The translations under genes were made by a program, and so were the position numbers. Below are positions 1 through 64,000 of a stretch of DNA of 64,000 bases, piece after piece. The notes beneath the pieces were generated by a model. That model did not search any database. It saw nothing but the letters and a program-made list of their open reading frames with translations, and was not told the DNA's origin. The stretch spans positions 310,001 through 374,000 of the IMG/VR virus record IMGVR_UViG_3300044957_000763; one strand, written 5' to 3'. Each line of letters opens with the position of its first letter. Position 1 is the first letter of the stretch.

Positions 1-48
1 ACAAAAACCAGCCTGCTAGATGCTATACTAGAAACAGAAGTATGTTGA
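1..48 (+). CDS. 3' end of upstream paralogue of the 26-aa repeat proteins (partial)
   Basis: Frame 1 reads TKTSLLDAILETEVC*, nearly identical to the C-terminus of 42..485; overlaps next ATG. Confidence 0.8.
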   Translation, partial: TKTSLLDAILETEVC

Positions 49-485
49 CAATTACAAAAGACACTACACCAGAAGAAGCATACGCACACGCACTTAACGT
101 AATCCAAGACCGCTGGCCGGAGGCCGAACCAATCATCCAACAAAACAGGGAGTATGCATACTACTACGCAAACGGCGTCATCAAAGGACGTTGGCCGGAA
201 GCCGAACCAACTATCATGCAGAATTCAAAATACGCATTGTGTTACGCAACAGACGTAATCCAAGACCGTTGGCCGGAGGCCGAAGCAACCATCCAACAGG
301 ATGCATATTATGCGCGGCACTACACTGAACATTTCTTCCCAGGAATAAAAGTTGTTACAAAACAACAAATTAACAATAATTGGTTATGGGAGAAAAATGG
401 CGCAATAGGATTTTTTGCACCAAAAGAACTCTTCAAACCAACAACCAGCATTCTAGATACTATACTAGAAACAGAAGTATGTTGA
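42..485 (+). CDS. 26-aa repeat (RWPEAEP.IQQ..YAY.YA.DVI) solenoid-like protein, 3 repeats
   Basis: Repeat visible in translation; shares N- and C-terminal caps with 479..1714. Confidence 0.85.
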   Translation: MLTITKDTTPEEAYAHALNVIQDRWPEAEPIIQQNREYAYYYANGVIKGRWPEAEPTIMQNSKYALCYATDVIQDRWPEAEATIQQDAYYARHYTEHFFPGIKVVTKQQINNNWLWEKNGAIGFFAPKELFKPTTSILDTILETEVC

Positions 486-1714
486 CAATTACAGAAAACA
501 CCACACCAAAAGAAGCATACTGCTACGCACGAGACGTCATCAAAGGACGCTGGCCAGAGGCCGAATACATCATCCAGCAGGATGTACAACACGCATACTT
601 CTACGCACTTAACGTCATCAAAGGACGCTTTCTGGAAGCCGAACCAACTATCCAGCAGAATGCACAATACGCATACGAATACGCACGAGACGTAATCAAA
701 GGCCGCTGGGAAGAAGCTGAACCAGCCATCCAGCAGTGTAACGAGTGTGCATGCGCCTACGCACACGATGTAATCCAAGCCCGCTTCTTAGCGGCCGAAC
801 CAACTATTCAACAGTCTGCATATTACGCATACGAATACGCAAAAGACGTAATCAAAGACCGCTGGCCAGAAGCAGAACCAGCCATTCTGAAAAGTGCAAA
901 ATATGCATACTTATACGCATATGAAATCCTTGAAAACCGCTGGCCGGAGGCCGAATCAATCATCCAGCAGGATGCTGAATATGCATGTTGTTACGCACGC
1001 AACCTAATCGAAGACCGATGGTTAGAAGCCGAACCAACCATCCAGCAGGATGCAAAAGAAGCATACTTATACGCATTTAACATCATCAAAAACCGTTGGC
1101 CGGAGGCCGAATCAACCATCCAGCAGGATGCAAAATACGCATGCTTATACGCAGAATACCTAATCCAAGACCGTTGGCCGGAGGCCGAACCTATCATCCA
1201 GCAGAATGCAAAATGCGCATACAAATATGCACTGAACGTAATCCAAGACCGATGGCCGGAGGCCGAACCAATCATCCAACAAAACAGGGAGTATGCATAC
1301 TACTACGCAAACGACGTCATCAAAGGACGTTGGCCGGAGGCCGAACACATCATTCAGCAGAATTCAAAATACGCATACTACTATGCACGAGACGTAATAC
1401 AAGACCGATGGCTGGAGGCCGAACCGACCATCCGAAAGAATGCATTTTACGCATACTGCTACGCACGAGACGTAATCAAAGACCGCTTCCTAGCAGCCGA
1501 ACTAACTATCCAGCAGAGCGCCGAATACACGCAACAATACACTGACTGCTTCTTCTCAGGAACAAAAGTTGTTACAAAACAACAAATTAACGATGATTGG
1601 CTATGGGAGAAAAAGGGCGCAATAGGATTTTTTGCACCAGAAGAAATGTTCAAAACAAAAACCAGCATTCTAGATGCTATACTCCAAGAAAGTCCGCAAT
1701 GGGCCAACATATAA
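479..1714 (+). CDS. 26-aa repeat solenoid-like protein, ~13 repeats
   Basis: Start moved from 380 to ATG 479 (MLTITENTTP matches MLTITKDTTP of the paralogue; ATGTTGA overlap). Confidence 0.88.
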   Translation: MLTITENTTPKEAYCYARDVIKGRWPEAEYIIQQDVQHAYFYALNVIKGRFLEAEPTIQQNAQYAYEYARDVIKGRWEEAEPAIQQCNECACAYAHDVIQARFLAAEPTIQQSAYYAYEYAKDVIKDRWPEAEPAILKSAKYAYLYAYEILENRWPEAESIIQQDAEYACCYARNLIEDRWLEAEPTIQQDAKEAYLYAFNIIKNRWPEAESTIQQDAKYACLYAEYLIQDRWPEAEPIIQQNAKCAYKYALNVIQDRWPEAEPIIQQNREYAYYYANDVIKGRWPEAEHIIQQNSKYAYYYARDVIQDRWLEAEPTIRKNAFYAYCYARDVIKDRFLAAELTIQQSAEYTQQYTDCFFSGTKVVTKQQINDDWLWEKKGAIGFFAPEEMFKTKTSILDAILQESPQWANI

Positions 1715-1763
1715 CCCTACCAAATACCAAACAACATACTCGATACAATAAACAGGTGAAGAA

Positions 1764-2009
1764 ATGAGCGGAAATGCACTGCCAGAAGACTACGAAGAAC
1801 TATGGAGACAAGAAGAACTCAAATCAAAGAACAAGAAGGAAATCAAATGCGTGTGCGTCTGTGGAAGAGAAAGAATACTGGAAGTGGATAAAGACAACGA
1901 AGACCTGACACAAATCACAAATTACCCGTGCAAGTGCGGACTGTTTATGTGCGTGGTGGGAACAAAACCAGGACTCCATACACCAATAGACTTAATGTGG
2001 GAAAACTGA
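1764..2009 (+). CDS. small Cys-rich (zinc-ribbon-like) protein
   Basis: CVCVCG and CKCG motifs; AGGTG SD-like upstream. Confidence 0.65.
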   Translation: MSGNALPEDYEELWRQEELKSKNKKEIKCVCVCGRERILEVDKDNEDLTQITNYPCKCGLFMCVVGTKPGLHTPIDLMWEN

Positions 2010-2025
2010 AATAATGAGGTTTTGT

Positions 2026-2481
2026 TTACGATGCACCAATTGATACAGGTGCATCGTATTTTACACCACCTACACGCACCTTGAAACCCCTGGCACAAGA
2101 GCGTAACCAGCCCATGTCCATGCCGTAAAGACAATGCATGAGACTCATGTAAACACGGACGAAAGCAGGACCGTGAGAAGTAGAACGAGGCCAAAGAGTG
2201 TGGACAATATGGTGAGCCGCCTCATGTACTACAATGTCCACACGCATCATGTGAGGAGGCAAACTGATGTAACCACCATCGGGATAGTAGTACGCACACC
2301 GCTGGTTGTGAACCGTCTTGAAAACAATACGACATGGCTCGACACCATACAAAGCACAACACCGTTTTACTATGTCAATACAAGACTTGGCACTGCGACT
2401 ACGACCCAGTTTGTAACGGTCTGGAAGAATAAACAAATTACACCACAAATACACTCTGGAACGCTGAAAATCCTTTGGCAT
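2026..2481 (-). CDS. HEXXH zinc metalloprotease-like (SprT/Rv0185-like) protein
   Basis: VVHEAAHH...SHGPAF zincin motif; TGTGGTATAAT 8 nt upstream of ATG on the - strand. Confidence 0.75.
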   Translation of the reverse strand: MPKDFQRSRVYLWCNLFILPDRYKLGRSRSAKSCIDIVKRCCALYGVEPCRIVFKTVHNQRCAYYYPDGGYISLPPHMMRVDIVVHEAAHHIVHTLWPRSTSHGPAFVRVYMSLMHCLYGMDMGWLRSCARGFKVRVGGVKYDAPVSIGAS

Positions 2482-2513
2482 AGGAAACCATTATACCACA
2501 AATCACAACACTA

Positions 2514-3250
2514 GAAATATCACAAAATTATTACACTAGGTTCAAATATCAGAAAAATCCCCGGTGATGGACGCTGTTTTGCCTATATTGATATGCCTGG
2601 GACAAAGCCGGGAAGATACGAACAACCACGAACAACCACTTTAGGTTCAAAATGTGGCTGAAAATATCACAAAATTATTACACCAGGTTCAAATTTCTGG
2701 ATTTTCTCCGTGGTTTTGGTCCGTTTGGGACAAATCACGCAAACCACATAAAAAACCCGTAAACAAAGTATCGCAGGGTACTGTTTACATTTTCAATAAT
2801 GTGCCTCGCTCAAGTCTGGCGCGAGTTTTCCACATGATGGGGTAAAATCCTGGTTCAAATGAAAAAAGAAGGTCAGTACCTTTAGAAATCTGGTGGCTCA
2901 TTTGATGGAAATTTTTTCATGTGTCGAAAAAATACCGTAAACTAAGGGAATATCTTTTTTGAACCTAAATACCTTGTAAACAAAACCTATATGGTGTAAA
3001 AGTGGAGTAAAAGTGGTGGACCGTCCCACAAACGTCCCATGTTTGTCCCATGTGGTCCCATTTATCGGCACATGTGTCCTGTGTCCTTAGGTTCAGCATA
3101 TGGTGTCTCGCGAGACATGGTTCTGTTGAACCTAAAGTGGCGCACCTATGAGCAGCCAGCAGTCGCCGGCGCGCAGTGGTGATTTAGGTTCGTTCTAAAG
3201 TGGCATACCAATGGGTAGACCAGTGAACGTAGATTTAAGATTTAGGCATG
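2514..3250. repeat. non-coding, repeat-rich, origin-like region
   Basis: 33-bp direct repeat (2515-2547/2662-2694); TAGGTTCA copies in both orientations; 10-11 nt period GTGG and GTCCCA runs; strand-skew switch. Confidence 0.6.
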
Positions 3251-3258
3251 GTAGCTTG

Positions 3259-3567
3259 CTAGTACATGCGCATTGACACGGCCCTTTTCAGAAGGTCTTC
3301 TTTGCTTTGTGGGATGGTAAAAGACGAGGGTGTAAACGGCCCGGTGGAGAATGGTTTTGTGAATATCTTATTACCACCGTTACTGATTTTTGCGTTGGAA
3401 TTTATTGTACTAAAACTGGTCCCTGTCTGCAAGTATTGGTAGTTAAATTGCATCTGGTCAATAAACTCCGTGTTCACCTTGGCTTTCCCAGTATCCATCA
3501 TAAAATCCTTCTTCATATCCCTTTTGGTAAAGTCTCTGGTCGTTGATTTGTCTTGCTTTGTATGCAT
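3259..3567 (-). CDS. hypothetical protein
   Basis: 102-aa ORF filling the gap, divergent from 3733. Confidence 0.5.
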   Translation of the reverse strand: MHTKQDKSTTRDFTKRDMKKDFMMDTGKAKVNTEFIDQMQFNYQYLQTGTSFSTINSNAKISNGGNKIFTKPFSTGPFTPSSFTIPQSKEDLLKRAVSMRMY

Positions 3568-3732
3568 AAATCAATAAGGATATGCTCACAAGGAGCAATA
3601 TAAACGATTGTTTTTCTTTCAGCCAGCGTAGCATACGTGATTATAGCACTTTTCCTAAAAGCCATAATGGCTTTTAGGTTCATAATCAGTTTGTACCTGC
3701 ATGTTTTTGTTTTTTAGTGCGATAATCTAAGT

Positions 3733-4452
3733 ATGATGTTAGAACATCGAGAACATTACGCGCCGGGGTATTTGGTCGGCAAGCGTATAGGCGTATATGA
3801 TTTGGACGGTTGCATTGTGGACAGCAGCAATCGTTTGAAGAAGTACGTTGACACCGAGGCTTTGGCCGCCGGTGATTTAACAAAGTACACTCATAGTTTT
3901 TATCGCTATGGTCAAACGTCCGAAGGTGATGTACCTATCACTCGTGGGATTATGTTGGTCAAGGCTTTGGCTGAGATTTATGATGTGGACGTTTTGGTTG
4001 CTCTTACTTCTCGAGGTGAGGTAGGTCGTGGTGCAACCGAGCAATGGCTGTCCGCACATTTGCCATGGGCTGTTGGTGGTGAGTTATTAATCATGCACCG
4101 CGAGCGCCACTTTGGTCGTGGTGAAGAAAGTCTGAGGCGTATGTTGAGTGAGAAGCAGTGGGGTTATACTCCATCTTTGTCGGGTCGTAAAATCGAAGAG
4201 GCTCGTTGGGAAGATGACATTTGGTTTTTGGATGTTTCGCCTGGTGAGTTGTTCAGTCCTGAAAAATACAAGTATTGCGCTATGGAGAGGTTGCGTGCGT
4301 TTTCTGACGTGGTTTTTGCGATAGACGACCATCCTGGTATTATCCAGATGTATGATGAGATGGGTGGTTTCGATTCCTTCCGTTGTGTTTGGGACACTGT
4401 TGATTGTTTGACTCCTGCAGGCGACCCACGCACTTTAGAAACCAAGGTATAA
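3733..4452 (+). CDS. HAD-superfamily phosphatase (phage PNK 3'-phosphatase-like)
   Basis: YDLDGCI motif I, LTSR motif II, AIDDHP motif IV. Confidence 0.75.
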   Translation: MMLEHREHYAPGYLVGKRIGVYDLDGCIVDSSNRLKKYVDTEALAAGDLTKYTHSFYRYGQTSEGDVPITRGIMLVKALAEIYDVDVLVALTSRGEVGRGATEQWLSAHLPWAVGGELLIMHRERHFGRGEESLRRMLSEKQWGYTPSLSGRKIEEARWEDDIWFLDVSPGELFSPEKYKYCAMERLRAFSDVVFAIDDHPGIIQMYDEMGGFDSFRCVWDTVDCLTPAGDPRTLETKV

Positions 4453-4459
4453 TCAAGAT

Positions 4460-4759
4460 ATGTATGATAAGGTCTTGATTCAAGAATTCGAAGGCGGCAC
4501 GACTTACATTACGGAGGCTGATGATTTAGAAACAGCGAAGCGTTATATGCAGTATGCTATGATGGGTCAGCCTGGTTCTATTTGTTTGACTAATTCTGAC
4601 AAGAGTCTTTCCATGGTTGTTTATTGCGGCCCGGATTTCGAGAATCAAGAGATAAGCGAAGATTTGACCAAGGCGATGGTCAATGCTCTTGGATTATCCA
4701 TGGACGATTTGCGTGCTTGGATTTCGAGCAATAAAACTGAAGGAGGTGTATCATGTTAA
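4460..4759 (+). CDS. hypothetical protein
   Basis: ORF; TATAAT 6 nt before ATG. Confidence 0.7.
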   Translation: MYDKVLIQEFEGGTTYITEADDLETAKRYMQYAMMGQPGSICLTNSDKSLSMVVYCGPDFENQEISEDLTKAMVNALGLSMDDLRAWISSNKTEGGVSC

Positions 4760-4903
4760 CGACATTGTTCTTAATGGCGGTAGCTGGTGGAGTCGGTTAT
4801 GTTGCCGGTTCACTTAAAAAGAAGTAATCATTTCTTTTTGAGTTTATATTTTCATCCCCATTTTGCGCGAGGCTTTGGGGATTTTTTTGTGTAGAAGTGT
4901 AGT

Positions 4904-5167
4904 ATGGATACTGTTGACGCTTTTTCTGATGTGCTTTTGTCTATTGTTCTTCCTGGTGACAGGGCTGATGATATAATTGATGCTTGGTGTGCAAACGAGG
5001 GTTATGTTGAGACTATTTCTCAGAATGGTCAGATGATTCCGAATCCTGTTGACAAGACTACATTCACGATTGAATGTTTGCGCACATTGTTGACTCGTTG
5101 TTATGTACGTTCAGTTGCTGAAGCTGCTCGTATTGCTGCTGAAGTAGATGCGTCTGAGGGTTTGTAA
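4904..5167 (+). CDS. hypothetical protein, paralogue of 5169..5408
   Basis: Shared DA(W/F)CA.EGY...NP..K..FT pattern. Confidence 0.75.
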   Translation: MDTVDAFSDVLLSIVLPGDRADDIIDAWCANEGYVETISQNGQMIPNPVDKTTFTIECLRTLLTRCYVRSVAEAARIAAEVDASEGL

Positions 5168-5168
5168 T

Positions 5169-5408
5169 ATGGCTAATATTACGTTTGTTATTCCAGACAA
5201 CATGGTGGATGCAGTTGTCGATGCTTTTTGTGCGCAGGAGGGTTATCAAGATATGGTTTGGGAAAACGATGTCTTGGTTTCAAATCCTGAAACCAAGATT
5301 CAGTTTACTCGTCGCACTTTGAAAGGTATCATGAAGACGGCTTATGTCAACCAGCAATCGTTAGCTGCTAAATTGGCGACTGAGGCGGTTGCAAACGGAG
5401 AACTATAA
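5169..5408 (+). CDS. hypothetical protein, paralogue of 4904..5167
   Basis: Start moved to ATG 5169; same pattern. Confidence 0.75.
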   Translation: MANITFVIPDNMVDAVVDAFCAQEGYQDMVWENDVLVSNPETKIQFTRRTLKGIMKTAYVNQQSLAAKLATEAVANGEL

Positions 5409-5544
5409 GGAGAATTGCAATGTCGAAATTTTGGTATATTTTAGGTGTATTTGTGGCAGCGAGTATAGTTGCAGCCAGCTTGCGGCCGAGAGTGGTTAGA
5501 AATCGCGCTGTTCGAGAATTTCGAAAGTATTACGGTCTTCCGAA

Positions 5545-6192
5545 GTGAATTTCAACCATGTTGGGCCTGATGGCAAGCCATGGGCTAATATTCGCAGTGA
5601 GCTGGCTGGCAGTTTTTCGAACGGTCCAGGCAATCGTTATGTTGTTTGGTTCCAGGGTTGTGGTCATGGCTGTGTAGGTTGCTATAATCCTGGTTCCTGG
5701 GCCGGGAAAATAATCGAGCTCGTAGAGCCAGCTACGCTGGCTGCTCGAATTTTAGATTCAGGTTGCACTGGTGTAACATTCACAGGTGGTGAACCGATGA
5801 GCCAGCCTGCGGCTTTTTTCGAGATACTGATTTGTTTACAGTCACGGGCCGGTGTTTTAGACAGTAGGTTGTCCGATGGCATTTTGCTTTTTACTGGTCA
5901 CACAATGCGCGAAGTGGCCGAGGATTATCATTGCACCGAGGCTTTATCATTAGTTGATGTAGCCATTATGGGTCGTTACGAGCGTGACAAAAGAAGTGTC
6001 GAGGGTTTGCGTGGTTCTACGAATCAGGTAATATGGTGGAACCCTTTACCGGGTCGCGGACGTTCAATTATCGAAGAAAAGTCAATTACCACCGGTCAAA
6101 ATTTCGAAATGCACGCATATAACAATGGTGTGGTGCTCACTGGCTTTCCAGACCTCGAGGGTCTTAAAATTCGAGGGTTAAAGCGCAGCTAG
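5545..6192 (+). CDS. nrdG: anaerobic ribonucleotide reductase activating radical SAM protein-like
   Basis: NGPG.R.VVWFQGCGHGCVGCYNP (CxxxCxxC), GVTFTGGEP, LRGSTNQ. Confidence 0.8.
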   Translation: MNFNHVGPDGKPWANIRSELAGSFSNGPGNRYVVWFQGCGHGCVGCYNPGSWAGKIIELVEPATLAARILDSGCTGVTFTGGEPMSQPAAFFEILICLQSRAGVLDSRLSDGILLFTGHTMREVAEDYHCTEALSLVDVAIMGRYERDKRSVEGLRGSTNQVIWWNPLPGRGRSIIEEKSITTGQNFEMHAYNNGVVLTGFPDLEGLKIRGLKRS

Positions 6193-6231
6193 TTACATCA
6201 CATTCAATCACACTGGTATAGTAGTTAAAGG

Positions 6232-7089
6232 ATGAGTGGTATACTCATTATAGAGGTATTAATATCTGTGCCCAAACCAAAGCAATATACTGTCAGTAGT
6301 AATCTCGAGTTGCTACATGCGATTTTTAATGCTCGAGTTGTTTCTCCGTACTGTGATTTGTCCGATATTGAGCTTTGCACCATGGTTCATAGGTCTGAGC
6401 ATCGAAATGCGGCGCGAAGTGAGTTGTTGCGGCGGCATGCGCCACTTATAGCTTCGCACGTTGTTCGTTGTTTCAATCGAGGTGTTGGTGGTTCTGAGTT
6501 AGGTGACTATGAGAGTTTAGCTGTAACGATTGCGTTACAGGCATACGACGAATATGACCCCAATCGCGCAGCTTCGCCAAGTTCTTACATGTTTGGTTTG
6601 GTTTTACGGAGGTTGTTAGACGCCCAGCGTCGCACTTCGCTCGAGTCGGATTGTCGTTGGCCGATTCGCAAGTTTCAATTTCGAGCTTGGTTGAATGGCG
6701 ATTACGACCACAATCCAGAATTTCGAAAGAAATTCGAGATAGAGCACGGTGTCACTGAGGCCGACCGGGCCGAGATGATTGTGATGTATAGTCATTTGCT
6801 TCATGGTCATGGTGTATATGTCGCTCCGAGTTCTTTGGATGCCAGCCCTGCTAGTGGTTCATTGTTAAATGATTCCGGGGCCGCCAGTGAGGAAGTGATT
6901 ATCAACCGAGTTCTGATAGAGAAAGCGTTTTCGAGTTTGAATGATGATGTAGACCGCCAGGTACTACATCTTTTTGCTGTTGAAGACCGGTCGATGGTTG
7001 AAATTTCGAAGGAGTTAAAGTTGCCATTGCCAGAGGTGAGAAAAAGAATCAAACGCTCTCAGGCGCATTGTGTAGCAGTTTTGTCATAA
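6232..7089 (+). CDS. sigma70-family RNA polymerase sigma factor (divergent, group 3-like)
   Basis: Region 2-like ARSELLRRHAPLI...AYDEYDPNRAASPSSY; SLD; region 4 HTH DRQVLHLFAVEDRSMVEISKELKL. Confidence 0.75.
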   Translation: MSGILIIEVLISVPKPKQYTVSSNLELLHAIFNARVVSPYCDLSDIELCTMVHRSEHRNAARSELLRRHAPLIASHVVRCFNRGVGGSELGDYESLAVTIALQAYDEYDPNRAASPSSYMFGLVLRRLLDAQRRTSLESDCRWPIRKFQFRAWLNGDYDHNPEFRKKFEIEHGVTEADRAEMIVMYSHLLHGHGVYVAPSSLDASPASGSLLNDSGAASEEVIINRVLIEKAFSSLNDDVDRQVLHLFAVEDRSMVEISKELKLPLPEVRKRIKRSQAHCVAVLS

Positions 7090-7107
7090 GTGTGGTAGAA
7101 TAGAAAA

Positions 7108-7590
7108 ATGAGTGGTGCAGGAAAAGATTTGACGGTGGTTGGTGTCATCGAGATTGATGGCAAGACTCATCGAGTTGCGCTGCCATTGCCGTTGCTAGTG
7201 CAGGACGGATTCTTATATCTGGGAACTTTAGCTGCGCGATATTTCGAAGAGGCCGAAAAATCGAAAGCCAGCGCAGCAGCACTTCGTACATTGGGTGAAA
7301 ACATTTTGTCCGGGGCCGCTGGAAATATTTCGAAGACTGGTTGCGGGCTTGCGGACTTACGTTTAGCTGTATTGCCATTGGTGGTTTACGGTTCGGCTTT
7401 TGATTCATGGAAGCGTGCTTTGTTCAAAGTGTCTACACGTGCGTCTCGAGAAGACCGTTTGAGTTTTAGAATTTCGAGCACCGGTTTTGAAGTGTGTCCT
7501 GCGCTTTTTTGGCTTGGTGAGTACACGAGTGCTTGTGATTTCAGTATCAGTCGCAAGCTGGTTGCACCCAAAACGCTATTGGCTGTATAA
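7108..7590 (+). CDS. hypothetical protein
   Basis: ORF; TGGTAGAAT 6 nt before ATG. Confidence 0.65.
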   Translation: MSGAGKDLTVVGVIEIDGKTHRVALPLPLLVQDGFLYLGTLAARYFEEAEKSKASAAALRTLGENILSGAAGNISKTGCGLADLRLAVLPLVVYGSAFDSWKRALFKVSTRASREDRLSFRISSTGFEVCPALFWLGEYTSACDFSISRKLVAPKTLLAV

Positions 7591-7597
7591 GCGCAGT

Positions 7598-7987
7598 GTG
7601 AGAATCTTCAAGCGTGAGGCCCCGGCCTTCTGGGTCGACATTTATTTTTTCGGCAGCAAGGCGGCCGATGCTTTCAATCCGGACCAAGTCCCTGGTGTTT
7701 TACGTTGGAGCCGAATTGGCACCACTCAAATTCAGGTTCTTACGACCAATCATCGTTTACTTGAGGCCGCGGCCAAGGAACACGAGCGTGCGCAGCTCGA
7801 GCTCGTCCGGCAGCAGCGCCTCGAGCAATTGGCCGCGATGGCGGAGGCTGATGCCGAGGCCAAGTCTGGGCCCAAAAAATCGGCCGGCGGCTTTGAAGAA
7901 GTTGTTCCTCGAGCAGCCAGCGTCGCTGCTCCGGCGGCCCAGTCTGGGCCAAAAAAGAAACCATGTCGCGGCTGCGGCAAGAAATAG
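7598..7987 (+). CDS. hypothetical protein with C-terminal CRGCGKK
   Basis: GTG start chosen 6 nt after TATAAG, avoiding overlap with the upstream gene. Confidence 0.55.
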   Translation: MRIFKREAPAFWVDIYFFGSKAADAFNPDQVPGVLRWSRIGTTQIQVLTTNHRLLEAAAKEHERAQLELVRQQRLEQLAAMAEADAEAKSGPKKSAGGFEEVVPRAASVAAPAAQSGPKKKPCRGCGKK

Positions 7988-8022
7988 ATATTACTACAGC
8001 AAAAATGTGGTAATATGCGAGT

Positions 8023-8376
8023 ATGAAGTTCAAAGACACTATTACTAACTTCTTATTTGGCAATCGTTTTATCAACGGAATTCTCGGTAAACCTGCGGTG
8101 ATGGACTGGTCATGTACTGTCAGCAGCACCCAACGTATGGGTGATTATTCTCTTCTTGTGACTGATGTCATGAACAAGTCATATGTCTTGGATATTGGCG
8201 GGCTGGCTGGCATGCAGATTCCCAAGAACAGTTGGCGTCAGGTTTTCGATGAGATTGGTGAGGGCAGTGAATTGCGGTTTCGCGTGCTTACTTCAAACTT
8301 TATCGAGTCCCAGACGAATGCTATTCCGATTCTTCGTTTGAGCTCATATACGAAGAAGTATCCGAGTTCGTACTAG
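8023..8376 (+). CDS. hypothetical protein
   Basis: ORF; TGGTAATAT 6 nt before ATG. Confidence 0.7.
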   Translation: MKFKDTITNFLFGNRFINGILGKPAVMDWSCTVSSTQRMGDYSLLVTDVMNKSYVLDIGGLAGMQIPKNSWRQVFDEIGEGSELRFRVLTSNFIESQTNAIPILRLSSYTKKYPSSY

Positions 8377-8511
8377 GCCATTTTCACCGGGGGCCTTGAC
8401 ACAGAAAACTCGTTTTAGTGTATAATAGACAAAGCGTCGAGTTCAAAAGCGTGGAAACATGGAAACACTGCTTGGAGATTTGGCGCAAGATAGGAGAAAA
8501 AGAACAAAATC

Positions 8512-8976
8512 ATGAAGAAGTTCCTTATGAGTCTCGTGCTTGCCGTCAGCTTTGTTGCTGGCGCGTTTGCTCAGAGCAATCAACTGCCGGTTGACGCCGG
8601 CGTTCTTAAGCCTGGTCGTGGCCAGGTTGGTGCCCAGAGCACTTCTTTCACTATGACCGAGAAGGGTTTGAACTTTCTCTGGCTCAACGACGGTTATGAG
8701 TCGCTCGGTGCGATTTCGTACACTGTCGCGCCTATCAAGGGCACTAACGGTCGCCTTCGCCTTCAGGCGTTGGGTGCCGGAAACCCCGGCAACCTCGAAG
8801 ACAGGGCTTATCTGACTTTGGGTCTTGGTTACAATCTCTTCAATGCCGCTAGTGGTTTCCGTGTCGACTTGTTCGGCGGACCGAAGGGGTTCAACGTTGC
8901 TGATGGATTCAAGTTCCAGAGCGGCAAGGCCTCGTGGGTTTTTGGTGTTGGTGTTTCTATTCCTCTTGGCAACTAA
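8512..8976 (+). CDS. exported protein with signal peptide, outer-membrane beta-barrel-like
   Basis: MKKFLMSLVLAVSFVAGAFA|Q signal peptide; amphipathic Gly/aromatic strands ending WVFGVGVSIPLGN; AGGAG upstream. Confidence 0.7.
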   Translation: MKKFLMSLVLAVSFVAGAFAQSNQLPVDAGVLKPGRGQVGAQSTSFTMTEKGLNFLWLNDGYESLGAISYTVAPIKGTNGRLRLQALGAGNPGNLEDRAYLTLGLGYNLFNAASGFRVDLFGGPKGFNVADGFKFQSGKASWVFGVGVSIPLGN

Positions 8977-8997
8977 CGTCGAGTTAGGATAATTGTC

Positions 8998-9032
8998 ATC
9001 GGGGCACCGTGATGGTGCCCCGATTTGTTTTT
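8998..9032 (+). terminator. intrinsic terminator
   Basis: ATCGGGGCACC/GGTGCCCCGAT stem followed by T-rich tract. Confidence 0.8.
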
Positions 9033-9042
9033 CGAGAAGGCC

Positions 9043-9071
9043 TTGACAGGCATCTTTCGTTGTGGTATAAT
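9043..9071 (+). promoter_or_regulatory. consensus sigma70 promoter upstream of the tRNA
   Basis: TTGACA-17 nt-TATAAT with extended -10 TG. Confidence 0.85.
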
Positions 9072-9133
9072 AACACTGTAGATAACACAACAGGGAAAAC
9101 GACCTGAAGGAATATAAAGATATTCCGAGTGTT

Positions 9134-9203
9134 TTGGAATTAGTGTATGGCAACACATCCGGGGTTGAACCGGAAGATGCGGGTTCAATTCCTGCGTTCC
9201 GAT
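9134..9203 (+). tRNA. tRNA-Gln(UUG)-like, atypical anticodon loop, CCA not encoded
   Basis: Cloverleaf: acceptor TTGGAAT/GTTCCGA, D stem GTGT/ACAC, anticodon stem TCCGG/CCGGA with loop GGTTGAA, T arm GCGGG-TTCAATT-CCTGC. Confidence 0.75.
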
Positions 9204-9314
9204 AAAAACATGGTGTGTCGGGCACTGTTGTAAAATTTAGAACAAGAGCGCGGAAAACGACTTCGGTCGGGCATCGCTCACAAAATTAAACTTTACAAAC
9301 AAATTTGAAGAAAA

Positions 9315-9344
9315 GAAAAGCCACTACTAAAGTAGTGGCTTTTC
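9315..9344. terminator. bidirectional intrinsic terminator
   Basis: GAAAAGCCACTACT/AGTAGTGGCTTTTC perfect inverted repeat. Confidence 0.8.
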
Positions 9345-9480
9345 GCTTTATAAGAGTCTTGGTCTTAATTCACTTAGCGCAAAAAATCGAGCTACGGGGC
9401 AGCGGCGCTGGTTAGGTGTTTGGTAGACCAGGGAGCACGACGAGAGGTACGACTTCCACTTGATACATGCTGCCCCGCAA

Positions 9481-9576
9481 TCACTCATCTTGATTTTCGA
9501 GCCACTCGTCAAAGCACTCTATACACATGCCACGAAAGGTTCCGGTCACTTCTTTACCACAGATTTTGCATTTCAT
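9481..9576 (-). CDS. 31-aa zinc-ribbon peptide
   Basis: Manual translation MKCKICGKEVTGTFRGMCIECFDEWLENQDE (two CxxC). Confidence 0.5.
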   Translation of the reverse strand: MKCKICGKEVTGTFRGMCIECFDEWLENQDE

Positions 9577-9689
9577 CGGTGTAATATTCCGGCGGCCTAG
9601 GTTCAAACGGACAGATTTTCGAGCTTTTTTCGAAAAAAGTCTCTTAGGGCATTATATTTTCCGACGTTTCTGGGCATAATATAATGTAC

Positions 9690-10235
9690 TTCCGCGAATG
9701 GAACGAGAAAATCGAAACGAGAAATCGTGGCGCGATTAAACTCCTCCAGGTCGAGAGACAAACTACGAAAACACTGGTTTTTTATCAGAATATCAGAAAC
9801 GTGTCGCAAGTGGTCGCGGAATTCGAAGAACAAGCGTAAGCTAGACTCTGGAACGCCACCGAGTACGGTCTTCGATGCAGGCAAGCCTCAATCGCTTTGC
9901 CGAACGTGAAAAATTTCATATCACCGACTGAGGAACGAGTCTGGAATAGCCCCCAGACAGACTGCACGGACAGTGAGTATCCAACAGAGCTCGTGAACGA
10001 AAGGAAGCTAGTAACGAGAAGCCTGGCAGGCGGAAAGAAATCGAGTCGTGAGATTCGTCGGTGGTATGAAAACTCGATAATATTGCAGGGGAGGGCTCCG
10101 ACGAATCGTCCCCTTGGATGAAGCCGGTCCGCTTAACCCCTGCAATGTTGATTTGCCCTGTAGGTCTTCGGACTGACGACGACAGTTTCATTTGTTCAAA
10201 AAGAGGCAGACCTTCGGGTCTGTCTTTTTTGTTTT
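9690..10235 (+). ncRNA. candidate large structured ncRNA
   Basis: No convincing ORF; GNRA/UUCG-capped hairpins; 10-bp long-range stem; -10-like box upstream; terminator 10201-10235. Confidence 0.5.
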
Positions 10236-10339
10236 ATGCTATACTCTGTTTGAAATCATTTCGCGGCCCCGGAAACCAGCTTCGCTGGCTGAAGAATCTG
10301 AGCGGCCCCGGAAATCGCGGCGCAGGAGTAAAACGAATC

Positions 10340-10819
10340 ATGGGATTAGACATGTATCTCTCAAAGCGTACCTATGTCAAGAACTGGAGTCACATGAAAC
10401 CAGAAGAGCGACATGAGGTCAGTGTAACTCGTAACGGTTCGACCGTTACTGCTATCAAGCCCGAACGCGTTTCGTACATCGTCGAAGAGGTGGCGTACTG
10501 GCGCAAGGCAAATGCCATTCATGACTGGTTTGTCAAGAACTGTCAGGATGGTGTCGATGAGTGCCAGGAGTCATATGTTTCACGTGAACAGCTTCAGGAA
10601 TTGCTTGACGTTGTCAACGCGATTCTCGCTGCGCCGGCGGGTGAAGAGCGTGACCGTCTGGCCGCTGAGACCCTACCACCTGTGGCTGGTTTCTTCTTCG
10701 GAAGCACGGACATTGACGAGTACTACTACGAGGACCTTGAGTTCACGCAGGAAACTCTGACTGAGCTCTTAGCTGAACCGGACGAAGGCGAAAGATTCAT
10801 CTACCAGTCGTCCTGGTAG
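10340..10819 (+). CDS. conserved phage hypothetical protein (MGLDMYL.../YWRKANAIH type)
   Basis: Start moved to ATG 37 nt after motif 10303. Confidence 0.85.
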   Translation: MGLDMYLSKRTYVKNWSHMKPEERHEVSVTRNGSTVTAIKPERVSYIVEEVAYWRKANAIHDWFVKNCQDGVDECQESYVSREQLQELLDVVNAILAAPAGEERDRLAAETLPPVAGFFFGSTDIDEYYYEDLEFTQETLTELLAEPDEGERFIYQSSW

Positions 10820-10878
10820 AGTAAATCGAGTCCGGGGTTGCGGCCCCGGACTCACGAAATCGAAGAGAAAAAACAATC

Positions 10879-11490
10879 ATGGGAACACGTAACCTAACAA
10901 TCGTTCAATCTAACGGCGAATACAAAGTCGGTCAGTACTGCCAATGGGATGGCTACCCTGCTGGTCAGGGTGTCACTATCCTTGAAGCCCTTTGCAAGAT
11001 GGACATTCTGGCATTCAAGAAGAATGTCGACAATTTGAAGCAACTCACTGCAGATGAAGTGCAAGCATACTGGAAGAAATGCGGTGCTGATGATTCTGGG
11101 TGGGTGAGCTGGGATGTCGCTAACAAATTCAATGAGAAATACCCGCACCTACATCGCGATTTCGGTGGCAAGATTATCGAAGCGATTGCTTCGGGCGAAG
11201 TCAAGGAAGTCTATTCTGATGTGAGTTTTGCCGGCGATGGTCTCTTCTGTGAATGGGCGTATGTCATCGACTTGGACAAGAACACTTTTGAAGTGTACAC
11301 TGGTTTTAGCAAGGGACCAATGAAGCGCGGTGGCCGCTTCAATTCTCTCAAGCGTCGCAAGACGAAGAAAAACCCAGAACCGTACAACCCGGTGAGCCTG
11401 CTTGCTTCTTGGTCTTTGGACTCTCTTCCTACTCAAGAAGAATTCCTTATGCTCGAGAAGTGTGAGGATGAAGAGGAAGTGATGGCATGA
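10879..11490 (+). CDS. conserved phage hypothetical protein (MGTR...QWDGYP type)
   Basis: Motif +38; recognisable MGTR/YCQWDGYP/EWAYVIDLD pattern. Confidence 0.85.
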   Translation: MGTRNLTIVQSNGEYKVGQYCQWDGYPAGQGVTILEALCKMDILAFKKNVDNLKQLTADEVQAYWKKCGADDSGWVSWDVANKFNEKYPHLHRDFGGKIIEAIASGEVKEVYSDVSFAGDGLFCEWAYVIDLDKNTFEVYTGFSKGPMKRGGRFNSLKRRKTKKNPEPYNPVSLLASWSLDSLPTQEEFLMLEKCEDEEEVMA

Positions 11491-11810
11491 CACTCACGCA
11501 AAAAGCACAATACATCGCAAATAAGTGCGCTGACGCGTACTCATTTGACCGCTACAGTTCATGGATGTCCGTGGCTCGAGAATTGCTAAAACTGGGTTGG
11601 AAACCCATTGAGGTTGAGGCATTCATGCGCAGCAAGCACACCAGGTGGGCCGGCGACGTTTCAGGCAAGCCTTACGGTAAGTGCACCGGCAATGACGTGC
11701 TCAGATATCTAGAGAACGAGCGTAATATGCCACGCGGTATTCAAGCGGAGCTGGATGAACTGGTCGCCGGAACTTGGTCTGTTAATGACCAGCCGGTGTA
11801 TCCACTTTAG
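11487..11810 (+). CDS. hypothetical protein
   Basis: ATGA overlap with upstream gene. Confidence 0.75.
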   Translation: MTLTQKAQYIANKCADAYSFDRYSSWMSVARELLKLGWKPIEVEAFMRSKHTRWAGDVSGKPYGKCTGNDVLRYLENERNMPRGIQAELDELVAGTWSVNDQPVYPL

Positions 11811-11850
11811 CGGCCCCGGAAACCAAATTTCGGTCTCTAGATAAGACATC

Positions 11851-12012
11851 ATGAAACCAATCGAACCTACAAAGTTGCTTGTTTCAGCCCACAAGCCTGT
11901 AACTCCTAAGGAGTTCAGACCTGCAGGTTGTTACTGTGATTCAGTCAAGCGACGCTGTGGCGTCTGCAATCGTGACGCCGGCGTCAAAGCCGCGTTGAAG
12001 AGGCCGGTTTAA
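11851..12012 (+). CDS. 53-aa Cys-containing peptide
   Basis: Manual ORF filling the space between motifs 11811 and 12017; CYC...CGVC. Confidence 0.55.
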   Translation: MKPIEPTKLLVSAHKPVTPKEFRPAGCYCDSVKRRCGVCNRDAGVKAALKRPV

Positions 12013-12053
12013 CCACCGGCCCCGGAATCGAGAAGAAGGAAAAAGAAACAGAT

Positions 12054-13343
12054 ATGTCAACAATGACAGTAGTTCAGAACCCGGTCAATGAGACCTATTT
12101 TCGACCATACGACTTCAACATGACCGACGGTCGTCGGGCATATGTTGATGCGAATGGTACATTTCGCACTGCATTTGACGAGACCGCCGATGCTACCCAC
12201 ACCAAGGTGGCTCTAGACTGGCGTGCTCGATGCATTCCTGCGTTGCCGTTGTTCCAGCGTGTTTATGACGCCGCTCAATACAACGTTGACATTCAGACTG
12301 CTGAAAGCAACGTTCGCATCACGAATGACTTGACCCTGCCGGATGGCACCAAGTTCACTCATGGCGGACTGCGGTCTCTGATGTTTTTCGCTGGTATTCC
12401 AATCAAGATGCAGGATTGGCTTGCGATGTACGAATACCTGCCGGACCTAGCACGTTTCTGCAACGAGTCTCTCGACCGTCGCGAAATGGAATGGGCAGAC
12501 AAAGGTAAGCCTGCTCGAAACTTCATGGTTCGAATGCGCAAGGACGAGCATGGTCAGCACGTTGTGCGTGCTGTATTGTCTGGTCAGTATGCGCGATTCG
12601 ACAATCATGAGGCGTGCAAGATGGTGGAGACTGCTTTGTCCACGATGGACGACGTGCTCGTCACTCATGGTTGGACGAACCAAGATTCGCTCATGCTGGA
12701 CTTGCTCTTGCCTGACACGATGAAGGACGACCCTACCAATCAGTGGGGTGTCGGATTCAGCTTCTCGAACAACGAGATTGGTGGTGGCACGTTCAGTGTT
12801 GAGCCGTATGTGTTTCGTTCGATTAATCGCACCGGTTACCGATGGGGTGGATTCTCCACCATCGTCAGTGTTGACCAGCGTCACATCGGACGAATCAACT
12901 ACATCAAACTGCAGGCTGACGTCAAGCGTGCAATTGACATTGCGCTGACCGAAGGTCGTTCGATGTTGAATCTTCTGAGTCTGGCTCAGTCGGTTCGCAT
13001 TAATGACCCGGCTTTGGTTATCTCTGGCTTGTCCAAGGAAGCTAAGCTGACTCAGTCTGACATCGAACTGGTGGCTCGAAAGTACGTTAAGGGTCAGAGT
13101 GACCCGCGAACGAACGGTACTGCATTCGGTGTCGTGGAAGCGATTGCCGTTGCTGCTGCTGACGAGCATGGTGAGCGACGAACAGCACTTGAGGCTTCCG
13201 CTGGACGACTTGTTGCGCCTAAGCTGAATTCGACTGTCTCTGACATCGAAAAGCACTGGGCAGACATTGAGTCCACGGCTGCGCGAAAGGGTGATAAGGA
13301 TGTCATCCAGGCTGTTCGTGACATCTTGAGTGGTGCGAAGTGA
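12054..13343 (+). CDS. DUF932-like protein
   Basis: VRAVLSGQYARFDN and FSNNEIG...HIG resemble the DUF932 family; motif +37. Confidence 0.65.
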   Translation: MSTMTVVQNPVNETYFRPYDFNMTDGRRAYVDANGTFRTAFDETADATHTKVALDWRARCIPALPLFQRVYDAAQYNVDIQTAESNVRITNDLTLPDGTKFTHGGLRSLMFFAGIPIKMQDWLAMYEYLPDLARFCNESLDRREMEWADKGKPARNFMVRMRKDEHGQHVVRAVLSGQYARFDNHEACKMVETALSTMDDVLVTHGWTNQDSLMLDLLLPDTMKDDPTNQWGVGFSFSNNEIGGGTFSVEPYVFRSINRTGYRWGGFSTIVSVDQRHIGRINYIKLQADVKRAIDIALTEGRSMLNLLSLAQSVRINDPALVISGLSKEAKLTQSDIELVARKYVKGQSDPRTNGTAFGVVEAIAVAAADEHGERRTALEASAGRLVAPKLNSTVSDIEKHWADIESTAARKGDKDVIQAVRDILSGAK

Positions 13344-13377
13344 GCACCACTCAAGCACTCTTAAGGGCACGAGGTGC

Positions 13378-14001
13378 ATGGAAATGACAGGCGCGACATT
13401 AATCGTTCGCAAAGGCAATCAGTTTGCCTTGTGCAAGGTGCGATGTGATGGTTACGATTTGCCGAAAGCAATTCCACATATCAACCAGCATCTCGCAAAC
13501 ACACCGACACTGTATTGCCAGGCATTTCTTGCGTATCACATAAAGGATATTGTTCCGACTGAAGCGCAATTCGATGCCTACAATGCGGCTGTTGCGAAAT
13601 ACAACGAAGAGGTCAAGAATCTCACACCAACAGGTGATACTCTTGAAGACTTGATGGCCATGCAGGACTTGCAACGTGCTTGTGGTGTAATGGACGCAAG
13701 TTCTGGAATGATTACCTGGATGTCGCTATTGGAGTTGACCCGCCAAGGACGTCCGTTCGAGTTTGAACTAGATGTTCCAGAAGGGTTAAGCCCGTGGGAA
13801 ATCTATCGTTTAGCTGAAGACAAGGCTGACGAACTGATGGAAGCACTGGGCGAAGAGTTTGAAGATTATCTCTGCTCATATGCAGACTATATCATGTTGG
13901 TAGACCTTGATATTCCTCAGGCATATCAGTTCAACCATTCAGTAGTGGGAGACCACGACGACCGAATCGAGACAGGAAAAAACGAAAATGGGACGCACTA
14001 A
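13378..14001 (+). CDS. hypothetical protein
   Basis: ORF with GAGGTG SD; DGY...DYIMLVDLD loosely resembles 10879 product. Confidence 0.7.
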   Translation: MEMTGATLIVRKGNQFALCKVRCDGYDLPKAIPHINQHLANTPTLYCQAFLAYHIKDIVPTEAQFDAYNAAVAKYNEEVKNLTPTGDTLEDLMAMQDLQRACGVMDASSGMITWMSLLELTRQGRPFEFELDVPEGLSPWEIYRLAEDKADELMEALGEEFEDYLCSYADYIMLVDLDIPQAYQFNHSVVGDHDDRIETGKNENGTH

Positions 14002-14488
14002 GATTATGCGCAACTACAAAGACGCTCGCGATTTCGTTCGCGGGCTTGGACTCAAGGACACGGCTGCATGGCATGCCTATGCGGCTAGTGACCAGCGACC
14101 GAAGGACATCCCGGTGAATCCGTGGGTGGCTTATCGAAGCTACTTCGCCCAGACCGGCGAGAAGTTCTCGATTAACGACTTCATTGGTGCACGCGCCAAG
14201 CGTGGTCGACCGCGCAAGGACGAAAATCGTGGTACACCGGTGAAGACCGCGAAGACCGCGAAGCAGAAGACCGAGGTGCAGAAGAGTGCATACGAGATGG
14301 CGAAGGATATCGTGCGTGGGCTCAATTTGAAGAGTCGCGCCGCCTTCACCGAGCTCTCGAAGAATGGCGGCCGCCCCGAGGGTGTGCCAGCTCGCCCAGA
14401 CCTCACCTTTGCGGGTGACGAATGGGAAGGTTGGGCCGCATTCCTTGGCAATGCGCCGGCACCTGAGCGGGAGCTCGTCAACGCTTAA
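13988..14488 (+). CDS. putative DNA-binding protein: two integrase-repeat-like units plus an AT-hook
   Basis: Two Y..A...VRGL.LK....P...P..P units flanking KRGRPRK. Confidence 0.65.
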   Translation: MGRTKIMRNYKDARDFVRGLGLKDTAAWHAYAASDQRPKDIPVNPWVAYRSYFAQTGEKFSINDFIGARAKRGRPRKDENRGTPVKTAKTAKQKTEVQKSAYEMAKDIVRGLNLKSRAAFTELSKNGGRPEGVPARPDLTFAGDEWEGWAAFLGNAPAPERELVNA

Positions 14489-14535
14489 CCTTTATGCCCC
14501 GAGACCACATGGTCTCGGGGCTATCGGTGTTTATC

Positions 14536-15036
14536 ATGACGATTAACAACGCTTTTAACCAAATTGCGGCCGTGGTGGCCGAGCTTATTCTCATCATCGA
14601 CCGAGAAATCGGCGCGATGGAGATGCTCGATAACACCGGGGCCAAGAGTACATTCATCGAGGCTAAGAACGAACTCCAGGCCTCGACCGGTGGTAGCGGC
14701 TTTGCCGGCGGAGTCAGGATGTTGAATGCCATCAACACGTGTGCTAAAGCATTCGAAGAGCGCTCGTGTACAGAATCTGAAACACCTGAATATTGGCTAT
14801 ATCATGCCTATGAATTCCGCCGGAGTGCTGAGCACGCGGCTACTGATTTGTTGCACACTGTTGGTTGCGCTCCACAATTCGAGCGTTCATTGGCCGGTTT
14901 GCGAATCAGTTGCGCCTATCTTGCGAAGCAACTGGGTTATCGCGACGCGACCATGAGGTTCGCTCAAGGTGCCCTGCGTTTAGCGGCCCCGGAATCAGAT
15001 ATCGAACTTGTGAGAAAAGTAATGCAACCGCATTAG
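14536..15036 (+). CDS. hypothetical protein
   Basis: ATG after hairpin 14496-14521; motif 14984 lies inside the 3' end. Confidence 0.65.
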   Translation: MTINNAFNQIAAVVAELILIIDREIGAMEMLDNTGAKSTFIEAKNELQASTGGSGFAGGVRMLNAINTCAKAFEERSCTESETPEYWLYHAYEFRRSAEHAATDLLHTVGCAPQFERSLAGLRISCAYLAKQLGYRDATMRFAQGALRLAAPESDIELVRKVMQPH

Positions 15037-15045
15037 GAGAAAGAA

Positions 15046-16143
15046 ATGCAAATCGCTGGATACTCATTTGAAAATCCGACGCGACACGTATACCTGCACC
15101 TTTACAATCCGAGCGCAAACCATGACAAGGTCTATCACATTGTTGCTGACAAGAACAGTGAAGGCAAAGTCCAGGTCTCGGTAATGTGGGGTCGGCGTGG
15201 AAGTTCGCTTCGGCACATGGTGAAAACCAAAGACAGGAATCAGCCCGCTTACCTATCAGAATGGTCGGCTAGAGCCGTATTTGATAAGTTGCTTGGCGAA
15301 CAAATCAAAGGTGGTTATGAGGTGAAAAACGATGAAACGTTTACACCTGGTGCCCCGGTCGTCGTCAACGAAATCGAAATCGAGTCTGAAGAGAGCACAT
15401 TAATCTGGCCTCCGCGTTCATACGCTGAGAACCCGGTTCGTGCTACGGTCGTCAATCATGACTTTGAGCTCGCTGGTTATGGTATCGTGCTCCTGCCGGA
15501 AGGCAAGCGCATTATTACCCTGATTGAGAAGGACAAGAATAAGTTCTTCGACCAACATGGGGCTGAAATCACTGTCGAACAATCGCTGTTCAACGCGGTC
15601 TATGACCTTGAAGACAACACGATTATCGACGGGGTGTGGGATGGTGACCGCTACTTTGTGTTTGACATGCCTGGTGAGAGTGATTACACAGACCGCATCA
15701 AATCCTTGGCAGAGTATATTGACGGAACGGTCGATGAAAACGTGGTCCAGATGGCTGACATCTATCTAACCACGGCCGAGGCCCAGATGGCTGTGACCGA
15801 TGCTCGTGAGCGCGGCGCGGCGACTATTCTGGGTATTTTGATGTCCGGCGGAGAGCGGCCTGGACAGAACGACAAGTCACGAGTGATGTTAAGTTTGCGG
15901 CCCCGGGCTGTGCTTTGCGTGATGAAAACTGGTAGCGCATTTGCCACACTCGGAGTTGACGACGGGCTCGGACTTATCGAAGTCGGGTCGTTCTTAATTC
16001 CAGAAGACATCAAGGCTGGAGACAGCGTTCTTGTCGAGTACGATTCTTGGGATGGTCACGGAAGTGAACTCAAGAAGCCTGTGTTCATCAAGAAAGTAGA
16101 CCAGGGAACCGACTGCTCAATCGAACAACTGCTCGCGGTGTAA
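15046..16143 (+). CDS. WGR-domain protein fused to a degenerate ATP-dependent ligase/OB fold
   Basis: DKVY...WGRRG; LPEGKR in place of KxDG.R; IIDG, YFVFD. Confidence 0.7.
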   Translation: MQIAGYSFENPTRHVYLHLYNPSANHDKVYHIVADKNSEGKVQVSVMWGRRGSSLRHMVKTKDRNQPAYLSEWSARAVFDKLLGEQIKGGYEVKNDETFTPGAPVVVNEIEIESEESTLIWPPRSYAENPVRATVVNHDFELAGYGIVLLPEGKRIITLIEKDKNKFFDQHGAEITVEQSLFNAVYDLEDNTIIDGVWDGDRYFVFDMPGESDYTDRIKSLAEYIDGTVDENVVQMADIYLTTAEAQMAVTDARERGAATILGILMSGGERPGQNDKSRVMLSLRPRAVLCVMKTGSAFATLGVDDGLGLIEVGSFLIPEDIKAGDSVLVEYDSWDGHGSELKKPVFIKKVDQGTDCSIEQLLAV

Positions 16144-16170
16144 TATCCGCGAGCAGGGAGACTCGCGGAT

Positions 16171-17217
16171 ATGAAAAACAAAAACCAATACCTCAATGCT
16201 GATGGTGAGTATTTCGAAGTCGAAGGCAGTGAGGCGTATTACATGACAGAAGATGAATTATGTGACGCTTCAGACTTATTTCAAAACGAACTCCAAGATA
16301 TCAAAATGGATTTGCAAGACTTGGTGCACCGATGGATGGGTCATGCGAACTTCGTTTGGGCTACTCTAACACCTGACCACCTGACCGAATTAAACGCTCG
16401 GTGTGGGTATATCAAGAAGAACATTGGGTTATTTCTCGAAGACGTGTATCGAGTGCTAGGAACTCGTGGTTCAGACAGTTATTACCAAACAGCGGCTGAT
16501 TACGAAGATGAGATTTACTGCAATCACGAATTCGAGTTGAACTTGATGCAAGTGATTCAGAAGTCTTTCGAGTTCAGTTCTGGACAAAGCCAAGGTATGG
16601 ATGGCATCATTGACCTTGAATGGTTTGAACAGAAGTATGCTGGCACATGGATGCGTCGATTGTTAAATCCGGTGGCTGTCAAGCCTTGGAATATGCCTGC
16701 TGCGCCTGCTTTTATTGTGCCTGAGCGGCCGCGAGTAATTCTAAAGGTACTGTCGATAGCAGACTGTGCGCCACGAATCTCCGTAGGCCTCGATGACATC
16801 TTCTGCGATAAACCAATCGGCACTGGAATCCTAGTTGATGACGATGTGCGCGTAGGTGACAGAGTCATTATCAAGACCAGTGGTTGGAAAGGCTTGGGTC
16901 ACGAGATGGAAAAGCCAGAATACGACGGCTTGGCTGAGCGAGATTGTCCATGTTCTGACATGGTTGAGGTCATGGAAGCTAAATATAACTTCGACCTTGA
17001 GTTTGAACTTGAAAGACATGAAGCACAATGGCGTAAGTCATTTCTGGAAAAGCATTTCACACTCCGTACAGAAGGAGAAATCAAGGAATCCGGCAAACGT
17101 ACATGCAACATGATTGGAGAGCGAGAAGTGCGGCACCCGGTCGAGCTTTTTGGCAAAAACTATGAGCCAGAATACTACAACCATGAGCCAGAATACTACA
17201 ACTACGAAGACAAATAA
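16171..17217 (+). CDS. hypothetical protein with ligase OB-like remnant
   Basis: RPRVILKV...VGDRVII...GHEMEKP resembles the C-terminus of 15046 product; 21-nt tandem repeat at the 3' end. Confidence 0.7.
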   Translation: MKNKNQYLNADGEYFEVEGSEAYYMTEDELCDASDLFQNELQDIKMDLQDLVHRWMGHANFVWATLTPDHLTELNARCGYIKKNIGLFLEDVYRVLGTRGSDSYYQTAADYEDEIYCNHEFELNLMQVIQKSFEFSSGQSQGMDGIIDLEWFEQKYAGTWMRRLLNPVAVKPWNMPAAPAFIVPERPRVILKVLSIADCAPRISVGLDDIFCDKPIGTGILVDDDVRVGDRVIIKTSGWKGLGHEMEKPEYDGLAERDCPCSDMVEVMEAKYNFDLEFELERHEAQWRKSFLEKHFTLRTEGEIKESGKRTCNMIGEREVRHPVELFGKNYEPEYYNHEPEYYNYEDK

Positions 17218-17258
17218 TCCCGGCCCCGGAGCCGGGATTGTCTACTTTTGAACAAACC

Positions 17259-17948
17259 ATGAAGCAAATCAATCCGGCTAGTGCCATTGAATTGAGTCAG
17301 AATCGAAAGCTCGGTGCAGTCAGTGCAACCTATGCTTCGCAATCAACCTGTCCGTCGAGCTGTCCGCTTCGCAATGCTGGTTGTTATGCTGAGGCCGGCC
17401 GTATGGGACTCCACACGCGACGCTTGAATGATTCAGACATCACCAAGCCCGAAGCTGTAGCCCAAGTCGAGGCCGATGCCATCGACCGACTTACCGGCCG
17501 GTTTCCTTTGCGCCTGCACGTCGTTGGAGACTCGCCAAACGCCGAGTGCGCGAAGATTGTTTCCGCCGCCGCCGGTCGACATACTGCGAAGTATGGTCAG
17601 CCTGTTTGGACTTACACTCATGCGCTGGACGTTCCACGCGAAGCGTGGGGTTCAGTGAGCGTGCTTCGCTCATGTGAGCGCGTTTCCGACGTAGTCAAAG
17701 CTCTCGAAGATGGCTTTGGCGCTGCAATGGTGGTTCCTGAGTTCAAAAAGGATACCGCGTATGAGATTGCCGAAGGATTGACGGGTATTCCATGCCCTGA
17801 AATGACCGGCAAGGCTGATTCGTGTTTGAGCTGTGGTCTGTGCATGAAGGCAGACAAACTGCGGGCTGGTCGCAAGGTCATCCTGTTCGCAGCTCATGGA
17901 AGTCGGACCAAAACGGTCCAGAACAATCTCCGGGTGCTGGCTTCATAG
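17259..17948 (+). CDS. Cys-rich GP88-like (Fe-S) phage protein, paralogue of 37345..38028
   Basis: TCPSSCPL...GCYA, RLHVVGD, WTYTH, CP...C..CGLC; motif +38. Confidence 0.7.
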   Translation: MKQINPASAIELSQNRKLGAVSATYASQSTCPSSCPLRNAGCYAEAGRMGLHTRRLNDSDITKPEAVAQVEADAIDRLTGRFPLRLHVVGDSPNAECAKIVSAAAGRHTAKYGQPVWTYTHALDVPREAWGSVSVLRSCERVSDVVKALEDGFGAAMVVPEFKKDTAYEIAEGLTGIPCPEMTGKADSCLSCGLCMKADKLRAGRKVILFAAHGSRTKTVQNNLRVLAS

Positions 17949-17987
17949 CCGGCCCCGGAAACGGAAATCTGAGGAAAATCAAACAAC

Positions 17988-19136
17988 ATGATGACAATGA
18001 CAGTACATCGTTCAGCATCCTTGTTTTATCGCGAGGGTTCAAGTGACAAAGAATACAATCTGTTCATCGAGGAATCGGCCGCGGGGCCTGGACTGTTCGA
18101 TGTACGGGCAACATGGGGTCGACGCGGAAGCGCCAACGACACTCAGCACAAAGCCCAAGGGGTTTCCATGCTCCAAGCTGAAGCGACTTTTGAGTCGTTA
18201 AAGCGCGCCAAGGAAGCCAAGGGATATCGAGAAGACCCGAGCATGGCACAAGGAAAACCACTTATTTCAGTGCCTGCATCATTTATTGTTGGCAATGCTG
18301 GCACCGCATCTATGCCCCTGGAGCGCGAGCTCACTGAACTCAAGCCCCAGTTACTGAATCCAATCACCGTCGATGAGATGGAGCGGTTCATCACCAGCGA
18401 TGCGTGGTTGGTACAGGAAAAACTTGATGGCAAGCGCATCATGGTTGAAGTCAGCTTTGGAAATGTGACTGCAAGTAATCGACGCTCTTGGAAGGTTGGT
18501 ATTCCGCAGGATGTGGCTGAAGAGCTCGCAAAGTTCGATGATTGCATTTTGGATGGCGAGCTGGTTGGTGGTGTGTATTACGTTTTCGATTGCCTGTCTC
18601 ACAACAGTGAAGACTTGCGGCCGGATTCGTACTTAAATCGCTTTAACACGCTTGTCGAGGAGGTGATTGGCGACCGTATGCTGTATCAAGTGGACATCGT
18701 TCCAACTGCTTACGGTACGAACGAGAAGCGCAAGCTGGTTCAGAGTTTAGAGCACAAAGAAGGTGTGGTGTTCAAGGAATTGAGCGCACCACACACTGTT
18801 GGGCGTCCTAACTCTGGTGGTTCGCAATTCAAGTGCAAGTTCTGGAGTTCGGCTACTTGTGTGGTGAGTGCGGTCAATAACGAAGCTGGTTCTACCAAGA
18901 GCAAGCGAAGCGTGGCTGTGGCTGTCGATTCGCCGGAAGGATTCGTTCAGGTTGGCAACGTCACGGTTCCCCCGAACTACGATATGCCGAATCTTGGAGA
19001 TTACGTAGAAATCAAGTATCTCTACTTCAATCCAGGCGGAGCGTTGTACCAACCCCAATATCTTGGCGTTCGCGATGACGTTGAGATAGATTTACTGTCA
19101 TCGCTAAAACCAAAATCGGAGGATTCAGACGACTAA
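17988..19136 (+). CDS. WGR-domain ATP-dependent DNA ligase
   Basis: SDKEY..WGRRG; motifs QEKLDGKR, ILDGEL, YYVFD, EGVVFK, KCK; OB domain VEIKY..LYQP. Confidence 0.85.
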   Translation: MMTMTVHRSASLFYREGSSDKEYNLFIEESAAGPGLFDVRATWGRRGSANDTQHKAQGVSMLQAEATFESLKRAKEAKGYREDPSMAQGKPLISVPASFIVGNAGTASMPLERELTELKPQLLNPITVDEMERFITSDAWLVQEKLDGKRIMVEVSFGNVTASNRRSWKVGIPQDVAEELAKFDDCILDGELVGGVYYVFDCLSHNSEDLRPDSYLNRFNTLVEEVIGDRMLYQVDIVPTAYGTNEKRKLVQSLEHKEGVVFKELSAPHTVGRPNSGGSQFKCKFWSSATCVVSAVNNEAGSTKSKRSVAVAVDSPEGFVQVGNVTVPPNYDMPNLGDYVEIKYLYFNPGGALYQPQYLGVRDDVEIDLLSSLKPKSEDSDD

Positions 19137-19193
19137 ATCCACCGGCCCCGGAACTTCGGTTCCGGGGTAAACTGTTTTTGTGAGGAACTTCAA

Positions 19194-19598
19194 ATGAACC
19201 AATCCTTTGTAATCATGGCCCCATACTGGGACTACAACGACGAATACAGTTACACTGTTGGCGAAGGTTCGGGCAGTCCGGTTGCGGTTTTTGCAGACCG
19301 GGCGCAAGCCGATGCCGAATGTGAACGACTTGAACTCGCGGCCTGGCGAATGAATCTCCAAGGTGAATCCATTGGTGGTTGGATGTGGGACTCATACGGT
19401 TATATGGTTGGTGGTGACGAAGACGAAGCCAAGGCTAAGTTGCGCGCCGCTTTTCCAGACGACTATGAACCCGATGAGGACATTGACCTTGATGACTTCA
19501 TGGTTCCAAGTAAGTTGACCGACGCGCAAGTCAATGTCCTGCGCGACGTGTTTTCGTGGATTTACTTCAATCACGTGGTTGTGGTAGAATCACACTGA
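19194..19598 (+). CDS. acidic hypothetical protein, paralogue of 19616..20032
   Basis: Shared YNDE...PVAVF...L(T/S)D.Q. Confidence 0.8.
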   Translation: MNQSFVIMAPYWDYNDEYSYTVGEGSGSPVAVFADRAQADAECERLELAAWRMNLQGESIGGWMWDSYGYMVGGDEDEAKAKLRAAFPDDYEPDEDIDLDDFMVPSKLTDAQVNVLRDVFSWIYFNHVVVVESH

Positions 19599-19615
19599 CA
19601 TTCAGGAGATAAACA

Positions 19616-20032
19616 ATGCCATTCATCGTAACTGAAACCCATTACGAATACAACGACGAGACCTACAACTCGCCTGATGCTGAACACGGCAAGGAACCGG
19701 GTGTTCCTGTTGCTGTGTTCAGCAATCGCAATGATGCCGAAAGTGACCGTTGGGCGCGAGAAATCAACCACTGGCGCGACAATGACGAACTTGGAGGTTA
19801 TGTCTACGAAATCAGCGAAGGCGAACCTTGGAGTGGTTCCAGTCGGTATCAGGAAGAACTTGACAAGTACAATGAAAAGCGTCGCAAGTTCGCTGATATC
19901 ACAGGAGTAGACCCGCTGACTGTTGAGTTTGGATATGAATTCGAGATGCCAACCGGGCTCTCTGATACTCAAATCCGAGAAGTCATCGAACTGTTCGAAG
20001 GTCCACACTTCTACAATGTGTTCGAGGTCTAA
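19616..20032 (+). CDS. acidic hypothetical protein, paralogue of 19194..19598
   Basis: Same pattern; AGGAG SD. Confidence 0.8.
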   Translation: MPFIVTETHYEYNDETYNSPDAEHGKEPGVPVAVFSNRNDAESDRWAREINHWRDNDELGGYVYEISEGEPWSGSSRYQEELDKYNEKRRKFADITGVDPLTVEFGYEFEMPTGLSDTQIREVIELFEGPHFYNVFEV

Positions 20033-20034
20033 CC

Positions 20035-20241
20035 ATGACAAAACCAATGCTGAAGTTGATTCAGGATGCCCGTGAGGCAGGACTCAATGTAAGCGAGAAA
20101 GAAAACTTCGTGTCTGTGAAGCGTGGTAGTGTTATTGTCATTTTTTGGAATGACGGCACTATCCACCGAGGAGACGTGGAACTGGCTTTGGCCTCGAAAA
20201 TGACCCAGAAAATGGCACGCCAAGCACTGGGTTTGTCGTAA
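20035..20241 (+). CDS. hypothetical protein
   Basis: ORF ending just before motif 20245. Confidence 0.7.
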   Translation: MTKPMLKLIQDAREAGLNVSEKENFVSVKRGSVIVIFWNDGTIHRGDVELALASKMTQKMARQALGLS

Positions 20242-20298
20242 TCCCGGCCCCGGAGCTTGATGCTCTGGGGTCTTTTCATTCGGAGACATCAAAAAACC

Positions 20299-21339
20299 AT
20301 GAGTCACTTTGTAACAGCAGTGTTCGCTCCAACGAACATCGCAACTAACCCGACCCTCCTTGAGAGGTATTTGGAAGATAAGCTCGCACCTTTTGACGAA
20401 AATCTTCAGGTGGACGAGTACGACCGCGACTGCCACTGCATCGGTAACGCCGCGAGAATAGCGGCGCGTGAAAAGGCGGATGCCGAGTTTGGGACGATTG
20501 AATCGTTGCGAGATTCGTTTTCCGCCTTGGTGCTGACCGATGGCCGTTGTGTTGGCGATATGCAGAAGCGCAACAGTGAGCTGATGTTTGCAATAAGCAT
20601 CAGTGAAGAGGAGAAATCAGAGTATCAAGCCCTGGATTCTGAACTTGATAAGCTCTGGAAGGGGCATATCACACGACGGAACGATGCTGAGAAGCAATAC
20701 TTCGATACCCACCCGATGAAGGATGCCCCAGACCCTACTTGTGGTTTCTATTCTGGTGAACGACAAGACTGGTGGGGTGAAGGTGTCAAAGAAGGAGACC
20801 GATACAGCGATGGGTCTGGTTGCGGAGCCACTGGCACATATCGTTCGACATACAACCCTGATGCCCAGTGGGACTGGTGGGTGATTGGAGGCCGATGGAA
20901 TGGCTGGCTTGCACCACCAGAAGCACAGCCTGAGAAAGACCCAGACAACTGGGAAACCTGCTGGTTGTGCAACGGCACTGGTATGCGAAATGATGACCTC
21001 GGTCAAAAAGCGCGCGAGGCCGACCCGACGTACACCTGCAATGGTTGTGGTGGCAATGGCAAGAGTGTGGTGTGGCCGAGCGAACAAAAGGATTCGGGCT
21101 ACAATGTTGTTTCTCCGAAATACATTGAGTCTCTGGGTCTGATTGGCGACCTGCCCACGCCTTATGCTTTTATTGACCTTAATGGTGAATGGCATCAGAA
21201 GGGTGATATGGGTTGGTGGGGTATGTCGAGTAACGAAAAGGACAGAGATGCGTGGGTCGAAGAGTGGCGCACTGCTCTTGCCGACATCAGCGATGGTGTG
21301 GATGGTTTTCGTGTCGTCGTTGTCGATATGCACATCTAA
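20299..21339 (+). CDS. conserved phage protein (YNP..WDWW.IGGRW type) with inserted DnaJ-like CxxCxGxG zinc finger
   Basis: MSHF start, YNPDAQWDWWVIGGRW, CWLCNGTG, CNGCGGNG, GWWG, VDMHI end. Confidence 0.8.
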   Translation: MSHFVTAVFAPTNIATNPTLLERYLEDKLAPFDENLQVDEYDRDCHCIGNAARIAAREKADAEFGTIESLRDSFSALVLTDGRCVGDMQKRNSELMFAISISEEEKSEYQALDSELDKLWKGHITRRNDAEKQYFDTHPMKDAPDPTCGFYSGERQDWWGEGVKEGDRYSDGSGCGATGTYRSTYNPDAQWDWWVIGGRWNGWLAPPEAQPEKDPDNWETCWLCNGTGMRNDDLGQKAREADPTYTCNGCGGNGKSVVWPSEQKDSGYNVVSPKYIESLGLIGDLPTPYAFIDLNGEWHQKGDMGWWGMSSNEKDRDAWVEEWRTALADISDGVDGFRVVVVDMHI

Positions 21340-21390
21340 CGACCTGGCCCCGGAACTTCGGTTCCGGGGCTTTTTTGATAGGAGATAGAT

Positions 21391-21918
21391 ATGCCAAACT
21401 GGGTTGAAAATCAACTAAAAATTTCAGGAGAACCTGAACATCTCACTGCATTGCGTGAATTTATCTCAGGTACAAACAGCGACGGGGAACCCTTGATGTT
21501 TGACTTTGAGAAAGTAATTCCGACTCCAGAGGAACTTGCATTGACAAATGCTCCAAATACTGTCAATGCTCAAGAGATGATTGACAAATATGGTCATGCA
21601 GACTGGTATGAATTCCGTTACAAACGATGGGGGACTAAATGGAACCTGCATGACAATCCTGAAATCATCGACACCAGCGATACAGTGCTGAAAATCAGTT
21701 TTGACACAGCATGGTGGCCGCCTGATGGTGTCATCGCAGAACTGTCTGTGCGATTCCCGCAACTCCGTTTTGAGTTGTGGTCATGTGACCCTGCAATAGA
21801 CTGGGCGTTTTATATGGAGTTCGACTTAGGTAGTGTGATTCTATTCGAAGAAGTGCCCTATGACCAGGAAATCAAAGAGATGTTTGGTCACGAAGATTGG
21901 GATGATGACTATGAATAA
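21391..21918 (+). CDS. YubB/DUF1281-like ferredoxin-fold protein
   Basis: MPNW..N.L, FDFEKVIP.P, WGTKW, FDTAW.PP. Confidence 0.75.
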   Translation: MPNWVENQLKISGEPEHLTALREFISGTNSDGEPLMFDFEKVIPTPEELALTNAPNTVNAQEMIDKYGHADWYEFRYKRWGTKWNLHDNPEIIDTSDTVLKISFDTAWWPPDGVIAELSVRFPQLRFELWSCDPAIDWAFYMEFDLGSVILFEEVPYDQEIKEMFGHEDWDDDYE

Positions 21919-21956
21919 CCGGCCCCGGAACCGAAGTTCCAGGGCTTTTTTGCACC

Positions 21957-22148
21957 ATGCTAACGCACGAACAAGAAACCGATTACAAGCTCCCCGATGG
22001 TGAATCCTGTTGGATTACCGTTGGTGAGCTTAGTATTTACATCTCGAATGGAGCTGGCGTCAGCGGCCAGATTATCGAGGTGTACCCGCTAGGCAAAGAA
22101 GCCGAAGACCCTTTGCAGGCCATTCAACTGGAGTCACTACTACAATGA
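21957..22148 (+). CDS. hypothetical protein
   Basis: Motif +37. Confidence 0.7.
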   Translation: MLTHEQETDYKLPDGESCWITVGELSIYISNGAGVSGQIIEVYPLGKEAEDPLQAIQLESLLQ

Positions 22149-22537
22149 GCGAAACCGCATACGAGAAAGCAAAACGCGAAAGTGAAGAGAACATGAAGAA
22201 ACTCGGCCGCGTTTGGAATCCAATTGTCTGCGACATTCCCGAGGATGCTTGGGAACCAGTGGGCGATTTCGACAAAGATGAAAACGGGAACATCATCGAC
22301 GCCCGGACCAAACTCAAGGTTTGTATGAGGCTGTCCGGCATCATGATGCACGTCGAGGCCATCGAGGTTTACGAAGTCGAGAGTGGCTCGGAAGCTGGAT
22401 TCTTGAAGGCTACCAATCCGTATCTCGAAGTAGACGTTGAACGCATCTGGGCCATTGCTGGTTGGGAAGGCGACAGTCCTGACTTACTGGAGGTCCAGGG
22501 TCGTCAATACCTGCTCACGATGTTTCCGTTCGCATAA
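22145..22537 (+). CDS. hypothetical protein
   Basis: ATGA overlap. Confidence 0.75.
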   Translation: MSETAYEKAKRESEENMKKLGRVWNPIVCDIPEDAWEPVGDFDKDENGNIIDARTKLKVCMRLSGIMMHVEAIEVYEVESGSEAGFLKATNPYLEVDVERIWAIAGWEGDSPDLLEVQGRQYLLTMFPFA

Positions 22538-22579
22538 CCACCGGCCCCGGAACTTCGGTTCCGGGGCACACAAACCATT

Positions 22580-23059
22580 ATGATTCACATGATTGAGGTC
22601 GATTTCGCGAGCCCTGTGCTACGCAAGTTGATGACTTCCGACCGCACCATACAAGAAGACGAGCAGATGCTCGCCATCTTTAATGGTGTCCCTGAGAACC
22701 ACACGTTCGTTGACACTTATGGACCACAGTCTATTTTCGCCCAGATTGGGTTGAGCTGGTGGCGCGATGTGGTTCCTCGACTCGATGAGGATTTCGTTCT
22801 AGGCCCAGAGGAATGCAATGCAGTTTCACAGATGCTCATGAATGCTATGCCGCCTTCACCTACAAAGGTGATTCAGGCAATGGGCGATGGTACTGAGCTT
22901 GCACACTGTGTCGAGCAATATCCTGAGGCCAACGTAATTCGAGACCCGTCTTTGCCATATGACGCAGACGAAATTGCCACTTTGTTCTTCAAATTGGGCC
23001 AGCTCACTGGCTTCTTTTTCAATGGACACAGGGGCAACGGCATCGTTGTCTCACCATAG
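22580..23059 (+). CDS. hypothetical protein
   Basis: Motif +38; followed by a terminator. Confidence 0.75.
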   Translation: MIHMIEVDFASPVLRKLMTSDRTIQEDEQMLAIFNGVPENHTFVDTYGPQSIFAQIGLSWWRDVVPRLDEDFVLGPEECNAVSQMLMNAMPPSPTKVIQAMGDGTELAHCVEQYPEANVIRDPSLPYDADEIATLFFKLGQLTGFFFNGHRGNGIVVSP

Positions 23060-23064
23060 TTACT

Positions 23065-23094
23065 GGGCGTGCTCTTCGGAGCACGCCCTTTTTT
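23065..23094 (+). terminator. intrinsic terminator
   Basis: GGGCGTGCTC-TTCG-GAGCACGCCC + T tract. Confidence 0.85.
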
Positions 23095-23452
23095 GTTTCC
23101 GGGTTTATATAAATCCGGCTTTAATCCCGGATAAATATATAAATAGGCCTGGTTATAAATCCATTAATAACTGGTTTGAACCTAAATTAAATGGCCGAGC
23201 TGCACGCTCGCGGACCGGTCCGGCGATTAATTTCGAGCCCAGAATCACAAATCGAGGCGATTTCGAGCCGCGTAGGTTCAAAATCTTATTTTTTTGAGGC
23301 CAGGTAATTAGTGGATTAATTAGTTATATAGGGGTAATTAGTGGATTTAATCTAGTTGACTTGCCTGGACCAGCCAGGGCCAGCGTGCTCCGCCGGCTGT
23401 CAAGCTGAAAAATCCGGCCCCGGAACTACATTGAGGCCGGTTTAGGTTCAGC

Positions 23453-23938
23453 ATGACCGAGCTCAGACGACAACTCGAATGGATTGCAGGCCTCGGAAAC
23501 GAACTGCGCGGCATCGGCGCATATGAGCGATTCGTCCTGAAACACGGATACGAATTCTCTGGTGCCATCGAAATCCCAGAACATGTCCAGCGCGGAGAGA
23601 TGAAGTTATGTTTTGGTAACGCAGCCTTGGTGGCCCTGGCGTTCCCAGAAGAGTTCATCTACACCGAAGGATATGCATGGCAAGAAGGAATACCAATCAC
23701 TTTGGCCCATGGTTGGATTATCAATCGACAGGGCCAAGTTATCGACCCCACATGGGGCACTGATAAGTGCGTCGACTACTTCGGCGTGCTCGTGAAACCC
23801 GAATATGTTCGGCCTCGAGCTGGACTTTCAATGATTGACGACTGGCAGAACGGCTGGCCGTTAATCCAGTCAGAAACGCCTGAAGACCACCTCGTCGAAC
23901 TTGAGCAGTGGATTTCGGGCTCCGGCCCCGGAGCTTGA
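23453..23938 (+). CDS. conserved hypothetical protein (C..NA...Y.EG.A...HGW...DPTW, transglutaminase-like triad)
   Basis: Motif +38; CFGNA, YTEGYA, AHGW, IDPTW. Confidence 0.7.
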   Translation: MTELRRQLEWIAGLGNELRGIGAYERFVLKHGYEFSGAIEIPEHVQRGEMKLCFGNAALVALAFPEEFIYTEGYAWQEGIPITLAHGWIINRQGQVIDPTWGTDKCVDYFGVLVKPEYVRPRAGLSMIDDWQNGWPLIQSETPEDHLVELEQWISGSGPGA

Positions 23939-23987
23939 TTAAGCCCCGAATTTTGAATCAAATCGGTTAGAAACCGAGAGCACGCTT

Positions 23988-25169
23988 ATGGAAACAACTA
24001 CGAAAACGATTAGGTACAATGAGGCTGTGAAAAGCCTCCCTGACGAGATTAAGGTTGAGGATTTGAAAGCCAATCCTGGAAACTACCACGCACGACAGCT
24101 CCGTAATATCGTGGTAGCCTACGGTATTGGTGATGCAAAGTGGCGCAACCTTGCACCTAAGGACGAACTGATTCAGGCACTTCAGGAGAACTTCCCTAAT
24201 GGTGTCATCAAGGTTCTGAAGGCTGGCGATGAGGTCGTAAAGACCACAGGCACACCAGCGAAGCCGAAAGTCGAAATGCCGGCACCGACGAACATCCTTC
24301 CTGGCTTGTTCATCCCTGCCGAAGATGAGTCTTTCGTCTTTGATTCAAACCTGCGTTCGTACTTGTCCGCTCTGCGACGTATGTCTCAACTTACCAAGCA
24401 AGAAGAGGCAGATGGTGTCAGAAAGGACATTATGAACACCTTGCTGGTCGGACCACAGGGATGCGGTAAGACTTCGGTGGCTTATGAGTTCGCCGCAAAG
24501 ACGGGGATGCCTTTGCTGAAGATGAACTGCCCGCTGGTTCGCGAACCCCGTGACTGGTTCGGTGCAAAACGTGCCGAAAACGGTTCGGTGTTCTGGGATA
24601 AGGCTTTGTTCGCTGAGGCAATCGCCCAAGGTGGTTTGGTCGTCCTTTTGGACGAAATCACTCGCGCAACTCCGAACGTACTGAACTCGCTTCTGCCTCT
24701 TCTGGACTGGACGCGAGAATCGTACATCGAAGAAGCCAAGGAGAAGCTGAAGGTTGGACCAAGGACTTTCTTCTTCGCAACCGCCAACATCGGTGCGCAA
24801 TTCACAGGCACTTTCAAGCTGGACTCGGCTTTGGCTGACCGGTTTGGTGCAATTGTGGAATGCTCGTTCTTGCCTGAGCAAGACGAATCCGAATTGCTGG
24901 TTAAGCGAAGTGGCATCTCGCAAGATGTTGCGAATCGCCTGGTCAGGGTGGCTAACATGGTGCGAAATGAGAATCAGACTAGCGGTAAGCTGACTGAGAC
25001 GATTTCAACCCGTGTCCTTCTTGACGTGGCACGACTGTACGTTCCTCTCAAGGAGACGGCTTTTCGGTTCACGATTTTGCCGAAATTCTCTGCTGATGGT
25101 GGAAAGCAGTCCGAACGAGCGCAAGTCATTGCGTTCATTCAGGGTCAGTTCCCCAATCTTGTTCTCTAA
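23988..25169 (+). CDS. MoxR/CbbQ/CobS-type AAA+ ATPase
   Basis: Walker A GPQGCGKT, Walker B LLDEITR, ATAN, ALADRF, ISTR. Confidence 0.9.
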   Translation: METTTKTIRYNEAVKSLPDEIKVEDLKANPGNYHARQLRNIVVAYGIGDAKWRNLAPKDELIQALQENFPNGVIKVLKAGDEVVKTTGTPAKPKVEMPAPTNILPGLFIPAEDESFVFDSNLRSYLSALRRMSQLTKQEEADGVRKDIMNTLLVGPQGCGKTSVAYEFAAKTGMPLLKMNCPLVREPRDWFGAKRAENGSVFWDKALFAEAIAQGGLVVLLDEITRATPNVLNSLLPLLDWTRESYIEEAKEKLKVGPRTFFFATANIGAQFTGTFKLDSALADRFGAIVECSFLPEQDESELLVKRSGISQDVANRLVRVANMVRNENQTSGKLTETISTRVLLDVARLYVPLKETAFRFTILPKFSADGGKQSERAQVIAFIQGQFPNLVL

Positions 25170-25264
25170 TCGGAACGGGGTTGAGCTGACCCCGAACCGA
25201 CGTGCTCAAAACGGGGTCGGCTATGCCGGCCCCGTAACTACAAAACCCAAGGAAAACAAGAATC

Positions 25265-27172
25265 ATGAAGCGTTCAGCATCACAAGTTATCACGTCCATG
25301 TTTGGCTTTGACCGACCAGACAAGATGGACGAAAAAGCACTTTTGAAGGATGGTCTACGAACCGTCAGCCGTGTCTTGTATGCTGCTGGTGGTTTGCATG
25401 ACAGGCACCTGTCGGTGGCTTATTCCAATGGAGAATCGGTCAACCAAGTTAGCGGTCGTGTTGTCTATCTGGACTCTGACGTGGTTTTACAACCGCGAAA
25501 AGAGTTTCAAGACTACGATGTGCGCAACGACGTTCTGGTTGGTTCTGCTCTGGTTGGCGCAAACGTCAAACTGACCGCAGATGCCCAATTTTACGATACG
25601 TTACAAGAAGAGGATGAGAACATCAAGCGGATTTACCAATCCACTGAGTTTCGCGCCTCTGAAATGCGCGTTGAGAACGAAGCACCTGGTTTGGTGCCGT
25701 ACTTGGATACTCGGTCTGACTACTATGTTGATGACCAGCTTGTTCAGACACTGAGCGATGCGGTACAGAATCCTGAGACGCATTCGGAAGTGGCTTGTGC
25801 GCTATTGAACAACGCACTGCTACACCGCAACGCCGGCAATGCTGTTGACATGGGTGTTTACACCGAAGCAGTCAACGAAGCTGTTGGGCGTCTTGAGCGA
25901 TGCAAAAATTCAGAAGTTCGCCATTCGGAAGCAACTGAAATCGTCAACTGGTTCAGGGAAATGTTCGACCCCGAACCTCCTCCCCCGCCTCCATCTGGTG
26001 GTAGTGGTGAGGACGAGCAGGAAGACCAAGACAATCAGGACGAAAACGAAGGTCAAGGTGGCGGGCAGGGTGACCAAGACGCAAACCAAGACCAAGGTAA
26101 AAACCAAGGTGGTCAAGGTGATGACGGTGACGGTGACGGTGACGGAAACGGTCAACCAGCGAAGCCTGATATGTCCGAAGCCAACAAGAAGTTCGACCAA
26201 GAACTGACTGCGGTTTCCGGTCAAGTCGAGAACGAAACTGGTGATAGCCAAGCAGTGCAAGCTGTTTATGGTCAACCATCGAATGGCAACAATACTCCTA
26301 GTGAGGGTGAATGTGGCTTGGAGATTGGAGCAGAAATGCCTTGCAATGGCTGGGGCGATGAAGTCGAACCAGCAACTATCACGGTGCAAAAAGTCGCAAT
26401 TGGTTATGTTGACCGATACGAAGCAATCAAGGCTGAGGTTCGCGTTGGCACTCGTGCCCTTGTGAACAAACTTGCCTGGACTGCTCAACTTCCGACCATG
26501 ACCGAACACGGTTATCGAAGTGGTGACTTGGACGAAGGTTCTTTGTCCAACCTGTTCTTGAATGACCAAAACCCTGCGGTGTTTCAGCGAACAGAGATTA
26601 CAGCACGTCCTGACGTGGCTGTAGGCATCATGGTAGACGAATCTGGTTCTATGTACGGGGAAAAGATTGAGGCTGCTAGACGGGTAACCGTCATGCTGAC
26701 CGAAGCCTTCAGCCAAGTAGCAGGAACACGGGTTCGGGTTTGGGGACACACCACCGGGTATTATCGTGATGATGAATGCGTCGTGATTCCGTATGTCACG
26801 GCACAACACAAGTCACCTCACGGTATCTCAACAATGGAAGCCAGAAGTGGCAACATTGACGGTGCCGCCTTGTGGTATGCCGCCCAAGAACTTGCCAAGT
26901 TTGACGCTGACGCCGAACGTCGTATCTTATTCTGCATCTCTGACGGATTGCCTAGCGGTGGTCAAGAGGACGGTGTGGAATACAACCGACGCAAGGCAGA
27001 AGCATCAAGGAACATCGGCGTCGAAGTGTTCGGCATCGGCATCTTGAATGCCTACACCCCTCACGTTGGCGAACGGTTGTTCGGCAAGGATGCTTTCTGC
27101 GTCTTTTCAGATGTGGAATCGGCTGGACAAGTAATCGGTGCGTTCATCACCCGTGTGGTGAACCGCCTCTGA
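25265..27172 (+). CDS. CobT/NorD-like VWA (MIDAS) protein
   Basis: VDESGSM, ISDGLP, acidic Gly/Gln/Asp linker; directly after the AAA gene. Confidence 0.9.
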   Translation: MKRSASQVITSMFGFDRPDKMDEKALLKDGLRTVSRVLYAAGGLHDRHLSVAYSNGESVNQVSGRVVYLDSDVVLQPRKEFQDYDVRNDVLVGSALVGANVKLTADAQFYDTLQEEDENIKRIYQSTEFRASEMRVENEAPGLVPYLDTRSDYYVDDQLVQTLSDAVQNPETHSEVACALLNNALLHRNAGNAVDMGVYTEAVNEAVGRLERCKNSEVRHSEATEIVNWFREMFDPEPPPPPPSGGSGEDEQEDQDNQDENEGQGGGQGDQDANQDQGKNQGGQGDDGDGDGDGNGQPAKPDMSEANKKFDQELTAVSGQVENETGDSQAVQAVYGQPSNGNNTPSEGECGLEIGAEMPCNGWGDEVEPATITVQKVAIGYVDRYEAIKAEVRVGTRALVNKLAWTAQLPTMTEHGYRSGDLDEGSLSNLFLNDQNPAVFQRTEITARPDVAVGIMVDESGSMYGEKIEAARRVTVMLTEAFSQVAGTRVRVWGHTTGYYRDDECVVIPYVTAQHKSPHGISTMEARSGNIDGAALWYAAQELAKFDADAERRILFCISDGLPSGGQEDGVEYNRRKAEASRNIGVEVFGIGILNAYTPHVGERLFGKDAFCVFSDVESAGQVIGAFITRVVNRL

Positions 27173-27220
27173 CCAGGAACGCCCGGCCCCGGAGCCGGGC
27201 GTTTCCTCATTTATCAAACT

Positions 27221-27670
27221 ATGGAAAACTCCAGAGACCCAATGGAAACAGGCACATATCCAATGCCTGACTTTGATGCGCCAAGTACGCATGAAAACCT
27301 CATCCTTCAGAACATGGCACTGTTGTTGACGGGTAGGTTTGCTGGCAAGGTCGTACAGTACCTTAGACCGGTAGACGACGTTAGCTACATTGATATGTTC
27401 TCCGCCTTGACCTTAGATGTATTGCTGGTCGCCGCTATGTCTATGGAAATGTCCAAGCCTTCACCTGATGCGCCAAAGGACTTTGGGACATGTCTTCAGG
27501 CGGCCAGTGAACGAACATTAAAACTGATGGAAGAAGGCCTAGACCCTAAAATCAAGGCGGAAATTGATGCGAACCTTGATGCACTTACGGCTATGGCATC
27601 AGCAGTTGACATGATAACTTCACTGATGAATAGGTTAAGCGGCCCCGGAAACCAACCAAAAGCCGATTGA
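27221..27670 (+). CDS. hypothetical protein
   Basis: Motif +37. Confidence 0.75.
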   Translation: MENSRDPMETGTYPMPDFDAPSTHENLILQNMALLLTGRFAGKVVQYLRPVDDVSYIDMFSALTLDVLLVAAMSMEMSKPSPDAPKDFGTCLQAASERTLKLMEEGLDPKIKAEIDANLDALTAMASAVDMITSLMNRLSGPGNQPKAD

Positions 27671-27676
27671 AACATC

Positions 27677-28045
27677 ATGAAAATTGATTGGAAACTCTTA
27701 GCAAACCAGAAAGCTACGCTGTTGGACTTAATCTCCAACGGCGTACTTACTGAACAACAGCGCGATGACCTCCAGGGTCTTGTGCACTTCATTGACTCAG
27801 AGCAAGACATGGCCGTAGAAAGGCTTGGTGCAGAAGCTGTAGTTTTCTTGTATGAAGACAGCTACCGCGATGGCGATGGAAAATTCATTAGCCATAGCGA
27901 ATGGAAGCCCGGGCCAAACTGGCGCGAACTTCTGAGCGATGTGGTAGACTCCGAGGATGACACAGGATGTGACGGCTTGACAGTCATTGACAAAGATGCA
28001 TACCGCAAGTTGTACGATGCCTGGTTGGAGGTGCCATGTGATTAG
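27677..28045 (+). CDS. hypothetical protein
   Basis: Motif +37. Confidence 0.75.
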   Translation: MKIDWKLLANQKATLLDLISNGVLTEQQRDDLQGLVHFIDSEQDMAVERLGAEAVVFLYEDSYRDGDGKFISHSEWKPGPNWRELLSDVVDSEDDTGCDGLTVIDKDAYRKLYDAWLEVPCD

Positions 28046-28352
28046 AGCAGAAGTACACGACGACGATTTCCGCACATCAGCGCGATTCGACGCTACACCT
28101 TGGTTTGAGCAAGCATCTGACAAGGAGATTGTAGATTTGGCAAAGATTGACTGGGGAGGAGACTTGGAAGCCGACGAGGTTGCTGAGTTCTTCGAGGGTC
28201 GTGATGTTGGCACGCCTGACACCGTTGATGATGTATTCAAGGCTGTAAATGTTCTAGATGTGGGTTTTGAATGCTCGGTCGAACCAGATGATGCAATTCG
28301 ATGGGTCGAGAAGAACCGTCCGCATCTGATGGAGCAATTGAACGACCTTTGA
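28038..28352 (+). CDS. hypothetical protein (FDATPWF type)
   Basis: GTG start with GGAGG SD. Confidence 0.7.
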   Translation: MIRAEVHDDDFRTSARFDATPWFEQASDKEIVDLAKIDWGGDLEADEVAEFFEGRDVGTPDTVDDVFKAVNVLDVGFECSVEPDDAIRWVEKNRPHLMEQLNDL

Positions 28353-28394
28353 ACCACCGGCCCCGGAGCATTAGCTCCGGGGCTTTTTTGCTTT

Positions 28395-28919
28395 GTGCCC
28401 GAACAGGGCGAGGAATTAACAAAAATGGGTATGGGATTTTCCGGCGCATACGCCGAAGTAATCGAGCCTGACAAGCTACAATCGCTTGTCCCTGACGTAT
28501 GGAAGAAACTCAAGGGTCTTCTGTCAGAAGACGTGAAAGATGAGTCCATGGAAATGACAGTTCTGGCATATTTGTGGATGCCAGACAACTACGGTTTGGA
28601 CATCGTAGACCCTGAATGGTTAAACGAGTCATCTAATTTGCTCAACGACGAAGACGACACTATCGTAGACCAGCGTATCGCTGAATACGACCAGGCCTTT
28701 GACGAACTCCGAAAGGCATTCACAGATGCCACGGCTGTTGGTGATAGCAAGCTGGAGCTCGACATGGGTTATCACGATTGCGACGCCGTTGGCGACCGAT
28801 ACGATGAAGTCAACGGCCCGTACTTCTGTGTTGACGGGTGCTACGCTGTCACACCGGCCGCGAAACAACTCATCGAAGATAGGGTTATCGAGCGGTGCTG
28901 GTTTGTGGTACTCTGCTGA
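28395..28919 (+). CDS. hypothetical protein
   Basis: GTG at motif +37 (alternative ATG 28425). Confidence 0.75.
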   Translation: MPEQGEELTKMGMGFSGAYAEVIEPDKLQSLVPDVWKKLKGLLSEDVKDESMEMTVLAYLWMPDNYGLDIVDPEWLNESSNLLNDEDDTIVDQRIAEYDQAFDELRKAFTDATAVGDSKLELDMGYHDCDAVGDRYDEVNGPYFCVDGCYAVTPAAKQLIEDRVIERCWFVVLC

Positions 28920-28988
28920 TGATGCGAGATGGCGAAGAATATCTCGCGCGGCCCCGGACCTAACCAAATCGAAGGACAAACAAATCTG

Positions 28989-29294
28989 ATGGATGCATTT
29001 GAAATCCCCGTAACAGACGAGCAACTTCCTGCTCCACCGACAAAGTTCTGGAAGACCACCATCACTGTGACAATTCTCACAGAGGGTGATGAGCCCCCGA
29101 GCTACAACTCACTTGAAGAAGTGGCTATGCATATGTTTGACGGCGACGCAAGTGGCCAGTGGACCACTAACGAATCCGAGGAACTCCAGCCGCAGGCCAT
29201 GGCCGATGAGCTATACGCACAAGGCTCTGACCCTGAATTCCTTGGCATCCAGGTGGATGACGACGGCAATGTGACAGGTATCGGCTATGACTAA
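28989..29294 (+). CDS. hypothetical protein
   Basis: ATG at motif +40. Confidence 0.7.
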   Translation: MDAFEIPVTDEQLPAPPTKFWKTTITVTILTEGDEPPSYNSLEEVAMHMFDGDASGQWTTNESEELQPQAMADELYAQGSDPEFLGIQVDDDGNVTGIGYD

Positions 29295-29478
29295 GTTCGA
29301 AGTCCGGTCTACCGGCTATGCTCTCATGGAGCAGGTGGTCGTGGTTGAGGCCGAAGATGCAGAGGAGGCCGAAAACATGGTCCGCTCTGACGAGTTCGAC
29401 ACCTACCACGGCAACCAAGAGTGGCAATATCGAGGCATTAAAGACACCTCAATCGAGGTCACAGTCTCCGCCATCTGA
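29287..29478 (+). CDS. small VEA.DAEEA-type protein
   Basis: VVVEAEDAEEA. Confidence 0.7.
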   Translation: MTKFEVRSTGYALMEQVVVVEAEDAEEAENMVRSDEFDTYHGNQEWQYRGIKDTSIEVTVSAI

Positions 29479-29519
29479 CATCCGGCCCCGGAATCAAACC
29501 GGGGCCTCAAAACAAAATC

Positions 29520-30065
29520 ATGAGTAAAATCATCATCATCACGGACACCGAGGAACCTGGTGCATTTGACAGCACGAGCAGCATGGCCGTTGTTACAATC
29601 GACGCGGCCCAGGTGTATCGTTTCCAGGTCCTAACCACAGAACTCAAGAAGAACCATCCTGATTTCTCAGAACTCAGGTTTTGGGGCTCCAATGCTGAGT
29701 ATTACGACAGTCTGACCCCGGACCAGTTGCTTGACGCTCTGAGCAAAATCGCAGAGGAAGATGCAACCAAGGCCAAGCCCAGAATCACCCAGGAACAGGT
29801 TGATGAGATTCATCAACTTTATGGTGACAATGGCTCATTTAAGTGGCCGAGCCACATCGAGTTCAATCTGCGTGATTTGCTCAATATGACCGCAGAAGAC
29901 TACGGAGAGGAACCATGGGAAGACGAACCTGAGTCCATGCGCGTGGACATCGAGGAAATCGTAGCCGAAGATGACGAATTTCGATGTGCGGCGTACTATG
30001 GTGACCAACAGGTCTACACCAAGTATATTCCTTACTCTTGGGCACTTGACGAGGCGGCAGTCTAA
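29520..30065 (+). CDS. hypothetical protein
   Basis: Motif +37. Confidence 0.75.
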   Translation: MSKIIIITDTEEPGAFDSTSSMAVVTIDAAQVYRFQVLTTELKKNHPDFSELRFWGSNAEYYDSLTPDQLLDALSKIAEEDATKAKPRITQEQVDEIHQLYGDNGSFKWPSHIEFNLRDLLNMTAEDYGEEPWEDEPESMRVDIEEIVAEDDEFRCAAYYGDQQVYTKYIPYSWALDEAAV

Positions 30066-30289
30066 TGTGGGTGCTCGACCTTACCGAAGAAGGTGGCGAT
30101 AGCTATGGGATGTATCTCATGGACTGCGACTTTGGAGAGAAAAACGAAGTCGCTGGGCTCATTGGCAAGATTATCGAGGATTTCGACGCGGCCGGTAACG
30201 ATGAATGGACTGTCACGGACATTTCAGAAGAACTGGCCAATCGCGGCTATCCGAACAAGTACATCGACTGCCTTAGTGTCAGTGTTTGA
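30065..30289 (+). CDS. hypothetical protein
   Basis: TAATG overlap; GAGG SD. Confidence 0.7.
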   Translation: MWVLDLTEEGGDSYGMYLMDCDFGEKNEVAGLIGKIIEDFDAAGNDEWTVTDISEELANRGYPNKYIDCLSVSV

Positions 30290-30349
30290 CCACCGGCCCC
30301 GGAGCTTCGGCTCCGGGGCTTTGTTTTGCAACGGATTGGGAATCTAACC

Positions 30350-31108
30350 ATGCCATACAGCACAAAAGAACTCAACATCATTGGCTACGCAAAGCCGCAG
30401 CCATTCAACATCACCAGCGGCCAGATGATTGTCACCGACCCTTGTTACAACAAGGAGACGTGGTGTCAGGCTAAGCTGGACAACGTCAAAATTGGCCCAT
30501 GGAAGGCTACTGTCGAATACTCGAACGAAGGCGATTGGGGCGACCGCGTTGCTCAAATCTGGGCTTGGCACGACAGCCTTGGCATCGACAATCCTGGCCG
30601 CGATATGCCGCCTTGTTCGGAATACATTCCTGCAGATATCGGAGTTGACTCTGGTCAGGCTGGTTTCTTCGACCTCCAGAAGTATCCTGATGACCCGCAC
30701 CAGGATGATGCCTTCTATCAGGCAGTTTGCAAGCTGACGCTATCTGGTGTTCCATACAGCGCTCTAGAGGAAGCCGGTGTGTATCCGATGGCAGATGTGG
30801 CCAATATGGACGATGGGCTGAAAGCGAAGCGGACGAGTTCTGATTACGATGACCGCAATGAATATTACGGCAACAAACTCCACGACCGCAAAGCTGACCA
30901 AAGCAAGCTGGCTGACGCCATTGAAATCTACGGTTCGCTCGGTTCGTTCGGCGTTCTGGACTTTGGTGCGGTGTCTTCGTCCGGCTTTGGTGATGGCGGA
31001 TACGACCTGTACGTAGAGCGAGACTCTGCAGGTGAGATTGTCGCCGCTCGTATCGAGTTCATCGTTGAGGACGACGACGACTTCTCCGACGACGAAGACG
31101 ACGAATAA
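30350..31108 (+). CDS. DUF4241-like protein
   Basis: VTDPCY, IGVDSGQAGFFD, SSSGFGDGGY. Confidence 0.75.
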   Translation: MPYSTKELNIIGYAKPQPFNITSGQMIVTDPCYNKETWCQAKLDNVKIGPWKATVEYSNEGDWGDRVAQIWAWHDSLGIDNPGRDMPPCSEYIPADIGVDSGQAGFFDLQKYPDDPHQDDAFYQAVCKLTLSGVPYSALEEAGVYPMADVANMDDGLKAKRTSSDYDDRNEYYGNKLHDRKADQSKLADAIEIYGSLGSFGVLDFGAVSSSGFGDGGYDLYVERDSAGEIVAARIEFIVEDDDDFSDDEDDE

Positions 31109-31186
31109 TCAGTCATGCCCGGAACTTAGGTTCCGGGCATTTTCACTCCGGCCCCGGAATCAAAAAAACAATCAAAACAAACAATC

Positions 31187-32848
31187 ATGGGATTAACAAC
31201 CACAGCGCCTAGCGCACATGACTTTCAGATGCACCCCGAACTACTTCGTTCGGTTATCAAGAAGCAAGCTGGTACCTTGGACAAGGCACTGCTTGAAGGC
31301 ATCATGAACTCCATCGACGCCGGCGCAAAGCGCATCGACGTCACGATTGAACCGTTGAGTGTGACCATCAACGACGACGGTCGTGGTTTCCGCGATGCCG
31401 ATGAAGTTCGAGACTTTTTCGCCACCTTTGGCACCCCGCATGAAGAAGGCGACGCCACCTATGGTCGGTTCCGTATGGGTCGTGGTCAAATGTTCGCATT
31501 TGGCATCAACTCATGGCGAACTGGCACGTTCAAGATGGACGTTGACATCAACAAGCGTCTTGGATTTGAACTGGAAACCGAACTACCCATGCAGGTTGGT
31601 TGCAGTATCGAAATCAAGCTGTATGACGTCTTGTCGTTGGCAGATGTCCACAACACGACTCGTGCTATTACGAAGATGGTCAAGTACACACCTGTCCCCG
31701 TTTTCATCAACGGCGAAAGGGCGAACGTTGACATTGACCCCAAGAAATTCCCGCAAACCATTGACGAAGCGTACATCAACACGCAATCGGCGCAATATGG
31801 TGGGTTGGATGTTTACAATCTTGGTGTTCTTGTCTGCACCATACCTGCATGGAAGTTCGGTGTGTCTGGTGTTGTCATTAGTCGTCAACAACTTGATGTC
31901 AACTTCGCACGAAACGACATTCTTTCGACGTGCAAAGTGTGGCGCAAAATCAAGGCAATTGTTGACGCATCTGGAAAGAGAGAAGTCACACGACGTGCAA
32001 CACTGACCGAAGATGAACAAGAGAACATCATTAATCGGTTGGTCACGAAAGGTCTTAATGTTTTCGAAGCAGACGGTATTCGGTTCTTGCGTGACGTAAC
32101 AGGTAAGGCTTGGACACCTGCACAAGTGCGACGCGCAAGGTTTGAAGCCTATAGTGTTGCACCGCGTGGTAACACCTACGGCGATAAGCTGATACAAACT
32201 GGCAAAGCTATCGTGTTTGACGAAGCGTGTATTGCACTATTCGAGTGTGAACCGCACGAAGTATTCAAGAAGTTCCCGTTCAAGGGTATGCCGTCGTTTG
32301 CGACTCTTGATAGTCTGACTACTGGCATTTCTGCGACTGGTACAATCTTGCCTAAAAAGCAATGGAAACCAACCGAAAAGGCTTGGAATGCTGTGGCACG
32401 TCGAATGCAAGGCTATTTGACACAAAGCAGATGGGATTCTACGCAACGCCGATACGTCTATGACTACAAGTCAAGACGCATTGACATTGGCACAAGTGAT
32501 GTTGCTAACGGTTGGACTGACGGTGCGACGTACATCGCTATTGGACGTGAATATCTGAAAAGGATTCCAATGTTCCAAAGTGGTGTACCGTCTATTCAGG
32601 CATTTACCAAGTTGGCACTTCTGCTTATTCATGAAGCCTGTCATAACACAGATTCGAGAGATAACGTACACTCTCCAGACTTCTATCGTGAGTATCACGA
32701 CACCACCATGAAACTGGTTGGTGCAATGGTGCAGGACGCTATTGCGTACATGACACCCGCACGATACAAGCATCTGTCAGGCAAGGACGTGGATTTGGAT
32801 GAAGCGGTGGAATTGCCTACTGAATTAGGCGATGAACTAGACGAGTAG
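31187..32848 (+). CDS. GHKL (Hsp90/MutL-like) ATPase with C-terminal HEXXH motif
   Basis: EGIMNSIDAGA, DDGRG, GRFRMGRG; LIHEACH...H; motif +38. Confidence 0.85.
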   Translation: MGLTTTAPSAHDFQMHPELLRSVIKKQAGTLDKALLEGIMNSIDAGAKRIDVTIEPLSVTINDDGRGFRDADEVRDFFATFGTPHEEGDATYGRFRMGRGQMFAFGINSWRTGTFKMDVDINKRLGFELETELPMQVGCSIEIKLYDVLSLADVHNTTRAITKMVKYTPVPVFINGERANVDIDPKKFPQTIDEAYINTQSAQYGGLDVYNLGVLVCTIPAWKFGVSGVVISRQQLDVNFARNDILSTCKVWRKIKAIVDASGKREVTRRATLTEDEQENIINRLVTKGLNVFEADGIRFLRDVTGKAWTPAQVRRARFEAYSVAPRGNTYGDKLIQTGKAIVFDEACIALFECEPHEVFKKFPFKGMPSFATLDSLTTGISATGTILPKKQWKPTEKAWNAVARRMQGYLTQSRWDSTQRRYVYDYKSRRIDIGTSDVANGWTDGATYIAIGREYLKRIPMFQSGVPSIQAFTKLALLLIHEACHNTDSRDNVHSPDFYREYHDTTMKLVGAMVQDAIAYMTPARYKHLSGKDVDLDEAVELPTELGDELDE

Positions 32849-32903
32849 TCAACATTGGGCAGGTGGAAACACCTGCCCTTTTTTGTTGTATAAGTCCACT
32901 GCC

Positions 32904-33239
32904 ATGAACGAAAAAGCCACACCAAAAACAGAAGAAAAAGCCAAAGCTGTTGAAGCTGAGGTTAAGCCAGAACCCAAGCCGGAACCCATCGTAGTCAAAG
33001 CCGAATCAGCAGCACCAGCACCAGCACCTGCAAAAGTCGAAGCACCAGCGGTCGAAGCATCATCTGAACTGTTCTCTGCCAAGACCCCTGCATATAGCGC
33101 ATGGGTGTCAAAGAACAGCGAAGAGTCATACTATGCCAACCTAGAACTGGTTAGTGGTTCTGCATACAGTTGGCCAGCAACCTCAGCCAGCGAAGCAGAA
33201 GAGCTACTCAAGTATCACATCACCAATCAAAAGCTGTAA
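32904..33239 (+). CDS. Pro/Ala/Glu/Lys-rich protein
   Basis: Follows terminator 32857-32885; TATAAG upstream. Confidence 0.65.
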   Translation: MNEKATPKTEEKAKAVEAEVKPEPKPEPIVVKAESAAPAPAPAKVEAPAVEASSELFSAKTPAYSAWVSKNSEESYYANLELVSGSAYSWPATSASEAEELLKYHITNQKL

Positions 33240-33319
33240 AAGATACTTGTCGGTTCATCCATGACTGCACCTCCAATTAGCGCGGCCCCGTAAACGGGGT
33301 TGCGCTTTTTTAGTTTATC

Positions 33320-33763
33320 ATGCCCACAATGGACGCAGATACATTCTTTGAACACTACAAACCCATCCAGAACCATTTGGTGCAAAGCGCATCGCATGAT
33401 GGATGTATGTTTGAGACATACGGCGAAGAACTGGAATTCGTCAGAAAACAAGAGCCCAAGAAAATTTGGACTATTGTCGATGGTGATAACGGCAACCTGT
33501 TCTATATGGCCGGCTTTCACACAGTAAACCGAATCGGATACTTCGTTACCGAAGTCCCTTGGGTGACTGGCGACGAGGAAATCGAAGTTGAGGTGACACT
33601 CAGCGAGGAAGAATTCGAGGCCCGGGTTGATGCAAAGCTGATTGAAGTCAGGAACGAGTGCGGCGAATACGGCGAAAAAATCAGACCCGAGGTGGCATAC
33701 CTAATCGCCAGAGATATGGTCTGGGCCGGCGGTAAGCCGGCCCCGGAAATCAAATCGAGGTAA
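33320..33763 (+). CDS. conserved phage protein (FETYGEE...VNRIGY type)
   Basis: Motif variant +37. Confidence 0.8.
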   Translation: MPTMDADTFFEHYKPIQNHLVQSASHDGCMFETYGEELEFVRKQEPKKIWTIVDGDNGNLFYMAGFHTVNRIGYFVTEVPWVTGDEEIEVEVTLSEEEFEARVDAKLIEVRNECGEYGEKIRPEVAYLIARDMVWAGGKPAPEIKSR

Positions 33764-33774
33764 AATCAAACATC

Positions 33775-34479
33775 ATGGCAAACCCACAGGTTCATGCACG
33801 TTCTTCAGCCCGCCGCTTTGGCGGCCGCTGGGAAGACTACATCGAGTTGCACGCCTTTCTTGACAGTTCCAAGCTGCATTATGCGAAGGCAAGTCACCGA
33901 GCTTTATTGCACCACGACTTTGGCAAGCAACTTGCTATTGTCATCTTTGGCAAAACTGAACTCGACGGTCGTGTGACCATGCCAATCTCAGAGGCTTATC
34001 TGCCTGGTAAATACCCTACGGTCGAGTCTGTGGTTGACCAGCACTTTGCTGAGGACTTCACTCGATTCACGCCAAGCGTGAGCAAGTGGTTCGAGGGGTC
34101 ATATGCTTGCGACCGGCCCGGGATGTCCAAGCCGCCGCTTACGGTTGACGAGCAATGTGCCGAAAGCGTGCGCCACTTTGGTGGCGACCCAGAGGATTAT
34201 CGAGGACTCCACGAGTTTATCGACTCCATTATGGGTGAAGTCGAAGGCGCATGGGGTATCACTCACTCCACTTTTGGGCTTGGGCTTGCAGAGCAGTATT
34301 TCGGCTACACCATCGGACCGCGATGCGTGCCAACCAGAACGGTTGCTGAGAAGCATATCCTTGCTGAGTATTATGCAATCCCTTCAGCCCAAGATTGGCT
34401 GATGGCTGTGCCGATTCAGCCTTGGATGTATAACCAAGCGGCTTCCCTGAGCGTCGAACTGGAAATGCAAAATGCTTAG
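33775..34479 (+). CDS. duplicated DUF6915-like His-rich protein
   Basis: HARSSARRFGG..EDY..LH.F.D occurs twice; motif +37. Confidence 0.7.
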   Translation: MANPQVHARSSARRFGGRWEDYIELHAFLDSSKLHYAKASHRALLHHDFGKQLAIVIFGKTELDGRVTMPISEAYLPGKYPTVESVVDQHFAEDFTRFTPSVSKWFEGSYACDRPGMSKPPLTVDEQCAESVRHFGGDPEDYRGLHEFIDSIMGEVEGAWGITHSTFGLGLAEQYFGYTIGPRCVPTRTVAEKHILAEYYAIPSAQDWLMAVPIQPWMYNQAASLSVELEMQNA

Positions 34480-34669
34480 TCCAATCTACGAGCAATGCCT
34501 TCAGGCTTACAACAAGGGTGGCTTCACAGCCGCCCTTGAAGTGGCCGAGGCCAATGGAATCACCGACAGCCGCTACTGTGAGCCATGTGAGGCCCAGTCG
34601 TTGTGCGTCGATGGCGTCTGCGCTGCGTGCGGCTCCGCCATGCCGGCCCCGGAAACAACCGGGGCTTAG
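34472..34669 (+). CDS. small zinc-finger protein
   Basis: CEPC...CAAC. Confidence 0.7.
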   Translation: MLSPIYEQCLQAYNKGGFTAALEVAEANGITDSRYCEPCEAQSLCVDGVCAACGSAMPAPETTGA

Positions 34670-34681
34670 GCCTAAACCAAC

Positions 34682-34915
34682 ATGGACGTTCTGACCGAAC
34701 ACGTCAATCATACGGTCTGGGTGTTTGAGACCGAGGTTGGTCCAAACGAATACCCACGCGACTATCACTTCGATGCAGAAGGCTTTGATGCCGCCATGCT
34801 CCACGCCAAGAAACTGCTCAAGGAAGCACTAGACGAAGGTCAAGAAGTGTTGTGGCCACGTTTGAGGCCATACGGCCTCAATGCCGATGAGACCTATGAG
34901 GTTAAGTTGGACTAG
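34682..34915 (+). CDS. hypothetical protein
   Basis: Motif +38. Confidence 0.7.
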   Translation: MDVLTEHVNHTVWVFETEVGPNEYPRDYHFDAEGFDAAMLHAKKLLKEALDEGQEVLWPRLRPYGLNADETYEVKLD

Positions 34916-34952
34916 CGGCCCCGGAGCTAAATCGAACAAGGAACAAACAATC

Positions 34953-35420
34953 ATGCAAATTGAACAAATTGCTCAAATCCTTTCCCAGCGCGAAGCTGGT
35001 CAGGTCTTCACGGTCGAGATGATTCGCCCTGCTAAGGTGCGAAAGGGCACGTCGCAGGACATTCAGAAGCACAGCGTGTTTCAGGGTCAGCATTGCGACT
35101 ACGCCAACCGCTCGCCGGTTCGTGAAGCAATCGAAGCCGGTGTTCGTGGCGAACCGGAACTTCCTGGTCACATCGCATACTCGTTCCAAGAGGACGGAGT
35201 GCGGTTCTGGCAGGGCAAGAACGGCGAAGTCTACCTTCCCGTGGTGGTGTTTGATAGCCACAAGAAGGCAACGTGGTACAGCAACGGGGTTGAAGTGCTC
35301 AAGAGCGACATTGCCATGTACCTTCTGGCTTCGGAGACTTCCAAGCCGAAGGACAATACCGACAAGGGGCAAGTGCCGTTCGTCGGTATCAACGTCAAAC
35401 ACATTCTGGACATCCGGTAA
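34953..35420 (+). CDS. hypothetical protein
   Basis: Start moved to motif +37. Confidence 0.75.
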   Translation: MQIEQIAQILSQREAGQVFTVEMIRPAKVRKGTSQDIQKHSVFQGQHCDYANRSPVREAIEAGVRGEPELPGHIAYSFQEDGVRFWQGKNGEVYLPVVVFDSHKKATWYSNGVEVLKSDIAMYLLASETSKPKDNTDKGQVPFVGINVKHILDIR

Positions 35421-35478
35421 TGTGCGACGCTTCCGGGGTTCCGGCCCCGGAAGTCAAACTTCGAGAGAAACAACAATC

Positions 35479-36015
35479 ATGGGATGGATGTCAGGCTGGA
35501 ATAGCCGCAAAGAACTCGTTGAACACCTTACTTGTCCTCAGACCGCTCAAACCAATGACGGCAAGGAACGTAAGTGGATTGTGACCAAGAAAGTGTTTCG
35601 TGGTAACAATCTATGGACTATTCTGGAAACATGGGTAGATGGCGTACTTGAAAGCAAGGGTATCGTTCTGTTCATGATGAAGCGCTTTGGTCACAATGAC
35701 TGGGGCTACAAGGACGTTTGTGAAACTTCTGGTCCGACTTACACAAATTGCCCAGTGAGTTGGCTAGACGAAGTACCGGACCCTGGCTCGTTTGCTACAG
35801 ACTGGCGAGCTGCTGTCCGCCAAGGCTCGGTTGCGCTCAAGTCATTCAAGGACGGTCAAAGAATCAAGTTTGACTTTACCGTTCGATTCAGTGACGGTGG
35901 TGAATGCAAAGAGTTCACCGTCGAGAAGTATCACCGGCTCACGAGATTCCGAAGACCAGATGGTGTGCTATGCAGGCTCACCAGACGGATGCAACAGGAG
36001 GCGAAACCCGCATAA
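35479..36015 (+). CDS. conserved protein (MGW...WGYK...GP...CP, DUF6927-like)
   Basis: Start moved to motif +37. Confidence 0.75.
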   Translation: MGWMSGWNSRKELVEHLTCPQTAQTNDGKERKWIVTKKVFRGNNLWTILETWVDGVLESKGIVLFMMKRFGHNDWGYKDVCETSGPTYTNCPVSWLDEVPDPGSFATDWRAAVRQGSVALKSFKDGQRIKFDFTVRFSDGGECKEFTVEKYHRLTRFRRPDGVLCRLTRRMQQEAKPA

Positions 36016-36056
36016 CGCCCGGCCCCGGAGCTACGGCTCCGGGGCTTTTTTCTATC

Positions 36057-36281
36057 ATGCCGGAAATCACAAACATTCGAGTAGTCAACGTGTCGTCTTT
36101 GTTCAGCGAGGACGACCTGGAACTCTTTCAAGATGAAGTCGAGAACAGGTGGACATGGGGCGATACGACTATGTCGTTGGTGCCCATCACAGATGTACGA
36201 GATGTAGCTTTCGAGCTTTCGATTCTGAAGGACGAACACAACGCCCTGGACGACGAAATCTTCGTCAACCTCAACGAATAA
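36057..36281 (+). CDS. hypothetical protein
   Basis: Motif +37. Confidence 0.7.
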   Translation: MPEITNIRVVNVSSLFSEDDLELFQDEVENRWTWGDTTMSLVPITDVRDVAFELSILKDEHNALDDEIFVNLNE

Positions 36282-36283
36282 CA

Positions 36284-36442
36284 ATGCCAAAAGTCGAGCT
36301 AAAACCGCCATACGATGAGATTCTTCGCATCGTCCTGAACTATGCACGGTCCAATGCGGCCGATATTGCAGAGGCTATCGAGTTTCCGTTCGCGGAGTCG
36401 GACGTTGAGGAACTTGCTGAAATCATGGGAGTCGAACTATGA
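36284..36442 (+). CDS. hypothetical protein
   Basis: Fills gap; ATGA overlap with next gene. Confidence 0.55.
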   Translation: MPKVELKPPYDEILRIVLNYARSNAADIAEAIEFPFAESDVEELAEIMGVEL

Positions 36443-36834
36443 AGAAGTATAACTTCGCTGTATCTTACAAGGCATCTACCACGATGTCTGTGATTGCCGA
36501 GTCTGAGGAAGCGGCGCAACAGGAAGCACAAAAGCGCTTTCAAAATCAGTCAGATTTGACCATAAGTCTGTCTGACACCAAGGAACTCGAGTGGTTCGCG
36601 TCACGTTGTGACACCGAACTCGGAGTATGGTACAACGACGAATACGAGCGAATCGAGAGCAATCACGAGAAACTCGGACCGTTTAAGTCTGCTGAGGAAG
36701 CGCTCAATGCAACACGAACTCAGTGGGGATTCTGTGGCACATTCCACAAGTCATTCAACGAATCATATACGGCGTCAGACACACAGCTCTCCGGCCTCAA
36801 GGACTATACAGTCTACGCCAAAGAGGTCGTTTGA
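36439..36834 (+). CDS. hypothetical protein
   Basis: GGAG SD. Confidence 0.7.
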   Translation: MKKYNFAVSYKASTTMSVIAESEEAAQQEAQKRFQNQSDLTISLSDTKELEWFASRCDTELGVWYNDEYERIESNHEKLGPFKSAEEALNATRTQWGFCGTFHKSFNESYTASDTQLSGLKDYTVYAKEVV

Positions 36835-36875
36835 CCACCGGCCCCGGAGCTACGGCTCCGGGGCTTTTTTGTGTC

Positions 36876-37121
36876 ATGTCCAAGCACGATTTTTCAGTCG
36901 ATGACCATGGTTCAATCTTCATTGTCACTCCACATAGCGATGCAGCTCAAGAGTGGTGGACGGAAAATGTGCCAGAAGCACAATCTTTCGGTCTCGGATA
37001 TGTAGTTGAACACCGATACATCAAAGACCTGAGTCATGGAATTCTTGAGAATGGACTCACCATTACCAAGGATGACAAGACAATGCAGGTTTCGGACACA
37101 GGAGAACTGATACTGATATGA
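36876..37121 (+). CDS. hypothetical protein
   Basis: Motif +37. Confidence 0.75.
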   Translation: MSKHDFSVDDHGSIFIVTPHSDAAQEWWTENVPEAQSFGLGYVVEHRYIKDLSHGILENGLTITKDDKTMQVSDTGELILI

Positions 37122-37344
37122 AACTCAAAATCTCAGGGGTCACTGGCTGCTATGCCACTTACAGCGGAATCCGCAAATGGCATTGGTACACCTACAATGG
37201 CGGACTCAAGTTCAGACTTGAGCGATTGTGGAACTACATCCGCTCACGATTCGGATGGGACCCTTTCAAAGATGAGTAAGCCGGATACGCTACCTGCGTA
37301 TGGCGACCGGCCCCGGAACTTCGGTTCCGGGGCAAACCTACATC

Positions 37345-38028
37345 ATGAGCAAACCGGCAACCGCAGTCGAACTGAGTCGAAACTCGAAGATTGGCGACGC
37401 AAGCGCAACCTACGTTTCGCAAGCGTCGTGCCCGCCCACTTGCCCTTTCCAGAATTCTGGCTGCTATGCAGAAACTGGAATGACGGGTATTCATACCCAC
37501 CGACTTAACCGCTCGGTTATAAGCGACCCCGAGGCTATCGCACAGTGCGAGGCTGAAGAGATTCGCAAGCTGACCGGTCGCTTCCCGTTGCGTTTGCACG
37601 TTGTCGGAGACTGTACAACCGACGCCTGTGCGGATATCGTTTCGCTCGCGGCCTCGGAACATCAGTCCAAGCACGGACAACCGGCATGGACGTACACTCA
37701 TGCCCACAACGTCCGACGTGAGTCGTGGCGTGACATCAGTGTACTTCGGTCGTGCGAGAACATCGAGCAGGTTCAGCAAGCCCACGAGGATGGCTTCGCC
37801 ACCGCGATGGTCGTGCCTGAATTCGAGCGTGACACCGCCTATCCGATTGCCGAGGATATTGTGGGTATTCCGTGCCCGCAACAGACCGGCAAGGTTGCGA
37901 ACTGTATGGAGTGTCGCCTGTGTATGCAGGACGTCAAACTGCACCGCTCGCGACGCACCATTCTATTCGAGGCACATGGCACCGGGCGAACTCGCCTTGT
38001 GAACGTCCTCGCCGGCCCCGGAGCTTAA
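37345..38028 (+). CDS. Cys-rich GP88-like protein, paralogue of 17259..17948
   Basis: LTGRFPLRLHVVGD identical; WTYTHA; motif +37. Confidence 0.75.
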   Translation: MSKPATAVELSRNSKIGDASATYVSQASCPPTCPFQNSGCYAETGMTGIHTHRLNRSVISDPEAIAQCEAEEIRKLTGRFPLRLHVVGDCTTDACADIVSLAASEHQSKHGQPAWTYTHAHNVRRESWRDISVLRSCENIEQVQQAHEDGFATAMVVPEFERDTAYPIAEDIVGIPCPQQTGKVANCMECRLCMQDVKLHRSRRTILFEAHGTGRTRLVNVLAGPGA

Positions 38029-38049
38029 CTCCGGGGCGCAACAAACATC

Positions 38050-38250
38050 ATGGCAAATCCGAAAACATTTCAATGCCTAACCTTGGCGGCGGCCATCGAC
38101 CTGTACGCTAAGACTGGAGTCAAGGCAAACAGGTCGTATACTCCGACCAATATGCTCAGAACTGCCAGCCAATTGACTGGCAAGACGTTCAAACGAGGTC
38201 AATATCAAGCGGCCTCGGATGCGCTCAGGGAGTGCGCACAAACATCATGA
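38050..38250 (+). CDS. hypothetical protein
   Basis: Motif +37. Confidence 0.75.
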   Translation: MANPKTFQCLTLAAAIDLYAKTGVKANRSYTPTNMLRTASQLTGKTFKRGQYQAASDALRECAQTS

Positions 38251-38648
38251 AACTCACGTTCGACGCAAAACTAGTCCAACAACTGCTGGACGATTCAAAG
38301 AACGCCAAGGAATGGCGACTAGCATACGGTGAAGAGTTTAGCGACAAATCTGAAGCCCAACCAGGGCTATGGATTGTCGGAGACCAGGGCGTGTACCTGA
38401 TGTCCAACTCTAAGACCGGAGTCTTCAAGCCGAGCAAGGCTGGAGAGGAACCGAGTCACCTTGTGGCATATGCTCATCAATGTGACCCAACGGGTGACTT
38501 TGACACTTGGTGGGAGAACAAGCGCGCATCTTTTGGTGGCGATGATGGTGTCGAGTTTCTCGGTGCTGGTTTAATCGAATCTGCGCTGGCTAAGGCAAAA
38601 AACGGCAAGGTTGCACTCAACGTGACTCCGACCCGAATCTCGGTCTAA
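38247..38648 (+). CDS. DUF3085-like protein
   Basis: VGDQGVYLMSN, VAYA..CDP, FGGDD. Confidence 0.75.
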   Translation: MKLTFDAKLVQQLLDDSKNAKEWRLAYGEEFSDKSEAQPGLWIVGDQGVYLMSNSKTGVFKPSKAGEEPSHLVAYAHQCDPTGDFDTWWENKRASFGGDDGVEFLGAGLIESALAKAKNGKVALNVTPTRISV

Positions 38649-38690
38649 CGAACCGGCCCCGGAGCTTCGGCTCCGGGGCTTTTTTCATTC

Positions 38691-39275
38691 ATGTCAAGTT
38701 TCGAAGTCTATCGAGAACTCAAAGGCGTCGAGCCGCACCGGCTTACCAGAAAAGAGTATGCGGTCTTGGTCCGCGCCGCGTCGCAACGAGTCATCAAGCG
38801 ATACATCAACGACCGAAATGAGGCCCGAGCCGCCTTTAATGCTTGGAACGAAGCCAACCCAGGCCCAGACCCAAAGAAATTTGGATACAGCGAAATCAAT
38901 GGCTGGCCCAGCGCTGCCGCACAAGACCGGTACGTCGATGTCTATGAGCCGCATCGTGGACTATGGGGGCAGCAATATCAGGCACTCTATCAACTGGGCC
39001 AATATGTCACTCAGCTCAAGAAGAACATCATCTTGTCTCGAATGATTGAAAATGGTCGATATGAAGCGGCAAGCCGAGAGAACAACTTCTTTGTGAACTT
39101 TGGAGGCGTGAACAATCCACTCCTTAACCATGGCCAGGACGTATTCCGAGCCCTCTATGCTAAACTTGACATCCCAGAACAAGTTCTGGCCGAATGGCCT
39201 GAGGGTGTCGAACAAGTCCGCAAAGAAATCGCGGCCCGGGAACGATGGAATCAACTAAATCCTGAATACACATGA
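38691..39275 (+). CDS. hypothetical protein
   Basis: Motif +37. Confidence 0.75.
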   Translation: MSSFEVYRELKGVEPHRLTRKEYAVLVRAASQRVIKRYINDRNEARAAFNAWNEANPGPDPKKFGYSEINGWPSAAAQDRYVDVYEPHRGLWGQQYQALYQLGQYVTQLKKNIILSRMIENGRYEAASRENNFFVNFGGVNNPLLNHGQDVFRALYAKLDIPEQVLAEWPEGVEQVRKEIAARERWNQLNPEYT

Positions 39276-40150
39276 GCATTCGAAACAACCTACACACCGA
39301 CCACGGCCTTGAAACTTATGCACAAGGAATGTGCAACTCGGCCGGCGACAAAGCACGCATCAACCACTACCTGGTCCCAGGAACTATCTTGGAACTGGGA
39401 TGTGGCAACGGTGCATACCTGCAAACACTTCCAGAAGACAGGCTTAAGCAAACTACAGCCGTGGACATGAACGCACTGCTGCTGCTAAAAGCCCAAGCCA
39501 ATCTTCGAGACAAGGCCCGGTTGGTGACATTCAAACGCGCCAATGTGCTTCGAGACGACTTCTTAGAAGAGTTCGACAGCACACAATACGATAACGTCGT
39601 ACTGTGCAGCGTGCTCCACGAGTTGTACTCAGAAGCAAGGACTCAATCACTTGGCATACGCCACGATGAGCAGATTGCTGAGGTGGAAGCGCGGCAGGTT
39701 ATAACCAGCTTGCTTTCAAGCATCTGGGACTTGCTGAAGGTCGGTGGTCGACTGATTATCCGAGATGGATGCAAGGCACCGAACGACGACGTGACTATCC
39801 GGTTTAAGAACGCTGAAGTGCGACAGGCCTTTGCGAAGTTCGTGGACGACCACCCTTGGTTTATCACGTACACCGAACTGGACTACGGCGTTACCCTGAG
39901 TATGCCAGATGCCTACGAGTTCCTAACCAAATACTTCTATACGGAGAATTGGAATGTCGAGGTGCTGGAAAGATTCGGCTGGTGCAACTATAATGACATC
40001 ATCCAGATGCTCGGAGATAGAGAACTGCAAACCATCGAAGTCACTTCGTACCTGATTCCTTGGCTTGGTTCCAAGTGGGAACAAGACTTCGAGCTATCTG
40101 ACAGGTATCCACACAGCACTATGCTGGTGGCGATTCAGAAAATCGGGTAA
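39272..40150 (+). CDS. class I SAM-dependent methyltransferase
   Basis: ILELGCGNG, AVD, SVLHE, LKVGGRLIIRD. Confidence 0.85.
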   Translation: MSIRNNLHTDHGLETYAQGMCNSAGDKARINHYLVPGTILELGCGNGAYLQTLPEDRLKQTTAVDMNALLLLKAQANLRDKARLVTFKRANVLRDDFLEEFDSTQYDNVVLCSVLHELYSEARTQSLGIRHDEQIAEVEARQVITSLLSSIWDLLKVGGRLIIRDGCKAPNDDVTIRFKNAEVRQAFAKFVDDHPWFITYTELDYGVTLSMPDAYEFLTKYFYTENWNVEVLERFGWCNYNDIIQMLGDRELQTIEVTSYLIPWLGSKWEQDFELSDRYPHSTMLVAIQKIG

Positions 40151-40195
40151 ACGAAACCGGCCCCGGAGCTACGGCTCCGGGGTATAACAAACATC

Positions 40196-40798
40196 ATGGG
40201 AACAAACTTCTATTGGAATACCGAAGAACCCAGGGTACTCGAAACTATCGAGACACTTGGTTCGTGGCGTGCTCCTTTGCGGTCTGGATACAGTGAACCA
40301 GCGAAGCCTGAAACGATAGAGGAACTGCGAGGTCTAGGTGTGCCAGAGGGCGTACTCGAAAACATGGCCAATCCGACACCTCCGTCGTTGAATGACTTGA
40401 GCCACATCGGCAAGCGGTCGGCTGCTGGGTTGTACTGTTACAGTTGCAACTCGTGGTTTCACGACCCTGCAAACTGCGATAGCCGGCCAGAACGTGAGCG
40501 AACGTCATGCCAGTATTGCGGCACGAAACATGATAACCAGATGGGTCGCTCGGCCTCGGTTGAACTGGGCTTCTCCGAGGCGGCCAAGCAAAGACCAGAC
40601 TCTGGAGTCAATGGTACATGCTCATTCAGTTGGGCTAACTGGCCAGATACGGTGTATCGCATCGCACTGACCGCACCAGCCGAGATGCCATTGGTGATTG
40701 ACGAATATGGCCGGACCATGACAGGACAAGAGTTTTTGGACATGCTTCGAGCCAACGTCGATATCACCAAAATGTCGATTGGCCAAATGTTTTCGTGA
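40196..40798 (+). CDS. conserved phage protein (MGTNFY...HIGKRS) with zinc ribbon
   Basis: Motif +38; CYSC...CQYC; IDEYGR. Confidence 0.8.
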   Translation: MGTNFYWNTEEPRVLETIETLGSWRAPLRSGYSEPAKPETIEELRGLGVPEGVLENMANPTPPSLNDLSHIGKRSAAGLYCYSCNSWFHDPANCDSRPERERTSCQYCGTKHDNQMGRSASVELGFSEAAKQRPDSGVNGTCSFSWANWPDTVYRIALTAPAEMPLVIDEYGRTMTGQEFLDMLRANVDITKMSIGQMFS

Positions 40799-40840
40799 AC
40801 CACCGGCCCCGGAGTTCAACTCCGGGGCTCAACAAACATC

Positions 40841-41131
40841 ATGAGTAATCAGGGCATACTCACCAAGTCCGTCAGCGGAATTCCATGCATCTGCATAGAC
40901 AACACATCTCCAGAATGGGAGAAGGCATGGGCTGCTCTCTACGAGAAGTACGAGAATCATATCTCCGTTGGGTGTGAAGTCTGGCAGTACATGGGAACAT
41001 GGCTGACTGAAGGCACGACGTGGGTTCACCAGTTCCGACACAGGGACTATCACGGTGAGCGCAAGTACGTCGACATCACGCCCACCGACGAGTTCTTAGC
41101 GAGCATCCCAGATATTCTGGCTGCGAGCTAA
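40841..41131 (+). CDS. hypothetical protein (WQYMG...HQFRHR type)
   Basis: Motif +37. Confidence 0.75.
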   Translation: MSNQGILTKSVSGIPCICIDNTSPEWEKAWAALYEKYENHISVGCEVWQYMGTWLTEGTTWVHQFRHRDYHGERKYVDITPTDEFLASIPDILAAS

Positions 41132-41175
41132 ATCGACGCGGCCCCGGATTTCAAATCCGGGGCTCAACAAGCATC

Positions 41176-41517
41176 ATGACATTCAAAGTCTTTCAGTTTT
41201 GGAACGGCCAACCGGCCACTATTCGAGAAGTCGAGTTGCCACCTTCCGTGGTCGATGACAACAAGGCCAAGCACATCACTCACGGAAACGAAGGCGTGCG
41301 CATTGGGTTCCTCAATGCCATTTACCACTATGGGCAGAATGAGGTTCAGAACCGAATGTCACCAAGCGTGTCGGTTGGTGACATTATCGAACTCGCGTTG
41401 GATGGAGAATACGAGTTTTGGATTGTGGCCAACGCTGGATTCGAGAACTTCGGCCGCGAGAAGCACTTTCTCTTCCAGCCCCGTTTTCAAAGCAACGCCG
41501 GAGTGGTCGCCGGCTAA
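41176..41517 (+). CDS. YodL-like protein
   Basis: SVSVGDII...GF; motif +37. Confidence 0.6.
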   Translation: MTFKVFQFWNGQPATIREVELPPSVVDDNKAKHITHGNEGVRIGFLNAIYHYGQNEVQNRMSPSVSVGDIIELALDGEYEFWIVANAGFENFGREKHFLFQPRFQSNAGVVAG

Positions 41518-41562
41518 GCTAGACCCGGTCCCGGATGTTGTTCCCCGGGACCACCCCTTTTT

Positions 41563-41760
41563 ATGGAAAATCCGCTCGAAGGTCGAGTACGCAAAGGTAG
41601 TCCGGCATACAACGAGGTTTATGACCCAACCCGAGTACCTACACTCAGAGTGTGCTACAATCGTTATTGTGGCTGGACATGGAACGAAGAACACAAACAA
41701 TGGACATGGACACACCGGGGATGCAATACCCAACTAACACCCAAGAACTCTTCGACTTAG
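41563..41760 (+). CDS. hypothetical protein
   Basis: Motif +37 (first T-variant copy). Confidence 0.55.
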   Translation: MENPLEGRVRKGSPAYNEVYDPTRVPTLRVCYNRYCGWTWNEEHKQWTWTHRGCNTQLTPKNSST

Positions 41761-41939
41761 CAGTGCAAAGCACAAGAGTTAGGCATAGTGAATTCGGAAA
41801 CACCGAAGACCTCGAAAACCTCTACTCATGGGCTCGGGCTTACGCTCTGAGCAATGGTTTGAAACTTCCAACCAAAGAAGACTGCGGACTTTGGGAATAA
41901 CCGGTCCCGGAAACCGAAACAACCAAACAAACAACCAAC

Positions 41940-42197
41940 ATGGCAAACCCATACGGCAAATCTCGAAAAAAAGAAGACCCATACGCCACGTACAAAGATG
42001 GCGATTGGGAGTACCGAATCCTCAAACTCAACCAGGCTCCGGCGAACGCCGCGAAGAACCAGTATGCTACTGCGTTCTGTGCAGTTAGTTCCCCGCATAC
42101 CTACGGCTCGTTCGACATGGGCGACACCTACCTGAATGACATCAGCGGCGTGCTCGTGCAGGGTCCGGATATCCTCAAGGAGTGCGGCCGGCGATAG
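41940..42197 (+). CDS. hypothetical protein
   Basis: Motif +38. Confidence 0.75.
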   Translation: MANPYGKSRKKEDPYATYKDGDWEYRILKLNQAPANAAKNQYATAFCAVSSPHTYGSFDMGDTYLNDISGVLVQGPDILKECGRR

Positions 42198-42288
42198 AGT
42201 ACACTACGTCGGATGACCACGGCCCCGGAGCTACGGCTCCGGGGCTTTCTTACTTTGTGCCACAAAGAGTGGTATAATTCGAGAACGA

Positions 42289-42468
42289 ATGTACGTAATC
42301 GCACAACCCAACAACGAATTCGTCACGGATGGCGCGGGGAAAATCCAGCGCTTCAAGAACCCAAGGTCTGCAAGAGACTTTTTGCGCGATATTGGAATTC
42401 GCAAGCCTGACAAGGAAGGAATCCGAATCATTCCGCAAGCCGAAGCGGTCCCGGAACCAGCGAAGTAA
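42289..42468 (+). CDS. 59-aa hypothetical protein
   Basis: Manual ORF MYVIAQPNNEF...; TGGTATAAT upstream. Confidence 0.55.
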   Translation: MYVIAQPNNEFVTDGAGKIQRFKNPRSARDFLRDIGIRKPDKEGIRIIPQAEAVPEPAK

Positions 42469-42482
42469 TCGAAACAACCATC

Positions 42483-42827
42483 ATGTTCCAAGTAACCGAA
42501 GAACAAGCATTGCAAATTCGGAGTAAATACTCCCACCTACTCGCAAAGAAAAGCGAAGCCTATCAGGCTGGTGCTATTCGCGCCATCGCAGCGGCGCAGT
42601 CCCTGTCAAACTCGGTCAACGAGATGGGATTCGACTACGAGACGTTCGCACAGGTTCTGGCAAGCGACCACCGCACACTGCAACAGAACTCCATGAGGGC
42701 GTTCATCGCGTTTTGCCAAGAACTTGCCAAAAGCTACGAGACTGATTTCTATGACGGTCGCAATGAGGCAAGTTGCAAGCTGGCTGCAGAAATCGTCAAG
42801 TTGCCCGTGTATCTGCCTAGCGTTTAA
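42483..42827 (+). CDS. hypothetical protein (HRTLQQ...DGRNEA type)
   Basis: Motif +37. Confidence 0.8.
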   Translation: MFQVTEEQALQIRSKYSHLLAKKSEAYQAGAIRAIAAAQSLSNSVNEMGFDYETFAQVLASDHRTLQQNSMRAFIAFCQELAKSYETDFYDGRNEASCKLAAEIVKLPVYLPSV

Positions 42828-42869
42828 GGCACCGGTCCCGGAACTTCGGTTCCGGGACTTTTTTCATTT

Positions 42870-43034
42870 ATGCTCACGAACTACACCGTAATGTTCCGTG
42901 AACCAGGGCACTATACTGCATGGGTTCGCATTGACGACACAGATATGTACTCGGCATTGCAAAGTGCCAAAGACCGATTCGGATATGATGACAACAGCAG
43001 GACATCGTTCTCTATTTGGCGCACAAATCCGTAG
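42870..43034 (+). CDS. 54-aa hypothetical protein
   Basis: Manual ORF from motif +37 to a stop 1 nt before the next motif. Confidence 0.65.
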   Translation: MLTNYTVMFREPGHYTAWVRIDDTDMYSALQSAKDRFGYDDNSRTSFSIWRTNP

Positions 43035-43073
43035 CCGGTCCCGGAACCAAAGAAACACAGGAGAACTTGAATC

Positions 43074-43370
43074 ATGGCGACAATCTACGCAATCGCACTT
43101 GGCAGTCGAGACGGCGACACGTCTACCGAACTCAAAATGGCAAACGGTGCAAAAGCCGCACTTGATGTCATGAAGGAACTTGCATCCAGGCATATTGGCT
43201 ATGTGCTGGAAGGCGAAGAGGATGCTCAGCAATTCGTTGATGAAATCAATGCTTCAATATCTATGGACATGGTAATGTCAAAGTTCAATGATGCTATGCA
43301 GGAAGCAATCAATAGCGAACTCGAAAACGCCTACTCTGCCGAACTCGTTCTTGAAGCACTAGAAGTTTAG
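43074..43370 (+). CDS. hypothetical protein
   Basis: Motif +38. Confidence 0.75.
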   Translation: MATIYAIALGSRDGDTSTELKMANGAKAALDVMKELASRHIGYVLEGEEDAQQFVDEINASISMDMVMSKFNDAMQEAINSELENAYSAELVLEALEV

Positions 43371-43414
43371 GCATCGCCGGTCCCGGAACTTCGGTTCCGG
43401 GACAAACAAGCATC

Positions 43415-43828
43415 ATGGGAATCACACCTGAAGAAATTCAAACGTTCGCCAGTGGCATCAACTGGGACAATATTCATGACGGTCTTGTGGCAAGAGCAAA
43501 AAATGGCGACCCTCGGGCAATGCTGGCATTAGCCAAGAATGATGCCGAGGCAAAAGTCGCCATCGAAAAGTGGCTTGGTGCCGACCTCATCCCGGTCAGT
43601 GCAGGCGTAATGATGAGCAATGCGCGACAATCTATGTCGCTTGCTCATATGCACGCATATACCGAGAAGGACTTCCGTACCAGCGAACCGACAGGTAATA
43701 TCCGGGTCTACGGATACCTGAAAGGCTTGAAACGTCGTGGCGAACTCATACCATCATTCGAGCTAACGCTCGACAAGGAATCAGCAAAGGCACTTGCTGA
43801 AGAGCTACTTGCCCAACTGGGCGAGTAG
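43415..43828 (+). CDS. hypothetical protein
   Basis: Motif +37. Confidence 0.75.
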   Translation: MGITPEEIQTFASGINWDNIHDGLVARAKNGDPRAMLALAKNDAEAKVAIEKWLGADLIPVSAGVMMSNARQSMSLAHMHAYTEKDFRTSEPTGNIRVYGYLKGLKRRGELIPSFELTLDKESAKALAEELLAQLGE

Positions 43829-43866
43829 CGGTCCCGGAACTACGCAAAACATCGAAACAAACAATC

Positions 43867-44457
43867 ATGGAAGCAACGCTACCTAAAACCATTGCCACTA
43901 CCGTGGCTAATCTCACCAAGAAGCCGTGGACTACGCTTGCACAAGCGGACGCCGCCGCTGACTTCATTCGAGAACTTCGACTTGAGGCTCAATCACTCGG
44001 TGCTCTCACCGATGAGGAACTCAGTTGGAAGCGACAGATTGACGCCAAGCTGGCTGCCGAAGCGAATGCTCGCAAAGACGCGAATGCGGTGGAAGCGGAA
44101 CTCAAGCCGTACTTCCTCACTTTCACCAAAGACGAAACGGAGCGAGTAAACGCCACCCTGCCCGTGAGCAAGCATCGCAAGTTCATCGAGGGCAAAGGCT
44201 GGAAGGTTCAGCTCAAGGATAAGCCTGGTCAAGTCGTGGTCACCAACCAAGGCGAAGCTATCAAGTGGCTTGAAGCCAATGAACCGACAGCGGTCAGAAC
44301 TGTCAAGACAGTCGATATGTCCGAAGTCGGACGCGAGTCGGTTGTCGCCAAGCTGAAGAAACTGGGCGCAAAACTCGCCAAAATCGGCATCATGGTGGTA
44401 GCCACCGTGCCAGATGGAAACTCCAGTCTGAAGATTCAGGACTTGGATATCCAGTAA
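43867..44457 (+). CDS. Mu Gam/Gp157-like coiled-coil DNA end-binding protein
   Basis: Helical N-half, then K......G.V..K...., AIKWLE, VRTVKTVD pattern; motif +38. Confidence 0.5.
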   Translation: MEATLPKTIATTVANLTKKPWTTLAQADAAADFIRELRLEAQSLGALTDEELSWKRQIDAKLAAEANARKDANAVEAELKPYFLTFTKDETERVNATLPVSKHRKFIEGKGWKVQLKDKPGQVVVTNQGEAIKWLEANEPTAVRTVKTVDMSEVGRESVVAKLKKLGAKLAKIGIMVVATVPDGNSSLKIQDLDIQ

Positions 44458-44500
44458 GCTCGCCGGTCCCGGAACTTCGGTTCCGGGACTTTCTTCAATC

Positions 44501-44734
44501 ATGCGACTTGACCAACTAAAACAGTTCGCCACCGTGGACGATAGCCTGCCGGTTGTGCCACAACGACCGCTGATTCGACTGAACGCAAAAACCTATGAGG
44601 AAGCAATCCGACACAACGGTACCGTATGGGCAAAGATTCCGAACGGTCTGATTGACTGGTGGATTGTCAAGGAAGGTGGCAAGGTAAAGCACAGTCCTGA
44701 TACGCTGGTCGAAGATATTCGACGGATGATGTAA
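44501..44734 (+). CDS. hypothetical protein
   Basis: Motif +37. Confidence 0.75.
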   Translation: MRLDQLKQFATVDDSLPVVPQRPLIRLNAKTYEEAIRHNGTVWAKIPNGLIDWWIVKEGGKVKHSPDTLVEDIRRMM

Positions 44735-44780
44735 ACTTCACCCGGTCCCGGAACCGAAGTTCCTAGACAAACAAAACATC

Positions 44781-44990
44781 ATGAGCGAAGCAAGAACGCG
44801 AAGAATCCGAGTCTATGAAATCGAACACGACGGCGACCTACAAAATGCCGTATACGAAATCAGACGCTGCGGCGCATCGCAAATTGAGGTGGTATCCAGC
44901 GACTTCGACTCCGAAGATGCTATAATCAGTTTTGTCGCCACCGATGAGGTGTACGACAAAGTCAAGAACGAGGCAGACATTTGTCTGTAA
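44781..44990 (+). CDS. hypothetical protein
   Basis: Motif +38. Confidence 0.75.
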   Translation: MSEARTRRIRVYEIEHDGDLQNAVYEIRRCGASQIEVVSSDFDSEDAIISFVATDEVYDKVKNEADICL

Positions 44991-44997
44991 ACAAAAC

Positions 44998-45165
44998 ATG
45001 AACATCACGTTTATCGTACTCTGCATCACCTGCCTAGTAGTGGCAGTGTTCATTGCCTTTGGCAATAAGACAGCCGAGATGGCTGCTGTCAACGCCGAAC
45101 TTGCCAAAGTTTGGGTTGGTATCGCTGCCGTTATCTTGGCACTTGGTCACTTCTGGTCGGGCTAA
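44998..45165 (+). CDS. small two-helix membrane protein
   Basis: Two hydrophobic stretches. Confidence 0.6.
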   Translation: MNITFIVLCITCLVVAVFIAFGNKTAEMAAVNAELAKVWVGIAAVILALGHFWSG

Positions 45166-45207
45166 CGCCCGGCCCCGGACACGACCTTACATTCGACTGA
45201 CTACCAC

Positions 45208-45420
45208 ATGAGCAGGTTCAAAGAAGGCGACAAGGCACTCTTCGGTTCGTTGAAGGTGCCTTGTACCGTAAAGTGCGTGAATACCTCCAGTATCGGAATT
45301 GAGGGTCTAACGCATCGAATCACTGTGCAGTTTGATGAAAGTCGGCGCACTTCGACCAAATGGGAATGGGAACTAACGCCGGCCCCGGAATCCAACATCG
45401 AACAGGAGCAAACATCGTGA
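45208..45420 (+). CDS. hypothetical protein
   Basis: Motif +38. Confidence 0.7.
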   Translation: MSRFKEGDKALFGSLKVPCTVKCVNTSSIGIEGLTHRITVQFDESRRTSTKWEWELTPAPESNIEQEQTS

Positions 45421-45692
45421 GCAACAGTACAGAACTCATCAGTCTCGCACAACAGATTGCACGACAAGACCGCGAAACCTGGAGGCGCGAGAACAATGGC
45501 AAGCAGATAGTGCTTCCAGATTTCGTTTATCACGACTTCGAGCAAAAGCGGTATATTCATCTGCTCGAAGAAATCGTCAAGGGCGAGTATGACGAAAGCA
45601 ACTTACTGTTCTTCAAACGATTGAACGACAAACGGTTGTCAGAACTCCGGGCGGCCCCGGAAACCAACACCAAACAGGAGCAAATAGCGTGA
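45417..45692 (+). CDS. hypothetical protein, tandem duplicate of 45689..45967
   Basis: GTG at motif +37; LAQQIARQDRE.WRRE. Confidence 0.75.
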   Translation: MSNSTELISLAQQIARQDRETWRRENNGKQIVLPDFVYHDFEQKRYIHLLEEIVKGEYDESNLLFFKRLNDKRLSELRAAPETNTKQEQIA

Positions 45693-45967
45693 GCAACATT
45701 TCGCAAATCATCAATCTCGCACAACAGATTGCGCGACAAGACCGCGAAATCTGGAGGCGCGAGCATCATGTCAAGGGGGCTGTGTTACCAGATTCAGCCT
45801 ATGACAAATACGAGAACTTGCGATATATTCATCTGCTCGAAGAAACCATCAAGAACGAGCGTATGCTTAGGAATCAGGATACACTAAAAATCCTACTAGG
45901 CTTGAAGCAATTGAACGACAATCGTTTACAGGCCCAAACCACCGGCCCCGGAAACCAACATTTATAG
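45689..45967 (+). CDS. hypothetical protein, tandem duplicate of 45417..45692
   Basis: GTG at motif +37. Confidence 0.75.
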   Translation: MSNISQIINLAQQIARQDREIWRREHHVKGAVLPDSAYDKYENLRYIHLLEETIKNERMLRNQDTLKILLGLKQLNDNRLQAQTTGPGNQHL

Positions 45968-45979
45968 GAATTCAACATC

Positions 45980-46423
45980 GTGAAGAAACACACTTTCACC
46001 AGCAAGACATTCTGTGGCACTCCATGGTCCTCTCCCGAAGAAAAAGCCAAGTTCGCGAACGACTTAGCCGCTCTCGTGCGGTCTGGTTTCAATCGGAATA
46101 GGTTCCACAAGGGACTCTACAATCGACTGAGCACGACGTTTGGCCATATTGCCCACTACAATATCGAGGGCTTTTATGGCGAGTGGTTCGAGACTCCGGC
46201 AAGACAGCTTGCATGGGTGCAGAACGCACTTAGGTATCCGTGCTACGGTGACCCTGGGTTTACTTACTCAGACGCTGAGCGCCAGTTCCAGAATTGGCTG
46301 CAGTCCGACGAAGGCCAAGAGCTTATCGCCGGAATCGAGCAGTTAGCAAGGGACGCCGCGATTGCCTCAGCTCGGGCGCAGAAGGAGTGCGCCGAAGCTA
46401 CGCTGGCATCATACGGTGTGTAA
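45980..46423 (+). CDS. hypothetical protein (FGHIAHYN..GFY type)
   Basis: GTG at motif +37. Confidence 0.8.
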   Translation: MKKHTFTSKTFCGTPWSSPEEKAKFANDLAALVRSGFNRNRFHKGLYNRLSTTFGHIAHYNIEGFYGEWFETPARQLAWVQNALRYPCYGDPGFTYSDAERQFQNWLQSDEGQELIAGIEQLARDAAIASARAQKECAEATLASYGV

Positions 46424-46466
46424 CCCAACCGGTCCCGGAGCTACGGCTCCGGGACTTTTTTCATTC

Positions 46467-46871
46467 ATGCCCAAACGCAGTTACGAAAACATGAAACAGG
46501 GCGGGAACGAAGAACCTATGATGACACAGATACTCAGTCAAACAACACCGTGGCTCGGTACTCAGCAAGCTGAGGACTATGTAGAAGGCAAGGAAGACGT
46601 TACCGACTTCAAAGTTATCACACTATTCGGTGAGACCAAGCTGCGCCGATTTGGAGTGATTGTCGAGATGTACGACAAGAAAGAATATGGCCGAGCTAAT
46701 CGAGCATACCTGAGCCAGTTTACAGAAGCAGAGCGCAAGGTCATGTCCGCATGGTATCTCAAGATTTATGCTTGGTTCATGCGTTCTGGCATACCGAGAG
46801 GTGGTGTGCGAATGTCCATCAAGACTTACCACACGCTTTGCAGGTTCGCGGACTTTTTCGCGACCATTTGA
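46467..46871 (+). CDS. hypothetical protein
   Basis: Motif +37. Confidence 0.7.
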   Translation: MPKRSYENMKQGGNEEPMMTQILSQTTPWLGTQQAEDYVEGKEDVTDFKVITLFGETKLRRFGVIVEMYDKKEYGRANRAYLSQFTEAERKVMSAWYLKIYAWFMRSGIPRGGVRMSIKTYHTLCRFADFFATI

Positions 46872-46913
46872 AATCCCGGTCCCGGAACTGAAGTTTCGGG
46901 ACTTTCATCAATC

Positions 46914-47456
46914 ATGCCATCCACAACCGAACGAACCCGAGAGGAACAAAAGCGTGGTGAAAACACACTACTTGTTGCTCTTTATCGCGCAAATGACCAT
47001 TACTCTTTGATGTATATGGACAGCCGCGAGTTGCGTGTGCAGTGTGAAGGTCAATTCAGGTCTTTCTTAAGTGATGGACCAGTGCTGGTGATGTACGATA
47101 ACGGCCATCTCATTCCTATCTTGTGGTCGGAATCTAAGTACCAAGAATCAGCAGGTAGCGCAATGGATAGACTGATTGCCCAGGCGACCAAAATCCAAAC
47201 GCATTTTACCATGCGCGGTTTTTCGCCCTTTGTAGCTTTCTGCGATGGTGCTGCATTTGGGATAGACCATGCAAGACGTGATATTAAACTCCACTTTCGA
47301 GAAGGGTTTGAGTCTACGTTGCCTTGCGAGTATGGCAATGCCTTTATCAAAGCCACACCTTGGAGCATCGAAGAAATCACAGAAATCCTAATCGAAATCA
47401 TTGACCGGCGGCTCAAAATCGCCGGTCCCGGAAACAAGAAATCAATCGGAAACTAA
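46914..47456 (+). CDS. hypothetical protein, possible PD-(D/E)xK-like fold
   Basis: SDG...WSESKYQ...GSAMDR; motif +37. Confidence 0.65.
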   Translation: MPSTTERTREEQKRGENTLLVALYRANDHYSLMYMDSRELRVQCEGQFRSFLSDGPVLVMYDNGHLIPILWSESKYQESAGSAMDRLIAQATKIQTHFTMRGFSPFVAFCDGAAFGIDHARRDIKLHFREGFESTLPCEYGNAFIKATPWSIEEITEILIEIIDRRLKIAGPGNKKSIGN

Positions 47457-47460
47457 CATC

Positions 47461-48369
47461 ATGTTCAACGCACAAGTCGACCAGAACAAGCCTGACCACT
47501 TCATGGCTCAGTTGCCACTATCGGCACTCGAAGCTAACCTGATTGCAAGTGATGTACAGCGCCAACCCGACTTTCGAAGGGCGAAAGAAATCACCGATGA
47601 GCTGCTCGCTGGTGGAGAAATCCACGGTGTCTTAACCGCCGAGTATCGCCCAGGAACTCTAGAATTCCGAAACGGAAAGCTCAAAATTCTCAAACCCGCA
47701 GAGCTGTTTGACGCGATGACGCGACGCAACGGTGGTGTTGGAGCGGTTCGAATCGACCCGGTAACGCAAGGTAACAAGACTGCGTGGGTACACTTCATCC
47801 CGTATGTTGACCGACGCACATCGGAGTATCGCATCGCTGAATGGAACAAGGCTCGAACTATGGACCCAGGAGTCATCCAGTTCGGTTCGTTAGAGCCAGC
47901 CGACGTATGGGCACGAGACGTGTTTGAGGCTTCTAAGTTTCTTGTGAAAGACGAGAATGTTTGCTTAGAAAGCAGGGGCAAGGGCGATAAGTTCCACTAC
48001 AACGCTATTGCAAACTTGCTCAAGCTGTTCTTGCCATTGTCTCGACAATACGGCTGGAATACAGCGCAAGCAGCGGATGCTGTGGACTATGTCCTGTCAC
48101 GGTTGTTTACCTTGGAGAACTCACTCTTGAAGAAGCCAAACATCATGAGGGCAGTAAGCACTGCTATCGTTTGGTTCATTGAAGAGAACCCAACCAACTG
48201 GAAGAGTCAGCTTCGAGTCTCGATTCCAAAGCTGAAGCTGAATGTCAACAATCCAGCATGGGAAGGTATCCTGTACTTCAATCGCGAAGGCAAGCCGCCT
48301 ACTATGGTCACCGGCGCCGGTAACGTACTATCGGCATCCCGAACTATCCGCCAGCAACTTGGCGGATAG
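47461..48369 (+). CDS. DndB/DGQHR-like (ParB-fold) protein, divergent
   Basis: VQR..D.RRAKEI, LFDAMTR at the DGQHR-equivalent position, W.GIL; motif +38. Confidence 0.5.
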   Translation: MFNAQVDQNKPDHFMAQLPLSALEANLIASDVQRQPDFRRAKEITDELLAGGEIHGVLTAEYRPGTLEFRNGKLKILKPAELFDAMTRRNGGVGAVRIDPVTQGNKTAWVHFIPYVDRRTSEYRIAEWNKARTMDPGVIQFGSLEPADVWARDVFEASKFLVKDENVCLESRGKGDKFHYNAIANLLKLFLPLSRQYGWNTAQAADAVDYVLSRLFTLENSLLKKPNIMRAVSTAIVWFIEENPTNWKSQLRVSIPKLKLNVNNPAWEGILYFNREGKPPTMVTGAGNVLSASRTIRQQLGG

Positions 48370-48421
48370 GGTAACGCGAGCCACCGGTCCCGGAACTGAA
48401 GTTTCGGGCAAACTAAGAATC

Positions 48422-49156
48422 ATGGACACCATCGGTCACATCCTAACTAACTTCGGACCTGCAATAGTCATCGCCACCACCTACGAAAATGGTGCCACGG
48501 CTGTTGTCATTAAATGCGTAGACGGTTCGCCACTCTGTATCTTGTCGGTCAATCTCGGAGACGTCAAGCTGAAGGATGGCGAGTTCCTCGCCAAGACCTG
48601 GAGCGAGAATGAAGATATTGCAAAATCTGCCTTGGATTCCGGCTTGTTTGAAGACACGGGTCGGCGGATTCCCACCGGATGGGTTGAGGCACAAGTATGG
48701 CGCTTCAAAGTGCCTGTGCCGATGCAGTGCTACGATGCCTGTATCGTGCAGGATGCCTGCAACCCAAGCGGAGTCCTGAACTCATTCATCAACCTGTGGA
48801 AGATGGAGAACTGGGGACCAAGCAACCCGATTGCAGTCATGTATGCCAGCAAGCTGTGCGACATGAGCGGAACCCGTGACGATAAAACGTCGCTGAATCT
48901 CGACTGGAAAGCTCTACTGCCCCTTGCAGAGTCCGTACTGGCAGAGATGAACGGTCTCGACACTTACGATAAGGCGAATCTTGAATCGTTCAAGAGTTGG
49001 TGCGCTACGCTTGCTGCATGGACACGATGCTGCAACTCCCAAGTATCGAACGTAGTCTTCCGACGCGTTGTGGAACTCGCTGACTGGACTGGGAAGGAAA
49101 CCCAACGCGAAGGCTTTGTAAACCGCTATTGCCGAGATATGGCAGTCAGCGGTTAA
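48422..49156 (+). CDS. two-domain hypothetical protein (DUF4313-like N-terminus)
   Basis: LSVNL...K.WSENE...GLFEDTG; motif +37. Confidence 0.7.
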   Translation: MDTIGHILTNFGPAIVIATTYENGATAVVIKCVDGSPLCILSVNLGDVKLKDGEFLAKTWSENEDIAKSALDSGLFEDTGRRIPTGWVEAQVWRFKVPVPMQCYDACIVQDACNPSGVLNSFINLWKMENWGPSNPIAVMYASKLCDMSGTRDDKTSLNLDWKALLPLAESVLAEMNGLDTYDKANLESFKSWCATLAAWTRCCNSQVSNVVFRRVVELADWTGKETQREGFVNRYCRDMAVSG

Positions 49157-49203
49157 ACCGAATACCGGTCCCGGAGCTGTAAGCTCCGGGGCTTTTTTCA
49201 TTC

Positions 49204-49581
49204 ATGAGCGAAGAACTCGATATGATGAAAGCCATGCTTGGTTGTCACTTGCTACGGGCACCAGGTCAAATCTTGTTGCAACGCGGAAGAGAAACCAAAG
49301 AAGGTGGTCACATCACGGTTGTAGGCGCCATTCTGCATACTCCAGAACCGCTATTCAGCCCGCAAGCTGTAGAAATGGGTGCTGTGCATGAGCTGATTAT
49401 TGGCGAAATGTTGATTAGACCGTTAGGAAAGTTCGCAAGTACCAGATACAAAGGGCGCGGTATTGCGGCTTGCCTGACCGGCGATGCTATGTTCCCATAT
49501 GGTCACGAAGTAGTGACACTGGATAACGGATACCCTGACCACATCCGGCCCCGGAACCCGGAACCCACAACTTCAAGTTAA
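49204..49581 (+). CDS. hypothetical protein
   Basis: Motif +38. Confidence 0.7.
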   Translation: MSEELDMMKAMLGCHLLRAPGQILLQRGRETKEGGHITVVGAILHTPEPLFSPQAVEMGAVHELIIGEMLIRPLGKFASTRYKGRGIAACLTGDAMFPYGHEVVTLDNGYPDHIRPRNPEPTTSS

Positions 49582-49583
49582 TA

Positions 49584-49937
49584 ATGGACGTAAAAGACGC
49601 CAACAAAATTATGCTGTCTGCTCGACAAGTCGCCAAAGACGAAATCGAACATCAGTTCCAAACGGCCATTGACGCAATCGAGACTGCGGTTTCAACAGCC
49701 GCTAAAAAAGGTCTCGGCCGCGTCAAAGTGTTTTTCAACACTAATCCCAAGGTAAGAGGTTGCGCCCGACACTGGTTGGGCGAACTTAGTGTCATCAAGT
49801 GGGATGGTGGAGAGCGGACTGAAATCAGTGAACAATGTGTCGAACTTGCCAGGAGAATAAGCACAAAAGGCTTTCAGGCTTCAATTGAGTTCGATGGTAT
49901 TGACATCATCTGGGAGAACGCCGGTCCCGGAACCTAG
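49584..49937 (+). CDS. hypothetical protein
   Basis: Motif +38. Confidence 0.7.
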   Translation: MDVKDANKIMLSARQVAKDEIEHQFQTAIDAIETAVSTAAKKGLGRVKVFFNTNPKVRGCARHWLGELSVIKWDGGERTEISEQCVELARRISTKGFQASIEFDGIDIIWENAGPGT

Positions 49938-49959
49938 GTTCCGGGGTTTCCCAAACATC

Positions 49960-50304
49960 ATGGACGCATTCACCCAAGCATACATCGAAGCACTACTGTG
50001 GTCGTCTTCTGGCGACCATGGGTCACCACTGGGGAAGGAAGCCAACGTCAGCGAAATCAGCCCGGAACTGATGTCTCGGATTGAATCTGATTGCAAGAAC
50101 TTTCAGCTATTCAACTCCGAGCACTTCGATGGAGACTACAAACAAGCTGGCCACGACTTCGCACTCACGAGAAACCGAGTCGGTACCGGCTTCTGGGACG
50201 GAGACTGGCCAGAACCTGCTGCCACGCTACTCACCGATGCGGCACGTGCCGTTGGTGAACTCGAGTTGTACCGTGGCGACGATGGTCTCATCTACGCACT
50301 GTAA
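49960..50304 (+). CDS. conserved phage protein (AGHDF.LTRN..G.GFWD type)
   Basis: Motif +38. Confidence 0.8.
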   Translation: MDAFTQAYIEALLWSSSGDHGSPLGKEANVSEISPELMSRIESDCKNFQLFNSEHFDGDYKQAGHDFALTRNRVGTGFWDGDWPEPAATLLTDAARAVGELELYRGDDGLIYAL

Positions 50305-50347
50305 ACGAACCGGCCCCGGAGTTTGAACTCCGGGGCTTTTTTTATTC

Positions 50348-51040
50348 ATGTTCCACACATTCACTCAAAAACACGACGATGAGCGAGGGTATTCGGGCTG
50401 GGTGCTCGATGCTAAGCCGTATTTCGACCCCATGAATGGGGCAGGTGTGGCACACGATGTGCTCGAAGAGATGCCGCACGGTGGAGAACAGCCACACGAC
50501 GAACTGATTGCACTTGGTGCTGCGATTTTCGGCCGAGCTAGTCTTTCTGGTGCATTCAACAATCGACCCGCTTCCGAGGTGCTTTCATATGAGTTTAGCG
50601 AACTGTTTCGCCATGCTTTCAATGAAGACCACTATTGGCTTAGTCCAGCACCCAAAACATTAAGACTAGACCAGGGTCGCTATGGTGAAGACTACGAACG
50701 AGAAGAGGCTATTATTCAAGCCGTCGGACCACTTGTACTCGAATACATCGACAAGTACGGTGCGGATGAGTTTAGCGACAATGAAGACAATCTCGAAGAG
50801 GCACGGGCGTGGATACCACATGCTCAAAACTGGCTTCGAATCGGCTTCAGACGGGCACGCCGACGCTTTTACCCACACATGGACGGGTGCGATGTTGCGT
50901 TCATGTTTGAGCGCATTGAGCGAGAAGTAGAAGCACTTAAAGGCGTAGAACTTGGCGACCGATTGACCATACAAGTCAAGTACCAACGCAACGACCTTAA
51001 ACTATGGCATACGCCATACTACGAACTGCCTCAGTGGTAA
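50348..51040 (+). CDS. hypothetical protein (AHD.LE)
   Basis: Motif +37. Confidence 0.8.
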   Translation: MFHTFTQKHDDERGYSGWVLDAKPYFDPMNGAGVAHDVLEEMPHGGEQPHDELIALGAAIFGRASLSGAFNNRPASEVLSYEFSELFRHAFNEDHYWLSPAPKTLRLDQGRYGEDYEREEAIIQAVGPLVLEYIDKYGADEFSDNEDNLEEARAWIPHAQNWLRIGFRRARRRFYPHMDGCDVAFMFERIEREVEALKGVELGDRLTIQVKYQRNDLKLWHTPYYELPQW

Positions 51041-51084
51041 AACCACCGGTCCCGGAGCTACGGCTTCGGGACTTTTTTCATTTC

Positions 51085-51366
51085 ATGATACACGGTTTCG
51101 ACTGGACACACACACCGAACAAAGAAGACCTCGAACGCGATGAGCAAGCACCGGAAACGTACAGATACTGGAAGAAGTTCCGGTATATTAGAACCGCAAA
51201 GAGATTCGGTATAATCGTACACACCGAGGTAATCACCGTATACGTTCGCACTGAAAGGATTTTCCATACTTTGCTTCGGTGGTGGAATGGAAGCAGTACG
51301 TCGAGCGCACCCCTGAACCCGGGCTTAACGTGGCACTACGCCCCGGCCCCGGATTCGATTTATTGA
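51085..51366 (+). CDS. hypothetical protein
   Basis: Motif +38. Confidence 0.65.
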   Translation: MIHGFDWTHTPNKEDLERDEQAPETYRYWKKFRYIRTAKRFGIIVHTEVITVYVRTERIFHTLLRWWNGSSTSSAPLNPGLTWHYAPAPDSIY

Positions 51367-51382
51367 TTCAATCTAAAACATC

Positions 51383-51787
51383 ATGGGAAGCATCAAACTT
51401 TCACCAAAACACGGGGTAAACCCAAGCATCGCCACTTGCTTCTGGTGCGGAGAAGCCACTAACTCGCTAGTACTGTTTGGCAGATTACCAAACGACCAAG
51501 AAGCGGGCATGTATTGTGGTGCTCTGGATTACGAACCTTGCGACAAGTGCAAGGAAAACTGGTCTCAGGGTATCTTGCTCATCGAGGCTGGTATGTCTCC
51601 ACAATCGGAGAACCAGCCCGAAATGCAGAAGGGCGTATACCCTACTGGTCGATATCTAGTCTTGAAGCCTGAAGCAGTAAACCGTATCTTTACCCCAGAT
51701 GCAGCGGCCGAAATACTGAAGCATCGAAAATGTTTCATGGACTTCGAGACCTTCGGTCAGTTCGTCCCGGTCCCGGAACCCCGATAG
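51383..51787 (+). CDS. zinc-binding phage protein (SPKHGVNP...CFWCG...CDKC)
   Basis: Motif +39. Confidence 0.8.
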   Translation: MGSIKLSPKHGVNPSIATCFWCGEATNSLVLFGRLPNDQEAGMYCGALDYEPCDKCKENWSQGILLIEAGMSPQSENQPEMQKGVYPTGRYLVLKPEAVNRIFTPDAAAEILKHRKCFMDFETFGQFVPVPEPR

Positions 51788-51805
51788 ACGGGGTTCCTTC
51801 AAATC

Positions 51806-52132
51806 ATGGACAAAGTGCTCTACAACCTGCACAAAGCCCGCCCTGGTGTTGGCGGCTTTTACTGCAATTGCTGCAACCCGGCATTTGGTAACTTTAAGGG
51901 TCCGAACTCTCGTTGCCATCGCCAAGCCGCCAAGCGTGCTTTTCGTCGCTCCGAGAAGCAGAAGAACCACAATGCTGGTGCCATTTATCTACACCAGCGG
52001 TTTATTGAGTCTATCCATGAATACAACAATTGTATGATTGATGTTGGTATGGAGCACAAGTGCCTAGAATACAATGTGCTTTTTGGTGTGATTACTAAGC
52101 CGGTCCCGGAACCCGACTTCATCGCTTTCTAA
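51806..52132 (+). CDS. hypothetical protein (CNCC)
   Basis: Motif +38. Confidence 0.65.
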   Translation: MDKVLYNLHKARPGVGGFYCNCCNPAFGNFKGPNSRCHRQAAKRAFRRSEKQKNHNAGAIYLHQRFIESIHEYNNCMIDVGMEHKCLEYNVLFGVITKPVPEPDFIAF

Positions 52133-52139
52133 ACTTACA

Positions 52140-52469
52140 ATGAACATCACAATGAGTCCAATGAATTTCATCGAATTCGACACGACGCCGGCAAACGAAT
52201 CGTGCGTTAGTGTCAGCAAGACCGAGGAATACATGCCTGCAATGCGGGCTGAAGCCAATCGTATGAAGGAGTTGCTTGAAAAGCGGTTCCCTGATGTGAA
52301 TGGGTACTTCACAATCAAGAGCATTACACACGACTTTGGTTCGTACCTCGAGATGCGCTTCTACTACGAGGACAACGACGCAGGCATTAAGGAGATGCAA
52401 CACGTCGAAGCGAACTACCCTCAAACGTGGTTGGACGCCGAACCCGTTTTGCTGTACGCCACGACTTAA
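52140..52469 (+). CDS. conserved phage protein (HDFGSY.E type)
   Basis: Motif +39. Confidence 0.75.
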   Translation: MNITMSPMNFIEFDTTPANESCVSVSKTEEYMPAMRAEANRMKELLEKRFPDVNGYFTIKSITHDFGSYLEMRFYYEDNDAGIKEMQHVEANYPQTWLDAEPVLLYATT

Positions 52470-52514
52470 AACCCAACCGGCCCCGGAGCTACCGCTCCGG
52501 GGCTTTTTTCATTC

Positions 52515-52835
52515 GTGCTAAAACTTCCAAGCAACATCCCTCTGCTCTATGCCACTAAAAAAGTGGATGCTGACCACAAGACCATCCACGCTCGCCTGTT
52601 TGCTCTCGGTTGTAACGCAACCTGGTTGATTGCGGAGTATGACCCCAAGAAAAAACTGGCTTACGGCTATTGTGACCTATACGGTCAAGGTCGAGAAGGT
52701 GGTGCTGAATGGGGGTACGTCTCCATCGAAGAACTGGAATCGCTCAAGTTCATGGGCATTCCCCGTGTCGAGGTTGACGCGCACTTCACACCCAAGCCGT
52801 TCAAGGATTGCGTGCGACCTGACGGTCGCATCTAA
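52515..52835 (+). CDS. DUF2958-like protein
   Basis: ATWLIAEYD...YG.CDL...EWGYVSIEEL...E.D.HF; GTG at motif +37. Confidence 0.75.
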   Translation: MLKLPSNIPLLYATKKVDADHKTIHARLFALGCNATWLIAEYDPKKKLAYGYCDLYGQGREGGAEWGYVSIEELESLKFMGIPRVEVDAHFTPKPFKDCVRPDGRI

Positions 52836-52881
52836 ACAAACCCCGGTCCCGGAACCAAAGTTTCGGGAACTTTTTTCATTC

Positions 52882-53052
52882 ATGCCGAAAACAAAGAAAC
52901 GCTGGTATATCAAGTTTCCGCTCGATGCTTACGCACTTGGACCCATTGAGGCAGATAGCGAAGCCGATGCGCGGCGCTGGGCACGAGAGTTCTCCGGCGT
53001 CAAGCGATTGCCTGCCGGGTTCGAGTGTTGGGAAACCGGTCCCGGATTTTAA
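52882..53052 (+). CDS. hypothetical protein
   Basis: Motif +38. Confidence 0.65.
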   Translation: MPKTKKRWYIKFPLDAYALGPIEADSEADARRWAREFSGVKRLPAGFECWETGPGF

Positions 53053-53215
53053 TGGCTAATCACAAACGAAAGAAATGCAAGCGGTCGACCCGTACCATTA
53101 CAGGTAACCGGTCTAACATGACGGGCAACAGCGAAAGCAAAGCATACGGTCACCACAAGGCTGGAGTGCGATGCGCTCGAAACGTCCGCAACAGACTCAC
53201 ACAGGAGGAACTATA

Positions 53216-53401
53216 ATGCCAGTTGAAATCGGACTTGCTGATGCTATCGAAGAGGTGCTGCGCACTGGTGCTGCCGACATCTACTACGATTCCTCGTTCG
53301 ATACCACGGAGGACATCGCAGAAGGCGCAACACACTCCAAAGGTGTCCAAAGACACCAGGAAGCACTGCAACGTCTCAAAGAGGCGTATAACAGCCAATA
53401 A
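53216..53401 (+). CDS. hypothetical protein
   Basis: GGAGG SD; TAATG overlap. Confidence 0.65.
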   Translation: MPVEIGLADAIEEVLRTGAADIYYDSSFDTTEDIAEGATHSKGVQRHQEALQRLKEAYNSQ

Positions 53402-53443
53402 GAGCCGGCCCCGGAAATCCGGGGTTGGCCAATCTATTCAACC

Positions 53444-53698
53444 ATGCCGAAACCAAGAAAGCCAATTCGTGTAAGTCACACACCACCACTCCGACCAGGG
53501 TGGTATGCGTATAGCCACTGTGGTGGCGAGTTTGAAGCAGTCAAGCTGGCACAAGCTGACGTAGACGACGCACAAAGCCGCTATAAGTTATCCGTATTGC
53601 TCGACTTACCTTTTGTCGATGTCTGGAGCACGCGAAAGCTGAAGAAGCGCGAGTATGATTGCAACCGGTCCCAGAATCACTCAACTTGTGCGGCATAA
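53444..53698 (+). CDS. hypothetical protein
   Basis: Motif +38. Confidence 0.65.
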   Translation: MPKPRKPIRVSHTPPLRPGWYAYSHCGGEFEAVKLAQADVDDAQSRYKLSVLLDLPFVDVWSTRKLKKREYDCNRSQNHSTCAA

Positions 53699-53704
53699 CC
53701 CATC

Positions 53705-53875
53705 ATGGTAATCAGCTTCAAGTGCCCACATTGCAAGGAACAAGTGCCACGTGACATCAAGCAAAGAACGCGTGGAACGCGATATGCCATTCTGTTTGAC
53801 TGCCCTCGATGCCGGAGAACAATTCACATCGAGGGAATCGCCCAACAATCGCCGCCTAAGGTTGTAAAACTGTAG
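53705..53875 (+). CDS. 56-aa zinc-ribbon protein
   Basis: Manual ORF with CPHC...CPRC; variant motif CGGTCCCAGA 39 nt upstream. Confidence 0.65.
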   Translation: MVISFKCPHCKEQVPRDIKQRTRGTRYAILFDCPRCRRTIHIEGIAQQSPPKVVKL

Positions 53876-53914
53876 GCGGCCCCGGAAAACAAAAACCCAG
53901 AAAACAAAAACATC

Positions 53915-54265
53915 ATGCGAAAAGCATTAACGCTCATCGAGCTACTTATCGCCACATTCATCGCCGCTATCTTGATTACGGTGATACTTGCCGGAATTCG
54001 TGGTTGCACCACCCAAGGTGTCGCTGCAGAAGACTCTATGCGGGAGTATGTAAGCAGGCTGTATCCTGGCCGCGAGGTCATTGGTGTTGCTTGCACCAAC
54101 ATGGACACTGACGGCGACGGTTACATCAGTTGCACCGCAACCATCGACATCGACAACGGACCGAATGTCGTGGAAAGACAAATCAATGCCCAGTGTGCAA
54201 CAGGACTCTTGTCCTTCAACAGTGGTTGTAAGGCTGCGATTCCTCAAGCATATCCACAACAGTAA
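53915..54265 (+). CDS. prepilin-type N-terminal cleavage/methylation domain protein
   Basis: MRKA|LTLIELLIA (E+5), hydrophobic helix, Cys residues, DTDGDG; motif +38. Confidence 0.7.
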   Translation: MRKALTLIELLIATFIAAILITVILAGIRGCTTQGVAAEDSMREYVSRLYPGREVIGVACTNMDTDGDGYISCTATIDIDNGPNVVERQINAQCATGLLSFNSGCKAAIPQAYPQQ

Positions 54266-54308
54266 CCTACCGGCCCCGGAGTTCCGTGCTCCGGGGCTTT
54301 TCTCATTC

Positions 54309-54503
54309 ATGCCAAGTTGCGAACGCTGCCAAAAGCCAACAAACGTCACAATTATGTCCATGTTCAATACCCAAACCATTTGCATGGACTGCAAGGACTC
54401 GGAGAAGAAACATCCGAAGTACAAAGAGGCACAGCAAGCCGAACTTGAAGCCGTAAAAGCCAATAACTACAACTTCCAAGGAATCGGATTTCCGGGCAAC
54501 TGA
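54309..54503 (+). CDS. small zinc-finger phage protein (C.RC...MSMFNT..IC..C)
   Basis: Motif +38. Confidence 0.75.
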   Translation: MPSCERCQKPTNVTIMSMFNTQTICMDCKDSEKKHPKYKEAQQAELEAVKANNYNFQGIGFPGN

Positions 54504-54544
54504 ACCCGGCCCCGGAAGCCCAAATCAGGGCAACATTACACATC

Positions 54545-54697
54545 ATGAGCAAGAAGCAAAAAGCACAAAAGCCCGCCTACACCCCGGTGCCCTTCACACG
54601 GGCACACTCCAAGCCACATCGACTTGAGGAGAACAGTCGTGCCCGACGAAAGCGCGAAGAACGCGATGCCAAGAACGGCAACTGGAGACAGGATTGA
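54545..54697 (+). CDS. 50-aa basic peptide
   Basis: Manual ORF at motif +38; TTGA overlap with next gene. Confidence 0.6.
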   Translation: MSKKQKAQKPAYTPVPFTRAHSKPHRLEENSRARRKREERDAKNGNWRQD

Positions 54698-55065
54698 TAA
54701 CTGAGTTCAAAGGTGAAAGGGGACAATTCTCAGTATGCCATGATGGTGAAACGCGGAGTCTTCAGGCTATCGTGTATGCATTGGAACCACCGGATGAGTT
54801 CGGAGTCAAACACAAGGAACCAATTGACTGGCGATTAAGTGAGAAAAATCATTCACCGACCGGCCTTGAATGGGGATATGGTGGCTCCGGACCAAGCCAA
54901 CTTGCATGGTGTCTGCTTCGTGAATGTGGACTGACAAAACCCCAGACAGAAGCACTCTATATGCGATTCAAAGCAGATGTAATAGCTAACCTGCCGCGAG
55001 AAGGCTTTACCCTGACAAAGAAACAAGTGATGGACTGGGTCAAGAAAAGCGGCCCCGGAAAGTAA
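54694..55065 (+). CDS. DUF6166-like protein
   Basis: HSPTGLEWGYGGSGPSQLA. Confidence 0.75.
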   Translation: MITEFKGERGQFSVCHDGETRSLQAIVYALEPPDEFGVKHKEPIDWRLSEKNHSPTGLEWGYGGSGPSQLAWCLLRECGLTKPQTEALYMRFKADVIANLPREGFTLTKKQVMDWVKKSGPGK

Positions 55066-55086
55066 ACCGTGGCATACTCATCAAGC

Positions 55087-55362
55087 ATGCCACGATACAC
55101 ACTCGACACACCAAGTCAGCACTTGCTGAACCAGAAGGATAAGGACATCACCTACTACGGTATCCTGCTGGACGGCAGGGTGCAGATTACTGGTGCCCTG
55201 TTTAATAGCAAGGCACAAGTTGTCAAGGCTATCAAAAAGCTCAACAATGCCATCGAGCAAGGCTTGCCCAAGGTAGAGGTCGAAATTCATCGCGGAATGT
55301 ACTTGTGGGACTTGCAAGAGCACAATCAAGGCATACCCGTAAAAGGTGTGGAAGTGTCCTGA
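55087..55362 (+). CDS. hypothetical protein
   Basis: Motif +37. Confidence 0.65.
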   Translation: MPRYTLDTPSQHLLNQKDKDITYYGILLDGRVQITGALFNSKAQVVKAIKKLNNAIEQGLPKVEVEIHRGMYLWDLQEHNQGIPVKGVEVS

Positions 55363-55430
55363 CTGTGGACACTCTGTCACCAAATGAAACAATCGGTCCC
55401 GGAGCTTAGGCTCCGGGACTTTTTTGCTTT

Positions 55431-55730
55431 ATGAGAAACATCCTCACGAGAAAAGTCTTGTTTCCAGTATGGTTGCTGTGCTTACTGGTCATGGCTGATA
55501 CAGCATGGACTATTTGGGTTGTCCATCGCGAACTAGCTATCGAAGCCAATCCACTGATGGCACACCTGGTCAATTACAATGTGCCAGCTTTTGTTGCCAT
55601 CAAAACTAGTGTTGTGCTTGCGTTTGCCGTAATGCTCGAACTCATACCCGACCAACGACGCAAGAACAGATTCGCACATACAGCATTTGGATTGTTTGTT
55701 GTGCTATACTGTATCTGGAGTATTTGTTAA
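55431..55730 (+). CDS. DUF5658-like membrane protein
   Basis: D...T......EANPLM......F...K; motif +37. Confidence 0.7.
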   Translation: MRNILTRKVLFPVWLLCLLVMADTAWTIWVVHRELAIEANPLMAHLVNYNVPAFVAIKTSVVLAFAVMLELIPDQRRKNRFAHTAFGLFVVLYCIWSIC

Positions 55731-55774
55731 AAATTCGGCCCCGGAATCCCAAAACAACACAAACCCAAAAGAGT

Positions 55775-55984
55775 ATGAAGAAAATTCAACGCATCGCCAC
55801 TACCCTTGGTATTCCGGCGAATGAAATCACCAAAGCCGAGCGTAAAGCTATTCAAAAAGCCAACTCGGCCACTGAAGTTTGTCGAATACTTGGGGTCGAA
55901 GTCGCCGGTAATGTACAATATGTGCAAGCCGCTATGAAGCGACCGAAGAAAAAGAAAACGCAGGTGTATGCGTATGCCGCGTAA
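55775..55984 (+). CDS. small basic protein
   Basis: Motif +39. Confidence 0.65.
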   Translation: MKKIQRIATTLGIPANEITKAERKAIQKANSATEVCRILGVEVAGNVQYVQAAMKRPKKKKTQVYAYAA

Positions 55985-56170
55985 AGGAGGACACAAATGA
56001 CACTACAAAGCTCAGGATGTATGTTCATTCTTGGAATGATATTCTGTGGAATTTTCTGGGGTGGACAAGGCGTGTTTTGGTGGGTGATTGCAAGCATCAT
56101 CATAACCATTTTGGAATCCGATAAAATCTAAGCGACCCCGGAACCACCAAGACCACTGAATCAACAAATC

Positions 56171-56545
56171 ATGTGGAAAACACAGCAACAAGCCGACACC
56201 TTCAACCGATGCCTTGATGGCGCAAAGCAGACAGGATTCAACGGTTGTATCACTTATGCCAACAAAGCAGACGCTGACAAGGCTTGCGCCACGCTCGTGC
56301 CGACGATTGATGAGGCGTATGAACTAACAGCCCATCAGGGCAAAGTCTATGCCGAAGTCAACCAAGAGTACATGAGCGAACCACGTTTGCGAGTTACAGG
56401 GTTTCTCGAAGCTATCATCGACACCAACCCGGTGAGTGCCGAGTTTGAAGCCGAGGGCGAGGATGGTGAGCAGTATCAGATACACTTTGAGTCTGGCAAA
56501 TGGGTGCTACTTCAACGCCCTTACAACTTCACAGAGGTAGCCTAA
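56171..56545 (+). CDS. hypothetical protein
   Basis: Variant motif +38. Confidence 0.75.
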   Translation: MWKTQQQADTFNRCLDGAKQTGFNGCITYANKADADKACATLVPTIDEAYELTAHQGKVYAEVNQEYMSEPRLRVTGFLEAIIDTNPVSAEFEAEGEDGEQYQIHFESGKWVLLQRPYNFTEVA

Positions 56546-56586
56546 GATGCGGTCCCGGAACTTCGGTTCCGGGACTTTTTTTATTC

Positions 56587-56751
56587 ATGCCAACAGCAAA
56601 AACACTCAGGGAACTTGGCGAAATCATCACCAAAAACTTTTCGCAGGAAAGCATTCGCGAAGGGTACCAAATCGACCCCGCCGACTTGGAAGAAGTTGGT
56701 CGCCAAGCATTACTCTTTGGCGACATTCAACAAGACGGGACACTCAATTAG
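56587..56751 (+). CDS. hypothetical protein
   Basis: Motif +37. Confidence 0.65.
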   Translation: MPTAKTLRELGEIITKNFSQESIREGYQIDPADLEEVGRQALLFGDIQQDGTLN

Positions 56752-56794
56752 GCGGTCCCGGAACCCGGACTAATTCGGACTCCCAACAAGCATC

Positions 56795-57175
56795 ATGAAG
56801 ACATGGCTAAGTGACGAGGACGCCAAGGCAATCTGCCGACATCGTGCGAAGTCAAACGATTACATTCGACGTCAATTGTCCTCGGGCACCCAAGTACCAC
56901 GAGCAACTTGGATGCAATGGGCACACGAATACGATGCCGTCCGTACAATCCTTCAGACACTTGCTAGAGTCTGTGACGGCGCAAAGTCGCACGATGGATG
57001 CGGGTTTAACAAACACGATTCAAGGAAAGGGAAGCAACTTGCTTATCAATCCGAACTTACGAACGAGGAATTTTGGATTGGAGTCAGAATCGTCCGCAAG
57101 TATCACCAACAAATAAACCCGGCACTAATGGCGTGGATACCCCGGTCCCGGAAGTCCAATAGTCCGGGTTCCTAA
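56795..57175 (+). CDS. hypothetical protein (CDGA...DG.GFNK.D...KYH.Q type)
   Basis: Motif +42. Confidence 0.75.
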   Translation: MKTWLSDEDAKAICRHRAKSNDYIRRQLSSGTQVPRATWMQWAHEYDAVRTILQTLARVCDGAKSHDGCGFNKHDSRKGKQLAYQSELTNEEFWIGVRIVRKYHQQINPALMAWIPRSRKSNSPGS

Positions 57176-57180
57176 CTCAC

Positions 57181-57498
57181 ATGAGTGAAACAGAAAACTC
57201 AGCCGACCGCTTCATCAAGTGGTTGGACTCAATCGCCAATTCAACGCTCGGCAAAATCGGGGTGTCAAAAGGATTCCATATCTGGCACTCAGGTGGTGGT
57301 TGCCATCACTTCCGAAAGGACGCCGAGAACGGGTGCTACGTTCTTGTGTGCCACGAGGGGGAGATTCCTGAAACCGACCCAGGTATTTGGATGGTGGGAA
57401 CCTACGACGCCGAAGGCGAGGAAATCCACGTTCTTGACCTCGAATACACGCTTGAGGAAGCGTTGGACTCGGCAAGCAAGTTGCTTGCCGAAGTCTGA
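57181..57498 (+). CDS. hypothetical protein (HSGGGC)
   Basis: Motif +38. Confidence 0.75.
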   Translation: MSETENSADRFIKWLDSIANSTLGKIGVSKGFHIWHSGGGCHHFRKDAENGCYVLVCHEGEIPETDPGIWMVGTYDAEGEEIHVLDLEYTLEEALDSASKLLAEV

Positions 57499-57560
57499 AA
57501 ACCACCGGTCCCGGAACCCCGAAAAGCGGGGTTCCCTAGCAATGTCCTAAGGAAAGGAAA

Positions 57561-57869
57561 ATGAGTCGACACACAACCAACACCAGCAAGTTCGAAATCG
57601 TACTCGGAGTAGACCGACCGCTCAATCATGTGTTCGCGTCGGTTTTCGACCGAAAAGGCGAAGATGCCAAGGGTTTTGACCCGTTCTCGTGGTTCGCTCC
57701 GACTTCCGCCGGCGTCGAAGATGCTATCAAGGCGGTTGAAGGATTTACCAAGTCAAAGTTGCCCGAAAGCATCAGGGAGGCACTGCTGGCTGACCTGATG
57801 GCTATGCAGGAAGGTCAAAGCATCAACTATTCCAAGACCCACGGTGCTGCCCTGTTCGGGTTCGCATAA
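57561..57869 (+). CDS. hypothetical protein (G.DRPL..F type)
   Basis: AGGAAAGG SD. Confidence 0.75.
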   Translation: MSRHTTNTSKFEIVLGVDRPLNHVFASVFDRKGEDAKGFDPFSWFAPTSAGVEDAIKAVEGFTKSKLPESIREALLADLMAMQEGQSINYSKTHGAALFGFA

Positions 57870-57936
57870 CCCTCCGGTCCCGGAACCCCGATAACGGGGT
57901 TCCTCTACTTCATCACCACGAAAGGTGAAACGAATC

Positions 57937-58224
57937 ATGGAAGATAACAAGACAGGTTTTCAACTATGCCTGGAGCGTGCCGCCGTCAAGGTAGCATGGG
58001 GCATTCTCGTCACTACTATGGCACTCCCCACTGCATGGAAGTGGGCGGTCGCCATCGACCCTGATGGCATCTTGGGCGTCACGATTGCGCTTGGCTTCCT
58101 TGGAAGCGTTGCGCTAACGCCACTGATGCTTGGATGCGGGTTCGCATCCGATGACTTGCGCAAGGCACGACGTATATGGCGTGCTTCACGACCAAGCCGG
58201 TCCCGGAACCACCGAATCGGCTAA
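57937..58224 (+). CDS. small membrane protein
   Basis: Two hydrophobic segments. Confidence 0.65.
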   Translation: MEDNKTGFQLCLERAAVKVAWGILVTTMALPTAWKWAVAIDPDGILGVTIALGFLGSVALTPLMLGCGFASDDLRKARRIWRASRPSRSRNHRIG

Positions 58225-58277
58225 ACCACTTATCATCGCCAAGCAAGAAAGCAAAGCGATAAAGGAGCAACAACACA

Positions 58278-58475
58278 ATGATGAAGGTTCTTAAATTTGA
58301 CGCAAAGACTGGTGTAGCCACCATCGAACTTCAACTCGACATGAAAGGTCGCCCGTCGACCTCTGGCAAGACCACCGTTCACTTCAGCACGAACGGAAAC
58401 CAGCGCGTTGATGAAATCCAGGTGGGCGGTCGCCCGTTGGTCATCGGCATCAACGCCTACACTCCCAAGGGGTAA
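58278..58475 (+). CDS. conserved small protein (PS.SGKT...ST.GN type)
   Basis: AAGGAG SD. Confidence 0.75.
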   Translation: MMKVLKFDAKTGVATIELQLDMKGRPSTSGKTTVHFSTNGNQRVDEIQVGGRPLVIGINAYTPKG

Positions 58476-58549
58476 CACCTATATCGCCGGTCCCGGAACC
58501 CGCCTAGTGCGGGTTCCCCTACAATGTCCCAAGGGACAGGAGCAACACG

Positions 58550-58789
58550 ATGCCAAAGCAAGACACAAGTATCGTCAATGCCGTTGCACAATACACGCAA
58601 CGCCAGACTCGTCAGCAGGTCAAAAGGTTGCTGATTCGTGCCGATAAACTCAACGGCGACCGGCTTGCCCGCATCCCTGGTGCCGGGGATGAGTTACGCA
58701 AGCTCTTGGACAAAGTCGCAACCTTAGACCAAAAGGCTGCCCATGATTTTGCCGTGAGCATCGGGTGGGGCGACCGAATCCCCGCATAA
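58550..58789 (+). CDS. hypothetical protein
   Basis: AGGAG SD in the extended leader. Confidence 0.7.
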   Translation: MPKQDTSIVNAVAQYTQRQTRQQVKRLLIRADKLNGDRLARIPGAGDELRKLLDKVATLDQKAAHDFAVSIGWGDRIPA

Positions 58790-58854
58790 ATCGCCGGTCC
58801 CGGAACCCCGCTAGGCGGGGTTCCCTAGCAATGTCCCAAGGGACAGGAGGCACC

Positions 58855-59070
58855 ATGAAGGTAGTTGATATTAGCCTGACCGCAACGTCGGAAGGCACGC
58901 TTGTCAATCTCCGCAACGCTCTCGGCCAACGCGTTGCGAAAACCCACTTGCCAGGATGCGGGGACTTTAACGTCCTCGGTTGCGATGTCATGGTCAAGAT
59001 GCCGGCAAACCTCGTCCGCTCGCTTCTGAAAGGGAAGGGTGCATACATCACGACCAACAAGACCGCCTAA
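58855..59070 (+). CDS. hypothetical protein
   Basis: GGAGG SD; in-frame upstream ATG at 58831. Confidence 0.7.
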   Translation: MKVVDISLTATSEGTLVNLRNALGQRVAKTHLPGCGDFNVLGCDVMVKMPANLVRSLLKGKGAYITTNKTA

Positions 59071-59137
59071 TCGCCGGTCCCGGAACCCCGCCTAGCGGGG
59101 TTCCCTACCAATGTCCCAAGGGACAGGAGGAACAAGC

Positions 59138-59242
59138 ATGAAACTCGCCATCTCCCTCGTCGTAGTCTACGGACTGGTCTTTCACACGACCATGACCGTT
59201 GTCATCGTTGTCGCGTTAGCGGTAATCAAGGCGATGAAATAA
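59138..59242 (+). CDS. 34-aa hydrophobic peptide
   Basis: GGAGG SD; in-frame upstream ATG at 59111. Confidence 0.55.
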   Translation: MKLAISLVVVYGLVFHTTMTVVIVVALAVIKAMK

Positions 59243-59572
59243 CGCGGCCCCGGAACTCAACCGCGTCCGCCTACCTAAAACATGGCAAGCAAGGTGCAAT
59301 CATGAAGTATTGAACGGAACGAAATTTGGAACCGACAAGCCGGGGGTGGTGCCCCGGCTCCACAAGCCATGCCGGCCCCGGACATCGAAGATGCCGGCGG
59401 TGATTAACTCCCGCCACAAACTCTTTGGTCGCCGCGGCCTGGCTGGCGACCAGCTTTGCGTTTCTCTAAGGATAGGGGGTGGCATCAAGGTTTAGGTACC
59501 ATATCTGAAATAGTAACGTCCGTATACGGGATGTTATTTTTTCTCTGTGAGCCACATAGGGGGGTGGACCTA

Positions 59573-60340
59573 GAAAACCGATTTTTGATTTGAAAAGGCC
59601 ATTTTCGAAAAAATACCACACAAAAATTTAGCTTAAAGTTTTTGACCCTTGAATTCTGACCATGATATGTTTTCAATAAACCACTTTGGCACACTCTTTT
59701 TGTGTTTGCCCCTGTGACATGTGGCACACAACAGCTCGCATTTGTCTAACTCTTTGGTAATTGCATCAATGTTATATGAATCGCTCTTATTTATTTCAAA
59801 CAATTTGTCTCTTGTGTGGTGAAAATCAAATTCACCAAAATCGTCAAAGCGATTAGACTCTCGACCACAAGATTCGCACCGCCACCCCTTATATGACATA
59901 CAAAAATAACGATACTTGTATCTATTGAATGAATTACGACATGTAATGCACAACTGTTGTTTGCGCTTGCCTAAAACTGTATTACAGCATTGACAAGTAT
60001 AATAGTCAGGTTTGGGCACACGAGTTCCTCTAGCAATGTATGGTTGTCTAGTAGTATGCGCAACTGGCAATCGTTCTGCGTTTTCACCACAATACGGTTT
60101 ACACTTAAAACAGTTCAGGCGTTTATACCCACCAACTCTAACACCAACAGAAACAACAGGTCTTGCATTAAATAACTCGCCACATGTCTTACAAATCTTT
60201 GTCATGTTTGTTTTATACAGTCATCTAGTTCGTATTTTTTCAAATATGGTACCCCCGGTGGGTCGGAAAAACCGATTTTGGTTTGAAAAGGGCCATTTTC
60301 GAAAAAATACCGCACAAAATTTTTGCCAAAAGTTTTCGAC
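59573..60340. repeat. ~75-bp imperfect A/T-tract direct repeats (59573-59646, 60266-60340)
   Basis: AAAACCGATTTT..TTTGAAAAGG(G)CCATTTTCGAAAAAATACC.CACAAAA in both copies. Confidence 0.85.
59633..60205 (-). CDS. zinc-finger HNH endonuclease
   Basis: YKG.RCESCG, FDFHH, ELDKCELLCATCHR..H; several N-terminal CxxC. Confidence 0.85.
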   Translation of the reverse strand: MTKICKTCGELFNARPVVSVGVRVGGYKRLNCFKCKPYCGENAERLPVAHTTRQPYIARGTRVPKPDYYTCQCCNTVLGKRKQQLCITCRNSFNRYKYRYFCMSYKGWRCESCGRESNRFDDFGEFDFHHTRDKLFEINKSDSYNIDAITKELDKCELLCATCHRGKHKKSVPKWFIENISWSEFKGQKL

Positions 60341-60376
60341 TTGCAAAATCCGGGCGCATGTGGTAAACTGGTTGTA

Positions 60377-60490
60377 ATGAGCGTTGCTTTGCCTGAAACA
60401 CCGATACAGCCTGAACCTGGAGCTGAAGTTCCACCACCGCAACAACCACCGAAGGCACCTCCTGTGAGTCCGCCGGAGGACGACCAATGA
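60377..60490 (+). CDS. 37-aa Pro-rich peptide
   Basis: Manual ORF MSVALPETPIQPEPG...; TGGTAAACT upstream. Confidence 0.45.
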   Translation: MSVALPETPIQPEPGAEVPPPQQPPKAPPVSPPEDDQ

Positions 60491-60502
60491 CAGGGGATAG
60501 AC

Positions 60503-61045
60503 ATGACAATTAGAAAAATCACACCTGTTAAGCCACGCTCTGAGTTCAACTGTACACTGTACTTAGCAGATTTGGGTATCGCTATCAAAATGCAAGGCCA
60601 CACAAGCTATCAAAGCCATGGTTGGCGAGACCACATTCTTATGTTGACATTTACCCCATCATACCCGCAACAAGCGGTGTATCATGGTTCTCAAAATGTC
60701 GTTGTGTTTCATGAGGCTGGCCGCACACATCATTTAACTAACTTGCGTATTCACAAGTTACACAATGGTTCGATGTATTTGGAGTGCAATGGTGTCAACC
60801 TGGTGCAATTCGAAGAACCAGCTTGCGAGTGGTTCTCATTCGACTTGGCACGATTTGATGAAGTCCTGCAGTTGCCACGGCCTACCATGGATGGTTTTTG
60901 GTGGCGGTATTCTGAAAGTCACCATGAATCTAGCTTATGTGTAGAGTATAGATACACAACACGCCAGCCCAGCGTAAATTCTCTTGGCACAAAATACATG
61001 AAACCCAACAAGTTGGACATAATGCTCGAGGAGTTAGTACAATGA
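60503..61045 (+). CDS. hypothetical protein (C-terminal LDxxL)
   Basis: ORF in a translationally coupled run. Confidence 0.75.
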   Translation: MTIRKITPVKPRSEFNCTLYLADLGIAIKMQGHTSYQSHGWRDHILMLTFTPSYPQQAVYHGSQNVVVFHEAGRTHHLTNLRIHKLHNGSMYLECNGVNLVQFEEPACEWFSFDLARFDEVLQLPRPTMDGFWWRYSESHHESSLCVEYRYTTRQPSVNSLGTKYMKPNKLDIMLEELVQ

Positions 61046-61725
61046 AAAAGCCAGTTGCAATCAAACGCGTCGACCAGGGTTCACGGGGAATTTCTGACAG
61101 TATCAGCACAAAGACATTGCTCAAAACCCATAGAGTGCGCAATTTATTCAGGAATCATTACATTGGCCATCTGTGGAATTCCTCAGAGAGCCACGAAGAC
61201 GACACCTGCCACATCCAGATTACATGGGCTGAAAAAGACTCTGATGGTCTCAGTTTACTAATTGACCCTGGTTTTGAGTATGCGATTGGCGAGTGTCTTA
61301 AAGACAAACACATGAAGCACTCTGGTGCAGTGAGCGAAGCTCAATCTCAATGGTTCCGCGCATTCGGCCGCAGAAACGACGGCATGCTGGCTATCAACCC
61401 ACTTGACAGGGTTTTGGAATACGAAAAGTACTTCGGCAATAACATCGCGCAAGACCGCATTGCCTATGCAGAGGTCGTTCCACCTGGCAACGTGCTTTGC
61501 TTTAGCTGGCTAAAAGCCAACTACATGCACTTAGAATTCAATGAAGACCGCACAGTAGACGTGTGGATGAAATACCATACTCAAATTAACCCTAAAATGT
61601 ATGCTTCGCCAGACGATATTGATTATGATGAGGATGAAGAAGAATTTATTGATTCAATGCTTGTAAATATTCGTGGACTTCAAGGGGCGTCCATGTTGGA
61701 TGAACTACTCAATGGGCTCATATAG
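61042..61725 (+). CDS. hypothetical protein (C-terminal LDxxL)
   Basis: ATGA overlap; GAGGAG SD. Confidence 0.75.
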   Translation: MKKPVAIKRVDQGSRGISDSISTKTLLKTHRVRNLFRNHYIGHLWNSSESHEDDTCHIQITWAEKDSDGLSLLIDPGFEYAIGECLKDKHMKHSGAVSEAQSQWFRAFGRRNDGMLAINPLDRVLEYEKYFGNNIAQDRIAYAEVVPPGNVLCFSWLKANYMHLEFNEDRTVDVWMKYHTQINPKMYASPDDIDYDEDEEEFIDSMLVNIRGLQGASMLDELLNGLI

Positions 61726-62281
61726 AACACCAATTAAGCACGACTGGCGATTAAGGAATATTGTTTATGTGTTTCTTGGTGATGCCAACCTGGTCATGCG
61801 TATCGAACTAAGTGTGGTTCAAAAGCCATCTTGGTATGACAAAAGGGTTTGGCTTGCGTGTCACATGCACGAAATTCAGTATGCACCGTACTCAGGGCAT
61901 TTGAACATGATACACACGCCAGCAACGCGCCGAACTCACCCGTTGATTTCATTCAAATTAAACAACAACGTGTGCGCGAACGATAAAGTCCGCTGGGTTA
62001 TTCTTGAGATTAACGCCATTGACAAATACGAACACCCATCCATACCAGAAGATTTCCAATATCTAAGCCCTCTCGATGTCATACGCATATCAAGATGTCC
62101 GGTTCCACAGCGACTTGACATAGATTGGAGTGCCGGGCATAAAACCTCCACCTTAGAAATGTCCGCAGTAAGTCAGGAGACTGGAACACCAACCGATGCC
62201 GGCGCAAGAAGGCGCATGGAATCAGACCCAAGCTACCTTGATGACATATTCCAAACATGGGGTTTGGCAAATATCACATAG
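61712..62281 (+). CDS. hypothetical protein
   Basis: Start moved to ATG 61712. Confidence 0.65.
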   Translation: MGSYRTPIKHDWRLRNIVYVFLGDANLVMRIELSVVQKPSWYDKRVWLACHMHEIQYAPYSGHLNMIHTPATRRTHPLISFKLNNNVCANDKVRWVILEINAIDKYEHPSIPEDFQYLSPLDVIRISRCPVPQRLDIDWSAGHKTSTLEMSAVSQETGTPTDAGARRRMESDPSYLDDIFQTWGLANIT

Positions 62282-62299
62282 TTATGGTATACTAATACC

Positions 62300-62824
62300 A
62301 TGAGCAAACGAACACCATTGAAGAAAGGGGAGACCGGTTACGCCTATGTGTTTTTGTCTGACCCAGGCGTTGTGTTAAAGATTCGAGGTAGTGTTGAGCA
62401 TTATTCATGGAATGGCAAGCGTTTGCATTTGGATATGAAGTCCAAGAGTATTTCGATTGCAGAGTACACCGGGAACCGTGACATTGTGTATTTCCCTGGC
62501 GTTGACCGTTGCCGTCCACTAGAGAGTTTTGATTGTTATTTCAGCAATAGTGGTTCTGAGCGTATCACGATGGAATTTAATGGCGTTGACACTGCTAATC
62601 GGCCGCAGGTTCCAGATAATTTTGACCCCAACGCATCTACGTTGAATCTTTTACGTCATTTACGTGTACCACCTCCGGTGAGTATACGGTTGAATTGGGT
62701 TGCATCAGACTATCGCAGTAAGCAGTCAAAATATTCATGCAAGCTGGAGTGCGTAGAGGGCGACCGTAAGACTTCTTCTCGTCGTCAGAGTGAAGTGGAT
62801 AGAGTTTTAGATTCACTGCTATGA
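62300..62824 (+). CDS. hypothetical protein
   Basis: TGGTATACT 6 nt before ATG. Confidence 0.75.
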   Translation: MSKRTPLKKGETGYAYVFLSDPGVVLKIRGSVEHYSWNGKRLHLDMKSKSISIAEYTGNRDIVYFPGVDRCRPLESFDCYFSNSGSERITMEFNGVDTANRPQVPDNFDPNASTLNLLRHLRVPPPVSIRLNWVASDYRSKQSKYSCKLECVEGDRKTSSRRQSEVDRVLDSLL

Positions 62825-63531
62825 AACCAAGAGTTTACAAAGACCTAAGGTCAAAGCACCGCTATCAAAGCAGTTCTTTCTGGGTCACTCTTGTAAAAAA
62901 GGGCTACCACCCTCGGACTGGCGCACATAAGCCTACAGTGAGCGTTGCAGATTACAACGATTATCTTCTCGAGGCGCAATTGAATGCTGGTTTCTTTGAA
63001 TTTGATGGTTGGAGCTATCCAGTTATTAGTTGGTCGCTTGTCGGCCGCGTGCATGACGACAGATATGATTACACCAGGTGTTTTTATGAACTTGTGCTGG
63101 GTACAACCGCATTGCCAGCTCGCAAGCCCGAGCGGATTATTTTGGACAACGAGCGTGGCTACGGTGTGCAAGACGCCAAGACAAGACACTGTTATCGGAT
63201 TAGCAACTATCGTTGCAAGCTGGTTAAGAAAAGCGTGAACGTTGACCAGTCGCACCATGTCATAGTTGTTTCAATGAAATACTATCACTATGACGCATTA
63301 AAGTATTGGCTCAAAACCAACGATGTTGTTTCTTTCAACCATATGCTATACTTGGTTCTAGGCTGTGAAGATATTCCTCGCCACGGTGCGTTGAAGAAAG
63401 ACGGCACACCTTATTGCAGCAACAATGTTTATGTTCAATTGAAACTCAAGGCCCCAGGCCGCAAAATCCAATACGACCATGAACGGCCCAGAAGCATTTT
63501 AGACGAGATACTTGAGAATGTACATTTATGA
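62821..63531 (+). CDS. hypothetical protein (C-terminal SILDEILE)
   Basis: ATGA overlap. Confidence 0.75.
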   Translation: MKPRVYKDLRSKHRYQSSSFWVTLVKKGYHPRTGAHKPTVSVADYNDYLLEAQLNAGFFEFDGWSYPVISWSLVGRVHDDRYDYTRCFYELVLGTTALPARKPERIILDNERGYGVQDAKTRHCYRISNYRCKLVKKSVNVDQSHHVIVVSMKYYHYDALKYWLKTNDVVSFNHMLYLVLGCEDIPRHGALKKDGTPYCSNNVYVQLKLKAPGRKIQYDHERPRSILDEILENVHL

Positions 63532-63925
63532 CGACCGTTGGATATTGAAGAAACCTCTAACGATTGTCGAGTTCAATTTAGACGAGGTTACTATTTTCGA
63601 ATGCAGGGCTCTGAGCGGAGAGTTTTACAACAATCGTCTTCGCAAGTTAATTGTAGCCGACCTCATCAATATTCATCGCGCAGAAGCCTACGATGGTCAC
63701 AGCACGCCAATTACTGAATCCTTTCGCATTCAGCATGGAGAACCAATGCCCAACACACGTTATATTGGAATTGCACAAACAGCGTGTGTAGTAGACCGTT
63801 ATTTCCGCATTCTATCGCAGCGCGTTACGTCCCCAGTAGGTTATTTCATGGGCATATACGAGCTCGCTGGCTTACCTGGAGAGGGGCAAGGTATGCTGGA
63901 CGATGTGCTAGAGGAGTTTGTATGA
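63518..63925 (+). CDS. hypothetical protein (C-terminal MLDDVLEE)
   Basis: Overlaps the upstream stop. Confidence 0.7.
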   Translation: MYIYDDRWILKKPLTIVEFNLDEVTIFECRALSGEFYNNRLRKLIVADLINIHRAEAYDGHSTPITESFRIQHGEPMPNTRYIGIAQTACVVDRYFRILSQRVTSPVGYFMGIYELAGLPGEGQGMLDDVLEEFV

Positions 63926-64000
63926 GTGAATTAGAACTTGAAATAATTACAACCAGCTTGCTTCTGGCCGCGTTCTGTGTGTACCATGTTGTTCGGGGTG

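What the first reader, a model, noticed from the sequence alone, without database searches (positions are those of the whole stretch)
60503..63925. Shared C-terminal LDxxL helix on unrelated proteins at both ends of the window
Seen: six consecutive, otherwise dissimilar proteins end in NKLDIMLEELVQ, SMLDELLNGLI, SYLDDIFQTW.., EVDRVLDSLL, SILDEILENVHL and GMLDDVLEEFV. The three repeat proteins at 1-1714 end in SLLDAILETEVC, SILDTILETEVC and SILDAILQES... Array proteins do not obviously show this. Inference: a common acidic amphipathic docking tag, e.g. for capsid packaging/ejection, binding a shared hub, or proteolysis. An overlapping GAGGAG SD can explain 'LEE' in two cases but not the LDxxL core.
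Basis: partly seen in the sequence, partly recalled or inferred. Interest (0 to 1): 0.7.

Follow-up and report, generated by a model that had tools for sequence, protein, structure and literature searches.

The report
Shared C-terminal docking tag in a megaphage
About thirty mostly unrelated small proteins of a 479-kb phage end in the same short helix (S-Φ-L-D-x-Φ-Φ-E), a conserved address label that probably docks them all onto one partner, most likely the phage's own DNA sliding clamp, though that partner is not proven.

Summary
**Observation: confirmed and much larger than reported.** The window is part of a complete 478,840-bp metagenomic phage. All nine C-termini read as described.

- **Enrichment:** the motif [ST]-x-[LIVM]-D-x-Φ-Φ occurs 16 times in C-terminal tails against 18 times in all protein interiors (about 18-fold, p~3e-15). 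About 28-33 genes carry it. An unsupervised scan finds it as the top C-terminal pattern.
- **Artefacts excluded:** paralogy gives only a few related pairs, and overlap with the next gene's ribosome-binding site does not explain it.
- **Conservation:** the pattern is kept in orthologues at 45-66% identity. It is enriched again in a distant relative (DnaE 69% identical), where five consecutive cluster genes keep the tag although their bodies are mostly unrecognisable.
- **Specificity:** three other jumbo phages have 0-1 such tails.
- **Structure:** AlphaFold2 shows ORF5 as folded body, loose linker, then an isolated Ser-capped helix ILDEILE.

**Receptor: unresolved.**
- Best guess (~0.4): a clamp-binding tail. 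It resembles T4's KASLDFLF, the phage encodes its own β-clamp, and its DnaE polymerase ends in SILDSFE.
- Rivals: capsid targeting like T4 internal proteins, a degron for a lineage-specific AAA+/M41 protease, or another hub.
- Complex prediction gave no answer.

I rate it a new variant of a known kind.

The parts
60503..61045 (+). O1, 180 aa, ORFan. Distant paralogue of O3/O4. Tag NKLDIMLE at nt 61007-61030, with 4 residues after it.
   Evidence: orthologue tails conserved in L029/L031
61042..61725 (+). O2, 227 aa, ORFan. Tag SMLDELLN at nt 61690-61713.
61712..62281 (+). O3, 189 aa from the ATG at 61712 (the longest frame starts at 61673). Paralogue of O4. Tag SYLDDIFQ at nt 62231-62254.
   Evidence: a remote homologue in G006 keeps ...SALDQFLAEC
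62300..62824 (+). O4, 174 aa. Tag SEVDRVLD at about nt 62789-62812, then SLL.
62821..63531 (+). O5, 236 aa. AF2 model: folded alpha/beta body (residues 13-210), unstructured linker (211-225), isolated helix 226-232 = ILDEILE with Ser225 as N-cap. Tag SILDEILE at nt 63493-63516.
   Evidence: (homologues at 45-66% identity keep S-x-[LI]-D-x-[ILM]-[LF]; Asp228 invariant); no fold match
63512..63925 (+). O6, 137 aa, ORFan. Tag GMLDDVLE at nt 63890-63913.
1..48 (+). 3' end of repeat protein R1 (genome 309293-310048, 251 aa). Tag SLLDAILE at nt 10-33.
42..485 (+). Repeat protein R2, 147 aa (helical ~33-aa WPEAEP repeats). Tag SILDTILE at nt 447-470.
479..1714 (+). Repeat protein R3. The likely start is the ATG at 479 (MLTITEN..., like R2); the longest frame starts at 380. 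Tag SILDAILQ at nt 1664-1687.
60245..60375 (+). Conserved ~110-nt element upstream of the cluster: an A/T-rich tract followed by a sigma70-like promoter (TTGCAA-17 nt-TAAACT). It is present upstream of the orthologous clusters in L029 and L031. A second copy at 59563-59646 lies on the other side of the HNH gene.
   Evidence: alignment A7

Best explanation
**What it is (shown).** The tag is a lineage-specific short linear motif. It is a two-turn amphipathic acidic helix, (K/P)-x-S-Φ-L-D-x-Φ-Φ-(E/D), N-capped by Ser. It hangs on a flexible linker 0-10 residues from the C-end of about 30 proteins, roughly 6% of the proteome. Most carriers are fast-evolving small ORFans in co-directional clusters. 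The tag is preserved while the bodies diverge or are replaced.

**How it works (inferred).** The tag is an address label that docks all these proteins into the same groove of one receptor.

**Most likely receptor (inferred, ~0.4).** I favour the phage-encoded DnaN-type beta sliding clamp. The tagged proteins would then ride on clamps loaded on replicating phage DNA as a greatly enlarged 'tool-belt'. T4 does this on a small scale: DNA polymerase gp43, gp33 and gp55 share interchangeable hydrophobic-acidic C-terminal tails that bind gp45.
For: **The tag is real and selected.**
- Enriched at C-termini genome-wide.
- The pattern is conserved in orthologues. Asp is kept in every orthologue tail (one tail in a shifted register), and the hydrophobic positions swap only among I/L/V/M/F.
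- Enriched again in the distant relative G006: 15 C-terminal against 16 internal regex hits. Five consecutive genes of the counterpart cluster are tagged.
- Not caused by ribosome-binding-site overlap.

**Architecture of a tethered motif.** The AF2 model of O5 shows body, linker, then a short helix. Pro, Lys and Arg are mildly enriched upstream of the tag.

**Specific to the clamp.**
1. The phage encodes a beta-clamp (L025:1498-2649) and a DnaX-type clamp loader. The clamp's C-terminal FPV(R) pocket strand is invariant in the lineage (A3).
2. The DnaE polymerase (1108 aa) ends ...KSKPSILDSFE, matching the tag at K, S, Φ, L and D.
3. In about 70 phage-type DnaE homologues this tail position holds clamp-binding-like peptides: SLDLFPDDLL, LLSDDLFD, VFSDEFFGD. 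Only this lineage has S-[IV]-L-D. ORFan tags were seen only in genomes of this lineage and not in three jumbo phages with other DnaE tails.
4. In G006 the ORFan consensus (S-L-L-D-S-Φ-L, e.g. EPSILDSCLE) is closer still to DnaE's SILDSF.
5. T4 gp43 ends EKASLDFLFG. Its LDFLF motif binds gp45 as an amphipathic alpha-helix (PMC6212786). The gp43, gp33 and gp55 tails are interchangeable (PMC2988020). Bacterial beta-binders use QL(S/D)LF (PMC9690074).
6. The clamp gene is flanked by two sigma-factor genes. One has a conserved internal P-S-P-L-D-M-I-V segment; this is weak evidence.
Against: - With the candidate anchors left out of model building, the DnaE tail scores only 6.6 and 4.2 bits (P~0.014 and 0.025 per tail). 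It lacks the second hydrophobic residue after Asp. My earlier score of 13 bits was partly circular.
- The complex prediction of clamp plus the O5 tail returned 'no answer' (score 0.00), so it gives no support.
- The ligase-like protein in the window has no tag, and no flap endonuclease was found. DnaE is therefore the only tagged protein with a replication role.
- Thirty clamp partners, nearly all ORFans, is far beyond any known phage clamp interactome.
- A tag-like segment in the protein encoded downstream of the clamp gene is not conserved in orthologues.
- Beta-clamp ligands usually bind in an extended form, and the motif has no Gln and a different spacing from QL(S/D)LF.
Confidence: 0.4

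Rival explanations
1. Capsid-targeting tag. The tail loads the ORFans into the procapsid, by docking on a scaffold, portal or shell component, so that they are ejected with the DNA. This would work like the T4 internal proteins, or like the C-terminal cargo-loading peptides of encapsulins.
For: [quoted passage not shown] Here too the carriers are clustered, fast-evolving ORFans sharing only a terminal peptide.
- A charged 383-aa protein encoded just upstream of the portal gene (genome 455868-457019; portal and major head protein identified) ends ...ELDMMIEELLSD. This resembles O1's KLDIMLEEL. It scores 8.9 and 6.6 bits with ORFan-only models (P~0.005 and 0.009), better than DnaE.
- That tail is conserved in distant jumbo phages.
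- Encapsulin cargo peptides show that C-terminal tags can address HK97-fold shells (PMC11866011, PMC8346489).
- Giant phages are known to package many ejection proteins (PMC7411985).
Against: - The head-module tail is equally present in tag-negative G001. It does not shift with the ORFan consensus between G000 and G006, and it matches only the half of the motif after Asp.
- The T4 CTS is N-terminal and is removed at [LI]-x-E. No T4-type (PF03420) or HK97-type (PF04586) prohead protease was detected.
- Tagged genes lie in the long small-gene block at 260-400 kb, not in structural modules.
- A sigma70-like promoter with an UP-like tract precedes the cluster. This is a weak hint of early expression.
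- The tagged bodies are not basic.
- The AF2 model of the head-module protein is poor (pLDDT 48), so its role is unknown.
Confidence: 0.2
2. Degron or adaptor tag. The tail marks the proteins for timed destruction by the phage's own soluble AAA+/M41 (FtsH-like) protease.
For: - Genome 280733-282772 encodes a 679-aa protein with AAA+, ClpB-D2-small-like and Peptidase_M41 domains. Walker A, Walker B and the HEAGH motif are intact, and no membrane anchor is evident.
- It lies immediately upstream of tagged genes in both G000 and G006.
- It is present in the two tag-positive genomes and absent from the three tag-negative ones.
- C-terminal tails are the commonest degrons of bacterial AAA+ proteases (PMC9382460).
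Against: - 111 other G000 genes share the same presence/absence pattern.
- The motif sits at a variable distance (0 to over 10 residues) from the free C-terminus, so it is not recognised through the terminal carboxylate.
- It is acidic and helical, which suits groove docking better than threading.
- A degron on the replicative polymerase would be odd if the DnaE tail is a true member.
Confidence: 0.15
3. Another hub. The tag binds some other conserved or lineage-specific partner, such as host RNA polymerase, the host clamp, or an unannotated phage protein. It could also mediate assembly of tagged proteins with each other.
For: - Both functional anchors are statistically weak.
- 112 genes are shared only with the tag-positive relative, and most are unannotated.
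- No tagged ORFan has a recognisable domain or fold.
Against: There is no positive evidence for any specific alternative. A short single helix is a poor self-assembly module.
Confidence: 0.25

Closest known systems
T4 sliding-clamp-binding tails (gp43 EKASLDFLFG; gp33 and gp55 C-termini; ligase loop EGLDFLFD)
   Same: - Unrelated proteins of one phage share a short hydrophobic-acidic peptide, mostly at the extreme C-terminus on a variable linker.
- The core sequences are close: S-L-D-F-L-F against S-Φ-L-D-x-Φ-Φ.
- The T4 motif binds as an amphipathic alpha-helix, and the tails are interchangeable (PMC6212786, PMC2988020).
   Different: - T4 has about 4-5 carriers, all replication or late-transcription proteins. 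Here there are about 30, nearly all ORFans.
- The clamp here is a DnaN-type beta-clamp, not gp45.
- Binding is not demonstrated.
Bacterial beta-clamp-binding motif QL(S/D)LF
   Same: A terminal short linear motif used by many partners of one ring. Related phage DnaE proteins end in the classical ...SLDLF....
   Different: There is no Gln, the hydrophobic spacing differs (i, i+3, i+4), and a helix is predicted rather than an extended peptide.
T4 capsid targeting sequence (CTS) of internal proteins
   Same: A conserved terminal peptide is the only thing shared by a cluster of diverse, fast-evolving accessory proteins (PMC3012670).
   Different: The CTS is N-terminal, is cleaved at [LI]-x-E by gp21, and its carriers are basic. 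Here the tag is C-terminal, no such protease was detected, and the carriers are not basic.
Encapsulin cargo-loading peptides
   Same: A C-terminal peptide on a linker addresses unrelated cargo to the inside of an HK97-fold shell (PMC11866011, PMC8346489).
   Different: From my own knowledge, the sequence type differs: encapsulin peptides are Gly/Ser/Leu-rich and not acidic. Nothing here shows shell binding.
ssrA-type and FtsH C-terminal degrons
   Same: A C-terminal tag with a cognate AAA+ protease encoded nearby.
   Different: This tag is not anchored at the terminal carboxylate, and it is acidic and helical.

Membership tests
Sliding-clamp-binding motif (T4 LDFLF type / bacterial QL[SD]LF type) | Short hydrophobic(-acidic) peptide at or near a terminus, on a flexible linker, shared by unrelated proteins | tested here: met
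   Consensus and position; AF2 body-linker-helix model; mostly unrelated bodies
Sliding-clamp-binding motif (T4 LDFLF type / bacterial QL[SD]LF type) | A cognate clamp is encoded or available | tested here: met
   DnaN-type clamp at L025:1498-2649 (PF02767 44.9 bits, PF00712 23 bits); clamp loader
Sliding-clamp-binding motif (T4 LDFLF type / bacterial QL[SD]LF type) | The replicative polymerase of the same genome carries the same motif at its C-terminus | tested here: inconclusive
   DnaE ends KSKPSILDSFE. This shares K-x-S-Φ-L-D but lacks the second hydrophobic residue. ORFan-only models give 6.6 and 4.2 bits, P~0.014 and 0.025. The tail type co-occurs with tag-positive genomes.
Sliding-clamp-binding motif (T4 LDFLF type / bacterial QL[SD]LF type) | Match to the published consensus | tested here: not met
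   QL(S/D)LF: no Gln, and different spacing. The T4 S-L-D-F-L-F motif is similar but not identical (PMC6212786, PMC9690074).
Sliding-clamp-binding motif (T4 LDFLF type / bacterial QL[SD]LF type) | Peptide binds the hydrophobic pocket of the clamp | tested here: inconclusive
   Complex prediction returned 'no answer' (score 0.00), which by the tool's own terms is neither for nor against
T4-type capsid targeting sequence | N-terminal leader removed by a gp21-type prohead protease at [LI]-x-E | tested here: not met
   The tag is C-terminal. PF03420 and PF04586 proteases were not detected. Φ-Φ-E is present in only about half of the tags.
T4-type capsid targeting sequence | Carried by diverse, clustered, fast-evolving accessory proteins | tested here: met
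T4-type capsid targeting sequence | Carriers are found inside virions | not testable with these tools
   The phage is known only from metagenomes, so no proteomics exist
C-terminal degron of an AAA+ protease | A cognate ATP-dependent protease is present | tested here: met
   AAA+/M41 protein with intact motifs. It co-occurs with the tag in G000 and G006 only.
C-terminal degron of an AAA+ protease | Recognition element fixed at the extreme C-terminus | tested here: not met
   0 to over 10 variable residues follow the motif

The most novel reading that the evidence does not exclude
One lineage of megaphages has evolved a proteome-wide addressing system. A portable C-terminal helix is acquired by about 30 rapidly turning-over accessory proteins per genome and delivers them all to a single hub. 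If the hub is the phage's own beta-clamp, this would be by far the largest viral clamp interactome known. It would concentrate accessory, possibly anti-defence, proteins on replicating phage DNA. If the hub is the procapsid, it would be a C-terminal, encapsulin-like cargo-loading system in a tailed phage.
Probability: 0.55. Interest if true: 0.8.

Novelty: new variant of a known kind. Interest (0 to 1): 0.62.

Why it matters
- **It organises the ORFans.** Most genes of huge phages have no known function. A conserved address label on about 6% of the proteome groups some thirty unknowns into one functional set, and one receptor identification would explain them all.
- **It is directly testable without culturing the phage.** Synthetic tag peptides or tag-GFP fusions can be tested against a few recombinant candidates: the clamp, the head-module proteins and the AAA+/M41 protease.
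- **It shows tag and body evolving separately.** The tag is kept across relatives whose bodies are unrecognisable. This is how short linear motifs spread in eukaryotic proteomes and is rarely documented in viruses.
- **It could be useful.** A portable 8-10-residue tag with a defined phage receptor could tether proteins to DNA or load them into capsids.

Tried and rejected
- **Family searches.** Pfam and PHROGs on 26 tagged proteins found nothing except DnaE and weak repeat matches.
- **Single-protein locus searches.** Searches in IMG/VR for O2, O5, the clamp and DnaE found no close relatives, and megablast against GenBank phages found none. Relatives came only from the large protein database and from a DnaE alignment.
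- **Complex prediction.** Clamp plus O5 tail gave no answer.
- **Covariation test.** In three other jumbo phages there is no expansion of tails resembling their own DnaE tail. The test could therefore not show covariation, but it showed the expansion is lineage-specific.
- **Internal tag-like segment in the 362-aa protein downstream of the clamp gene.** It is not conserved, so I dropped it.
- **ESM Atlas look-alikes.** Nothing above chance.
- **Fold searches.** Searches of the O5 model in PDB and AFDB gave TM <=0.29. The model of the head-module protein was too poor to search with.
- **Expression class.** It could not be inferred. Sigma70-like sites are rare and scattered. The AT-rich element occurs only at the HNH flanks, and the stem-loop element is confined to the array.
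- **Other clamp clients.** The ligase-like protein is untagged, and no 5'-3' exonuclease or NAD ligase was found.
- **A correction to my own numbers.** My first scoring model included DnaE and the head-module tails among its training sites, which inflated their scores. I corrected this.
- **Lost job.** The search of protein representatives was lost remotely and then unavailable.
- **Caveat on counts.** Gene calls are from my own simple ORF caller, so counts are approximate.


Full report
**Setting.** The window is bases 310001-374000 of a single-contig, 478,840-bp virus record with direct terminal repeats, judged complete. GC is 44.5%. It is a metagenomic 'megaphage' and has no near relative in GenBank phages. 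It encodes the following:
- a DnaE-type polymerase, DnaB, RecJ, ribonucleotide reductase and a DnaX-type clamp loader;
- a DnaN-type beta-clamp flanked by two sigma-factor genes;
- an intein-containing terminase, a portal and a major head protein.

**The observation.** A seventh tagged gene follows the six just beyond the window. I called genes on the whole genome with a simple codon-usage ORF caller (493 genes, 87.5% coverage).
- The pattern [ST]x[LIVM]Dx[LIVMF][LIVMF] occurs 16 times within about 20 residues of a C-terminus and 18 times in 130,617 internal positions. That is an 18-fold excess (p=2.8e-15), and there is none at N-termini.
- A position-specific model gives the consensus (K/P)-x-S-Φ-L-D-x-[ILM]-[LIF]-[ED] and about 28-33 carriers.
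- An unsupervised reduced-alphabet scan recovers the pattern as the top C-terminal signal.
- Three other jumbo phages of 300-379 kb, found through a DnaE alignment and fetched whole, have 1, 1 and 0 such tails with identical internal hit rates.

**Artefacts excluded.**
- Paralogy. With tails removed, only the repeat proteins and O3/O4 match at 1e-3. A more sensitive search adds O1 to the O3/O4 family.
- Overlap with the next gene's ribosome-binding site. It makes no difference to the acidic position, and SD-like tetramers are no commoner in overlapping cases.
- Non-coding ORFs. Almost none of them score.

**Conservation.**
- O5 has homologues at 45-66% identity. All end S-x-[LI]-D-x-[ILM]-[LF]-x-x-V, and the Asp is invariant.
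- The cluster is syntenic on metagenomic contigs, where 5-7 genes keep the tag and flanking genes lack it.
- Strict identity in the tag (0.55) is no higher than in the body (0.50), but the substitutions are conservative and the Asp is always kept.
- The strongest evidence comes from G006, a 1.36-Mb NCBI contig whose first 400 kb are phage-like (GC 52-56%, DnaE 69% and clamp 62% identical). There the regex gives 15 C-terminal against 16 internal hits, mostly on ORFans with no G000 homologue. The local consensus is S-[LV]-L-D-S-[VLM]-L.
- In G006's counterpart of the six-gene cluster, five consecutive genes end in the tag, yet only two bodies are still recognisable. The tag outlives its carriers.

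**Anatomy.** AlphaFold2 on O5 with its homologues (pLDDT 76.5) gives a folded alpha/beta body (residues 13-210), an unstructured linker (211-225) and an isolated helix at 226-232, ILDEILE, with Ser225 placed as the N-cap. The hydrophobic positions (-2, -1, +2, +3, +6) lie on one helical face. Zero to more than ten variable residues follow the motif. Tagged genes concentrate at 260-320 and 360-380 kb inside a long co-directional block of small genes, and there are none in the large-gene structural regions. No tagged ORFan has a recognisable family or fold.

**Mechanism.** A conserved, portable, linker-tethered helix on unrelated proteins is best read as a docking label for one receptor. That step is inference, but strong inference. 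Which receptor is not settled.

*Clamp.*
- The motif resembles T4's gp45-binding tail. gp43 ends EKASLDFLFG, and LDFLF binds as an amphipathic helix (PMC6212786). T4 is also the precedent for interchangeable hydrophobic-acidic tails on unrelated proteins (PMC2988020).
- This phage has its own beta-clamp and loader.
- Its DnaE ends ...KSKPSILDSFE. About 70 phage-type DnaE homologues carry clamp-binding-like tails at that same position, such as SLDLFPDDLL, LLSDDLFD and VFSDEFFGD, and only this lineage has S-[IV]-L-D.
- The tag-positive genomes have that tail type, and the tag-negative ones do not.
- Against: with ORFan-only models the DnaE tail scores just 6.6 and 4.2 bits (P~0.014 and 0.025). 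Complex prediction gave no answer. The ligase-like protein is untagged.

*Capsid targeting.*
- T-even internal proteins are diverse defence proteins that share only a capsid targeting sequence (PMC3012670).
- A charged 383-aa protein encoded just upstream of the portal gene ends ...ELDMMIEELL. It scores 8.9 and 6.6 bits (P~0.005 and 0.009).
- Against: that tail is just as present in tag-negative G001 and does not follow the ORFan consensus between genomes. No T4- or HK97-type prohead protease was found. The carriers are not basic.

*Degron.*
- A soluble AAA+/M41 protease with intact motifs lies beside tagged genes and occurs only in the tag-positive genomes.
- Against: 111 other genes share that distribution, and the motif is not fixed at the free C-terminus.

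I put the clamp at about 0.4, capsid targeting at 0.2, degron at 0.15 and another hub at 0.25.

**Novelty.** Shared terminal docking peptides in phages are known from the T4 clamp tails and the T4 CTS. I found no description of this motif or of anything on this scale in the library searched. I classify it as a new variant of a known kind.

Noticed in passing
window 59633-60205 (- strand); repeats at 59563-59646 and 60257-60340: An HNH endonuclease gene (PHROG 2255, E 1e-16) is flanked by two 81%-identical copies of an 84-nt element. These are the only two copies in the genome. Relatives have a 168-171-aa gene at this position instead. It looks like a homing-endonuclease insertion that duplicated the cluster's promoter region.
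   Followed up: partly
window ~10000-60000 (genome 320-370 kb), e.g. 58789-58853: There are 33 copies of an intergenic unit: CCGGTCCCGGAAC, a GC-rich stem-loop (GGAACCCCG...CGGGGTTCC), then GGGACAGGAG before each small gene of the 'array'. All copies are on the + strand and confined to this region. It may be an RNA-processing, terminator or translation-initiation cassette.
   Followed up: partly
genome 280733-282772 (L015:733-2772), outside the window: A soluble FtsH-like protein of 679 aa with AAA+, ClpB-D2-small-like lid and M41 peptidase (HEAGH) domains and no evident membrane anchor. It is unusual for a phage. It is present in G000 and G006 and absent from three other jumbo phages.
   Followed up: partly
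genome 430295-435560 (L025/L026/L022): The gene order is clamp loader, small gene, sigma factor (regions 2 and 4), beta-clamp, 362-aa unknown, second sigma-region-4 protein. It is conserved in relatives down to 51% clamp identity. The close linkage of clamp and sigma genes recalls clamp-activated late transcription in T4 and phage Mu (PMC7892883, PMC12867686).
   Followed up: partly
G006 = contig C5 of an NCBI MAG labelled Armatimonadetes (L120, L124-L143): At least the first 400 kb of this 1.36-Mb contig are megaphage-like, syntenic with G000 and with homologues throughout. The contig may be a mis-binned or chimeric assembly, an integrated or very large element, or a hint at the host.
   Followed up: partly
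genome 437130-440249 (terminase); SNF2 helicase genes in L031-L033: The terminase large subunit carries a LAGLIDADG-type insertion, and the SNF2 helicase next to the cluster has one in some relatives. Inteins or homing elements seem common in this lineage.
   Followed up: no
window 17988-19136: An ATP-dependent ligase-like protein of 382 aa with an N-terminal WGR-like segment and an acidic C-terminus (...SEDSDD). It carries no tag.
   Followed up: partly
genome 412423-414021 (DnaB-like helicase) and 410016-411641 (AAA protein): Both end in acidic-aromatic tails (...EDDLIFPFGDDDI and ...IVIMDEDDDL). These resemble the tails of SSB and of the T7 helicase that recruit partners, and may be a second, separate docking code in the replisome.
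   Followed up: no
window 9134-9203: tRNA-Gln (anticodon TTG), the only tRNA in the window.
   Followed up: no
window 40151-40798 (genome 350151-350798): A 215-aa protein has ...EFLDMLRANV... 18 residues from its end. It is the only tag-like hit in the array region and is probably not a true member.
   Followed up: no
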